Source: Podarcis filfolensis
Lineage: Eukaryota
Reading direction: 5' to 3' (one strand)
DNA length: 64,000 nt
Assembly (NCBI GenBank): GCA_964270895.1
Contig: OZ185437.1
The notes under the pieces are model-generated. The model searched no databases. It saw only the letters and a program-made list of their open reading frames with translations, and was not told the DNA's origin. The translations under genes and the position numbers were made by a program. Positions 1 through 64,000 of this stretch are shown here, one piece after another (position 1 is the first letter of the stretch; each line of letters starts with the position of its first letter).

Positions 1-2110
1 AAAGCACGGCCTGGGTTAACATGGGTCGAGGCAACTGACATCCAAAATGGTCAAACCATGAACTTCGTAACACATACAATCACTACAGATCTTAGTACCA
101 CCATCACATAGATTTAATGTTAATGTAATGCCAATGGAAGGCATGCATGCAAGCTATCTGGCTAACACACTGAATCTTACTCTAATCTTGTATATAATTT
201 ATTCTAATGAATAATCTGAAGAGATCCAAATAATGACTAGTATTTTACCTTGGAAACCTCTTAAGATGTAGAATACCCTGCATTTCAACACTGCTTAGCT
301 TCCAATACCATTACCATGAATTCAGATGGAAAGAGAAATGAAGTTATGGGTTGTTGTTTTTTTTAAAAAAAATCAAGACAAGACCACGTATTATTATACT
401 ACAAGAATCTTCTATGGGGTCTTTGTTACATTCTGAAATGTCAAACAGGGTGTCTGTCTGGACACTGTTTCCCCCCAGAATAGTCCTTGGGAGAGGTTAG
501 GAGTAGGTCTCAGACTTGCACACTCCATCCCTTCATTTTTCCCTGTGGTGGGAAGAACAACTGAACTAGACAGTAGGCCTCTATTTGTGTATTAATTCAA
601 GGTATCACAGTCCACTTGCCAATCAGCTTTCTAAGACCAGAAAAGAAAGCATGGAGTTAGGTAACTACTGAAATGAATTGTGATTGCCGCAGAATTGCAG
701 ATGTGGAAGGAATTGCCATCAGATAGTCTTTTCATAAACTACATTCAATAACTATGATATCCCTAAGTTTAATTCTCTGTAGCCAACTTTTTAATCTTTC
801 TCCCTTCAAAAACATCTGAACTACCCCACATTTAGTTTTTACATATGGCGAAGAGAAAATTAGGGACACCATATGGCAATGGTTTTATTGCTTCTGGCAG
901 GCAAACATGGGAAGTTTCAGAATATCTCCTTGAATTTTCTCTATAACAAGTATTTTTGACCTCCAATTTCTATCTCAGCATACTTTATGGCAAACATCTG
1001 GCCAATTCTCCTTGGGATTGTCTAGGTAGTTCTTGTAACAGTACACATTAAGTGTGTCAGGAAGAATGGATAGTTGTGGGTGCAAAGAAAATTGCAAAAC
1101 ATAAAACCTGCTCAACATTAAACAAGGGTAAGAAAGCCAGAGAAGATAACTTGTAGTAAGAATTCCTGGGACAGAAGTATCAATAAGCCTATTGTGACGT
1201 CCATTGGAAAACTAACTGCACAGTAAGTTTTCCAAACCACAAAAGTATTTTATTTCTGACATCTACAAGCTAGGATAGTGGGTTATATTTTTCCCTTTAA
1301 AAGTTTTGCTTTAGAAGGTATCAGAAAGAATATAATATTGCCATGGATTGGCCTAACTTTTCCAGCTAAAATATCACATTTGGAAAAATATACCACAACC
1401 CAGAGGATCTCATCCCATTATACCTAATTAGGTAGCAATTTCTAAGCCAGACCAACATTACATGGTGAGTACACCTATTCACATCAGATGTGCATGCCAA
1501 TGTTAGTAAGCCGACTTGCACTATGCTCCGACAAGCGATCAAATAAAGCAAAGCAATACTAAAATATTTTGTTTTTATTTATTCTGTTGCAGAACTCACC
1601 CAAATTGCAAATTTGTAGCAAGGCCCCAGCATGAAAGTATAGAATGAAAGAGATACAAACAGAAAACGACAGAGCAGTGATGAAAGGTTAAGCTTTATGT
1701 CAAGGGAAGAACACCCTGGAAGTCCATTATATCTAACATTTTTGTGCCATGCACGCTTGGAAAAGGCTCAGCAAAAATAGCAAGACCACACATCCATATA
1801 CTGAATAAACAGTACAAAGTGTCTGCAGTTTCAGGAGTTTCCTTTAAACAAACATGCACATGCAAAGAGAGGACTTTGGTTTGATCTGTGTTTAAACCCT
1901 ACGAAAGACAACTGCGTGACAGGAACTTTGCTTCAATTTACACTGCGCTAAACGTTTACCCATTTCAAAGGAGCACAAGGCAGGAAATTTTTAAGCCTCC
2001 AAAGAAATCCTTCTGAATGCCCTTTTGCACATCAGGTAGAGTTGTAACAGCATCTCATCTCATAAATGAAATCAGCATTTTGTTCACAAAAACAAAACAC
2101 CCCAACTCAC

Positions 2111-2254
2111 CTGAGGGATCAAAGGAAGTGCCGCCAGGAGAAGGTGAGGGTGATGCTCCAAAAGCAGCTTCAAAATTGGGCTGTAGTATATTAGCCTGAG
2201 CTGGAGTAACAGGGGAAGGTGAAGGAGAAGGAGCAATAAAAGAACCCCCAAAAC
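2111..2254 (-). CDS. SNAP91: Exon 23 (144 nt)
   Basis: GFGGSFIAPSPSPSPVTPAQANILQPNFEAAFGASPSPSPGGTSFDPS; ccacag| ... CAG|gtgagt. Confidence 0.95.
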
Positions 2255-4645
2255 CTGTGGAAAAATGAAGGAGGGAGAAATGAGAAAGTAATTAGATAAC
2301 TACTAAAAGCTGGCCAGCACACACAGATCTGAATACTCTTAAGGGGCAAAGCAAATTTTTGGATACATGGTACTATTTCTTGCTTTACATAGCAGAACAG
2401 CTGGGGACTGTTGCACATCCATCCTCTCAGAACACTTTATGGTAGGACTTAATACTAAAAAAAACCCTCTTGTCCTGATCAAACTATTAGGGATCAAAGT
2501 GGCTTGCTGTATCATTTCCTTCCCTTCAGTACTTAATTGCTGCAAGATCAATTTAGAGCTGAGATAAGGTTTGATGTAAGAGCTTGCACACTTACTGCCA
2601 ACAACTCAAAAGTTACTTTTGACCATTTGCTGTGATTCTACATTAGAGGGAAAAAGAAACTCTAATAATTATATAATCACTTGCGAAATATATAGACCAG
2701 CTTTATTCATTGTTTGGAGCCTGCAAGTGTCCCAAGCTAGGAATAATACAGTGAAGGACATATGATCTCATTGGACACATTATGGTACACATGGCTATCC
2801 TGCTCTTTTGACATATTTGTGTACTGTACTATCAAGGTACATTTTCTGAATCAGAGAACACTCCAATATTTTGCTACTCCTTTTACTGCCCTTCTAGTGC
2901 ATTAGTTCTGAGAAATTCGTAAACATCGTCATCTGCGTAGCAGCCATGAGTTAGTTAGCAATTATCTAAGCTGGAGGGTATATTTGCGCACACATTTCAA
3001 TTATAAACCCCATTTTCACTCATTGCATTAACTTGAGCAAAATAAACAATTGGCAGTAGGCAAGAGAAGAGGGCTGAAGCAGTAATGTGCTTCCTTTGGG
3101 CTGCAAGGCAAAATAATACAGCTAAGAAGGCTTAAGTCAGTCTTATTACTAAGGGTCTGATAAAGCCATAAAAGCCTTCAAGAACTAGAAGCCAAAGCAG
3201 GAGTGGAAAACCACCTTCAACCCAAGGGCTGCATTATCCTCTGGGCAGCCTTCCAGGGGAGACCTGCTAGTGGTGGGCAGAGCAATGGATGCAAATTTTA
3301 GCTTTGTACAGTAGGCTAGTTTCTATACACATTAAACACACCCCTCTCTATCCTTCAACCAGGGAAGCAAGAGGTGCTATCAGAGTTCAAGGGCACTATC
3401 TGGCTGTGCAAAAGCCCTCAAGGAGAACGTCTATCGGGTCCATTGAGGGGTGTAACTTAGGGAGAATTCTGAGGGGCAGCTAGAGAGGCCTGAAGGGACA
3501 CATTCAGACCCAGGGCCTGGATTTCCCTACACTTCCAACTTTTTATATCTGCCGCTGCATGAATCAAGAACTAAATGTTTGGCACCTCCGCTTTCATGCT
3601 TTAAAAGCTCTGCCTTTACTTATGTTATTGCTGAAGCCTAATCAAAGTCACAAAAAAGCAAGCACAATTGCATCTATGGTGTAAACGTGCTACTTACTAA
3701 TGGCGTTGCTACTAATAATGAGTAACAGAGAGCATTGCTACTGAGCAGCCCGTGAAATGGATGCATTGTGGGAAAGGACTTTCTACAATACGTTTTAGAG
3801 GTCCAGGTGGAACTGCCTCCACAAGAAAAGGATGCCTCTATACTATAAACATGAAAGGTTGGCTTTGATGAAATATTGTTCTTGTCAGGAAGGCACCCTT
3901 GGAATAGCATTTCTTGTGTTCTCTTTAGAGGTGTGCAAATACAGACAATTCTGTTCTGGACATGCATCTTAGGCAAATAACTACGTCCCCTAATTTTGTG
4001 TGCCTCAAATCAGCCAAACCTCTCTCAGGTCAGGGCTTTTTGTTGTTCTTTGTTTCATTCAAATACATTTTATCCCATTTTTACTTCAAGGAATTTGGGG
4101 CAACATCAAATATCCTGTAAGCACATGTACCACGTTTGATCTGAACAACTGGGTGACACAGACTGCGCTGCATGAGTGGAGGTGGTGCCATGATCAGAGA
4201 GTGGGAATTTTAACCAAAAGATCTCCCTGGTCTTAGTCTAATGCTAACTATGGCACCATGCGGACTCTTAGGATATTAATCTCTAGTTCGTTTAATTAAA
4301 CGTTTCATAGAATAAATTTAGGCTAACGAAAAGCGTCAAAATGATGTCTCTGCAAATACTTTGCTTTCCACTGCCATCAGTAGAACAGAAAAATATCTTC
4401 TTCATCCTGACTGGCTAAACAGAACTAGCAGCAACACAATTCTATTGGCTTAGAACAGTGGTGAGAAATCTCTGGCCTGTAGATTGAAAGTGGCTTACTA
4501 GGCCTCCATATCAGGTTTCTCACATCACATCACTTCCTACTTCCCTGTGAAATTCTACTGAGTTACAGCTAAGCTTTTAGCACTGAAAAAAATGGCTTCC
4601 TCTTTTCTCTGCGTTCCAAGAAAGGCAAGCTAACATGTTTCTACA

Positions 4646-4650
<5 letters not shown>

Positions 4651-4677
<27 letters not shown>

Positions 4678-4690
4678 AGTGAGAGAGAGA
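4651..4690. repeat. (GT)13 microsatellite followed by (GA)n
   Basis: Directly visible. Confidence 0.95.
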
Positions 4691-4968
4691 ACATGACAGA
4701 CAGAGGTGGTGTGTGTTTTGACTCCACCCACTTGAGCAGGTGGTCCTCAACCACTTCCCTTACCCAGAAGGAATTTAGCACTGCAGAGGCCTAATGTTCC
4801 CCACCCCTGGCTCAGAGTCATGTTTTCTAATGCACCAAATGGAGTGAAGCTTGCTGCTTCTGTAAGTGATCACCCAATATCTGTGCTCAAGTAAAGAAAT
4901 ATTAAAAAATATTTTTAAAAAAACTACCACCATGACGTTAAGAATGGCACATAATTGTTTTTCATTAC

Positions 4969-5052
4969 CAGCCAATAGGTCGGCGGAAGCAGAGGAGCTA
5001 GAAGCAGCTTGGGTTGCAGGCTGGGGTTCAGGAGCACTACTTCCAAAAGCAT
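4969..5052 (-). CDS. SNAP91: Exon 22 (84 nt)
   Basis: DAFGSSAPEPQPATQAASSSSASADLLA; ctatag| ... CTG|gtaatg. Confidence 0.95.
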
Positions 5053-5344
5053 CTATAGGTATTTCCATGAGACAGCAATAAAAGGCAAGAGGGTTTAAAC
5101 AATGAGTAGGTTAATGTACAAGTTTGGGGCAAAGCACACAACCCTGGACTACCAAAACAAGACAAGTGCCATTTTTCATGGCTGTAGAAAAACCACCACC
5201 AAGGATATTAGTAAGTTTTGATCACAGCTCTTCCAGAAGAAAGCAAAAGAAAGCTATCCTATACCACCCTACTGAATTACCAGTTTGCATTCGCTGATCT
5301 GAAGCAAATCACTTAGGTACAGTCTAGCTGAAGGAAGGAGAAAC

Positions 5345-5460
5345 CTGTGGCATTCCAGATGTTGCTGGACTCCAGCTCCTCCCATCAGCCCCAGCTGACA
5401 TTGCTAGTAGTCAGGGATGATGGGAGTCTGGTCCAATAACAGCTGGAAGGCCATAGGTTC
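5345..5460. mobile_element. Degenerate foldback MITE of the GGACTACAACTCCCATCA type (related relics near 16530-16620, 20330-20400 and 55720-55790)
   Basis: CCAGATGTTGCTGGACTCCAGCTC...CCCATCA ... GATGATGGGAGTCTGGTCCAATAACAGCTGG. Confidence 0.6.
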
Positions 5461-6143
5461 ACCATTTCTGTCTAAATGGAAGCTCAGCTTTCTGCAAAAA
5501 AAACCAACCCTCCCTTCCCTGCCATCATTGGCAAAGTGACGGAAAGCTTGATTGTACAGAAAATATACACATGTATGCAAATATTTTAGAGGGAAATATT
5601 TTCCAGGCATTGAATGGAAAAAGCATAATTAAGGTACAGTCAAATTCAGATTCTCAAATTTGTAAAAATATGATAAGCTTCCACAATTTTGCCCTTTTGT
5701 ATCAAATTCCACAGAAGTGGAATCAACTGACATATGTCTCCCATTTGAAAACACATCAACAAAAGTTTCTCAACTCCATTCCTTGCTAGTTACTTAAAGA
5801 TATTAGGCAGCTGGAAATAGAAACCACACAAGCAACATAAAAGCATCACTGCAAAGCACTCTATACACACTGTAGGTGAAGAATGTAATAATTCAAGTTA
5901 TTTAAGCAAGAAAGCAATTCCATGCATGAAATGTTGCTGAAATCAGGAGAGATGATGGAATAAATAAAAAGGGCTAATGGTTTATTTTATAGCAAACAGT
6001 TTAAATGCATATTCAGTAACAACATAAAAACTGTAACAAACAAAACTGTTAAGGAACTTTAATTTCTAGTGAAGAAAAATGAAATGGAACTGAAATGAAA
6101 TGAAATGTGAAGTTCTCTAATGGTGAGAAGGAACAATACCCAC

Positions 6144-6227
6144 CACCAAACAGGTCAATCACACCTGAAGACTCCACTTTAGCTGGGGAGGCAGTGGGCA
6201 GGGACGATGGTGCTGCAAATGCATCCA
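6144..6227 (-). CDS. SNAP91: Exon 21 (84 nt)
   Basis: VDAFAAPSSLPTASPAKVESSGVIDLFG; ctgcag| ... GTG|gtgggt. Confidence 0.93.
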
Positions 6228-7100
6228 CTGCAGTAAGCATGATATATTTAGTATAAGCAAATCAGGAGTGATGAGATCCAACTACCTTGGATCCATGAAA
6301 ACACAGTAAATAAACATTGACTTCAGAGATATCAGCACACGTGTTCCCTTTACATTTCTCATGCAGTATCCAAAATTTAGTTCTTTCCACTATAGTACTT
6401 TAAATAAGCATTTTGCAAGCAGTGCAACTATTTTAACACCACACACACACACACTTCCTTGACCATTTCTATTTATCTTCTATACATACAAACTTTATCA
6501 TACATTATTTTTCCTTGATACCCATAAGGATTTTAAATATATTTTATCACTCAGCTGACATCTTGTGATAATGTCTCATCTATGAAATCAACTCACTGAC
6601 CCCAAAAGTATTTTTTATCACAGGGAGAAATTTGCATATGCAAGTCTTTCCCCCAAAATTCCCTGTATCTACCAAGTCATGCTACCACTACTACTTATCC
6701 TAATCATTGTCGTGACACATCTGCAGTATGATCTTAAGTATGCCCACTAAATCAGGAGTTCTATTGAGTTCCAGGTCTCTACGGAGTCTGCTTAGCACTG
6801 CCACTTCTTTGTTTTCCAGACTTCCTTGCAACCTTTATTGTCCTTGCCACACATAGCAGGTGGTAAGATTCAAACCCAATGGGACTTCCTGGAAATAATT
6901 TTCCAAGTACTCTGGGAAATGTTGTTGCACAAGTTGCTTCAAACTTTGACGAAAATGCACACAGAGGAGAGATCAGCTTTGTATCGATGAAGAAAGTAAC
7001 CACTGACTCTTCAGCAGCTCAAACTGAGTTGTATTGAAACAAATTTGGGAAGGGAAGGGTTGTGCTAAGTCATGTGAGAGAAAGCAACAAGCACACTCAC

Positions 7101-7172
7101 CAGATAAGAGATCACCAGTTAGAGAACTCTCAGGCACAGGAGAAGCTCCAGTTGGTGGAGAAGAAAAAGCAT
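7101..7172 (-). CDS. SNAP91: Exon 20 (72 nt)
   Basis: DAFSSPPTGASPVPESSLTGDLLS; tgcaag| ... CTG|gtgagt. Confidence 0.95.
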
Positions 7173-7323
7173 CTTGCAGAAGACAAAGAAAAACCAAGTA
7201 GAAAACAAATGAAGATTGGAAACAGAGAGAGATGCTTCACACAAAATACTGGTCAAAATAGAAAAGCAATTAAGAGAAGGAGGAGTTTGGGTTTTTAAGG
7301 GAAAGGATAGTACTATTCTTTAC

Positions 7324-7404
7324 CTGTACCAAACAGGTCTATGCTAGGAGTAGCGTCTGGCTTAGGTGCTGCAGAGGCATCAGTGGGTGCAGACTCAAAC
7401 AAAT
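7324..7404 (-). CDS. SNAP91: Exon 19 (81 nt)
   Basis: DLFESAPTDASAAPKPDATPSIDLFGT; cttag| ... CAG|gtaaag. Confidence 0.95.
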
Positions 7405-7617
7405 CTAAGATCAAGAACACACATGTCTTTAACTCATTTCTGGGAGACAAGACTTGGCAGTTTTTGCAGCTCCAACATGGAATTTTTTTTTTGTTTCTTT
7501 CCAATTGTCACAAACAGTACACGTGCAAAAGATTGTTTGCATATGCTGTACATCCAGGATCAATTCCCCCAGAAACATTCTTTTTTAATTAACAAAAAAG
7601 AGTTAAAAACAAATTAC

Positions 7618-7908
7618 CACCAAAGATATCTAGAGCAGGAGTAGGAGCGGAGGAGGAAGTGGTGGTGGTGGTAGTGGTAGTAGCAGACGTGGTAGCAGTA
7701 GTGGTAGTGGCAGTGGCCGTAGTAGTAGCAGTAGTAGCAGGGGTTGGAGGGGCCACGGCAGCAGCTGGAGTAGGAGTAGTTGCGGGAACTGAAGCGGCTG
7801 CACTAGTTGTAGGGGTAACTACAGGAACGCTGGTCTCGGTGGGCTTCATAGCAAAGAGGTCCAGCTCTGGAGCAGCCTCTGCACTGCCTTCAGATGGGGC
7901 AAAGGGGT
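7618..7908 (-). CDS. SNAP91: Exon 18 (291 nt), Thr/Ala-rich
   Basis: DPFAPSEGSAEAAPELDLFAMKP...PTPALDIFG (97 codons); tacaag| ... GTG|gtaatt. Confidence 0.95.
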
Positions 7909-8419
7909 CTTGTAAAAGGAAAGGGCACAATATATACATGGGATCAGTAGGGAGGGAGATGGGGAGAAACCACACAGAGTGTGGATTAAAACCACACACA
8001 CACAGAGAGAAAAATATATAATATATTATGCATACACACAAAACACAAAAAGATCATTAGCTAAGCCTCCACCATCTTTGCCATGGGGTAAATAAACACA
8101 GCTTTCCCCACCCCACCCCTAAAAAATAAGGTTGTTTTTTTTAAGCTTCTAAAGTTATAGTAACTCTGTCATAACGTTATGGTAGCAACCACAGGAAGAA
8201 ACCCACTGACTGACCTTTAACGTTCGGCATTGTTAGGATGTTTCAGTTAAAAAGGGGGTGGGGGGAACTTCACTGGAAAAGAATAAAAATTAACCACATT
8301 TTCTCTACACATGCTCTGGGGTCTACAGATTTGCGGGGGGGGGGGGCTGCTTGATAGATTAGAACTACCTCCCAAGCTGTTGGAGAAAAGATTAAAGGAA
8401 GTTATAGGGTGGTGGGGGG

Positions 8420-8453
<34 letters not shown>
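8420..8453. repeat. (GA)n microsatellite, read as (UC)n in the pre-mRNA
   Basis: Directly visible. Confidence 0.95.
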
Positions 8454-8532
8454 CAAACATACTGCCATGTAGTTTATTTCAACAGTACGACAAACACGAC
8501 AATGACGGACTAGCTAATGAGATGGAACCCAC

Positions 8533-8640
8533 CATTTCCTGAGCATGCATCAAGAGCTGCTGCTACAGGGGTTGGGGTAGCTGGTGCTGCTGCCCCTTCA
8601 GCTGCTGCAGGGGCTTCACCAGGAGAAGCTGCAAAGGCAT
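8533..8640 (-). CDS. SNAP91: Exon 17 (108 nt)
   Basis: DAFAASPGEAPAAAEGAAAPATPTPVAAALDACSGN; ttcaag| ... ATG|gtgggt. Confidence 0.94.
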
Positions 8641-8857
8641 CTTGAATGCAGTTTTAGGAACAGAAATTAAAGAAGGATTAAAAGAAGAAGAAAATATAGT
8701 AAAAAAAAAAAAGAAAAGAACCAGGTTAAAAATGGCATAGAAAAGATTCCCTTATACAAACTGGAAAGGCAAGGGTGTTGGCGGGGAGGGCCCCACCTGA
8801 GTTTTTTGGGTTGTTGTTTTTTGTTGCAGGTAGTTTTGTTTGCTCAATCAACTTGTA

Positions 8858-9302
8858 CAGTGGTGCCCCGCAAGACGAATGCCTCGCAAGACGGAAAACC
8901 CGCTAGACGAAAGGGTTTTCCGTTTTGGAGGTGCTTCGCAAAACGAATTTCCTATGGGCTTGCTTCGCAAGACGAAAATGTCTTGCGAGTTCCTGCGGGT
9001 TTTTTTTCCTCCCCCCCCCTTTTCCCAAGCTGCTAAGCCGCTTAACAGCTGATCCGCTAAGCCACTTAACAGCTGATCCGCTAAGCCGCTAAGCCGCTTA
9101 ACAGCTGATCGCTAAGCCGCTTATCAGCTGATCCGCTAAGCCGCTTATCAGCTGATCCGCTAAGCCGCTAAGCCGCTTATCAGCTGATCCGCTAAGCCGC
9201 TAATAGCGCTAATCCGCTAATGGGCTTGCTTCGCAAGACAAAAAAATCGCAAGACGAAGAGACTCGCAGAACGGATTCTTTTCATCTTGCGAGGCACCAC
9301 TG
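8858..9302. mobile_element. Tc1/mariner-type (Tigger-like) MITE with an internal tandem array
   Basis: TA TSD (8856-8857 and 9303-9304); TIR CAGTGGTGCCCCGCAAGACGAA with 2 mismatches in 22 bp. Confidence 0.9.
9032..9220. repeat. Tandem array, 24-bp unit GCTAAGCCGCTTAACAGCTGATCC with extra GCTAAGCC 8-mers
   Basis: Six CAGCTG-containing units are directly visible. Confidence 0.9.
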
Positions 9303-10009
9303 TAGTAGGTGAGGATGCAGAGACAGTCTGAGGGTCACAGGCAAGATATGCAGGATAGCGAATTACGACCATATATTCATTGTATAAGGGTTCTGAATAG
9401 CATGCTCATGTAACAACCAAAATAAGGTTTTTTAAAAATAATGGACCAAAATAATGGACTGTATACAATTAGGATAAAAAATTGTAATTAAGACATTAAC
9501 ATTGTCCTATTCTGTCAAGCTCTCTCATACGTATCTGAACAATAATTCTAAATCTGGGGCATTTCTTAAGATTTAGGAACCAAACTGTGCCAGCAGGCTT
9601 CAACTATTTGTACAATAAACTGCAACAATTCCTGATTTTATGGCAATAGGAATGCAATAGTGATGTTCACTTGCTCTAAATAGCTCTTGCAATGTGACTT
9701 GAATTACACTGATATTCCAACATATACAGCCTACGCCCTAAGGAGATGAATTACTAGAAAAATAATAATCATAATCTTACACCGAGCATATAGCATCTTC
9801 TTAGAATTATATAATTACAGTTTTTGGTTATACTGTCCTAAGCAGTTTGACACCCTTTTCTTACATACTATCATCCATACACCATGGGTATCTAATAATG
9901 CCTTTGTGCAATAATGGAAATTACTCTAAAAATTTCTACAGTCATAATCCAGCAGTAGTGTGGGATTTTCTAACCTAGACTGTTTTCCATTATCAGGATT
10001 AATCTAATA

Positions 10010-10251
10010 CAGTCGTACCTTGGAAGTCGAACGGAATCCGTTCCAAAAGCCTGTTTGACTTCCAAAATGTTCAAAAACCAAATAGCAGCTTCTGATTGGC
10101 TGCAGGAAGCTTCTGCGGCCAACTGGTAGCTGCACCAGACGTTCAGATTCCAAAAGAATGTTCGCAAACTGGAACAATCACTTCCAGGTTTGCGGCGTTC
10201 TGGAGCCAAAATGTCCAAGTTCCAGGGCGTTCGGGATCCAAGGTACGTCTG
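10010..10251. mobile_element. Tc1/mariner-type MITE (242 bp)
   Basis: TA TSD; TIR CAGTCGTACCTTGGA with 1 mismatch in 15 bp. Confidence 0.88.
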
Positions 10252-11574
10252 TATGGGGAACTTATTAGCTGCATCCAGGCAGATACACTAATGCATTCTA
10301 TAAGTCACAGGAGTGGGTGTGCCAATTGGCTCTGCCCACATGCTAACTAGCCCAAGGCCCTGGCACTTGCACATAAATGTGTCTGCAAGAAAGGAGACTC
10401 CATGCATATAACTGTATGTGTGAAGGCTTCTGTCTATATGATCTGGATCATTTGATGATTGCAACAAAGCAACTGACTGTGGTACCATTTCCTCCCCAAC
10501 TGCCAATTCCACAGTGGCAGAAAGAGAGGAGATGTGCCATCTGGATAGCCTTTGTAAGGAACGCCACTGCTGCTGCTATGCAGAATGCAGAGGACAAGTC
10601 CCATTTCAAACTGTTTTCAATTTAATTTAAAGTCTTGATACAAACCAAGCATCAAAGACTTCCATTGCCCATCCGGTTTTGGATTTGATACTTCCTAAGT
10701 ATAATGGTGAAGAAGAAGGCAGCTGCTTCCCACCTTCCTTTTCATGGTACTATCACCCACTGTAGACTGCTCTATGGCAATACAAGAATCCAGCCTAATC
10801 CATCATCTGTGAATGGATGGGTAGGCAAAGTGACTAGGGTAGAAGAGGAGGAACTGAAGAAACCATGGCTGTGGGGACATTAAAGAGAGGAGGGTTATGA
10901 ATTGCAAACTAGCATTCCTAAATCTGAATACTGTACCATGCAACCCCTAAAAAGGAAGGAAATGTTTTAAGTTACAATTTGTCCAAACACAAAAGCTTTA
11001 CATGCAGTTAACTTAGGCATGGCATTTTCATGTTAAAAATATACATCTTCACACACACACAAAAATTTACTGATGCCAGCTATTCTAAAAAGCTCACGTT
11101 GACATGCATCTGAACTGCAACAGAACCAAGCTAAAGCTGATTTCACACTACTGAAGAGCAAAAGAAGAAGAGAAGAGCAACAGGAAATGGAATCTGCCAA
11201 GTTCTCATTGCCCTGAAGTTGTGTAGTCTCCATTTAACACATTACAGCAAACTGTATGGCAGTTGTCCAATAATTAACCGAGAACATTTCAATTTTCAAA
11301 AGTTCTGATTTGACAAAGTAATTAAGAAGCTTTATATTAAAGCCACATCAAAATATTGATGAAAATGGCACACAATTTCCTAGCTGCTGTATGGATCATG
11401 TTTTGCTCACCTGAGCAACCTCCTAATCAGCCATTTGTTCTTTTTGCACAATGCTTTGTGTGTGTTTGTGTGTGTGTACTTCTTCTGAAAAGCTTGCTTT
11501 AAAAAAACAAACAAACCTTCGACTGTTCACCTCTACATAGTTCTATCTTTATTTATCGTTCCATCCTTATCCTT

Positions 11575-11650
11575 ATTGTGATATCGATATATCACAATGT
11601 TTGGCTGGTGATATATCTCAATGTTGAAAACCAGATATCGCCTAGCCCTA
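11575..11650. mobile_element. hAT-like terminal fragment
   Basis: Ends GATATCGCCTAGCCCTA (reverse complement TAGGGCTAGGCGATATC); GATAT-rich subterminal repeats. Confidence 0.45.
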
Positions 11651-12206
11651 CTCTGAAATATAGATTAGCAGAATAGCAAAACGAGGTAAGAGAATGGCTG
11701 AGCCTCCCTCTCACTCCATCAGCCTTTGGGATGTTGCACAAGAGGAATAAACCAATGATACCTCTTCCTGCTGTGCAAGCATTTTAGCATGAAACTTATC
11801 CTGTGTCAAGAATAGGATACAATCCGTAGGATTTACAGTACTAGTAGCAGCAGCAGCTGCTGCTGCTGTGTCAACAGTGGGTCTGTGGTAGAGTCCCAAA
11901 CATGGAAAACTTGTGCAATCTCCACAATAAGCTTAATAGTAACTAGTTTCTATTAACACTAGTTAATAGTAACTAGTGTTATCACTTCCCCTTCTCTCCC
12001 CAAGCATTATTCACAGCAGCTACATGCTGCCTACCAAGGGAGCTTTCCTCCCATAGCAGTAGCAGCTTCAGAGGTGGGGTGATTTTTGTCAGGACCACAG
12101 CATGGAGAAAAGGGTTGAATCCCACTCCTCTGTGGCCTGGTCTTCCTACCTCCCATGGCTATTTGCAGATAGAGCGATATAAGCAACTTAATATTGTGTT
12201 CCAGTT

Positions 12207-12400
12207 ACAGATAGGTAGCCGTGTTGGTCTGCCATAGTCAAAACAAAAAATTTTTTTTCTTTCCAGTAGCACCTTAAAGACCAACTAAGTTAGTTCTTGG
12301 TATGAGCTTTCGTGTGCATCTGAAGAAGTGTGCATGCACACGAAAGCTCATACCAAGAACTAACTTAGTTGGTCTTTAAGGTGCTACTGGAAGGAAAAAA
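12207..12400. mobile_element. Penelope-like pLTR remnant in inverted arrangement
   Basis: Same pLTR sequence as 47460-47537; perfect 59-bp inverted arms at 12261-12319 and 12334-12392. Confidence 0.85.
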
Positions 12401-12683
12401 AATTTTTTGTTTTTAATATTGTGTGTTTGTCATCCCTTGGCCCACTTCAAGTTTCCATGGTGATCACTCCCAAAAGCAACCTTGCCTTTGGAAAACTTAA
12501 CATGCAAACTGGGCTATCCTGAAGCTTCCAAGTATAAGTATAACATTTTGTCAGTTCTGAAGCGAGTCTATGAAAATCAATGGGTTTCAACAATGTTTTC
12601 TCATCCTCTTTTTTTTTTTTAGAGAGAGAGAGGGGGGGAGAGAGGGAGGGAGAGGGAGGAAAAACCTCAGTGACGAAACTAAC

Positions 12684-12866
12684 CTCCAAAGAGATCCACT
12701 TCAGCAGAAGTAGGAGCAGCGGCAGCTGTAGATGTAGCAGAAGCAGGTGCTATTTCAGTAGTAGTAGTAGTAGCAGCAGCAGCTGCAGCAGCTGGAGTGG
12801 GCTCTGTTGCAAATGGATCTGAAATCTGCGGCTCAGAACTAACACCGGAAAGCCCAGCCAGACCGT
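12684..12866 (-). CDS. SNAP91: Exon 16 (183 nt)
   Basis: DGLAGLSGVSSEPQISDPFATEPTPAAAAAAATTTTTEIAPASATSTAAAAPTSAEVDLFG; ttgtag| ... GAG|gttagt. Confidence 0.95.
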
Positions 12867-13037
12867 CTACAAGTCCATATATGAAGATCAAACGGAAATA
12901 GTGAGCAGAAGAGAGAGAAAGAGAGAAGGGGAAAACAAACTAACACTACATTGCAAAAAAGAGTGAAATGGCAGGACTAGGCTAATTGTGTATTAACAAT
13001 TTGGAGGAACTGGGGTTAGAAATCAAGCATTACTCAC

Positions 13038-13052
13038 CCTCTCCCAAGAGGT
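13038..13052 (-). CDS. SNAP91: Exon 15, 15-nt microexon encoding DLLGE
   Basis: aatgctgcag|ACCTCTTGGGAGAGG|gtgagt; phase 1-1; matches GDLLGED of mammalian AP180. Confidence 0.92.
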
Positions 13053-14607
13053 CTGCAGCATTGTCCATTAGAAGATAGCAATGTAAAGAAATAAGAGTTA
13101 ATAATAACTGCCAGGGCCAACATGCATGCTATCCAGAAGTCATTCTCTGCCAGCGTGGGGCTATTTCAAATCAACAGGACGCTGCTCTAACTCCAGACAT
13201 GCCACAGGTACCTTGCATATGGTTTTATAGGATGCAGTCTGCTTTCTTTTTTCCAAAGCTCCTAAAAACAAAGACTTAAGTGGCCGAGACTTCTCTGAAA
13301 CCATTTCTACCACAGCTTCATCCAACCACATTTCATCTTTAAAAATAATCTGGACTCATCTGATGCATCATTCCCCATGTACCATTTCATTTTTCAACAC
13401 CCTTGGGAAGATGAATACCACTTCACCCAACTACAGTACATTTGAAGAGTCCATCATGAAATGACACAAAAGTGTTACTATCCAACAGGCAGCGAAGGTT
13501 GATGGGTGCAAGTACTGATCAAGCCAAATGCAACATATATAAAAAAATTATTGAAAGAGTACAGTTCAGGCCTGTCCCGTCCCTGCTCTGCCCCTCCCCC
13601 CAAAGAAAGCATCTCTTCCTGACTTGCAAACCCAGGCTTTTAAGTCATAATCTTTTAGATACCAGAGTTAGCTTTGAAAGACTCAAATTGGAAATGACCC
13701 TTCCTGTCTAAATGGACAAAAGCAGACAGCTAGGTTTATTGTTCTTGCCTATAGCTCATGGTTAATGAGCAAAGAGTTAAAGAACAAGCCCTGGATTTTT
13801 AGAACTTGCTCAGTCAAACTCTGACTCAGTAAGCCATGTCATAGAAATGATGCAAATGTAAGAAAAAGTAGGCAATACAGATGTTTCCTTGTACCACTAA
13901 CTATTCCGCAGTCTGAGTAAGCAGTGATGCACAAGGAAATGTGGTACTCTCTGGTTTTTTGTTGGATTCCAGCTCCTATCAACCCCAGCCAGCAAACAGA
14001 AGAAAACATGCTGCTGACCAAACATGTCTCTTCTCTCTGCATCAGAGGCACAGAGAAGAAAGCTTAACAAGAGGTCACAACAATAGGTGCTCCACTGTAA
14101 GACAGACTGCAGTCTAGGTGTGTATTATCTGCCATGTGCATCACTGAAACTCTACTTTCCAATTCCACACAAGAAAAAACAACCTTGAACCCTTGGTGAC
14201 CACAATGTATATCTGCTGGGCTGCACTGGGCATACCAAGCCATAAAGTGTGCAGCCTTGACTTTGGGTGTAGATTAAACCGGAGAGAAGTTGTTTCACTT
14301 TAAATTTTCCTCTTAGGCAGCATGCCTGCTGCCTCTCTTTCTCCAACAACTCCCCCAGTGCCCCTATAAGAGGCTCTCTCAACCTTTTGGAGCAGATTTT
14401 GGGGGCACAGGGGAGATGAAGAGGTGAACAGTGCAAGGCAATGCTCCACCGTGAAGTGGACCTTCCCTTACACAAGTGGATGGACGCAATAATCTGCTAG
14501 CCAGTTCATCACCATGACAAGAATGCCAGCTTTTAATTTATAGGTACCACTAGAAACCACTTTCATGTTTCAGACCTAAAATTCCAGTTAGAAGCAACGA
14601 CGACAAC

Positions 14608-14897
14608 AAAAAAGAGCTTTGTAGCACCTTAAAAGACTGATTTATTATGCTACCAGCTTTCATGGACTGAAGTCCACTTCATCAGCTAAATGAGATTGAT
14701 TAGATTTCTGCTCTATACTGATAAATGGTGCCTTCCATCTGGACAACAACTTCCAGAGAGGGACCAGGTTTAGTCTGAAGCAGACCCTAATCTACAAAAG
14801 CTTATGCTATAATTAATTGTTAAGCATTTTTTAAAGTTGCTACAAGACTCTTGGTAGTTTTTGCTGCAAGTAGACGAACATGGCTGCTGTTCTGGAA
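14608..14897. mobile_element. Older Penelope-like pLTR remnant
   Basis: GTAGCACCTTAAAAGACT and TTAAAGTTGCTACAAGACTC inverted ends; hammerhead-like core on the minus strand. Confidence 0.6.
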
Positions 14898-16971
14898 GTC
14901 ATTAAGAAGCAGCATGAGCATAGCTCAAATAAACACAATTTATATTTCAATTCACACAGTTGAACAAGACACTACCTGCCCAGCAATAAATTGGCTGTAT
15001 TATAAATCTACACTCCTTTAAGGTGATACCTAAGTTCTGCATCTCCTGCCTGTTTTGGGTGCTCATATAGCCCAAGGTTTAATATTCTCAGTAGGTGTAA
15101 GAAGGTTTTCTGAGTTCTGGCAGCCTCCACTGTGGTTCCAGAGTACTGCATATTTAATGACAATTTAAGGCATTCGGGGTTTAAATGTCACATTCCTTCT
15201 ACAGAAGGAGAGAATTAAAGCTCAACATAGCTAGGGATATAGTGCTCTTGTTATAGGGCAAGTCACACGTAAAATGAGAACACATTTCGGGATCCGCGTT
15301 TTATTACACTAATGGCTATGCAGAGATCAGCAGAAATAGAGACCCACCTTGGATTCAACCACACTCATTCGCTGTACATTTGCCAAAATGAAAGCTTTCA
15401 AAACATGGTTTTCTTTGTGAAACAGGATTCACTATGGAATAATGAAAACTTTGAACAGATAGGCTGAATCCAGACCTCCTAGTCTGAACTTTCTCAAAGT
15501 TCCTTGTTAAAATGAAAACAAAATCAAGTGGTTTTTTGGGGGTGGTTTTTTTTGGCATATTTTTAATATCCCATAGACCTTACCATGCAAATGCTGCTGC
15601 TATAGTGTTCTTTAAAAAGAAAAGAAAAAAGCTACAGAAAACAGCAGTGAATGCTTCTCTCAAATGGTGACACTATCCATATACATTTCCAAAGGACCTA
15701 TTGGTTCTAAAAAATGGTTCGAGATACAGTGAGAACATCTAGCACTATTTCAGGATTTCTTTTATAAGCAACGATCCATGTAGAAGGATGACCGCACGCC
15801 CTTACCAGGGGTATCATGTGTAGGTGCAGACCTAATGGATTCAATGCCAAGTGATGCCATAAGACACCCACTGGCATGAGAAACCTCTTCCTACACCTGT
15901 TACCCAGTGGTGGCAAAAGTATTTTACCTATCAATACCCTGCCCAATTGGCCACTACTAATATTTCTATGTGCCATGTGATCCACCTGGGACAGGTCAAA
16001 CACAGAAGCTTTGGGAGCTACATCCCTCTCCCCCAACACTCTGACATGCAATATCAAACTAGAAACCTGAAGTAGTAGCAAGTGACTGGTGTTCATCCAA
16101 GGGGTTGGAAAATTAATGTGGCCTTCTGCCCACTCTTAAAATAGTAAGGTTTGGTTTGTAAAACGCCACCACACACAACATATAGCCCTTGTGCTGGCTA
16201 GTTCCAAGAAGGATTCTTGTCACTTATTAAGGGAGGAGGGGAGTGAGTCAAGGCCCTTCTCCAAATACTCCAAAATCTTTCCTAGTAATCAGTGGCTCAG
16301 CATTTCCCCCCCCAGAATAACAGTTCTGACAGGTTTCCAGTGCTGCACACCATGAAAGCAGAACTGATCCATGTCATGCTAGACCATGGTTTAACATAGT
16401 ATCCAGGAGCTGCAACAAGTCTTAGGCTTGTGTGCTCTCCCATCCTGCGTATGCAAGACAATGACATTGGCAACATTTACTTCCTTTAAAGCTGGCTTGT
16501 TGTTGCCCGAAAATCCAAGATTATGGTTTACACCAGCCTTCCCCAAGCTAGTGCCTTCCAGATGTTGTTGGACTACAAATCCCATCACTCCTGGCCTATG
16601 ACCACACTGATTGGGGGAACCAGGTTAGGAAAGGTTGCTTTACACTATGGTCATTTTAAGAAAACCAGTTTCACAACCAATGCTCTGAAGCAATTGACCA
16701 GAAAATAATGAGTTAGTGGTGCATTGTGATCCCAGGTTCCCATGCTATGACAATCCAACACTGAAGGAAACTGAAGGAAATGCTTCTTCTTCTAGCTGTG
16801 TGAGAAGAAGTGGGGTGGGGTGTGTGTGCAAGGCTCCTTACAGCTTATGCACAGTTTTGTAAACCATGGTTTAGTGTGATGTAGGAACACAGCCAGAGTG
16901 CAGTCAATGCTCAGGGGTCAAGGATTATTCTAAAAGGAGTTTTCAGAGGTCTGTGATCAGAAAGTTTTTAC

Positions 16972-17075
16972 CTCCCCATGAAGTTGCTCCAGCTGAAGCT
17001 GCTGAAGCTGCTTGCGCAGTAGTAGATGTAACGTCTGGCAGAAGGTCTAGAAGATCACTGGAGGGTTTGGAAGCA
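16972..17075 (-). CDS. SNAP91: Exon 14 (104 nt)
   Basis: ASKPSSDLLDLLPDVTSTTAQAASAASAGATSWG; caacag| ... GAG|gtaaaa. Confidence 0.93.
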
Positions 17076-17600
17076 CTGTTGCAGAAATAAGACAGAAAAG
17101 AATTTTAGGATGAAAGCTGTAGGTGTAGTTTTGAAATGGTGTACTAGTCTTGTGAAGACTTCGCTATCCCTCTGTCCTGATCAGTGCCTTGTGGAACTAG
17201 AAGCAAGACATTGGGAGATAGCACTGCATGTGTGTGTGTGTCAGACGCATGCATTAAGAGTTGTGCACACTCATACTTTGGGTACTATGAAATAGCTTGC
17301 CCACAATGAGCTTAAGATGGTCTTTCCAACAGTGTGAAAGAAGTAGAGAACTTATAAAATACAGGCAATGACCAATCTATGTGCAGCCAATTGGCTCATG
17401 ACCATGCATCCGCACATCTCCGCAACCCGGAAGTTGGTGGAAAAGGAGCCAGAACAGGAAAGAGCACTCCACTGACATGTTGGTCGTTGCCTGTGTATAT
17501 CGAAAAAGACAACTTTACCCATACCATCACTCTTTAAACACAACTTTTAAAAATAAAAATAAATAAATGAGTATGTATTTTTATTTGTTGCTTAACTAAC

Positions 17601-17710
17601 CTGACTGGAGCCGCTGTAGATGATGTTGCAAAGAGATCAACTGGAGGAGATGTATCAATACTTTTTGCCGGGGTGGAATTGGGAGACGTAACAGTTGTGG
17701 CTGGAGAAGA
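17601..17710 (-). CDS. SNAP91: Exon 13 (110 nt)
   Basis: SSPATTVTSPNSTPAKSIDTSPPVDLFATSSTAAPV(S); gtccag| ... CAG|gttagt. Confidence 0.95.
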
Positions 17711-19499
17711 CTGGACAAGAAAAACTCATAAGTACACAACATGCACTTAATTTTTCAGCAGCTGCTATCTTAAAAGTATCTTTAGTATTTTAATGTAAAA
17801 AAGAGGTCAACAGTGTAGTCCTGTGCATGTCTGCTCAGAAGTAAACCCAATGAAGTTCAATGGGGCTTACTACTAGGTAAGCGTGAATAGGCTTGCAGCG
17901 TAACGTGATTAAATCCCCTCCCAATAAAGAGGTCCATCTCAAACTTTCACTTCCTCTATCATTAGCCCATAAAGAGGAACCATAAGCATGTGTTAAAAAG
18001 ACAAGTGCCAAATTCAGTAGATACAGAAGTTACTTTATTAACAGCGAGTTAAAAGGCCTTTGAATTTTAGGTCTCTAGTTCACAGTGGCTCAATATTATC
18101 TGGGGATCAGTGGCTAAGCAAGATCTCAGATTTCACTGCCATGACAGAAGCTGGAAGCCTGCCAACATCCATCAAGGAAAAGATCCCATCAGCGTATCTT
18201 CAAGGCAACGGTGTTCCTCTGCTGCTGAAGGCCACGGGTAAAATCTTTTCCCCCACCCCCTTCCATGTACTCAAGTGTTGTTGTTTTTTCTAAGAGACTT
18301 TGTATATCTTCAGTCTAGGAGGAACTTAAGATATGGCCTCCAGACACTAGGCACCCTATTTGATGGCTTAGAAATTATTATTTTTTTAAAAAAACCAACA
18401 ACAATAGCTTCAACAGAGGCAGAGGAAACTAAACTCCCACTTCAATCCTTGCAGGAAAACGCCATTATTTTCCAGGTTCACATTTAGAATGTGACAACTG
18501 CATTCATCTGATATGAAACTGTGCCCTTATCAAATAGTTCTGCAGACAAAACTGTTATAAGTATAAAAAACAACTTGACAATTCTGAGACTTGGAATAGT
18601 TTGTTCTTTGTGTTCAGGTGTATGGTTTCAGAGAATAGGGCTTTTGACACCAGAATTTAGAAAGAAACATAAAGGCAGGATTTGCATGATGTATGAAATA
18701 GAACCTAATCTATAACTGTTCCAGTTGCAACATTTCTAGGTAAGATAAATGACTGTGCTGTAAATTGGTAATAAAACCTACTCAGAAGGGAGAGGCAGGT
18801 CTAGACTTAATCCTGAGATCCAACCTGAACCTGGTGCAAGATTGTCATAGCCTTCTGGAACAGGGATCTCAGCTATTCACAGTAAACCATAATTAATACT
18901 TTACTGTGCACAAACCAATCACACCCTTTTCACTCCTTTCCACTAGTGCTGAGTAGAAACAAATCATGATCCAACTTAACAGCAGAGGTTGTAGTTTGTT
19001 TTGCTCAGATATGTCACAATAAGTAAACGAAGAACAAACGGTGGACACAAACTGTTTTCTGGGGAGCAAAATAGACACAATCCATGGATAAAATGCAAAA
19101 GCAAAAGCAAAGGAACACAATGTTTCTTCCCGGTGCTAGCAAAGCAGAGCTAAGTGGGCACAATTAGTTAGCTTATGAATGATAAAATTATTAAGTATAG
19201 TTTACTGCAATGTCTTCATTGCACCCAATCTGTGGTTTAAATGGGAAGCTGTCCTAGAAATCCAACATATTCACATTTACATTTTAGAAGAGGAAACGTC
19301 CTATAAATGAGTGGATTAGTAAAAAGGGAGCGTAAGGGGAGTTGAATCTCAGCAGTATTCTTGCAACTTTTTAAACGCCATGATATAAAAAGTCCCAACA
19401 AATACAAATAAGTTCAAGAGGACATCAGTGCAGGGCAACAAGCAAAACCAAGGAAGTTATCAAAGGCAAGAAACCTTCCCTTAAATAATGATCATCTGT

Positions 19500-20160
19500 C
19501 CAAAAGAGAACACAAAGAGTACGAAGTCTAAAACAAACATACAGAGAAAGCATATCTTGCCAGAAGTATTAAGACAAAATAATAAAAATGGCTTTAAACA
19601 GAAGGCGGTAAGTAACCAGGGATGTAGATGACAATGGTATGAAAGTTCTACTAGAAAAGGATAGGGAGATTGAAGAGAAGCTGAATGAATTGTTTGTACT
19701 GGTCTTCAGTGTACCAGTTGTTGGGGAGTTTATAGCTATTCCTGAACTGTTTCTCTCAGGTGCGGATTCTCAAAAACAGAGTGAAACAGGTGACAAGAGG
19801 ATGAAGTTTTAGGGCTAACTGACAAATTTAAAAATACAGTGGTACCTCGGGTTACATACGCTTCAGGTTACATACGCTTCAGGTTACAGACTCCGCTAAC
19901 CCAGAAATAGTGCTTCAGGTTAAGAACTTTGCTTCAGGATAAGAACAGAAATTGTGCTCCGGTGGCGTGGCAGCAGCAGGAGGCCCCATTAGCTAAAGTG
20001 GTGCTTCAGGTTAAGAACGGTTTCAGGTTAAGTACGGTCCTCTGGAACAAATTAAGTACTTAACCCGAGGTACCACTGTAACATGTTACCAGGTCTGGCA
20101 AACAATGGAAGGTTCTTTAAAGACTCAGATGCGAAGCTGCTGAACTGCCCAACAACAACA
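19500..20160 (+). mobile_element. CR1 LINE ORF2 fragment interrupted by the MITE at 19837-20078
   Basis: DREIEEKLNELFVLVF (from 19660) and EVLGLTDKFKN continue past the MITE into a degenerate PGPDG-type segment; outer limits approximate. Confidence 0.6.
19837..20078. mobile_element. Tc1/mariner-type MITE, family A copy 1
   Basis: TA TSD; perfect 18-bp TIR CAGTGGTACCTCGGGTTA. Confidence 0.92.
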
Positions 20161-20817
20161 AAAATGTACAAACTGTCACTAAAATGAGCTTTCTAATACC
20201 AGAGGATGCTATAATAGCCATTCTAATTCCAGCTTTAAATAAGGGATGAGGAACATAAAAAGTTACAGGGTCATTAACTGGGTAGATTGGTAGCAAGAAT
20301 TATTAGCATGCCTTACAAAAGCCAACCCGATTTCCTTCAGATGTCCCTGGGCATTGCCCATGCTGGCTGGGGCTGATAAGAGTTGGAGCCCAACAACATT
20401 TATTTATAAAAATATTTATACACTGCTATATTGTTGTGTTTGATTTTATTGTTTTAGTTCTCTAGAAGCCACCTCAAGTATATATAATTGAGACAGAAAG
20501 GTAGAATATAAATTATAGTAAATAAATACAAAACACCAATTTTGCAAATACCTATAAAAGCACCTGATTTTCCTTTACCACATGATCCAAATAAATGTGT
20601 AAATAGAGTCACTACTTAAGTTTGTGGGAAAGAGAGAAGATGCAGCTATAGACGTCTGGGTTTGATTACTCATTCATGTAAAATCCTCCTGCACACAGAA
20701 TTAGCACATCAATCAAGATACAGTTGGGCTTCTAACAAATCTTTTACATTTACATTTCTTAAACACTTGTGTTAAGAGAGTAACTCTATCTAGCTATTAT
20801 AACATTAAAATGTTTAC

Positions 20818-20845
20818 CTTGCCCAAGGGTGAAGGAGCGCCAGAG
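20818..20845 (-). CDS. SNAP91: Exon 12 (28 nt)
   Basis: SGAPSPLGK; ttctag| ... AAG|gtaaac. Confidence 0.92.
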
Positions 20846-21461
20846 CTAGAAGAATTAATGTAAGAAAATTTTTGAATGCAATACACTAGGAATATCTTAA
20901 GCAGACTTGAAGGCTGGAGTATAATGCCACGGTCTATAGCAAAGAACAATAATACCTTCTACTCTAAAAGCTTAGGAATTAAATGAAAATTCAGGTCTGT
21001 AAAACTTTAGTTGAAGATTGGTTAATACTCTCCCTGAATATCAAATGCAGTCAATGAAATGTACAAAGAGATGCCATGACTCAGTGGTTAAGCACATTTC
21101 CTCTGCATATAGAAAGTCCCAGTTTCCTTCAGTTAAAGAATCACATCTGCATACTTTTAAAGCACACAGCTTTCTCCCAAAGAATCTTGGGAACTGTAGT
21201 TTAACCCTCACAGTGTTAAATTCGCAGCAATCCATAACAAACTACAGTGCCCAGAGTCCTTTGAGGGGGTGGAAATGTGTTTTGAATGTGCTTTAAAAAT
21301 ACAGCATGTATGGAGCCTCAGATAGCAGCGACAAAACCTCTACCTGACCCTTTATGGGGCCACTAGGTGTCAAAGGAAACAATTATGGGCAACATGGGCT
21401 ATTGATCTGCCTCTGTAAATAAGGCGGCAGCTTCTTATGTTTCAATACTACTTAGGAAATA

Positions 21462-21670
21462 CAGTGGTACCTCGGGTTACATACGCTTCAGGTTACAGAC
21501 TCCACTAACCCAGAAATAGTGCTTCAGGTTAAGAACTTTGCTTCAGGATAGGAACAGAAATCGTGCTCTGGCAGCGTGGCAGCAGCAGGAGGCCCCATTA
21601 GCTAAAGTGGTGCTTCAGGTTAAGAATGGACCTCCAGAACGAATTAAGTACTTAACCCGAGGTAGCACTG
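21462..21670. mobile_element. Tc1/mariner-type MITE, family A copy 2
   Basis: TA TSD; same TIR with 1 mismatch; body closely similar to 19837-20078 with internal deletions. Confidence 0.9.
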
Positions 21671-21943
21671 TATATATTTTAAAAAACCTTTTTAGTATAA
21701 CTGAGGTTGCTTGTTTGCATATTACTCTATGCAGCTACATTGCTAAAGCAGACACAAAAATGTAATAGGAGTTGTTTTGATCATTAACATGGGATATGTC
21801 AGACACCTTCATGGGATTTCCTGCAAAATTTCTATCGATTGTTCACCTGAGCAAATTCTCCAAATTAATCTAAGCAGCATTTATCAGAAACTCATTAAAA
21901 ACCAGAACCATCAGCCCAGTGAAGACTTTAGCTGAATGGTATA

Positions 21944-22304
21944 ATAGGTAAAGGTACCCCCTGACCGTTAGGTCCAGTTGCGGGCAACTCTGGGGTTGCG
22001 CGCTCATCTCGCTCTATAGGCCGAGGAAGCCGGCGTTTGTCCAAAGATAGCTTCTGGGTCATGTGGCCAGCATGACTAAGCTGCTTCTGGCAAACCAGAG
22101 CAGCACACGTAAACACCGTTTACCTTCCCGCCAGAGTGGTATCTATTTATCTACTTGCACTTTGATGTGCTTTCGAACTGCTAGGTGGGCAGGAGCTGGG
22201 ACTGAGCAACGGGAGCTCACCCTGTCACTGGGATTCGAACCACCGACCTTCTGATCGGCAAGTCCTAGGCTCTGTGGTTTAGACCACAGTGCCATCCGCG
22301 TCCC
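21944..22304 (-). mobile_element. Sauria SINE, full length
   Basis: tRNA-derived head GGGACGCGGATGGCACTGTGGTCTAAACC...GGTTCGAATCCC, ACCTTTACC-type tail, 14-bp TSD AGCTGAATGGTATA (21930-21943 and 22305-22318). Confidence 0.92.
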
Positions 22305-22482
22305 AGCTGAATGGTATATGCCTAGTTAACTCAAATTTGCATTAGCTAAATTCAGTGTAATTGACATTGATATTTTGAATCAAAAGGTAACTTAAAATTT
22401 AACAAAAGTTACCCACTCTGTTAAAAAAGAAATACAGTATTTCATACTTTTTCGTTTCCAGTAAGAACACATAAGAATCAAC

Positions 22483-22566
22483 ATTTTATAAAATAATGTG
22501 TATTCCTAATTCAGTCTGCCCTTCTTATTTTATAAAATGTGTGTTCCTAATTCAGTCTGCCCTTCT
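22483..22566. repeat. Local tandem duplication of about 42 bp
   Basis: ATTTTATAAAAT...TTCCTAATTCAGTCTGCCCTTCT occurs twice (22483-22525 and 22527-22566). Confidence 0.85.
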
Positions 22567-22843
22567 CAACTAAAACTGAACCCACACCAGTCTACAAGAC
22601 TTTGAATTGAAATACATAATTTACTATCCTTTTAGTTCAGAAATGCATTTTTAATTATGAAAATCAAAGTGTTTCTTTCCGTTTCAAAGTGTAATTCATA
22701 GGCATTTCATTTTTGAACACAGTTCTAGGTCTGTATCACAGAATTAAAGTTAAGCAAGGCCTATCGCTTCACTAAGAGATGCTAGAAGAGACACATGCTG
22801 TATAATATATACATGCATAACATTAGTGTGTATATTTACTTAC

Positions 22844-22849
22844 CCCTCA
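22844..22849 (-). CDS. SNAP91: Exon 11, 6-nt microexon TGAGGG (adds EG, giving GNSEGS)
   Basis: ttgcaacttag|TGAGGG|gtaagt; phase 2-2; recreates the NEGS-like segment of mammalian AP180. Confidence 0.9.
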
Positions 22850-23044
22850 CTAAGTTGCAAAACAGCCATGTACATAAACAAAACAAAAGGGAGGCACATG
22901 TAAAGAAACATTTGTTAATTACAGCTTAATTAACAGCTTGATAAACAAATAGCCTAGATATGTGTTTGGTCAAGACACTAGGAAACTGTTACTGAACATG
23001 CATGGCATACATACAGCTGAGAAATATTAATATGCTTAGTAACT

Positions 23045-23225
23045 GTTATTTATTTATTTCATTTATATCCCATCTTTCCTCTAAGAAGCTCAAGGTGGCA
23101 GACATGGCTCTCGCCCTCCCCCTTCCCCATTTTATCCTAACAAGTCTTGTGAGGCACAGCAAGCTTCACAGTTGAGCAGGGACTTGAAGCTTGGTATCCA
23201 TGATCCTCGTCCAACACATGTAATG
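23045..23225 (-). mobile_element. Degenerate SINE remnant
   Basis: ATTT-rich tail plus similarity to CORE/L2-tailed SINE sequence; heavily diverged. Confidence 0.4.
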
Positions 23226-24061
23226 CCTGTGGCAAACATGCATCCTGACCCTAAGCATGTACATTCAGAAGCCCTACTGAATTCAACTGGACTTACTCCA
23301 AAATTTGCGTAGGGTTGTAATCTAAATCAAGTAACTATAATCTTTAACTGGATTGCATTATGCTTGCATCATGAAATTCAGAACGTCCTGCTTCACTAGA
23401 AACACTGTGCAATACGACACATCAGGAGTACATACTGGAGACCCGTGTTTTCAATTTAGGACATGGATAGCATAATTTTTGGGTGGCTGCTAAGAGGAAG
23501 GTGCCAAAAAACGGAGAATAATTTCCATTACATTTGTGTAGCTTACAATTTATGCTGGGAACCGCCCTGGGATCTATGGATGAAGGGTGGTATACAAATT
23601 TAATACATAATAATAATTCTTTAGACAAAAGGGTATTTGTGTGTATCTATATATCTTCCTATATAAATTAAAAGGTAAGGTAGTCACATGAATTGCAGAG
23701 TGAGAACAGAACAACAGGCCATCCGGGAAGACGAATGAGTGGTGTGGATAGCCCAGGTGAGTTACAGTGGAAGAGACAAAACAAGCCAGGGCAGCTCCTC
23801 AGCAACTGTCCTGCTCTGCTGCCACAGTTTTATGTTGGAGCTATCCTAACATCCTATAACCCCAAATCTAAATAAAGCAAGCATGGGCAGGTCTTATGCT
23901 CTGTTTGCTAGGCTGGGGTGCTCTCTTATGAGGAAGAACTAGGTGCTGGTTTTGGTGCAGTCTGAATATAACAAGGGTATTTAGGTACAGATAACCAAGC
24001 TGATAGGATTAGAGTTGCAGTGTAACAACTTCACATACAGCTCTATCACCTTTCTGCATAC

Positions 24062-24132
24062 CTGTTTCCAGGTTTCTTTCCTTCCAAACTGTTTAGATGT
24101 TGCTCAAGAGTCTCCATAAGACTACTGGGAGC
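24062..24132 (-). CDS. SNAP91: Exon 10 (71 nt), end of ANTH region
   Basis: APSSLMETLEQHLNSLEGKKPGN(S); cttag| ... AG|gtatgc. Confidence 0.95.
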
Positions 24133-25630
24133 CTAAGATAGATAAGGAAAACAAGTTACTCATTTAAAACTAAAGAGTAAGAGCAGCAGCTTGGGAAGTC
24201 CAACATGAACTCCATCTCTTCTCGGAACTAGTCATAACCAGTTACATGCATTTACATGCCATCATCTTAATTCCAAAACACAGCTTTGAGAAAGGAACAC
24301 CACTTCCATGCTGCTATTGAAACTATTATTCTTTGGTTAGAGTACATTGAATATTGTTTTTATTATTAGTCAGAAAACGAAAGTATGAGTCATCGTGCAT
24401 TAGAAATTAACAACAGCACAGGCATTCACAGGTCAAAGTTGCCAATAAATCTAAAATAGATACTTGCATGCATAACTAGAGTTTCTGCATTCAACCTAAT
24501 TAGCTTAACCAAATTTTCCCCAGTCCTCCACACAAGTAGAACTGTAACATAGGTCAGAACTACATATTACAAAAATGGACAGAAAGTGCAGCTGCTCCCT
24601 GTCTTTAATCTCTTGTTTCTGTAACATTAATATAATGCATGAAATGCTGTCATCATGCCACAGCTCTCCCAACATTGACCAGTGATATGAGAGAGGGATT
24701 CACAGTGCAATAACACACATTAGGCTGTATTATCAAGAAATGGCAGGCATTTTGTCTCTGCTATAAATACTGTGTTTATGCGGCAGGTCCAAAAATTTCC
24801 CAGAAGTAGTACATAATTATTTTTTCCAGACCAGAAACCAGGCTGCTGCTGCTGCTTCTTGTTTTTGTTTTTTTTTTTTTAAAAGGCTGGGAATATAGTA
24901 TTTTACATTCTAAAGTGAAGTTTAAAAAATGAGATAAAAGTTTGACACAAGTATTAGTTCTGCAGTTACAGAATAATGCAATTTGATCGATTGATTGATT
25001 TCCCCCCTTTGATCCCTTCAATATTATTTTTTAAGAGAGAGTTCCCAACATGCGCTTGCTGTTGTTACAATGAGAAAGGAAAGGTAAGTACAGTAAGAAT
25101 GACTAACAGTGTCCTTAGCTCCTCCAGGATAAAAATAGTGCCTAGATAAGCAGATTTCCACAAAGTCACTGATGAAAGAAGAAAACTTCAGAGGTACAGA
25201 AGTGGATGCAAGCCATATTTTATCAAGATTACCGGTTCATCAATTGTATAGTCTTTAAATGGGGACTTTTCATTATCACCACTGTTTTTCAGATCACATA
25301 GAACTCTGGTCAGCAACACCTAAGGGTTTTTTTTACATACATAAAATAGATTTACACAGAAATTAAGCAGGTTACCCGGAACAATGTGCAAAAACTTGCT
25401 GTTTGGACTATATTAGCAATGCATAGAGCCCTAAATCCTTTGAGATTAACAGTCTTAACCCTAAACAGAGGCTTCTACAATATAACAGATGAACTGTTTC
25501 ACAGGGCAGTGCTTTAGTTTATAAGCAGTTGCCCAAACCTCAAAAGTCAACTTCAAATGTTGCTAAAAGAGAAAGCATTAGATATATATGTTAACAAATT
25601 TAGCATCTTACTTGCTTCTAATCTGTAATA

Positions 25631-25991
25631 CCACATTTACTTGAATGTAATACGCACTTTTTTTGGCCAAATTACGTTGTGAAAATTAGGGTGCACATTA
25701 TACCATATTTTTCCAAGTATAAGGAAAAGGCTAGGTTTTTTTCCTAAAAAATAATGTCAAAAATTAGGGGGCGTCTTATACTCTGGACCATCTCCCCCCA
25801 TTTTCTTAAATCCAAGTCCCTAAAAATAGGGGGCGTCTTATGCATGGGGCGTCTTATAGACAGAAAAATACAGTATTTGATGGTGCATTAGATTCGATTG
25901 CAAGCCTGAAAAACACTGCTGGCACAGCAAATACTTTTTTGGTTTCAAGGTTGTGAAAACTGAAGTGTGCATTAGATTCACATAAATACGG
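25631..25991. mobile_element. Degenerate mariner/pogo-like MITE containing a second, nested MITE (25703-25873)
   Basis: Outer ends TA-CCACATTT...GAATGTAATACGCAC and GTGCATTAGATTC...AAATACGG; inner element TA-CCATATTTTTCC ... GAAAAATACAG-TA. Confidence 0.55.
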
Positions 25992-28659
25992 TGTGTGAAG
26001 CAGTGCTATTGATTCTGGCTTTCCTGGGTTGTAGATAATTTTTTTTTTAAGGAACAAAGGGCAAGAGTGAGGATGATACAGCTGGCTTAGGAACACTAAC
26101 AGCCCAGGCTAGTTCTAGAAAAAACAACAACATGTAACTCTCTTCTGCTGTTAGCAAAGGACATATCCATAAGATTCTTATTATAATATGTGAAATTAAT
26201 GGGGCTTACACTAAAGGTGCAGATCTCATCTCTTAGTGCACTAATGACAGCCTTCTCTAAAATGGTTTTTAGAATATAAATTCCACTTAGAATGCATTGT
26301 AGTAATAACACTCCATGTCCTGCATAGTACTAATGATACCAAGTACTTATCTCAAATAAAGTACTTGATAGCAAGAACAAATCCTCCTCTTAGCGATAGA
26401 GTTAATTAGTATTTCTAGCCACCACCATAAACTGCGAATGTAGTTAATGGAGCAAGGAACATCTTTAGGATGTTGAGTACACAGCCACGAAATGTGTTCC
26501 ACATCTCACTAAATACAACGAATTAATATGCAGTCACCCAGAAGGCGGCATGATTTAAATCGAGTCTCCTCATTCATCTATTTTCCAAACAAGCATGCAA
26601 ATTGACTGGTTGCTATAAACAATTAAAGTATGTCAATTTGCAATTACACTAGGCCTTTATACTACCTAGGAACATATTCCAAAACTTTATAATCTCCCTG
26701 ACAATGCAGTATGGGCAAGCAGCTAAGAAAGAAGGGTGAAACCAGATTTTATGAATAGGCATAATGTTAATTGCCTTTGGAGTTCCCAGTTATGGGTGTT
26801 TATTGTTTATTGAAACCAAGGAAAAGTAACCTGGCCAACAACCTTGTTTAAACATGATTTGTTTGGTCACATCATTGCACAAACTCACCAAGCTACAGAA
26901 GTACAAGGCAAGACCAGCTAGAAAACAAAACAAGTTCTGGAGGAACAAACTGTTGCTTGTTTGCTTATCTGTGATATGACAACTCATGGTTGACTGAATA
27001 AACTATGGCTAAAGCAAGCCTTGGCTTATAATTATCTGAAAAACAGCAAATGTTTTCAGACAGAAGTGATTTTAAGAGACTGTCATTATAGCCTTTGTAT
27101 TATGTTCAAATGTAGTGTCACACTTTTAAAGGGGCCCCTTAAAACTTTTATATGGTTTTTCAATTTAAAAATATTAATATAAATAAAGAAACAAAGTCAT
27201 TTTAAGTGGTGAAAATAAAGTTTCAAGAACTAGATCAATAAAATCAGTTGACTGTCAAAAGACTAAGCAAGGTGTCAACAGAAGCCTCTATATGGAAGAC
27301 ATTTCAGAGACTGGGCAGATGTTCTCTTGCATTCCAACATACTGAACTTCACACACTGGGTGAGAGGAATAATGAACAGGACCTCAGCTTCTGAACAGAA
27401 TGCCAGAGTAGGTTCAGAGCACCAAAGAATGTGGCCTGTAAGGTTTCTGGAGCCAGACCATTTCAGCTTTAAAAGGTTAAGACCAGCTTTTGAATTTGAG
27501 CCCAGAGACAAACTGGTAGCTTGTGCAGCTCAATCACTGATGGTGATGACTAAAAAATAATAATAGATTATTATCCACTGTTTTTCATGTTGGAAATCCC
27601 ATCCACTCTCTTTAATTTGGCTCTGTTTCAATTTTACTCTCATTGGCTTCTCCACTTGCACTCCTCTGTCATAGCCCAGCACTACTCAAGGAGAGATAAT
27701 GTCAAGACAAGAAAATGCAAGCTGGGTGGCCATACTTCATAAAAATGCTGCCTAAAATGACAAACAAAACATCACTGCCTTGCTAACTTTTCACCCCAAA
27801 TGTACACCAGGAATCTGAGCAAAACCATTGAAGATTAACCCTTTGAATACTTGTGAGAACCATGTAACTTACCGATAATGTAAATATTAATAATAACTCA
27901 CAAAGAGCAGCTGAATACAATTTCCCTATATCCAGGCTCAGTTAGCTACTGACTAGAACTGAAAGTTGTGCTGTCCCTATCTTGACTAGCATAGAGGCAC
28001 CAACTTATATTAACCCCCACAATAATTCTCTTTGGACTTTCACATATGACTAGGCCACTTGCATATTTTCTGTTTTATGAAAGTACACATCACCTGGGCA
28101 TGTGTAGGGAGAAAACACCATAGAGGAAAAATTAAATCAGGGAAGTAGGTTCAGGGGTTAGTCCTCATCTGCAGGTGCAGTATTGTAAACAACAACAGCA
28201 ACATCAATCTATAAATTAAACAATGCTAAGCAAGAGACCTTTGGTATGAAGGAAGACAGTCTCAAGGTACTCCTTCTGCTGAGCTATATTTAAAGTTCCC
28301 CCCACCCCCGGATATTAAAATAGCTTTTCTGTGAAAAAACACAAGCTTCAGCAGAAGAAAAAGCATATATATTTTTTACTCTTTTTATCTCTTACTCTGC
28401 CATATCATACACCTGTTTCAATGAGGCTGGGGATTAGCCAGCATATTGCTTTTCTTCAGAGGATACACACTGGTGTGTGCAGTAAAATATTTGAATTGAT
28501 CATGCTCCAAAGCTCTCTTATTAGTAAATCCTCAAAAAGTAAACAAGAATGGAAAACCAACAGCATTCCGGCACCCCTAACTGAACTGCCATGAGTTTTC
28601 TTAAGGCAATCTTCTAAAGGGCTGCAAAAGCCTACAGAAGCACAGGAATGATTATTGAA

Positions 28660-29720
28660 CAACGAAAGAGAGTCCACCACCTTCCGAAGGAGTCCGTTCC
28701 ACTGTCAAACAGCTCTTACTGTCAGAAAGTTCTTCCTTATGTAGTTGGAATCTCATTTCTTGTAACTTGAAGCCATTGGTTTGGATCCTAGCCTCCGGAG
28801 AAGGAGAAAACAAGCTAGCTCCATCCTCCACATCCTGTCACACTACACTTTATTTGAAGATGACTATCATATCTCCTCTCAGTCTCCTCTTATCCAGGCT
28901 AAACATATCCAACTCCTTCAACTGCTCCTCCTAAGGCTTGCTTTCCAGACCCTTGATCATCTTGGTTGCCCTCCTCAACACACATTCCAGCTTGTCCATA
29001 TCCTTCCTAAATCGTGGTGCCCAGAACTGGACACAGTACTCCAGGTGTGGTCTGACAAATACTAGAATACCGTGGTTCCATTGATCAGGACATTATCCTT
29101 CTATTAAGGATAGCAGCCTAGAATAGCATTAGCTTTTTTCGCTGCTGCATCACACTGTTGGCTCATGTTAAACCTGTGGCCTACAAGACCCCTAAATCCT
29201 TTTCTCACATGTACTACTGGCAAGCTGGTTCTTCCTGCCTAAATGCAGAGCCTTACATTTGTTCCTTTTGAAATTCATTTTGCTAGTTTGGACCAGCTTT
29301 CCAATCTGTTATGGTCATATTGAATCCCAGTTCTGCCTTCTGTGGCATTAGCTACCCCTCCCAGTTTGGTGTCATCCAAGTTGTTTATAAAGACATTGAA
29401 CAACAACAGATCCAGGACAGAACCCTGAAGCACCCCACTTGTCACTTTTTTCCAGGATGATGAGGAACCATTCGTGAGCACTCTTTGGGTTCAATGAGTC
29501 AATCAGCTATGAATCTAGCCCACATTTTACCAGCTTCTCCACAAGAATGTCATGGAGGACTTTGTCAAAAGCCTTACTGAAATTAAGACATACTACGTCC
29601 ACGGCATTCCCCTGATACACCAAGCTTGTAACGATCAAAAAAAGAAATGAGATTCATCTGGCACGACTTATTTTTGAGAAATCCATGCTGGGTCTTTGTA
29701 ATCACAGCACCCTGTTCTAA
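28660..29720 (-). mobile_element. CR1 LINE ORF2 (reverse transcriptase) fragment, decayed
   Basis: NGSSSSWKKVTSGVLQGSVL..LLFNVFINNLDDTKLGG, with the FADD region deleted; further YCVQFWAP-like and frameshifted segments. Confidence 0.9.
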
Positions 29721-30517
29721 CAGACCGACTGTTTAATTATCTGGGAGGTCAACTAACAGAGGTCATGCTGCTGTGCAGTTGAAGGTAAAGCAATCTCATT
29801 TATATGCAAGAGTCTTAATGATTAATCTCAAGGATAGGGATGCCACAATAATGTTTTTAAGTGTTCGATCCCTTGATTACATTTCTGTGTAATGACTTAG
29901 CAGCATACTTCCTAGGCCTTTAAAATGTGGTCCACATGTATTCTTACATAAATGTTTACAGCAATTCTGTAAGGCAAGCCAATGTTACTCCACATTACAG
30001 ATGGGAGCTGAGAGATAGGCTTTCCTGTGGTCATCCAGGGAACAGAGATTTAACTCGAATTCTTGACCAGTACACTAGCTCTCTGGCTTCTGGTAATTTA
30101 TCACCTTATCTTTAGTCGTATTATGGCAGCCCTAAACTTGTCTCTTGTCTAGAGACAAAAGGTAACCCAGTGAAAGTGATGTCATGGACTAGGTCAAAGC
30201 ATGGATTCAGTACTTAAGAATTTCCTCTCCCAGATGCATTACTCACACTCTCAGCTTCTGGGATCAATCTGCACCTCTGGAAGGGAGAAGAAATATGCAG
30301 TCTTTTCATTGCTTATCTCTTAATTAAATGTGGCCTTAAAAATGAAGTCCTCTTCTGGGAACAAAAAGCGGATTGACATCTGTCAAAATAGTTGCTGTTT
30401 TCAGGAGGCATATGCTGATGTTTAAAATATGAGTAACGCCATTAGGTTGCATGCTAAATGAACAGAAGTTATTTTTGCTATTGTTAAACCAACCACCAAG
30501 CTAAATATAATTTAGGA

Positions 30518-32208
30518 GACTTCCGGGTTGGCGCCATCGCCGAATGGCGGACTCCCTCCGAGCTCCGGAGGGAGCCGGCTCGGCAGGGGCTGGGTTTTAC
30601 CGCACCGGCGATGCGGAGACCCTTAGAAACCACGGCCACGGGGGCCGTGGACTTGGAGACTCGGCTAGCACCGCTAGCGCCCTCCCGACTCGTGAAGGAG
30701 CCTTTTTAAAGGCTACGGATCGGGTGCCGGGGAGAAGCGTGGTGCTTTGAGTCCTCTGCCATCCCTGCCGAGCGAAGCCGCATGCCATCCGGCGGAGAGC
30801 GCTGACTTCTTCCATTGAGAATTTGGACTTTTAACAACAACCCGTGAGTAAATTGGAAATCGGGTTTAAAAGAAGAAAAATTTTTTGGATTTGAGACGAG
30901 CGGGGGGGGATCTAAAAAGGAAGTCAGTCCCCCTCCCTATTGTAGACATTTTAAAACAAGGATTGGGAAGCCAAGGCCCAAAAAGAACGGTATCTTTGCT
31001 AAAATCAAGAATTCCATGATGGGGAAGTACAAGAATTGTGCTGGAGGAAGAATTGAAGGAGAAGGAAAATGCACCCCCCTCCCTGGGAACCGGGGCGATT
31101 GAGGAGTGAGCCTGGTGAAAAGAGCCGGTGATTTTGACAGCTGTCAAAGTAGCTGTCAAAGTCGGAATTTTAAAGAGGATTTTATTACAAGGACCTTGCT
31201 GGTCAAATTTGTTACAACTTGATATAATTTGTTAAGACTTGAATACAAAATGGCGAAAATACGGAGAACAATCGGATTTTTGGAAACAAAGCTACAACAA
31301 CCCCCCTAGAGGAGCTTCGGGACATTACAAAGATGGGCGTAAGCCGGGAAAAATACAATACTTCGGAATTTCACAGAACTGGTTATCTCCTGGGAAAGCT
31401 GCAAAACTGAAACTGAATCTCGTCTACAGGGTGTTTAGACTAAAAGGAGACAACAGAATACTTTACTGAAGAAGGAAGGGACTGAACGCAAGTTTTTGTT
31501 CCTGAATAACAACAACCCATGTAGAGTTACTAAACTTCTGAATAAGAAAGTTTTAGCAGCGGAACAAGAGGAAGCTGGACTATAACCTTGAAAGAACAAT
31601 GGGGGGAATTTTATAATTTGACATTTTTAAAGATTTAGGAATTAATTTTTAAAAAGTAATCCTAAAAATGGGAAATAATTCTGCAAGGAGTTGGGGGAAA
31701 AATGGGATTGATGGACTTAAGATTTCCAGGCTGGAAACATAGATTGGAGGATAAGGGAAATTAAACCGGGGAAGGGGAGGGAGAATTAGAATCCAAAGGC
31801 TTGCAACTATTTTCTGAATTGGTTTTCTCTTTTCTAATATATTTCTTATTTTTTTATACTTTTATTCTGTGTGCTTTTACTTTAATGGGAAAAAAGGGGG
31901 ACATTGTGGAAAGAAAAGGGGGTGGGCTATGGGGAGAGATCTTTTGCTTTTTTTTATCAAGGGTGTTGCATAAGGTTTGTATAAATTTAAATTTGAACAA
32001 TGGGGTATATAAATTGTGCTTTAAATCAGAAACAGAACTTGTGGAAACAACAATATGAAAGGGGAATACGGTAGGGGTGGGGGAAGGGGGGAGTCCCAGA
32101 AAGTAGATGTTTGAAAATAAGGTTCTGAATGTATCTTCATAATTTCTTTTCTTCTCTTTCTGTATTTTGGAAACTTCAATAAATATTATTTAAAAAAAAA
32201 AAAAAAAA
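30518..32208 (+). mobile_element. Non-LTR retroelement, L1-like and non-autonomous (1691 bp)
   Basis: Perfect 16-bp TSD TAAATATAATTTAGGA (30502-30517 and 32209-32224); CpG-rich 5' end starting GACTTCCGGGTTGGCGCCAT; AATAAA at 32178-32183; A17 tail at 32192-32208; no ORF over 100 aa. The L1 assignment is inferred from this architecture. Confidence 0.8.
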
Positions 32209-32230
32209 TAAATATAATTTAGGAACTTAC

Positions 32231-32272
32231 TTGTGTAAGATCAGGAATGTCTCCTTTATCAAGTCCAATTTG
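32231..32272 (-). CDS. SNAP91: Exon 9 (42 nt)
   Basis: QIGLDKGDIPDLTQ; ccacag| ... CAA|gtaagt. Confidence 0.95.
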
Positions 32273-33022
32273 CTGTGGATAATGAAAAAATAATAATTCA
32301 GAAATGTTCTTTTGTTTATGCTTAACAAGTCCAGAAATACTAAATAGGTCAAATTGACTACTGCATCTGAACTGTGATTTTAACTCACTTTGAAGCTCCA
32401 TTTGTAATATCCACATCCAGGTGCTTTAAAATTAATGCATATTTGTAGAAATATGCAATACATTCATTGCCCTACAGAACTGCAACTCTGGATGGAGAAC
32501 TTCTCTCAAACACAGATGGATGCAGCAAAACGTTTGTGCACAGAGCTGGTCCCAGGCTGTGTCCTTCTGACCCGCTCTACGCATAAAAATGAATACCTGA
32601 AATTGAAGAACTCATATCTATTTAAAGATGGGTTTTCCCTAACTTGGGATATAAAAATTGCTGTTCTGTCAGAAAGATAATGATGCAGCAGCTATTCCCA
32701 CCAGCAGGCTGCTGGTCTACTACTATCATCTTAACTGGTATAACATGAATATACTGTAGAATGCCAAAGCAGAGACTAATGATATTTTATTTGCATTTTG
32801 GTGACATCCTGAACAGCTAACACTTTCCACAAAATTAAATAAATGTCAAAGAAATTTTACACAATGTAGTTTATTTATGGACGTGGCGTTTGATCTAAAC
32901 ACATACAAAGAGAGTATCTGAACAACAACTCAGTTTGCTATCAAGTAGATAATTGTGGGGGAAATCACATGCCTAGATAGCAACCATGACAACCAACATG
33001 CCACAGTGGAAGATTCACTTAC

Positions 33023-33129
33023 CTCTGCAACTTTGAGGAATTCTGATACTCTTGTCATTCTAGTCAGAAACCGCTTGTAAATCTCAAGAGCATCTTTGCA
33101 CTGTCCCTTCTTCATTTCAAAGAATTTCT
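33023..33129 (-). CDS. SNAP91: Exon 8 (107 nt), ANTH
   Basis: (E)[35 protein letters not shown]; ttccag| ... GAG|gtaagt. Confidence 0.97.
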
Positions 33130-33732
33130 CTGGAATAAATGACATATTCATTTTTAATCCACAAAACTTTTACATTATTCATACCAAGTCTTCATCTGCA
33201 GATTATTGCACAAGCAGAAAAGCACTTCTGCATATGCTCAGCAGCCCTGCTCAATTCCTTGGCTTTCCCTGTCCTGCTGCAGACTTCCCATGCCCAATCT
33301 CTCACTGTTCCTGAACTCCATGCGGCGCTGGCTGCAGAAGGCTGCACTATGAGACCAGCAGCCATGACTAACTGCTGCTTTGGATCCAAGTTTGCTGAAG
33401 CTATGAGAGGGGCAATGAGAGAAACACTTGGGGTTTCCAAGTGAAAATATGTGTTGATAAACCATATTTCTTAAAGACACTAGCCTCTGCTGTTCCTTGA
33501 TCTTCCCAAAGGAAACAATGCTGGGTATGTGCCTGGAACCCCTGGAATCTTGCAACGCTTTTGGAATTTGGGGTGGCATGGAACAATATAGAAAAGAACA
33601 CAGCTGAATGTGAGAGAATCATGCGCTTGGAAAATAAGATGGCTTCTTCCTCTCTTAACAAGATTAAGCTGCAGAACTACTATTCTCTTGGAGCAATGTA
33701 ACGTTAAAAACATGCTACATCAAATTACTTAC

Positions 33733-33844
33733 CTAATAAGTTAATAACTCCATCATTGTAACAAGCGAAAAGCTTGATGAGATCTTTGAACAGAAGCATA
33801 AATGCAGCATTTATAACACCATTTGTCAGCTCATTTGGATGAAC
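33733..33844 (-). CDS. SNAP91: Exon 7 (112 nt), ANTH
   Basis: [37 protein letters not shown](E); tgtag| ... TAG|gtaagt. Confidence 0.97.
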
Positions 33845-34491
33845 CTACATAAAAATTAGAACCCATGGTTGTTAATTGTGATTTGAAATGTTGGAGCTAT
33901 GTCATATCTTAGAACAAAGTTAAATACTATTGAATATGTACATTGTTCAGGCGCACGCAGGACTGAAGTCTGTTTCATGCATATAAACAGAATATACAAA
34001 TTATGTGTGAAAATCCAGACAAATCTGAAGCAAATTTAAAGTACCAAGGTTCATCTCATTTCAAGGGAACAACAGGAGCTGGAGAAAAACTTCATTTCTG
34101 CCTCTCAGAAATATCCAAATTCTATCTCTCTCAACTGTTGGAAAATACAATGATGCAAAAGGGAAAATGCACCGACAAACAATCCTCAGCATGATCTTGC
34201 ACAACTGTGAACAATGCACACTTTGTGTGTATGTACGTGTATGTGCTGCTAGCGATTGGAAGACCAAGTTTTGTTATGGACCTTCAGTTAAATGCAAAAA
34301 TGTTATTCAGTACGGTTCAATTCACAATTTTCTGCCACATTCTTTCTGCACCTTGGAGAAGCTTGCCAAAAGAAATAAGAAGTTAGTACAAGTTCATAAG
34401 GTTTGAAGTTATATTATGTTTCTACAGTGACCTAAAGTGGGAAGTGTTTTCCTTTTATCATAAAAGAATTTAGAAAACTGTAAATACATAC

Positions 34492-34585
34492 ATCAAATTC
34501 AAGAAGTGCATCTATTTGTCCTTGTAATATTGGCATACTCTTCAGTAATTTTTCTGGAACCATTGTCCTCATTACACCCTCCGCC
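34492..34585 (-). CDS. SNAP91: Exon 6 (94 nt), ANTH
   Basis: [31 protein letters not shown]; ttccag| ... GAT|gtatgt. Confidence 0.97.
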
Positions 34586-34668
34586 CTGGAAGAAAAAAAA
34601 TCAAGCTACAACCCAAAAAATCTCATAGGCGTTATTTGGTAACTAATAACAAAATTAAAACTTTACAG

Positions 34669-34805
34669 CAGGGTTTCCAAAACTTGGGTCTCCAGCTGTT
34701 TTTGGCCTACAACTCCCATCATCCCTAGCTAGCAGGACCAGTGGTCAGGGATGAAGGGAATGTAGTCAAAAAAACAGCTGGAGATCCAAGCTTGGGGTTT
34801 CCCTG
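34669..34805. mobile_element. Palindromic hAT MITE (137 bp), same family
   Basis: CAGGG...CCCTG ends; TSD CTTTACAG / CTTTAGAG with 1 mismatch. Confidence 0.85.
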
Positions 34806-36713
34806 CTTTAGAGTGAAGACTGAGATTCAAATTAAAGTGGACAGTATTTCATTCTAGGAAAAGGTTTAATTAGGAGGCACCTTATTATAGAATGAGAGAA
34901 ACATGTAGTGCTGAAAAAAGATGGCAGGGTAGGAAAAATGATCCTGATTTTCGTCATCAAACCCTGCTTCTATAGACAAATAGTAGCTCCAATATTTCTC
35001 TGATAGTACTTGCTTTTCCACAAAGCACACTCCAATGTCTCAACTACTTACCTGAAGTACTGAAGATTCATTAAGGTCAAACCTTTACATCACTGATTAA
35101 ATCAAGCATGCACTGTGTTTTACACTGTAATTTCACTCTGTGGAGAATAATGCACTATTTTTAAATATTCTATTAATCCACAGATAATGGGAAAAGATGC
35201 AGTACAGCGGAACATCCAACCATGTACAGATGTTCTGTGTTTCAGATTAAAGACACCCATGGTGTTGTTGTTTTTTAAAAAAATTGCTTATATTTTCTCT
35301 CTATTGCATTAAACATTTATTTGAAGATACATTCTTTATGTTCCATAAAAGGATTCTGCACTTCCAGATATAATGGGGAAGGGAAAAGCAAAGTGCCTGT
35401 AGGGTTCACACAAATTATGTGAGCCCTGTAAGGTTGCCCCATAATGAATTCTGGAATATTTTAAGCCATATAGTATTGGTCCCTTTTCTACTTTCAACAG
35501 GCATCACATTCTGATTAACTCCTTGAATTATCTTTGGGGACTCAGGCTAGAGCAAGGGGATCATTACAGGATAATAAGGATAATACAGGATAATAATAAA
35601 AACACACTGCCTGGTAGCTTTGCAACAACCAATACAAACTTGGACTAAGGGCCATACGTAACATGTATGGCTGCTGCTGAAAGGAGCAAACTCACATTTC
35701 TACCTCCTCTCTACAGTATTAATATACCAGCAGGACACATAATGAGACTAGAGATGAGACAAGGTCACTAAAGGCATAGAAGCAGGGAAACATTTCCCAG
35801 TGTAGACAATTTGGGCCATATTCAGTGATGTGCCTCCATTGGTGCAACAGACTTCTATGCATGCAACAGAGCTTCCTCTTCCTCTCCTATTCCCTACAGC
35901 CTCATGCATGCCTTCAAAATTAGCTTTGGACGACACCCTAGAGCAGATTTCGAGAGCAGCAAAGGAAACAAATGCTCCATTGTGCTAGCAGAGCTACATG
36001 TATAGAGCACTAGATACAAACCTTCATTTTTAGCCCAGTTTATTCTACAAGGTTAAAATACAGAATGTTCCATATAAAGGAAGCCCCAACTATACTAGGA
36101 CAACCACAAAATTTCTTCTCATGTTCAACTGCATTTGGAAATCAAATAAACCCAAAACAGTATTCATTTATGCAATTTATGCAGCAGCTTTCCCATTTTC
36201 AAATACTTTTACCAGTAATATGTGTATGGTTTATAAATAGATACGAAACAGATTGTGATCCAGCAGAGGCATCCACTTATGTTAAGATAATGGGAAGTGA
36301 TCTTCTTACATTCCTCCTTTCCCCTTGACTTATATTCTGGAGATTCCTCCAACCCTCCAGGAAATATTTTCTGGGGGCTGAAGTGGGAAGGAGGAACTAG
36401 AGAAAATCAGTTCCTCTTTTCTTAAGCCAATGGATATCCCTGCAATATATAAAGCAACCACTGTAGAACAGAAGCACTAGATTTCACCTTCTGATCAGAA
36501 GTAGAAATAGTCTCTCCCCCTCCGCCCCAGATCCTACAGCAGGTTTGCAAAAACTAAAAAAACCTACTTGCATACCAGAACACTCACTATATACATTCTA
36601 GTGCTATAATTTCATTATTAAATCACTTTCGGCAATAGTAGCAGTTAAAGCAACATATATTGCAACCAACAATACTTGTAGGAACCATCAGTATTTATAT
36701 TAGATAAGCTTAC

Positions 36714-36816
36714 CCTTTCTTCACTCTTGCAAAATCAAATGCCATTTGCCGGTAGGAAAATGCTTTTTCATTCAAGTATCTACTGTAGCGCCTGATAAAC
36801 GTGGACATGTCATATC
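36714..36816 (-). CDS. SNAP91: Exon 5 (103 nt), ANTH
   Basis: (G)[33 protein letters not shown](G); gctag| ... AGG|gtaagc. Confidence 0.97.
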
Positions 36817-39189
36817 CTAGCAAGGAAGAAAATATGTCATAATTTTTTGATTTTTTTTTAATCCTTTTAATCTTTTACTAATGGATTGAGAGAGGTTGCA
36901 AATGCTATATCTTTAACTCAATGATTTATTTTATTAAACGATGACACCCTGATGGATTTCAGTGACGTTCTGCAAAATAATTCGTCTCACTTAAACCTAC
37001 GTAAGAGAATCCCTACATGTACCTGCCTAGCTATATATGTAGGTGCCAAGAGTTATATGACAAGCAAAGTACAGTCAGCCTGCAATTTACACACATTTAA
37101 CTTCTGCACATTCAGCTTTACTTGTGTGGCAAAAAATATATTAAAAAATTAAGAAGGGGGCAGAGTTCTGGGAACAATGATTTTTGCAATCCCACCTGCC
37201 ATTGAACTCAATGAGCTTTGACTATCAACGATTTTTGCTTTAGGCATGATCCCTGGAACGTAACCCCCATGCAAGTTGTGGGCTTACTGTAATCTACACT
37301 GATATATGTGTTTTGTTCTTTTGGGCGACTGGAAATAACTGAAAAATGGTGTTCAAACTGACCTTTGGATAAATATAATCTGATATATTGATAAGCCATG
37401 GTGGCCAACAGCATACCTTGCTTATTCATTAATTTTACTGCTCCACTCATCTTGCCATCTTCCAATACCATGTTACCCTGTTCTGCTATCATTTTGAAGC
37501 TACAGGTAGTTTTGATAAACAGATTGCAATGCGCTTTAAAATAAGCTCTTCATAACAAATATTCACAGGCACCCTGGTCTAGAAAACAGTTAAGATGCAA
37601 ATACATTGAGCCTATTGGATCCCAAATGCAACCAAATCAAATAACAGAATTTAAGAGGCTGTGCTGGAAAAATCCAAAGTAAAAAATGTTCTATCCAGAT
37701 CTACTTCGCAGTTTGATAATATAAAGAAATATCTTTCTGCTTTAATGTGTTCTACCAACTGATCTAGAAAAGGGGCAAACTAAACATGCTGAGGCATTTG
37801 GAGACTAAGCTCCAAGCAAGGCTGAACATATATTGGGGCCAAAATACCTCTTTAAACTTTATACTTCAATCTGAATCCCCCCTGCTACATGGAAAGCTGG
37901 TACCTCCTTAACATCTAGACATTTCAGGAATGTTTCAGCCTTGAATCTCATTAATATTCTCCATCTATATTTCACATATAAAAGATGGGCATGCCCAGTG
38001 TCTAATTAGTCTTGTTCGACAGCTCCCAGAATTGTTATTCTTAGGACTTAAGGATTTACTGAAGAATCATTCCAGTAAAAATCATGACTGCCCTTTTGTA
38101 TCAAGCACCCTAGGCTCCCCAAAAATGGTAAAACAAAACCTCTACCACTCTCATGTGATCGCTGCCATTATCATATAGCACATCTGAAAGCTTCCATTAT
38201 GTGCAAGCAGAAGTCATTAGTGGAAAGCAGATTTGCCTGCTATTTATTCTTTATATACTGTAGCACCATCAGTGTACATGCTGCCTTACAGATGCGGCAT
38301 AGACATGTCCCTGTCCTCACAAACTGCAACAGACATGGGGAGACACAACAAAAAGATATGGACAGACAAAAAAAGGATGCAGGCAAATCAAATTGCACAA
38401 CTTGGCTGCATTTGTACCCTATCCCCCAAAAGTATTAAAATTCATATACTACCGCAAGCTTAAATAAAAGGATTAAGAGAAAAGCAATAGTTTAAGTTTC
38501 ATGTTTACCCAGAATTCCACTGTAAAGCCATCAAGACAATAACTTGCCAAATTTGAGCTTTGGGTGTGAAAAGCTGTAAGTCTCAGTTCTTCTTGTGGTA
38601 GAGAAGCCAAGAGGGGGGGGATGAAGGGGGGTGGAGAGATGTTGCTTTGATAATGTAACCTTCCTATTCTGGATTAGAACTTCATCCTGGACAGATAACA
38701 ACCACCAACTCCTTCTGCTGTTCCTAGATTTTAATTTTTGCCTACATACAGTACAACTGTGTGCTCTTAGGAATGGATTTTTGGCTTAAGATGATGCAAG
38801 GAATCAAAAAGAAGTTATTATAAAGCAGCAGATAATATTAGGAGCTTAGTGCTTAGGTGTATGGTTCCAGGCTTTCAAGTACGCAATACCCAGACAAGGT
38901 TTCTTGTGACACCTTTGGGGAAAGAACAGAGCACTGAAATTACACGAGCTTAAATAAGTTCTTCCATTCTAACATGTTCATTTTCTTTCCTTTTTTATTC
39001 TTGCCTTATCCCTCCTCCAAATAGCACAGCTTTCCTTTTCCTTTCTGCTATATTAAAAACAGCTCCTATAAAGAAAACAAGGCATTTGCCCTCTGCCAAT
39101 ATATTTCACGGGGGGGGGGGGGAGGGACGCATTTCTGCCTAAATGATTGCACATATACCAGGCAAACATTATCAGCAAAGGGTTCTTAC

Positions 39190-39265
39190 CATGTGATCCA
39201 CTTTTGTCCAAAAAATTGCTGAGATTGAATAGTGTGTTTCTAGACGCCAAATACTGAATAAACCT
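39190..39265 (-). CDS. SNAP91: Exon 4 (76 nt), ANTH
   Basis: RFIQYLASRNTLFNLSNFLDKSGSH(G); cctag| ... CATG|gtaaga. Confidence 0.97.
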
Positions 39266-40046
39266 CTAGGAGGAAGGGAGGAAAGGATAATATTAGTTGT
39301 ATATGTCCTTCAACATTATCCTCTCACTATTTCATGACAAACCCACAAGCATGTTTCCTTCTAGGTGAAAACCCATGATAATCATATTATAATAAATGCC
39401 ATGCCTTACACATCTCTTGCCAATTTGAATAATTCTGCCTGGAGTGGATACAGATGGCCCAGTGCACAAAACTAAAGTCTGCACTGCTTTCTTCCACACT
39501 AAAAAGACTTAATCAGACCATCCAGGGTTTTTGTGTGTGCTTAACAATGCAGATATAAGAACATATTCTAAAATGTCACTACTCATATAAATAAGATTCC
39601 AATATGCATATGGTCAATTGTGCAATTTAACCCTAAGCACAGCAAGGCATCACATTTTTCACAGTGCAAAGATTTTGGCTGGTGTTATGGAAACCCCTGA
39701 ACCTAGAACTAAAATGGGTCTTTCTGGGCAAAATTGGTACAGGCATGAGTATTGCCATTTTCTTTATAAGTATCTGTCTCAGCATTTATTCCTATAATAT
39801 TTTTACTGTAGTGAATTTTGGAATAAAGCTTTTAATCCCAACAACTGAGTCAAGAGTCCAAGATCCAGGTGGGAGCCAGGATGTTACCAGAAACCCTTCT
39901 TCTCTGGCCCTATGAAGGGCTCCTCTGGAAGGACAAGGAAGCCCCTTTAAGTGGGAGTTCATGCAACTATTTGATTTGGCCTCCTTGGAAGTCCTCTCCC
40001 AAAAACTTGGGTGAAGGATAGCTTTAAGAAAATTTTGTGCACTTAC

Positions 40047-40189
40047 CTCATTGCCATGAACCATTAGATGATGCGTTGCAACTAAGGCTTTGAACACAAC
40101 CACCCAACTACTGTTTGTTGCTCTCTCAAAGAGTGTATCAGCCATTTGAGGAATATTGACATTTGTCTCATTTGTGGCTTGGATAAGAT
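40047..40189 (-). CDS. SNAP91: Exon 3 (143 nt), ANTH
   Basis: (Y)LIQATNETNVNIPQMADTLFERATNSSWVVVFKALVATHHLMVHGNE; atag| ... GAG|gtaagt. Confidence 0.97.
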
Positions 40190-43100
40190 CTATTTTGGGA
40201 AAGGGAGAATGATAACTGTAAATACAGAAACTTTCAGTTTTGTTATTGTTAAAGACCATGCCATTGCAGTTTAGTGATGTAACAGTCACTCAATTTCGCT
40301 ACTATACTTGGACTTTATTTAGAGCAACCTCCTAAATAATTGTTTGCCTTTCACACATGATTGTCACAAGGGGATGTGCAAACATACCATAAAACAGCTA
40401 AAAATATTTTCTAAAACAGTAGATGGGTTTAAAAACAAATACAAAATTAAATGTAAGGCAAAGCCCTTTTAATCCAGCTAGGAAAGCTTGTCAAAACAAA
40501 AATATATTTGTTACCCCAGATCAATCACTACAGAAACAATTAAGATAGGAAACCAACTTTCTTCTGGACTGCCTACTACTACTAGCCTGAAGCTATAAAT
40601 GGGAGTGGTTATTTACAAGCATGATCTGTGCCTAAAAGAGGAATAACCCCATCCACAATTCAAATCATGTTGAAGTATAATAACTGAAACTTAAAAGACG
40701 CAAATTGCCTTCTAGGCACTTCAAAAGGCTCCCTCCTTTTTCTTCTATTTGCTGTGGATCTTTCCTTTTATTTGCCATTTCAGGGTTCTGAAATCTGTGT
40801 TTGCCAGAGATGTGTTCCTTAACCATTCCCCCTATTATCCCTTCCACCAGTCACTTCCACTCACTTGTCCAGCAAGTCTCTCCTCATTCCTAATTTGTGA
40901 GAAGAACAAGATCAAATATCACTTCCTTTGCCATTGCCTCCATTGACCTGCTTTTGAAAGATGGGTCTCAGCTGACTTACCTGTGGTATGAAGTCAGTGG
41001 TCATAAAGCACAATTATTTACAGTTATCCCCCCCTTCACTTACAGCTAACTTCCCTCCTTGCACTACATTACTATGAAGGTGAAGAAGATGGGAATTCAT
41101 CCCAGAATTAAGCGTTTATATTTCTAGCTCCGCAAGTTTGGGAAAGAAGAGGAAAAAAGTGACATGATTTTGAAGCTAGACTAAAATTAAAATGAAGTCA
41201 AAATCCTTCCATTTGCTACATTTCAGGCAGATTTACCCATGCACTGGGCACTGTAAAATTTGCCAAATTTAGCATCCAATGCATAAATAGTTTCACTATT
41301 ATTAGCCAAATAAACCAATGGGCACAAAGCCAGTCTATCCATCATGCTCCAAGTGCTGTTTTCTGCAGCTATACCTGCAGAATATACCCCAGAAAACACA
41401 ACAATTGTATTATTATCATCATTTATTAGTCACTTTTCTTTACAAAACATAAACCAAAGCAATCCAGACCAACTCCTCCCACATAATGATCTAGAAATGT
41501 CAAACAGAAATGCCAGGGGAAAGGATTACCCCCATGACAGTCTCTCCAAGTTATTAAGGGCAGTGAACTTTGTTCTGCTAATGTTGCAAGAGTCCCTATC
41601 CCTACCCTGACCAAAGAGAATCATGTTTTGACTCAGGAAACTAACAATGTAATAGCCAAGAGGCACTGGCAGATGAGCAGGAACTGCAGCTCAGATAGAG
41701 ATACGCCACGGTTCTGTCCTCACAACACATTGCTCGTCTCGCTTTTCATTGACAGATCCCAAAACAGGATTCAGTCATTAATTAAACTTCCAGGGATGGT
41801 TGCTGAGCTACTTTTGAGCAATCTTGCATTCAAAAGATCTCTTTTCTTTTTAATTTTTTCTTTTTTATTGTTTGTAAAAAATGGAAAATGCTAATAAATA
41901 TCTTATAAAAAAAACCCAAAAGATCTCCATGCCCAGTTTGAGAAATGCTGCAGCAATTATTTATTTAAGTCTCAATTTCTGGGACTAACGTGACATCTTT
42001 TTTTCACCTACAGAAGTAGGCATAGATACGTACGCAAGAGAATGGAGAGGGGGCAGGCTGAAAGGATGTTGGTGAAAGAAATTCAGCTCCATATTTGAAC
42101 AAGGCACATGAATGTAAATTGTCACTGTTCTCTTCATTTATACTTCTTCCCTAGCAGAGCAAACGAGAAGCAGCATGGGAATTTTCAAGCCTCTAGCAGC
42201 AGCCAGCACATCAAATGCTGAAGCATAGCTTTGTGTGACCTCAGCTGACCTCAACAAAGTGCCACTCACTATTCTCTTTCTCTCTTACGCTTTTTCTGTA
42301 TTTTGCTCTGTGGTGGTAAGCTTAAGTGTACTTCTCCATTTCTACCAGTGCTCAGAGATTAGGGGTCACAGTTCTTGTTGCTGTTGTTGTTTCTAGTCTA
42401 ACCTACTTTGCATCCCTCTGGCTTAGTGACAGAAGTTTCTTCCTCAGGCACACCTACTCCCAAAAAAGCTTAACTTGTTTTCAGCCTCCCAGAGTCAGAC
42501 ATACACAAATTAAGACACAAATTAGAATTTCTTTAATTTGGCACTAGTCCAAAACAGAAATACTCAAAGCAGCTTACAACAAGCCAATGAAAACAAAACA
42601 ATAATATTGCTCAAGGAATACAAACAAGTTCACAACTGTGACCCTTCAAATGTAAGGGTGCAAAAATGTAACAATATACCGTAATGGAAGCATTACAGAC
42701 ATCCCTCTAATTCAGAGAGGATTGGCTAGTACCTTCTTTATGGTCTTTCTGGGACCTTTTCCTTCTCCCATGCCAAAGGGGGGGGGGGGTAAATGATCTT
42801 ACCGTTTTGAACCACTGATTGTGCTGGTTATTTTTTAATCACCTTGGTTTAGTCATCTCTCTAATTTTTAAGCTGGCAGTTTATTTTCTGATATTTCTGT
42901 TTTATTATTTATTTTAATTGTATTTTATCATTTCATTTGTGTGTGATGCCCAAAGCAAATGTTATTTGGCAACCCTTCTATAAATATAGTAAATTTTAAA
43001 ATTAAGTAGATGAGCCAACAGGGGTGTGATTGTTCACTAGGCTACTTGTAAAAGAAAAGGAAGTTGCCACACAGCAGATTTAAATGATATAGAAGTATAC

Positions 43101-43265
43101 TGATATCCTAATCGCAAGAACTAGGTGAGTAACATGTTATTGTGAAATAGGAATTAAAACAAACAACTAAATATGCACCTTCATTACCATAATTTTATTC
43201 TAGTGACACTTGCTAACATCTGGAGCTAAAGGAAGGTGCCTCACATCTTTCCCCCCATACCAATA

Positions 43266-43500
43266 CAGTGGTACCTCGGGTTACAAACACCTCGGGTTAC
43301 AAACACTTCGGGTTACAGACTCTGCTAACCCGGAAGTAGTACCTCGGGTTACAAACTTTGCCCCAGGATGAGAACAGAAATTGCGTGCCGGCGGCACAGC
43401 AGCAGTGGGAGGCCCCATTAGCTAAAGTGGTACCTCAGGTTAAGAACAGTTTCAGGCTAAGAACGGACCTCTGGAACGCATTAAGTTCATAACCAGAGGT
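43266..43500. mobile_element. Tc1/mariner-type MITE, family A copy 3 (right TIR truncated)
   Basis: TA followed by CAGTGGTACCTCGGGTTA; shared body GGAGGCCCCATTAGCTAAAGTGGT; ends ACCAGAGGT without ACCACTG. Confidence 0.85.
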
Positions 43501-46500
43501 CTCTTAATTACACAGTCTCAAATGGCAATTTTAGGTCTTTAAAAAAGGACATTCTGTTTCACTGCAGTTTCTTGGCTAACAGTGATGAAATATTGTGCAA
43601 TCTGCTCTAAATGTGATCTCGTTACCATCATTACCAAGGGTCTGCTGCATAATTAGTAGGGAAGATTTAGGAAAGTAAGGGCTCTAATTGTTGCACTCAT
43701 AGCTTAAAAACAGCTCCTGCAGTCATTAGAGGCACGCTGTCTTATTAAGTCAGCCACAGGAGCTGTCCACTGTATTAAGTTCTGAATTTTGAGAACAACT
43801 AGCCCACCAGCTATCGGAAGACAATACTCACACAGGGCTTATGTCAACAAATGTCTGGTCCATTCTCACCATCTAATTCTATGTGAACGTCTTTAAAGCC
43901 AGAAGAAAACAGCAGAACTTCAGCTGCTATAGGAGTAGCTATGAAAGAACAGCAATAGTAAAAGTGTGGCAGGCATATATGTATGGAAGCATGTGAGAAG
44001 AGGGGCCACAAAGGTCAGACCCCTAATTGCAGGAACATAAATGCTGTTTGCTATTCACAAACACCAGAATGCTACTTTAAACACTTGCATTGAACACCTC
44101 AGGGAATTTAAGATAAAACACAATTTAAGTGGACATTTAGTGAATATTCTTGTAAAAGAAAATTATAACTGCCTTTTGAAGGAATAATATTCTGGTTTTC
44201 CTGCCTAATTTGCTTTAGATATTCATGCTGCTTAAATATTCATTTAAACACTGTAAATTTACACAGGTAAATTTATGGAAACAGTGCCACACATTTACTC
44301 TAATATATTTTTGACAAACAGTGCTTCTATTTTTAGTGTTGGCATTTGTTTCCACTCTATTTTTGTTTAGGCTAGTTAGCAGCACATCGCCTATGTAGAT
44401 CTAAGTAGGTAAACTATCAGACCTAGAATGAAATGTTATTTTCACCTGAAAATTTGTGCACCCTTTAATAAGCACTGTAAAACACTTGAAGCAAAAAACA
44501 GGGGCTACACTGATGAGTTATGCTTGAAGAAGTGCAAAATGCAAAATGCCTCAAGGTCCAAAACAGTTAAGTCACCCGCAGCTAGTTACTGATTGGCTGT
44601 CAGGTCTCTGAACAGAGTCATCTCTTGCTAATATTTCACTTATAGTTTTCAAAGTAATAACTGTGCCCCATTTTCTACAAGTCCATATGGTCTATGTAAA
44701 ATACTCTTCTGCCAGTAGAAGAAGAGTCTACCATTTTTAGAGTGAGAATTGGTGTGCTGGTTAAACTAATGCACCATGAGCGTCATAGGTTTCAGTTTAA
44801 ATATCACCGAGTTATGAAAAGCAGTTTATACATTACGCAGAATCAAGTGGCAAAACTTATTTATGACTGTCCCAACTTCAGACTGCAAGTTGGGAGGGAC
44901 AGAAAAGATTCTCTACTACCTGCTAACGCCATGGAAAAAACTCCCTCATGCAGAAATGGTACGTTAGTGAAAGGGATTCAGCACAGCTTTCTTGCTAGAA
45001 TGCTAATTATCTGACATGCAGAGAGTTTCTTTCCATGAGATAAGTATGCTAACATGCAACCTCAGCCCTATTGAAAAAGTACAATCCAGGAAAAGCTTAA
45101 ACACTTGGTTCTGCTCCTTATACAAACTGACCCTTATTAGCTGACCTTTGTCACAGAAAATCTCTTCTGTCTGTAATATGTAGATGACAATACCAGCCTA
45201 TCTTACAGGGTTAATGTAAAAAGAGATTGAGAATTTACGCAAAGTACTTCTGGTACTTTCTGTTTTTACTTCACATTTACAAAAGTAGCAGCATTACTTG
45301 GTTGGAGCAGTCATTTGACAAAAGCAAGAACATTAAGTAGTGCGCTTTAGGACTAAATTTGATGGGGATGGGGTTTCTTCTTTTCAATATGTAAAGTAGC
45401 TAGACCAGAAAGCCTACACAGTAGATTAGCTATTATGACAATTATTTAACATATTACGACACCAGCAACTACCTGGCAGCCCATTTATTCTCTCTAAAAT
45501 TATACTGGCAGTATTCCAACATTTTATACTGTAAGTAACAGCAAAGGCCTTACAATGATCAAGACCTCTACTCCCCGGGCAGCCTAGTTTCTGCAGACCC
45601 CTTGTGGCCATCCCCGGCAGGAAAGATTTGTAAGAGATGGTGAAAAGGTGACATACACAATATTCATCTTTAATGATTTGTATGAAGCATCTTTTTCAAA
45701 GAACATCAGGACTGTGATGCTTGCAAACAAGATCTAAAGTCAGAGAGCTCATAAGGACTCATTCAAGGAGCAGCAGTCTACCATCAGGTCCCCATGCTGG
45801 ACACTTATCATTCTGTCTTGTCCCTAGGCCCTGCCACTGAAGCCAGAAGATGGTGGTAGTGGTGGGACATAGTTTGAACTTCAAGAATGCAAAAGTAGTA
45901 CAACACGTTGCACTGCACCAGTTTGTTCTCTCAGCCTTGCCTCACTTTGACCCTGACTTAACAGTTCAGATACATATCCGAACCACACTTGTAGTTGTCA
46001 AGAGTTTAGCTATATGCAAGAACAGAGCACAGCATGCACTGCTCTCATTGCCAATGCATGGACTAGACTCACTAACAAGCTCATCTTTTCTGAACCGCCT
46101 TTTGATAACCTGTTTTTAACTGGCCTTTTAATAACTGTGAATGTTGCTGCCTTTGTCAGTTTTGATTGTTTTGAGATAAGATTTGTTTTTGTTTTTATAA
46201 TAGCGTGAGGCACCTTGGTGAGCTATGCTTGCCCAAACTAATGTTCCAGATAAAATAATGAGGCAAGTGGCTAACTGCAAAAATCTGATTTAGTTGGTGT
46301 TACTAATGATGCTGCTACTAACGATGATGCTACTCCACCTATTCTAGGTCTCCATGAAATAAAAATTAATCCACTTGATAATTGAATTACATATTATAAG
46401 CACCCTAGAAGAGTTCAGAAATACAAGTTGTTGTTATCTATAGACAACCAAAGAACAGGAGAAGTATTAAGCACTAGAAGCATACAGTTCCCCCTGCTTG

Positions 46501-46872
46501 TTGGAGGAAATTGGAAGATTACACTACTGCAGTGTAAGCACTATTTAAGACAATCTAGGCTTTTGTATGCGTGGACACAGGACAATGATTTTGGAATCAA
46601 AGTTTACTTAATCCCAAGGTGAACCAAATTAAAGTCTTATCAACAGATATGTCCTTCCAAATCTACAAAGTCTAAGCCATTTAGGGCTCCAAAGGCCACA
46701 ACTGACACCATGCATTGCACCTAGAAGTGCAGGAGTTCAGCAATGAAGGCTTCAAACCATATGTACCAATAGCAACTCACATGTAAACACTTTTCAAATG
46801 TAGAACTTATTACCACAGTCTACTCTTAACATTGCCAGGTTACATGATCACTGCCTGATCTAAGACAAGATC

Positions 46873-47537
46873 CTTAGAGACCAACTAAGTTTGTTATTGG
46901 TATGAGCTTTCGTGTGCATGCACACTTCTTCAGTTACACTGAAACAGAAGTCACCAGACCCTTATATATAGTGAGAGGGTGGGGAGGGGTATTACTCAGA
47001 AGGGTGGTGGGACTGGACAAACAGGACAAACCCTACTCCAAAGAATAAATGGACATAAATCTGGCATCAGGAATCACAAGACAGAGAAACCAGTAGGAGA
47101 ACACTTCAATCTTCCAGTACATTCTATACAAGATGTCAAAGTAGCTGTCATATTACAAAAGAATTTCAGAAATAGACTGGAAAGAGAAGTTGCTGAACTG
47201 CAACATATTACCAAACTTAAAACCATGGAGAGAACTGGTCTGAATAGAGACATTGGATTCTTATCTCATTATACTTGATAAAGCTATTTTTAGCCATCTC
47301 ACCCCTTGCTTTTCCTTGTAAGACCAATTGCAGTCTTTAACAGTCATCAACAGGTTTACCACACCTATCAGCCAATCACCCATTCCCACCACCCTTCTGA
47401 GTAATACCCCTCCCCACCCACTCATTATATATAAGGGTCTGGGTGACTTCTGTTTCAGTGTATCTGAAGAAGTGTACATGCACACGAAAGCTCATACTAA
47501 TAACAAACCTAGTTGGTGTCTAAGGTGCTACTGGAAG
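46873..47537 (+). mobile_element. Penelope-like element 3' fragment with GIY-YIG endonuclease C-terminus and inverted pLTR
   Basis: ORF end GQTGQTLLQRINGHKS...EKPVGEHFNLP...GLNRDIGFLSHYT; about 140-bp inverted arms at 46873-47012 and 47384-47524. Confidence 0.88.
47460..47497 (+). ncRNA. Minimal hammerhead-ribozyme-like motif in a Penelope pLTR
   Basis: GUAU-CUGAAGA-A-(stem II GUGU/ACAC)-GAAA-GCUC^AUAC; 4-bp stem I and palindromic AGCU in place of helix III. Confidence 0.6.
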
Positions 47538-49451
47538 GATTTTTTTTATTTTGTTCCTTAAAGAATGCACTTGAGTTCTTTATACAAAACAGACAAGGGC
47601 CTTCTCTTAGTCTTGAAAGTTTTTCAAGAAACCAGATGTTTAAAGCTTGTACCCAGTTGAGATGTCATCCATTTCTGCCCCTGCTTTCCTAAAATCGGGG
47701 AAATGCAACTGGACCCAACTGCTCCATGCATGCTTCCACATTTGTACACAGAAAGAAAGAACTTTCAATTATTATTAGCAGGTGTTCACACACAGTTATC
47801 CATTAAAATATAACCATTGAGATTATGGCCTCTAAAGCAACTCTTCAAATTCTAAAAATGACAACTTGATTACCGTACTGGCATTTTAGTTGTTAAAAAA
47901 AAAAGGCTTCCCAGAAATTTTCTACTTAGGTTTTCTTCCTAGATGCCATACCTCATATTTATGAGGGACAGCCAAGTTTCCATTACAGCCTAAAGTGTCA
48001 TGACTGAAACATGTCTTGAACCCCAAACACATGGTACTTATATTGTCAAATTATCACTTTCAGTAGCACTCTCTCTCAATAATTCATGCAAGGAAGCTGC
48101 CCCTTCCATGCTAAACCAACATGAGAGCTACAAAAAGGCAGTATTGCTTGGTGCATGCTATTATTTAGTGCCTAATGCCTACATCAGCCAGGCTCCCTTG
48201 TTTAGCAAAGCTTCTCCTAAACCTCCTTATGCTGACCTTTCCTGCCAACTGCATTATTTCATGTATCAATCCTATGCCCTGCTTTTGGCTGGCAACCTGG
48301 AGGCTCCCTCTTCAGTTAGGATGGCGTCCCACACTACATTAAATACACTTGGCACCAAGTGTACTTATTACTTTTAAGCCAATTTTTGGTCCCTTCTAGA
48401 AACCCGTCATCTATGCACTGCAGCCACCCACAGTGGAACCAATGTGAAAGGTAGTCTTGTGGGAAAAATGTGAAACACTCATAATTAAGGATGGAAGGAG
48501 CAGAGAACTACCAAAGGAGATCAAGTGTTTTACAGGTGCCTCTGGATGAACACTGTGCTCCTGCATGCCACACAACACACAGGACCCCTTGCTTTTCAGG
48601 ATCCTTATCTACGGAGGGCTAGTTGCACGGTTACAGAGAATGCCAGGTTCTACCATTCTACAATTGCCATGTTTTATAGGAATGAATATTAGCCATTTAT
48701 TCATGTGGAAGGAAGTTAATCACTGAGCTAGCTCCTGCTGGCAATGCCCATTCCATCTACTGAAGCAGTAGATGATATGGGCATCTCTCTCCCCAGCTTG
48801 CACACCAGAACTGTATCCTAGACTGTTTACTTTCTTTCCAACTGAATTAAATTGCTGTATGTATTTCAGTTTAAGAGCCTTGTGTATGCATTTCATCCTT
48901 GCACTACCCCTTCCCAGTGTGCCACAGTTAACCAAAGTTTCCTGTTATGTATAAATTGGGAAACTATGCTTCCCAAGACTGAAACAAGTCAGTATCTTAA
49001 ACATCAACTTTAGATGGTGATTTGATATCCTGAATTATTCTGGTTTTCCAATTCAGACCCAACAGGAAACTAAGGCCATGCATCTCACTGCTTAGTAAGC
49101 TGAGACATATTCCAAAACAGGCCAACAAGTGCTTTCTAGAGCTGCACAGCCCAAGCTTTGAGTCTACTTCTTGGTCACTCTTTCCTGTGACAAAAAATGA
49201 ACCCAAGAACTGGGTTTCATTTATGGGACAAATGATACCTCCTCAAATAATGCCTCTAAAATTCTCTTGCCTCTAAAATTCTGACCTATATCAAATCAAA
49301 CCCCTAAGGACCATCAATTAAATTACCTTTTGCAAATTTACTCAATTTGTATAATTTATGGAGAGTTGCAAAATTCAGATTGGCTGCAAACAGAATTTAA
49401 AGCTTGTTCCCAGGACTACCAGAAAGTTCTTCATAGATGGTGAATTTCAGC

Positions 49452-49535
49452 TACAATCCTAAGCACACTACCTAGGAAACAAGTCCTATGGAGAATAGTG
49501 GAACTTACTTCAGGGTAAACATGCTTAGGATTGCA
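49452..49535. mobile_element. Short foldback DNA element of the CAATCCTA...TAGGATTG type (relatives near 17810-17900, 23250-23325, 53820-53855 and 59280-59350)
   Basis: Perfect 12-bp inverted arms CAATCCTAAGCA (49454-49465) and TGCTTAGGATTG (49522-49533). Confidence 0.6.
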
Positions 49536-50769
49536 ATTAGCTTCACAATCTGCTTAAAACATTGAAGTCCAGACCTGAGTCTAGAAAGCTTGTTTCTGTG
49601 CACATGTGGAGCTTTTTTCCACTACAATCTTTTAAAAGCATCTCTCATACTGCTTCTAAAGATTTTATGAATTAGAAGTTTGAGAGTGTGAGAAGCTGCA
49701 TGCACACACATATATGTTTTTCATTTGTATCTGGATGCAGACCAACGAATACGTTGTAGAATTTGGGGGGCACTCCCAGACCATGTCATTTCTGAAATTA
49801 CATGCACTACTGAAATCATGTTGACTAAACTGCTCCTTAATGTTTAAAATGCTCCTCAAACTGCAGTTAACCTCCAACTTCCTCCTCCTCCTCCTCCTCT
49901 TTCCTTCTTGCAGACAGCAAACAGAGAAAGAATGCAGGTGATCATTCTCAAAGTGCTATCTGAATCACTGATATTATCTACTCATACTGCTTCAGTGGCC
50001 ATCTCAATAATTTAGCCCTGACCAAATATCTTACTAAGCAATTTGAATTCAGCATCTGAAAAAACAAAAACAAACCAACAAAAAAACTCCACACATTATT
50101 ATTGATCACTCTGCCACCACCATTTGTAAATCCAGGGGCAACAAGCTTATGACTTCTTCTGAAGATAAGCAATCATTATCATGAAGATGACATGGTAAGC
50201 AACAAACAAGAAAAGTGCTAAATCCTTCCTGCTACACTCCTCTCCAAGCAACAGCAGGAGCAACAAACCACAAACCTTGACTTACCATGATATCTGAACC
50301 AGTGCCCAAGGTTTGTTTCTCCCAAACAAGTCACAACCAGGAAGCCAGTAAGAAACCTTCACTCCAGATTGTGGTTTATTTGGAGAAAAACAAATCATGA
50401 GCACCAGTTTAGTCATCACAGCAAGCCAAGGCTCATAGTTTGTTGATTCCACTTGCAATAGGGAAAGAGAACAGTGGGAATGATTCAAAATAGAAATTCA
50501 ACAGGGGTACATACTGTGGCTCTGTTTCCACACCAGGGCAAAAATGTGTGTCGCGTCTTGGATCCACACTGCTAAAGAGTTTTCTATTTTGAGATATCTT
50601 AATGATGATCTGAACATATCACCCTTCAGACACCTAGGTTCTATTACTACTTACACATAGGCACCCCACTGCCTCTTGCCTTCCACTGTTCTTCACTGTT
50701 ATGATGCCCGCTGGGGCACCTTCTCAACTCATTGCCCAGTGCCAGCAAACTGGCCACGCTCCCCTAAAT

Positions 50770-51172
50770 CCATCTCTGTCTGCCTTAGAGGGTAGTTTGG
50801 AAACTTCAACCGGTGCAGATTCAGCAGCCAGATTGTTTACCAATGCAAGATGATCTGAACATATCACACCCATTCCAGCATAACCACAGTGGCTTCTAAT
50901 TATTTTGTGCTCTCGATTAAAGGCACTGGCTTTGACCTATAAAGCCTTATGTGGCTCAGGACCCCAATATTTTCCCCACACGAACCAGCATGGACGCTGC
51001 ATTCATCATGTGCTCCCTCTGAGGGAGCTGTGGACAGTTTTGACAGGCCTTCTCAGTGGCAGATCCCCACTTATGGAATGCTCTCCCTATGGAGGCATGC
51101 CAGGCATCATCATTACCTATCTTTAGGCGCCAGGCAAAAACATTCCTTTTCCAGCAGGCCTTTTAATTACCT
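50770..51172 (+). mobile_element. L2 LINE 3' fragment
   Basis: Frameshifted KLQ.VQ..AARL, HITPI and LALTYKAL motifs typical of the L2 ORF2 C-terminus. Confidence 0.75.
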
Positions 51173-51310
51173 GTGGTCTTCTTAAGTGGGGGTGTCCTCA
51201 TCCTCCCTCTTTGTATAAATATGAGTACATTTTTAGCTTTTGCTCTGATTTTGCTTTATGTTGCTCTTAAACTATCTGCTATATTTTTGTAAGTTGCCTT
51301 CAGTTACTTT

Positions 51311-51536
51311 TGGTTAAGAGCGGTGGACTCATAACCTGGTGAACCGGGTTCGTGTCTCCGCTCCTCCACATGCAGCTGCTGGGTGACCTTGGGCCAGTCA
51401 CACTTCTCTGAAGTCTCTCAGCCCCACTCACCTCACAGAGTGTTTGTTGTGGGGGAGGAAGGGAAAGGAGAATGTTAGCCGCTTTGAGACTCCTTAGGGT
51501 AGTGATAAAGCGGGATATCAAATCCAAACTCTTCTT
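51311..51536 (+). mobile_element. CORE-type tRNA SINE, 5'-truncated (Squam3-like)
   Basis: B-box-like GGGTTCGTGTC followed by a MIR/CORE-like GGGTGACCTTGGGCCAGTCAC...CTCACAGAGTGTTTGTTG and a CTCTTCTT tail; family name from recall. Confidence 0.65.
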
Positions 51537-54136
51537 TTTGAAAAAAATAAAAGGGGGGGTCTACCTAGTTGAATTAATTGTGCTCATCCCCACAGTAAAC
51601 CATTCATAAAATGCTAGCCTAACAGCCTATTTGCTTTGCTCTCATTTCTTTCCTCTACAAGGGAAGTGCTTATCTCTGGAGAGTTACTGTGGAAGTCCCA
51701 GTAGTGTGCCTTCTGCCACATGTACATTCATTCTATTATTTACTTGCCTTCTCCAGCACAACAGCCAGCAACCATTAAAATTCAACTTCTGAAGGACTGT
51801 TTTCTGAGAACCATGTTCCAAACCATGGAATGCAAAAACAAAAACTAGGGCACACATAAAAAGGTTGTAGAGGGTCACAAATTACTATATGCACATTTAG
51901 GACCATGCTTGTGTTTACTTAAAAAGGGGAGGGGAGGAATGCAAGTCTCAGATTTCCCATCACCACTCTAAGTTTAAACATGTCTGTCCCTTTCCCCAGT
52001 GGCATTGGTGCTTTTCTGAACTATCACATTCAGCCACTTTTAATAGCCCTGTCATATAGCATCTTTCCCCATATTTCTAATGTGGAAAGATGCTATATGA
52101 TTTAGGACTATTAAAAAGACAGGTACCTTTAAAAAAGAAAAAAACTTCCCCTAGGTTGCAAAGCAGGTCTCTTGAGATGCTTCACTATCCATACTATAGC
52201 AGGACAGATGTTGCTCAAGCATCTAGAAATGGAAGACACCACATTCCACTTATCAGAGAATCTGGGTTTACTTTCCCTTTGAAGTCAGGGCATTCACAAT
52301 ACCCTGAACCTCCCCACTCTGTCCCATATTCTGCTGCTCGTAAAGGCAGAACTAGGTAAGCCTCTTCAAGGTAAGCATTTTAAGTCACATTTGCTCCTAG
52401 AGGCATCCTTCTTTTTCCTTCCCCACCTTTTTAATTAATACTACATTATTACACTTTGTAGCCAAGGCCATTATACATCAAACAACCTGGTATATCAAGA
52501 AAAAAAGGAAACAAGGGAAAGAGAAAAGCAAATAAAAATGGCCTATGAAGGCAAAAATGAGCAGCATAGCAAAAAAAAGAGGAGGGGACAGTGACTAGAT
52601 TACAAGGGAAAATAAGATCATTTTACATTTTTGGAATCACAATGTAGACGCATCATTCTCTTGTGAGGCATTCTGGGGTCTCAAGAGGCATCGACTGTGG
52701 CCCCATAAGCTCAGCAAAGTGGTGGCTGGCCAAGATTTCTTAGCACCTGTCCTATTTCACTATACTGTACTGTTCCCTGCTCCTTGCCACTGTGCACACC
52801 TGAACCCCCAATGGTGCTGCCACCTTACTGTTATTAGAAAAGCAGAGGCTACCTTTGTAGTTTCTCCCAATTTTGACTCCTATGCCTTAAAGAGCAGTGT
52901 GCAAGCTCCAAGATCCCTAACACCAATATTATTCTCCAAATGCCTCTCCCCTGTCTTTCTCCTTTTTGCTATTATAAAACAGAGGAGTTTGTTCAAGAGC
53001 ATACATAAATTTCCCCATAAATTGATTACAGTTCCGCCTTGTGCTTCTTACTTACAAAGTTAATCTCATTTCTCCAGAAGTATATTGCTCCCAATCCCAA
53101 AAACCGCATGGCCAACATCTACAGCAGTAACTGATTACATGAATCTTCAGTACATACATCTGAATTTATTCAATGCAAATGAAGTGGGAATATGTATCCC
53201 TGGGCCAACAGCACTGCCACTCATCCATCTCAGTATTTCTAAGGCTACACATCTAGGCATAATTACTCACATTTTTCACTGAATTCAGTAAAATTTCTTT
53301 CCAATTAAAAATCACAGCGGACATGTGTGAATGGTTGGGTGGGAGAAGCTTATTATCTTCACATATTAGGCCAAGATGATTAGGGATGGAAACTTAACAA
53401 CTTCACATGGCACCATGTTTGCATGTTTATATGTTAAAAAGGTCGCGACAATAAGGCTAGATGGAGTTGCTTAAAAGATTACATTATCCTGCCTTTTGGA
53501 TTCCTAATATAATGTAGTTACCGTGAAATGTGGTCTGATAGTCAGACAATAGCCAAGAAAGGTTAAGTCCCAATGCATCAATCACTGCCTATAAGGTTGT
53601 CAGCTGGCAATTTCAATTACCTCTGTCTCTAAACAGATCTGCAGGTGCAAAAAAAGAGAGGATGTGGTCACTATTTCTACTATGCCCCTGCTTTTCATGT
53701 CCAATCTTTGAAGTTTTTAAACAATGTCAGGCTAGTCATTAAACTATGCAGCTTTTCTATACAAAGTGATTACATCAAGAGAGCTAAACAAAACCCAGTT
53801 GGATGTCACAGAGTAACAGTGCAATCCTATTCTGCTAAGTGAGGATAGGATTGCTACTGCATATTCTGCTGAACCCAGTTAAGGTGATGCTATGCCAGTG
53901 TAGTGAATTTACACCAGCATAACCCTATGCTGCACAGAGAAAGTCTGGCTGGAGTCAGGGGCATGGTGAGAAGTGCTGTACTATTCTAGGGAAATGCATA
54001 ATTTAGTCTTCTAGAGATTTCATAATGCTATCAGCACCACAGGAAAACACACTTCAAGTCAATGGAGACCCAGAAATAGGCATGCAAACCCCAATTTCCC
54101 TCACCCATCCCACATTAGGGAACAGAATGTGGCACA

Positions 54137-54510
54137 GGGAACAGCTGTAGCTCAGGAGCCAAGTGCATGCCTTATATGCAGGAGATCCCCGGTTTAAACC
54201 CTGCCATCTCCAGGTAAGTCTACCTCAAAACGTGGAGAGTCACTGGCAGCCAGAGTGCACAGTATGGATTTAGAGACCAAATGTGGGTCTCCAGCTGTTT
54301 TTAGACTACAATTCCCATCATCTCTGACCACTGGTCCTTCTAGCTAGGGATGATGGGAGCTGTAGTCCAAAAAACTGCTGTAGACCCAAGTTTGGGAAAC
54401 ACTGCTCTAAATCCATACTGTCCACTCTGGCCGCCAGTGACTGCAAGTTTGGGAAACGCCGATTTAGAGAAACCAATGGTCCTGACTAGGCATAAGGCAT
54501 CTTCCTATGT
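54137..54510 (+). mobile_element. tRNA-derived SINE interrupted by an hAT MITE and an inverted duplication
   Basis: Head GGGAACAGCTGTAGCTCAG...CCCCGGTTTAAACCCTG, tail CTTCCTATGT; ATTTAGAG occurs on both sides of the insert (54268-54275 and 54462-54469). Confidence 0.7.
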
Positions 54511-56745
54511 ATCTACTTCACAATAGTCAACTCCACAATAACTCAGAGCAGGGCTTTCAATGTGGCTGCCCCCTGTTCTGTCAAACCGCATTCCTGTCAA
54601 TATGCAACAGACACCCTCTATCTGCACTTTCCAGGAAAAAAAGTCATTTTTTGTTCTGACAAGCTTTCCCAGCTGGATGAATGGGTCTCTGCTTTGTATT
54701 GTTTTTAATTTCATCTTCTGCCATTTTCTATGCTGTTTTAGCCATTTTTATCATATTTTCTACATAGCCTTGTGACATTTGTGGAAGACAGATAACCATA
54801 ATAATAAAATTATTATTATAATAATTAATAATAATAATAACAATATACTTATATGAGCCCTAACAAATGAATACCAATCACATAACAAGCATGGCACAAG
54901 TTTTATGTTATTCTGCCCGAAGAATCAAAACACACACAGGTACCACTATCCAAACATTTGTTATTGAAACATTCACATGAGGAATTAGTACCCAAACCTC
55001 ATTATACACACCACAGATTCAGATATCCAAACAGCCAGACTTATGTGTAGTACTGTAAACAAATAAGCAACCTTATGTTTTGCTGGTTTGCAGCAGGTGT
55101 TTCACCAGAAACCATGGTGGGAAGTGGGAGAGATCAGACAAATCTTTTTTCAGAGGGTTGTCCTGGGTTTCCCAGTTTTGTTTTTGTTTTTTGTTTTGTT
55201 TGTCGTTTTGGGGTCAGAATTTCATGGTCGGAATGCATGATAAAATTCCCCCATAGGAATCAATGGAAATCATCTTCTCATTAAAAGAACGCTCACCTAA
55301 CAAACAATTCCTGGAGAATGCATTGTGTTCAGATAGTGAGACCTGCTTGGATACAAATGTACATCTGGAAAACTTTGTGTACAGTGCTCTCTTTCTATCA
55401 CAGCTCATTACTTAAAGGAAGGGCCTGCACAGACAGCTATGCAAAATCAACAATAAAGAAGAAAGTGCAGAGTCATAACACTTATCCATCTCAGCAACAG
55501 AATATTTTGCCCTGAGAAGCTTGTGCTCTACAGATCCTACCTCCTTCAGCCCTATAGAGTGTGGCAAGTGTGAATGGAAGGGGACACATTTAACCATGAC
55601 ATTGTCCCTCTTAAAAGAGTTATCTGCAGTCTGCCACCAGCTGCCAAGGCATCTGAACTCCTGACCCTGTACTAGAACTTGTGGCTGCAGGTGTGTGTGC
55701 TTGCTTGTCCTCCTAACCCAGCCTTCATTAACCTGGTGCCCCCCAAATGTCTTGGACCACAGCTCCCATCAGTCCCAGCCAGCAGTTACAGAATGCACCT
55801 GTGCAATGTGCACAGGAAGATGTAACAGGGCCCTGTGATGTCATCATGGTATCCCTTCCATTCACATATATTGTTGGTGCCTTCTCTGTGTGGGTTCTAT
55901 GGCAGTACTGATGAGCAACTTCATTACGGATGGGTGATGGGAGGAGTTCCTAGAGATGTTGTGTGCAGGTTGATGTCTGTGGACCTTCTCATTTCTACTG
56001 GTGTTGTTTAGGTTTCTATTTTGCTGTGTTGAGTACAGAAGATCAGAACTACTCTGTCCTTTGCTGCTCGCAGTATTTAGGATTACAAACTGTAATATGA
56101 GGGCCATAAAGTAGGATTAGATGGCCCAACCATGGTCTAGCCATTTTGACTACCACTCCCTGCAATATAGAATGAAGGCCAAATGAGTGCAGAATGAAGA
56201 TCTAACACAATTAAGGATGGCTGCACAAAATAACACAACTAAGAGCAGTACAGAGATTTCATTTGGGATGAGTGGTGCATGTGACATACTTTAAAATTTT
56301 CATCTTTCCTACCCTTCATTAACGATACACAATGGAACCATTACAATGAACAAGAATCATTCAGTTTTGCCACGATCAAACCAACCTCTCTGTAGAGATA
56401 ATCTCCACATTACAGCAACTCAAGTCAACATCCACCCTCATCTAAACACATTCGCCCAAAGCATGGCCAGAATACTTTTGCAGTTTCCAAGTAGTCACAG
56501 GCCTTTTCTCTCTGATACATGCACCTGTCCTAAAACCTGAAGGTCAAAATGAAGCAAAATACGGGGACTAAATAATTTCTGAGGTGTTATATTGCTACAA
56601 TAAAAAGTTCGTTTTTTAAGCACTTCATTTAATTCTAATGGCAGAAGAAACTGATTACCCAGAGTGCAATGGACCCCAGGAGCACAGAACCACACAGATT
56701 CCCTAGCCCTCCACACGCGAACCACTTATATAAAAAGATGCTTAC

Positions 56746-56875
56746 AGTCCAGGTGTTTTTTCTTGGGCCCCATCACTTCATGTGTGGTTGCTTTGCAGAC
56801 GGCTCTAGCTACAGCTGATCCTGTAACGCTGTACTGAGCAGCTGCGATGCGATCTGTCAGCGTCTGACCCGACAT
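56746..56875 (-). CDS. SNAP91: Exon 2 coding part (130 nt), ANTH N-terminus with PIP2-binding K28 and K38-K39-K40-H41; exon includes 30 nt of 5'UTR up to 56905
   Basis: [43 protein letters not shown]; acceptor ttgtag| at 56906-56907; donor GACT|gtaagc. Confidence 0.97.
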
Positions 56876-58394
56876 CTTCGGCTAATTCTAGGACTGCTAC
56901 CACTTCTACAAGGGGGAGGGGGGAAGAAAAATAACTGAGGGGAGGATAATCTTTTTTAAAAGGATATATATATGTGGACAATTATTTAACTAGCGAAAGC
57001 TGATTTCTAAATCCTGGCTCATTCCAGGTTCCCTCCTTCCTCCCATGCCACCTCCTCTGTTGTGTAAGTGTTTGCATTGCAACTATATCCGAGAGATTCT
57101 GGGGGCATTGTAGACGAAACAGAAATATGCCCACATAATAATACTGTATATGAATTCCGAGGGTGTGTGTGTGGGGGGGGGTGTCCTTTCCCTTGCCTGC
57201 CTCCCTTGAGTATGATGGCGGTTCCTGCAAACCACTATGTATCTCATCTCTCGTTTATGGGGGGTGGGGAATAAATGAAGCTTTCTCCCTCCCCTCCCCG
57301 CAACCTCACAGAAGATCTCCCATCCCTGGGCCTTCCTGACAGAGCCCCAAGAGGGCCCAGGGACTGAATTATCTAGCCAGTCTCCACACGGCCCTGTCAC
57401 CACCGCTCCCTCCTGCTGCTGGCGGGGCTTCTTACTGCAGCAACGGGATTCTCTCGCCTTCCTCCCTGCGTTTCTACCTCTCTCTCTCTCTCTCTGGTGG
57501 GAGATTATCATATCATTGCGCCATGTTATGCCCTCTCGGTGCCTTTCCCCCAGCCAGCTCTGTCTTGAAGACAACTGCAGGCCGCCGGTTCCCAATCCCA
57601 AACCACCCCACCCCGGCGATCTCTCACGCCCCGCAGCCCCCCGCTCCCCCTCCTCTCCCCCCCTACCCTCTCCAAGCCGCTTGTCTCCTTCTCCTCGCCC
57701 TCTGCAATGCAACCCTCCCCTTTTTCCGGGGGGGGGGGGGAGAGGAACGACAGCAGAGGCGGCGGCGGCGGCGTTTGGCTAGTAGTCTTGCATATCTGCA
57801 TCTCTCCCTCCCTCCCGCCCCCCCCACCTCGCCTCGGGGATTACCAAGCAGCGCCCAGCCAGGCCTGCTCTCCCCGTCCCCTCCCCGGAGAATGTGGAAG
57901 TGCCCGAGGCGGCAGCGGCGGCAGCAGCAGCAGACCTGTCAGTGCGTCCGCGTCCTTCTGGCGACTGCCGCGCCTCTGCTCTGCCCCTCGCGGTGCTGCT
58001 GGCGCTGCCTCCTGCTCGCGAGGAGGCCACGGTCTCTCCTCCTCCTCCTCCGCTTGTCCCCCCCCCTCCACCCAACACGCTAACCTCTCTCGCCCCCGCC
58101 CGCTCGCAGCTGCGCCGAGCCCCCCTCCGTCCGCACCGGCGGCCCCCTTTGCTCCAGAGCGCGGGAAAGGCGCGCCCTGGGCGCACACGCCGCGCCCTCA
58201 GGTGCAGGGAGAGCAGGGATGCGCTAAGGCCGGAGCGGGTGCCGGGGGAGCTCTCCACGCCCGCCGCCGCCACCGCTATTTCGAGCCTAATCCCCGGTTG
58301 CCTAATCCCCGGTTGCGGCCACAAACCTTCCCTGTGGTGCCACTGCTAGGATGCATGTATGCGTGCAATACGCAACCCCCGACGCGCGCTCTCT

Positions 58395-58395
58395 C

Positions 58396-58433
<38 letters not shown>

Positions 58434-58439
58434 ACACAC
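58395..58439. repeat. (GT)n(GC)n(AC)n alternating purine-pyrimidine tract
   Basis: 45 nt of alternation; perfect 26-bp palindrome at 58414-58439. Confidence 0.95.
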
Positions 58440-58549
58440 CTCGCTCCCTCCTTGCCTTTTCTTGCCGGCTCTTCTTGCTCGTTCCTCACGGGGCCTCGCA
58501 GGTTTGTGGCTTCTTCGGAGTCAGGTGACTCGGAGCAGACGAAGCGGAC

Positions 58550-58568
58550 AGCCCTCTAGGGGGCCGTA
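58550..58568 (+). promoter_or_regulatory. Candidate CTCF site
   Basis: AGCCCTCTAGGGGGCCGTA; core CCTCTAGGGGGC fits CC[AT]C[CT]AG[AG][GT]GGC. Confidence 0.5.
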
Positions 58569-60672
58569 AGAACCGGATAAGGCCTCCCCCCCCAACACCC
58601 CCCCCCGCGCTCTTAAAAGGGACACCCCTCGCGGGCCGCGCGGTGGGAATCTCCCCGCCTTGGAAAAAACCGCGCGCCCAGTCGTGGGAAGGGCAGCTGC
58701 TGACTGTTGAGAAACCGGGGTGGCGGCGCCCCTCTTCCTTCCCCACCACCAGCCCAATAGTTTTACTATATACGTACATCGGTATACACCTGTATTTTTG
58801 TTTGGGGGTACCTTTCACTTCAAATATGTGAAAATATAGCAAGATCTCTCCCCTTTGGACTGTATTATTTCTAATTAAGTTAGCATATTATCAAACCATT
58901 TTGTAAAGAGCCAAAGGAACACAAGTGAACAGCAAAGAACCTGCACAAGCAACGCTGACACCAAACCCTACATATAGTAAGTAAAATAGAAACATCGCCA
59001 CCCAACCCCAACCCCCCCATCTCCCCCCCCCACCTCTTTCCCCCTTTTCTTCCTAATGTCTCAACAAATGAAACCGATTTGTAAAAAAATTACATGGGGG
59101 AAATACAAGAGAGACATTGCACACACTTTTGTAAATCAAGAAAATCTTTAATAAAATAAAAATAAAGAGCTAATATCTGATTTGCCTGACTCTACCAGGC
59201 TCCTTCACATTTCATCTTCTTTGTTGCCGTAAACATTATTAGCTGTGTAACCAAATGGATGAACAATTAACATAAAGCTGCAGTCCTAAGTATGCTCATT
59301 GAGCTCAATGGGAATCGCTTCAGACTGGGTAAAGGTGCTTAGAATGGCACTGCAGGTATGTTCATAAATAGTTCTCATATAAAACAGCTTCAAATTATAA
59401 CTTCCAGTGCAACTATAAATGCTTTCTAGCCACTTAAGATGTACTTCAAATTGTATTATAATAATGACAGAGTTCCTCATTATTTTCAAACGTCTTTGCT
59501 TTTGTAATCACCTGCAATTGTAGTTAAACTCAGAAAACTGCCGTATTTTAAGAACTCAGAAACTGAAATTGCACTATCATGATGCTATATTTCATCTTTC
59601 CCCGTAATGACAAATTGAGCAGCAATAAGAGCTCGTAAGTCATGAGTGAAGCGGTGCTGCAGAAGGGGGGCATGTTGGAAAGATGTGGATGCATCTCATT
59701 AGTCACGTTATTAGATAGACCTGAGTCAGTCTGGTACCAGTTGCAGTGGTTTATATTTGCTTACTTTTTCCTGGATAGGCCCCCTAATGTTGATTGAAAA
59801 TCCCAAAACAATTTTGCTCTTGAATAGTCACTTTGAATTTAATCCAGTGATGGTATCCTTCAGCTCTAGAGTTCTTGGTTTCAGGATGTACAGCTTGCTT
59901 ATAAGATAACAGTACATGTTGAATTATTTTACAGTTGCAGTGGCCTCTTAATTTTACAAACTAGCAAAATACCAGTCCTTATAAAGAGCAGGAGCCGGGG
60001 TGTGAGGTGAAGTCATATTGCAAGGAGAAATCCTATTCCGCTGAGAAGTGCAAAGCTAGAACATGAGGCTGTTCTTCTAGTGCTGGGATGGAAAAGGCAG
60101 GCTTCCCCACCACCACCAGCTGGTTAGGTCTGGTTTATTAAATTTCTACATCACTCCACGCTATAAAAAGTCTTGAAGCCATTTGCACCTAGGAGTAAGA
60201 GCACAATTAATAGAAATACATATGAATTGTTCTGAGTTTGCGGGGCAGGAAGTAGGTTATATGTGAGACATTTCTAACTCCTGGATCCAGCAAGTGTTAA
60301 GGCAGGCTAGGTTCCTGTGTTGAGGTGATAGCTTTGGTGATGGGCCATTAAGGGCAGGGAAAGGGAAGGGGGCTCTGTGAGAGATGGGCAAATGGTGGTG
60401 CTCCTTCTTCAACTCATATATGGTTAGAAGGACAAAGCCTGAGTTAGGAGTTGGAAGTTGCAGTAATGTGGGCCAGAAGAGAAATGGCAAGCTGGAGAGA
60501 GTGTCAGAACAATGTTTGATTTCTGTTTGAATCCAAAGCTGTGGCTATGGGAGAAACAAGACCATATATAAATAAACCATATATCATAAAACCACCACAG
60601 TCTCTACTGTGGCTCATTTCCAAAATGAAGCACAAAGTGCCTGGAACCCCTGGAATCTCACACCGCTTAGAG

Positions 60673-60808
60673 CAGGCATGGCCAAACTTGGCCCTCCAGC
60701 TGTTTTGGGACTACAACTCCCATCATCCCTATCTAACAGGACCAGTGGCCACGGATGATGGGAATTGTAGTCCCAAAACAGCTGGAGGGCCAAGTTTGGC
60801 CATGCCTG
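60673..60808. mobile_element. Palindromic hAT MITE (136 bp)
   Basis: Perfect 8-bp TSD GCTTAGAG (60665-60672 and 60809-60816); near-perfect foldback starting CAGGCATGGCCAAACTTGG. Confidence 0.92.
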
Positions 60809-63800
60809 GCTTAGAGAGTGAGGTAGCATGCAACAGGATATTAAAAATACAGTAAGAAACAGAACATCCTACCAGTTAAGTCCTTGAGTGCCACACTTGG
60901 AACCGTACACCATTGATTTGTAAAAAGGCATTGATCTCTTTCCTAATGATTTAGCATGTATTTTGTAATTTGCAATATGTATGCATTTATATGTCTTTAT
61001 TATGTATATTTCTAACAGTGATCTGTGATGCCATTAGGACAGCTAACAGATCTAAATTGCCGAGAGCATTGCAATATACAAATTATAACATCAAAAACCA
61101 TTTTAAAATAATCATAACAATACTGTAGGAAATATATAGTGTTTGGGAAAGGACTGTTATTATGATGGCTATTTTATTATTAGGCTGTCTGTCAGTATGC
61201 TTTTATTATGCTTTTATCTTTGATGTTTTGTGATTTGTTTTTAATGTTGTACACTAATGTACACTTTTTAATGTTGTACACCTGGATATCTTCTGATACA
61301 TAAAGTGTGTGTTTGTGTGTGTGTGTGTGTAATAAATACAATCATCATCATATAGTTGCCCACATTGCATTAATCCCCTACAAAGCCCTGACCAAACATA
61401 TACGTCTTCAGGTGGCTTTAAAATGTGAATGTTGGCAACAGCTGTAATGGTGCAGCCCCAAAGAAGACCCTGTATAAGTAATCTACAGGTCACATTCTGC
61501 CACAGTTGTTAGAATGATCATTAACATGCTGTGAAATCACAGCAGCTCAGCCAGTGACTGGAAAGAACATGAAGGCTGCCTCAAACAGTTGTATACAAAT
61601 AATTCTTTGCATTGTGGACTTGGAAGTCTGACTGTTATCTGAGTCGGGCTTTTTATGGTTGATACCCTTGTCATAGCTGTCAACTTTTCCCTTTTCTTGT
61701 GAGGAATCCTATTTGGAATAAGGGGATTTCCCTTTAAAAAAGGGAAACATTGACAGCTATGACCCTTGTGCATGATAAAATTGCAATCATTTCTGCATGG
61801 GGAATCCTGTAGCTAATAGGGGTAGTTTATCATCAGAATTACATTGTTTTTTAAATTGTTTTCAGCTATGTTAACTGAATAAAAGGTAGATTTCTAAATA
61901 TACCTTTAATGTATTTGACTTTGAAAATCAGAATGGGGAACACATCTTTCCCACTCAAGAGCCATTTTGAAAAACCACATACATAGTCTTCACAGGTCTA
62001 TGTCATCAAGCATATACTATTGTCTAAGAAGCCCCACTTCAAATGCCTCATTACAATCAATTCTGTATAATCCCTTCTTCCTGAAAATGGGTGTAGGGTG
62101 AAGCCAGTATTTGGACTTAAAATGTAGTTATGACCTAAACGTGTGTTTTGAACTTCATTCTGATATCTCAATGTGCACCTAAGTTATTGCATTATAAGCA
62201 AACAAGTGTTGCAACCAAATGGAATGCCAAATGAAGGAGTTAAACCAAATGCCTCACTCTGCTTGGCCAGTAATGGGAGTTGTTTTTGACAGATTGATGT
62301 AACCAAATTTTAAGACAACCCATTATTTGCAGCGTAAAAGATAGAAGGAGTATGTCCTTTTTTGTCTTTTGTAATATTTTAGCACTGAGATTACCAGACC
62401 GCTTTCTGCTCCTTCCCTTTCCTGTTTCCAGTCTCCAATGGGGCAGCCCATTTCCTCTTCATGGTCTGTATCTTCCTCCCTTCCTCTTCCTTTATCTTCT
62501 CCTTGTTCCTTCTCCTTTGCTCCTGTCCCCCTTTCCTTCTGCTTTCTACTAGGATGGAGAGCAAACACTTCCTGGAAACCCAGTATGGTCCTATTTGCTC
62601 CTGATTCCACCAGTGTAGTTGCCTTGCCAGCAGCCCAGCGTAAAGCCCTTCAGCTGACATAGCTCCAGTATAGCTTGTACCCTCAGTTGCAAATAACTGT
62701 AAATGTTAATAATTTATGGGGGCATCACCTGAATAGCAGCCAACACAGATGAGGCATATGTGTTGTAAAATGCAAGCTCAATGACCAGTTGTGTAATGTT
62801 GGTTCACTGTCAAGCTATTTTGAGATTCCTTTGTCGCCATCCTATTCATTTATGGGATAACCAACTTTTCAATTATTAAGAGTTACCAGTTAGCTCCTGT
62901 CTCAGGTATGGAGCACCTGCTTGCTTCAGCTGGCAGGATTTGTTGTTGACTGGGAGGGAGCGGGTGTTTCAGGGGAATGAATTGTGGTAACACCTGACAG
63001 AATATGTTTCTGCAGCAGAGCTCTATTAAATCAGCAAGTTCAGCATCTGGGAACCAGAGCGGGGACCTCTTCTTATCATTTTTCATCTTATCTTATCCAA
63101 AATTACACAAGATGGATTCTGTTTAATTTTGTCAGGAACAGAGAGTCTGTTTAATTTTTACCCAGAATGACTGGGCATTTCCTAAGCATATGGGACAAAT
63201 CTGTTGCTAGAAACTGAATCTGTGGAGATCTGTGGAATCTCCATTAAACTGGTACATCCTTCAATTACATCTTTCCTTTAAAATCACACTATTATGATGA
63301 TGGTTATTGTTGCTATATTTATTATTCATTTTCTGTTAAGCTAATCAGAAAGTTTGTTTGTGTGATTCCAAGTGTTTATGCATTGTGGGGGTATCAAAAT
63401 GCTACAGCCCACTCTGCTGTTTCTCTATCTCCACCAGTTTAAATGCAGATAAACTCATGAATGAAGACCGTTCAGTGAGTAAAACCATTTGCAAAGTACA
63501 AATGCTGTAAAAACAGCTAAAGCTTGGACTAGTTCCTTCACCAGTTGGATGAAGAGACAGGCAAAGCCATAATTGCGATGTTCTACTAAACCCCAGCTGT
63601 CAGTTTAAAAAGCCGTCCCACTCATCTGACACATATTTACGCAACCTGACTTTGATGCTAGAACTAAGGTGATACAGTGATTCAATTAATAACAAGTGAG
63701 AAAATCTTTTTAGTCGTGTAATTTACATTCTATCTGGGTTTCTCTCCCCGCCCCTACCACTATATTCCTTGAAGACCTTGCAACAGTTGGCTCGTGGAAA

Positions 63801-63835
63801 GCAAGAATGATCCAAATACTGTTTTATTCCAAAGT

Positions 63836-63851
63836 CACGTGTGTGTGTGTG

Positions 63852-63889
<38 letters not shown>
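63836..63889. repeat. (GT)n(GC)n(AC)n alternating purine-pyrimidine tract
   Basis: 54 nt of alternation; perfect 34-bp palindrome at 63839-63872. Confidence 0.95.
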
Positions 63890-63893
<4 letters not shown>

Positions 63894-64000
63894 CTGTGGC
63901 GGTGCCTGAGTCAACACATTCCGGCTGAATGTTCAGACAGAATCCCCCAGGAAAAGCTTCCTATTTAACTGGTTATCAGTAAGGATTTACATTCTCCCCT

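What the first reader, a model, noticed from the sequence alone, without database searches (positions are those of the whole stretch)
30502..32230. Full-length 1.69-kb L1-like element with no long ORF, inserted against the exon 9 splice donor
It has both ends (CpG-rich promoter-like 5' region, AATAAA and A17), a perfect 16-bp TSD and no ORF over 100 aa. Both ends intact at this length fits a non-autonomous L1 derivative (HAL1/SINE-like), not ordinary 5' truncation. Retained CpGs and a clean tail suggest it is young. The right TSD starts at intron position +7, so the GTAAGT donor (32225-32230) survived exactly, and the pre-mRNA now has a U17 tract at +23. This may be an uncatalogued active squamate family.
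Basis: partly seen in the sequence, partly recalled or inferred. Interest (0 to 1): 0.7.

Follow-up and report, generated by a model that had tools for sequence, protein, structure and literature searches.

The report
Young non-coding lizard retroposon, high-copy family
This is a real, recently inserted 1.7-kb jumping element with no gene of its own. It belongs to a family present in roughly a thousand copies in wall-lizard genomes and most likely spreads by borrowing the L1 copying machinery. Descent from L1 itself is not shown.

Summary
A 1,691-bp insert (30518-32208, + strand) has a perfect 16-bp target-site duplication, AATAAA, a pure A17 tail and a CpG-rich head. It has no ORF over 100 aa and no Pfam or Rfam match. 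It lies antisense in an intron of an AP180/PICALM-family gene, 6 nt from an untouched GTAAGT donor.

It is not a single-copy retrocopy. In public lizard runs the flanks sit at single-copy depth (about 85 and 7), while the element reaches 38,000-344,000 and 200-62,000. Six coded organisms hold its words. One run assembles it as even-depth contigs with 6 differences in 1,583 bp. Two Logan contigs that carry its small ORFs are 1,745 and 1,674 bp long.

So it is a young member (about 0.4% from the family majority) of a discrete ~1.7-kb, non-coding, polyadenylated family. L1-type machinery most likely moves it in trans.

It fails the HAL1 and SINE tests. This scan has already noted sister families (1.1-kb non-coding, about 2-kb ORF1-only) elsewhere in this genome. 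Interest is moderate.

The parts
30502..30517 (.). left target-site duplication (16 bp)
   Evidence: Identical to 32209-32224; these are the only two occurrences in the window.
30518..32208 (+). 1,691-bp non-coding polyadenylated retroposon, one copy of a high-copy lacertid family
   Evidence: Depth is hundreds- to thousands-fold above the flanks in X2 and X5. X1 contigs at even depth cover 30598-32180 with 6 differences. Words are held by six coded organisms.
30518..30900 (+). CpG-rich head, putative internal Pol II promoter
   Evidence: 34 CpG, o/e 1.05, GC 58%. It is the most abundant segment in X2 and X5. Its function is inferred.
30519..30526 (-). ETS-type motif CCGGAAGT at element bases 2-9
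   Evidence: Exact match. There are 3 in the window against 0.4 expected. This is a motif match only.
30532..30549 (.). two facing YY1-type cores (CGCCAT ... ATGGCG) at element bases 15-32
   Evidence: Motif match only. The analogy to the YY1 site of the human L1 promoter is from my own knowledge.
32178..32183 (+). AATAAA polyadenylation signal, starting 14 nt before the tail
   Evidence: Read directly from the sequence.
32192..32208 (+). pure A17 tail
   Evidence: Read directly from the sequence.
32209..32224 (.). right target-site duplication; intron positions +7 to +22 of the host gene
32225..32230 (-). intact GTAAGT splice donor of the host gene
   Evidence: Reverse complement read.
32231..32272 (-). 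42-nt coding exon (QIGLDKGDIPDLTQ) of an AP180/PICALM-family gene
   Evidence: Aligns to CALM residues 256-269. Other exons of the same gene lie at 56875, 40070, 39217 and 33760.

Best explanation
The insert is one young copy of a discrete ~1.7-kb, non-coding, non-autonomous retroposon family of lacertid (wall) lizards. Shown: it is a retroposed unit with a 16-bp TSD, poly(A) signal and A17 tail, it is multi-copy in several species, it has no detectable coding capacity, and this copy lies about 0.4% from the family majority. Inferred mechanism: RNA polymerase II transcribes a master copy from an internal CpG-island promoter in the first ~380 bp, where ETS and YY1-type motifs sit within 32 bases of the first base. 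The promoter is therefore carried along with every new copy. The RNA is polyadenylated at its own AATAAA. The reverse transcriptase/endonuclease of an autonomous L1-type LINE then captures it in trans. That enzyme nicks an AT-rich target (bottom strand TATATTTA/G) and copies the RNA in by target-primed reverse transcription, which creates the TSD. This copy landed antisense in an intron of an AP180/PICALM-family gene. The duplicated target restores intron positions +7 to +22, so the donor context is unchanged as far as +22. The origin of the family is left open: an L1 derivative that lost its ORFs, or a captured host transcript.
For: Anatomy. Multi-copy status: flank depth is about 80-96 in X2 and 5-8 in X5, whereas the element bins reach 38,000-344,000 in X2 and 200-61,700 in X5. 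Six coded organisms in nine studies hold its 31-mers, with shares from 0.86 to 0.07. Discrete unit: X1 contigs of 221, 150 and 1,299 bp tile 30598-32180 at near-equal depth (61, 52, 47) with only 6 differences. Logan contigs that carry the head ORF (99% identical) and the tail ORF (98%) are 1,745 and 1,674 bp long. Non-coding: no Pfam family for any piece, no PDB L1 ORF1p match and no Atlas hit. Not Pol III: no tRNA or Rfam head, and T-runs lie inside the element. Youth: the 5 differences within 30909-32180 are letters private to this copy, and the family majority in X1, X2, X5 and X14 agrees against it (table 3). None of them is a CpG change. Flank divergence between organisms B and C is 61/1,988 = 3.1% (table 8). 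Squamates have many young L1 families available as drivers (PMC3787681).
Against: The tool warns that summed contig depth is not a copy number. The target TTTA/G differs from the canonical L1 TTTT/A at two positions. Expression is not shown: in the presumed RNA run X14 the element's RNA/DNA depth ratio (about 0.003-0.06) equals that of the neighbouring dead CR1 fragment (about 0.02-0.05), which fits passive transcription. The promoter motifs are consensus matches only.
Confidence: 0.8

Rival explanations
1. L1 derivative in the strict sense. The family arose from an autonomous lizard L1 by loss of both ORFs and still carries that L1's 5' UTR/promoter and 3' UTR. This would give it privileged access to the L1 machinery. 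It is a narrower version of the best explanation.
For: The depth profile in X2 is U-shaped: head about 3,400-4,000x the flank depth, middle about 750-1,400x, tail about 2,450-2,800x. This suggests the head and tail are shared with other, more numerous elements. The sense strand of the body is A-rich and C-poor (A 35-39% over 30818-31717), like lizard L1 at about 43% A (PMC9099904). Earlier scan notes report ORF2-less L1 offshoots of about 2 kb in this genome (unchecked by me).
Against: No L1 ORF1 or ORF2 relic was detected. No L1 sequence from this genome was available for comparison. The tail excess can equally come from 5'-truncated copies of the same family, and the head excess from sister non-autonomous families.
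Confidence: 0.35
2. Coding-dead or deleted copy of the ORF1-only 'half-L1-like' family of about 1.9-2.1 kb that this scan reported elsewhere in the same genome.
For: Same genome, similar architecture and size class, same L1-type insertion marks.
Against: No coiled-coil or ORF1-like piece in any frame. The near-identical X1 consensus is colinear with this copy over 1,583 bp, so the ORF-less state belongs to the family and is not a private decay of this copy. A word search of the scan's index with this sequence gave nothing, although a blank there means little.
Confidence: 0.12
3. Ordinary processed pseudogene: a one-off retrocopy of a cellular mRNA or lncRNA.
For: The 5' end looks like a housekeeping-gene start (ETS site, CpG island). 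The insert has a poly(A) signal, tail and TSD.
Against: Depth is hundreds- to thousands-fold above the single-copy flanks in two DNA runs of two organisms, and thousands of distinct contigs were laid. There is no protein homology.
Confidence: 0.03

Closest known systems
HAL1 (half-L1) of mammals
   Same: A non-autonomous, poly(A)-tailed unit of 1-2 kb that lacks ORF2 and depends on L1. HAL1 arose repeatedly from L1 (PMC5753468).
   Different: HAL1 is defined by encoding ORF1p. This element has no ORF over 100 aa and no ORF1-like sequence. Its L1 ancestry is unproven.
SVA of hominids
   Same: A non-coding, roughly 2-kb element that is transcribed by Pol II and polyadenylated at its own AATAAA. 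It is trans-mobilised by L1 and shows L1-type TSDs (PMC3287187, title and abstract).
   Different: SVA is a composite of Alu-like, VNTR and SINE-R parts. This element has no internal tandem or composite structure and carries a CpG-island head with ETS/YY1 motifs.
Sadhu elements of Arabidopsis (from my own knowledge, not checked here)
   Same: A family of roughly 1-kb non-coding, poly(A)-tailed, TSD-flanked retroposons with no ORFs, presumed to depend on LINEs.
   Different: A plant family of low copy number with no sequence relation.
1.1-1.2-kb non-coding and ~2-kb ORF1-only L1-type retroposons noted by this scan in the same genome
   Same: Same host genome, same insertion marks, a promoter-like head with a YY1 box, no reverse transcriptase.
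   Different: A different length (1.69 kb). No shared words were found, although a blank there is uninformative. The relationship is untested.

Membership tests
L1-type (TPRT) retroposed insertion | 3' poly(A) tail directly abutting the target-site duplication | tested here: met
   A17 at 32192-32208 is followed directly by the TSD at 32209.
L1-type (TPRT) retroposed insertion | Target-site duplication of about 7-20 bp | tested here: met
   A perfect 16-bp TSD, present only twice in the window.
L1-type (TPRT) retroposed insertion | Nick at a TTTT/A-like site | tested here: inconclusive
   The bottom strand reads TATATTTA/G. It is AT-rich but differs from the consensus at two positions. The site preference of lizard L1 endonuclease is not known to me.
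Interspersed repeat family (not a single retrocopy) | Many dispersed copies in the genome | tested here: met
   Element depth is 38,000-344,000 against flanks of about 85 in X2, and 200-61,700 against about 7 in X5. This gives an order of magnitude only.
HAL1 / half-L1 | Encodes ORF1p and no ORF2p | tested here: not met
   No ORF over 100 aa. No Transposase_22 or other Pfam hit on any piece. No PDB ORF1p match.
HAL1 / L1 derivative | 5' and/or 3' ends homologous to an autonomous L1 of the same genome | not testable with these tools
   The window holds no L1.
SINE | Pol III head derived from tRNA, 7SL or 5S, and length under about 600 bp | tested here: not met
   ARAGORN found 0 genes. Rfam gave only a sub-threshold chance hit. 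The unit is 1,691 bp long and has internal T-runs.
Autonomous L1 | ORF2 with endonuclease and reverse transcriptase | tested here: not met
   No such ORF or Pfam hit.
Processed pseudogene of a protein-coding gene | Homology to a cellular protein, and low copy number | tested here: not met
   The only protein relatives are two near-identical ORFs on ~1.7-kb Logan contigs. The depth is high-copy.

The most novel reading that the evidence does not exclude
The family is not an L1 remnant. It is a host-derived (or de novo) Pol II transcription unit whose portable ETS/YY1 CpG-island promoter lets it out-copy its L1 driver. It reaches about 10^3 copies in wall lizards, whereas anole L1 families stay at very low copy number. 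It thereby seeds unmethylated CpG-island promoters and YY1 sites across lacertid genomes, including antisense promoters inside genes.
Probability: 0.25. Interest if true: 0.6.

Novelty: new member of a known kind. Interest (0 to 1): 0.4.

Why it matters
Squamate genomes carry many young L1 lineages at low copy number. How non-coding RNAs compete for the L1 machinery outside mammals is hardly described. A discrete, ORF-less, ~1.7-kb family with its own CpG-island head, at about a thousand copies and with very young members, would be a reptile counterpart of SVA or HAL1-type parasites. It would also give presence/absence markers for Podarcis phylogeny and a source of portable promoters.

Locally the insertion matters little. 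The splice donor and its context up to +22 are unchanged. The only open point is whether a U17 tract at +23 affects use of a 42-nt exon of a neuronal clathrin-adaptor gene. U-rich tracts downstream of donors can act as splicing enhancers through TIA-1 (my own knowledge).

Tried and rejected
- **Single-copy retrocopy:** rejected by depth.
- **SINE or small-RNA origin:** rejected.
- **ORF1 relic:** by eye, frame 3 (31243-31407) looked faintly like the L1 ORF1p RRM (NNRIFG..LEELRDI..EFHRTG). Pfam at E<=10, phmmer against the PDB and the ESM Atlas all gave nothing, so I treat it as pareidolia.
- **Other copies or L1 fragments in the window:** none. The only weak blastn hit (41850-41921) is AT-rich low complexity. 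No L1 ORF of 110 aa or more is present.
- **Internal repeats, LTRs or TIRs:** none.
- **Exact-word scan of JGI metagenomes with a 23-mer from the head:** 0 hits.
- **The scan's own index, searched by sequence:** blank.
- **Literature (five searches):** no description of such a lacertid family.
- **Empty site in another species:** One hint exists. The single-copy-depth X5 contig that starts at 32223 carries 78 unaligned letters to the left. That is more than a unique contig could extend into a high-copy repeat (about 44 letters, as seen in X2 with 39). It weakly suggests an empty site in organism C.

Full report
**Observation.** TAAATATAATTTAGGA occurs exactly twice in the window, at 30502-30517 and 32209-32224, and the match extends on neither side. 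The 1,691 bp between the copies (30518-32208) end in AATAAA (32178-32183), eight further bases and a pure A17 run (32192-32208). The first 383 bp hold 34 CpG (o/e 1.05, GC 58%). The rest of the element has o/e 0.42 and the whole window 0.25. The longest start-to-stop ORFs are 85 aa (+) and 97 aa (-). The longest stop-to-stop stretch is 121 aa on the minus strand. There are no terminal inverted or long direct repeats and no internal tandem structure.

**Host gene.** The element lies antisense in an intron of a minus-strand gene of the AP180/PICALM clathrin-adaptor family.
- An ANTH-domain exon lies near 40 kb (Pfam ANTH 1e-09; CALM structures 2e-20).
- The first coding exon ([26 protein letters not shown]...) lies at 56875, below a GC-rich island at 57.0-58.9 kb.
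- The 42-nt exon at 32231-32272 (QIGLDKGDIPDLTQ) aligns to CALM residues 256-269.
- The residues look like SNAP91/AP180 rather than PICALM. That call rests on my memory of the human sequences.

The donor GTAAGT (32230-32225 on the minus strand) is intact. The right TSD supplies intron positions +7 to +22 exactly as before the insertion, and the U17 run starts at +23. I did not count exons, so "exon 9" is unverified.

**What it is not.**
- No tRNA gene and no Rfam family. The one sub-threshold mir-77 hit scores 24.9 bits against a gathering score of 83 and is chance.
- No Pfam family for any ORF or any plus-strand stop-to-stop piece of 38 aa or more. This includes the L1 ORF1 and ORF2 families.
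- No L1 ORF1p among solved structures and no Atlas hit. A resemblance to the ORF1p RRM that I thought I saw by eye did not survive these tests.

**Copy number: the decisive result.** Six coded organisms in nine studies hold the element's 31-mers, with shares from 0.86 down to 0.07. I laid Logan contigs of four runs on 29000-33700.
- The unique flanks sit at flat single-copy depth: about 80-96 in X2 and 5-8 in X5.
- The element bins reach 38,000-344,000 in X2 and 200-61,700 in X5. That is hundreds- to thousands-fold above the flanks.
- The tool warns that summed contig depth is not a copy number, so I take only the order of magnitude: about 10^3 copies at 85% identity or better.
- X2 matches the window perfectly across both flanks (879 and 1,183 bp, no differences). 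One of its contigs crosses the left junction into the element, so the filled site is present in that sample. X2 may be the assembly's own species or individual.

**A discrete ~1.7-kb unit.** X1 shows no flank coverage and its contigs are very short, so it is probably low-coverage DNA. In X1 three contigs of 221, 150 and 1,299 bp tile 30598-32180. Their depths are nearly equal (61, 52, 47), and they differ from this copy at only 6 of 1,583 positions (table 8). Head, middle and tail are therefore colinear in the dominant copies, without the 3'-biased gradient of a truncating L1. Independently, the only database relatives of the head ORF (P0001, 99% identical) and the tail ORF (P0002, 98%) sit on Logan contigs of 1,745 and 1,674 bp.

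**Age.**
- At 31024, 31292, 31359, 31829 and 32105 the family majority in X1, X2, X5 and X14 agrees against this copy. These are private changes (table 3). All five are transitions and none is in a CpG.
- That puts the copy about 0.4% from its source.
- Flank divergence between organisms B (X2) and C (X5) is 61/1,988 = 3.1% (table 8). The insertion is therefore roughly a quarter as old as that split, if both evolve neutrally. It should then be absent at this site in organism C.
- The joints table was cut off, so I could not see an empty site. One single-copy X5 contig carries 78 unaligned letters left of 32223 and hints at one.
- Other positions (31372, 31845, 32033) split the X2 depth between two letters, which points to subfamilies.

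**Structure of the family.** The X2 profile is U-shaped. Relative to the flank depth, the head is about 3,400-4,000x, the middle (31198-31668) about 750-1,400x and the tail about 2,450-2,800x. In X5 the head is far more abundant than the 3' part. The simplest reading is that the head, and perhaps the tail, are shared with other elements. These could be sister non-autonomous families or an autonomous L1, and 5'-truncated copies would add to the tail. This fits L1 descent but does not demonstrate it.

**Expression.** X14 is only guessed to be RNA. Its depth on the element relative to DNA of the same organism (about 0.003-0.06) is no higher than on the adjacent dead CR1-type fragment (about 0.02-0.05). 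Own-promoter activity is therefore not shown.

**Mechanism (inferred).**
- The element starts with an exact ETS motif (CCGGAAGT on the minus strand, bases 2-9). The window has 3 such motifs against 0.4 expected.
- Two facing YY1-type cores lie at bases 15-32, inside a CpG island.
- By analogy with the human L1 5' UTR, where a YY1 site near +13 to +21 fixes the start site (my own knowledge), this is a plausible internal Pol II promoter that travels with each copy.
- The RNA would use its own AATAAA. ORF2p of one of the young L1 lineages typical of squamates (PMC3787681) would capture it through the poly(A) tail. Target-primed reverse transcription at an AT-rich site would then insert it, giving the 16-bp TSD.
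- The nick site TTTA/G is only an approximate L1 site.

**Comparison and novelty.**
- The element works like SVA or HAL1-type L1 parasites.
- It fails the defining HAL1 feature, which is an ORF1p gene (PMC5753468).
- It fails SINE criteria.
- It lacks the composite structure of SVA.
- Five literature searches found no description of such a lacertid family. Dfam and Repbase could not be searched, so "uncatalogued" stays open.
- This scan has already recorded several 1.1-1.2-kb non-coding L1-type retroposons and a ~2-kb ORF1-only L1 offshoot on other DNA of this genome. This is therefore one more member of a class already seen here. Its relation to those families is untested.

**Limits.** No lizard repeat library or genome search was available.

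Noticed in passing
window 28650-29720: Antisense fragment of a CR1-type LINE. The reverse complement encodes the conserved ...[11 protein letters not shown]... region of CR1-like reverse transcriptases; I recognised this from memory. It is very high-copy in all four runs, with depth up to 827,000 in X2.
   Followed up: partly
window 56745-56875 (minus strand) and 57000-58900: First coding exon of the host gene ([43 protein letters not shown]), just downstream of a GC-rich island (GC 0.54-0.69) that is probably its promoter. The residues look like SNAP91/AP180 rather than PICALM.
   Followed up: partly
window 31246-31255: A third YY1-type match (AAAATGGCG) lies inside the element body, about 730 bp from its start.
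   Followed up: no
window 32145-32208 (minus-strand reading): On the host pre-mRNA the U17 tract is followed within about 40 nt by AG dinucleotides (TTGAAG, ATACAG). This resembles a cryptic splice acceptor of the kind that antisense poly(A) retroposons supply. It lies only about 40-60 nt from the donor.
   Followed up: no
window 33396-33552: Another stretch of raised depth in all four runs (X2 10,694 against a flank depth of about 80), so another interspersed repeat. Not identified.
   Followed up: no
window 31372, 31845, 32033: At these positions the X2 depth is split between two letters (27%, 35% and 86% T). Organism A and this copy carry C, while organism C carries T. These are candidate subfamily-diagnostic sites.
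   Followed up: partly
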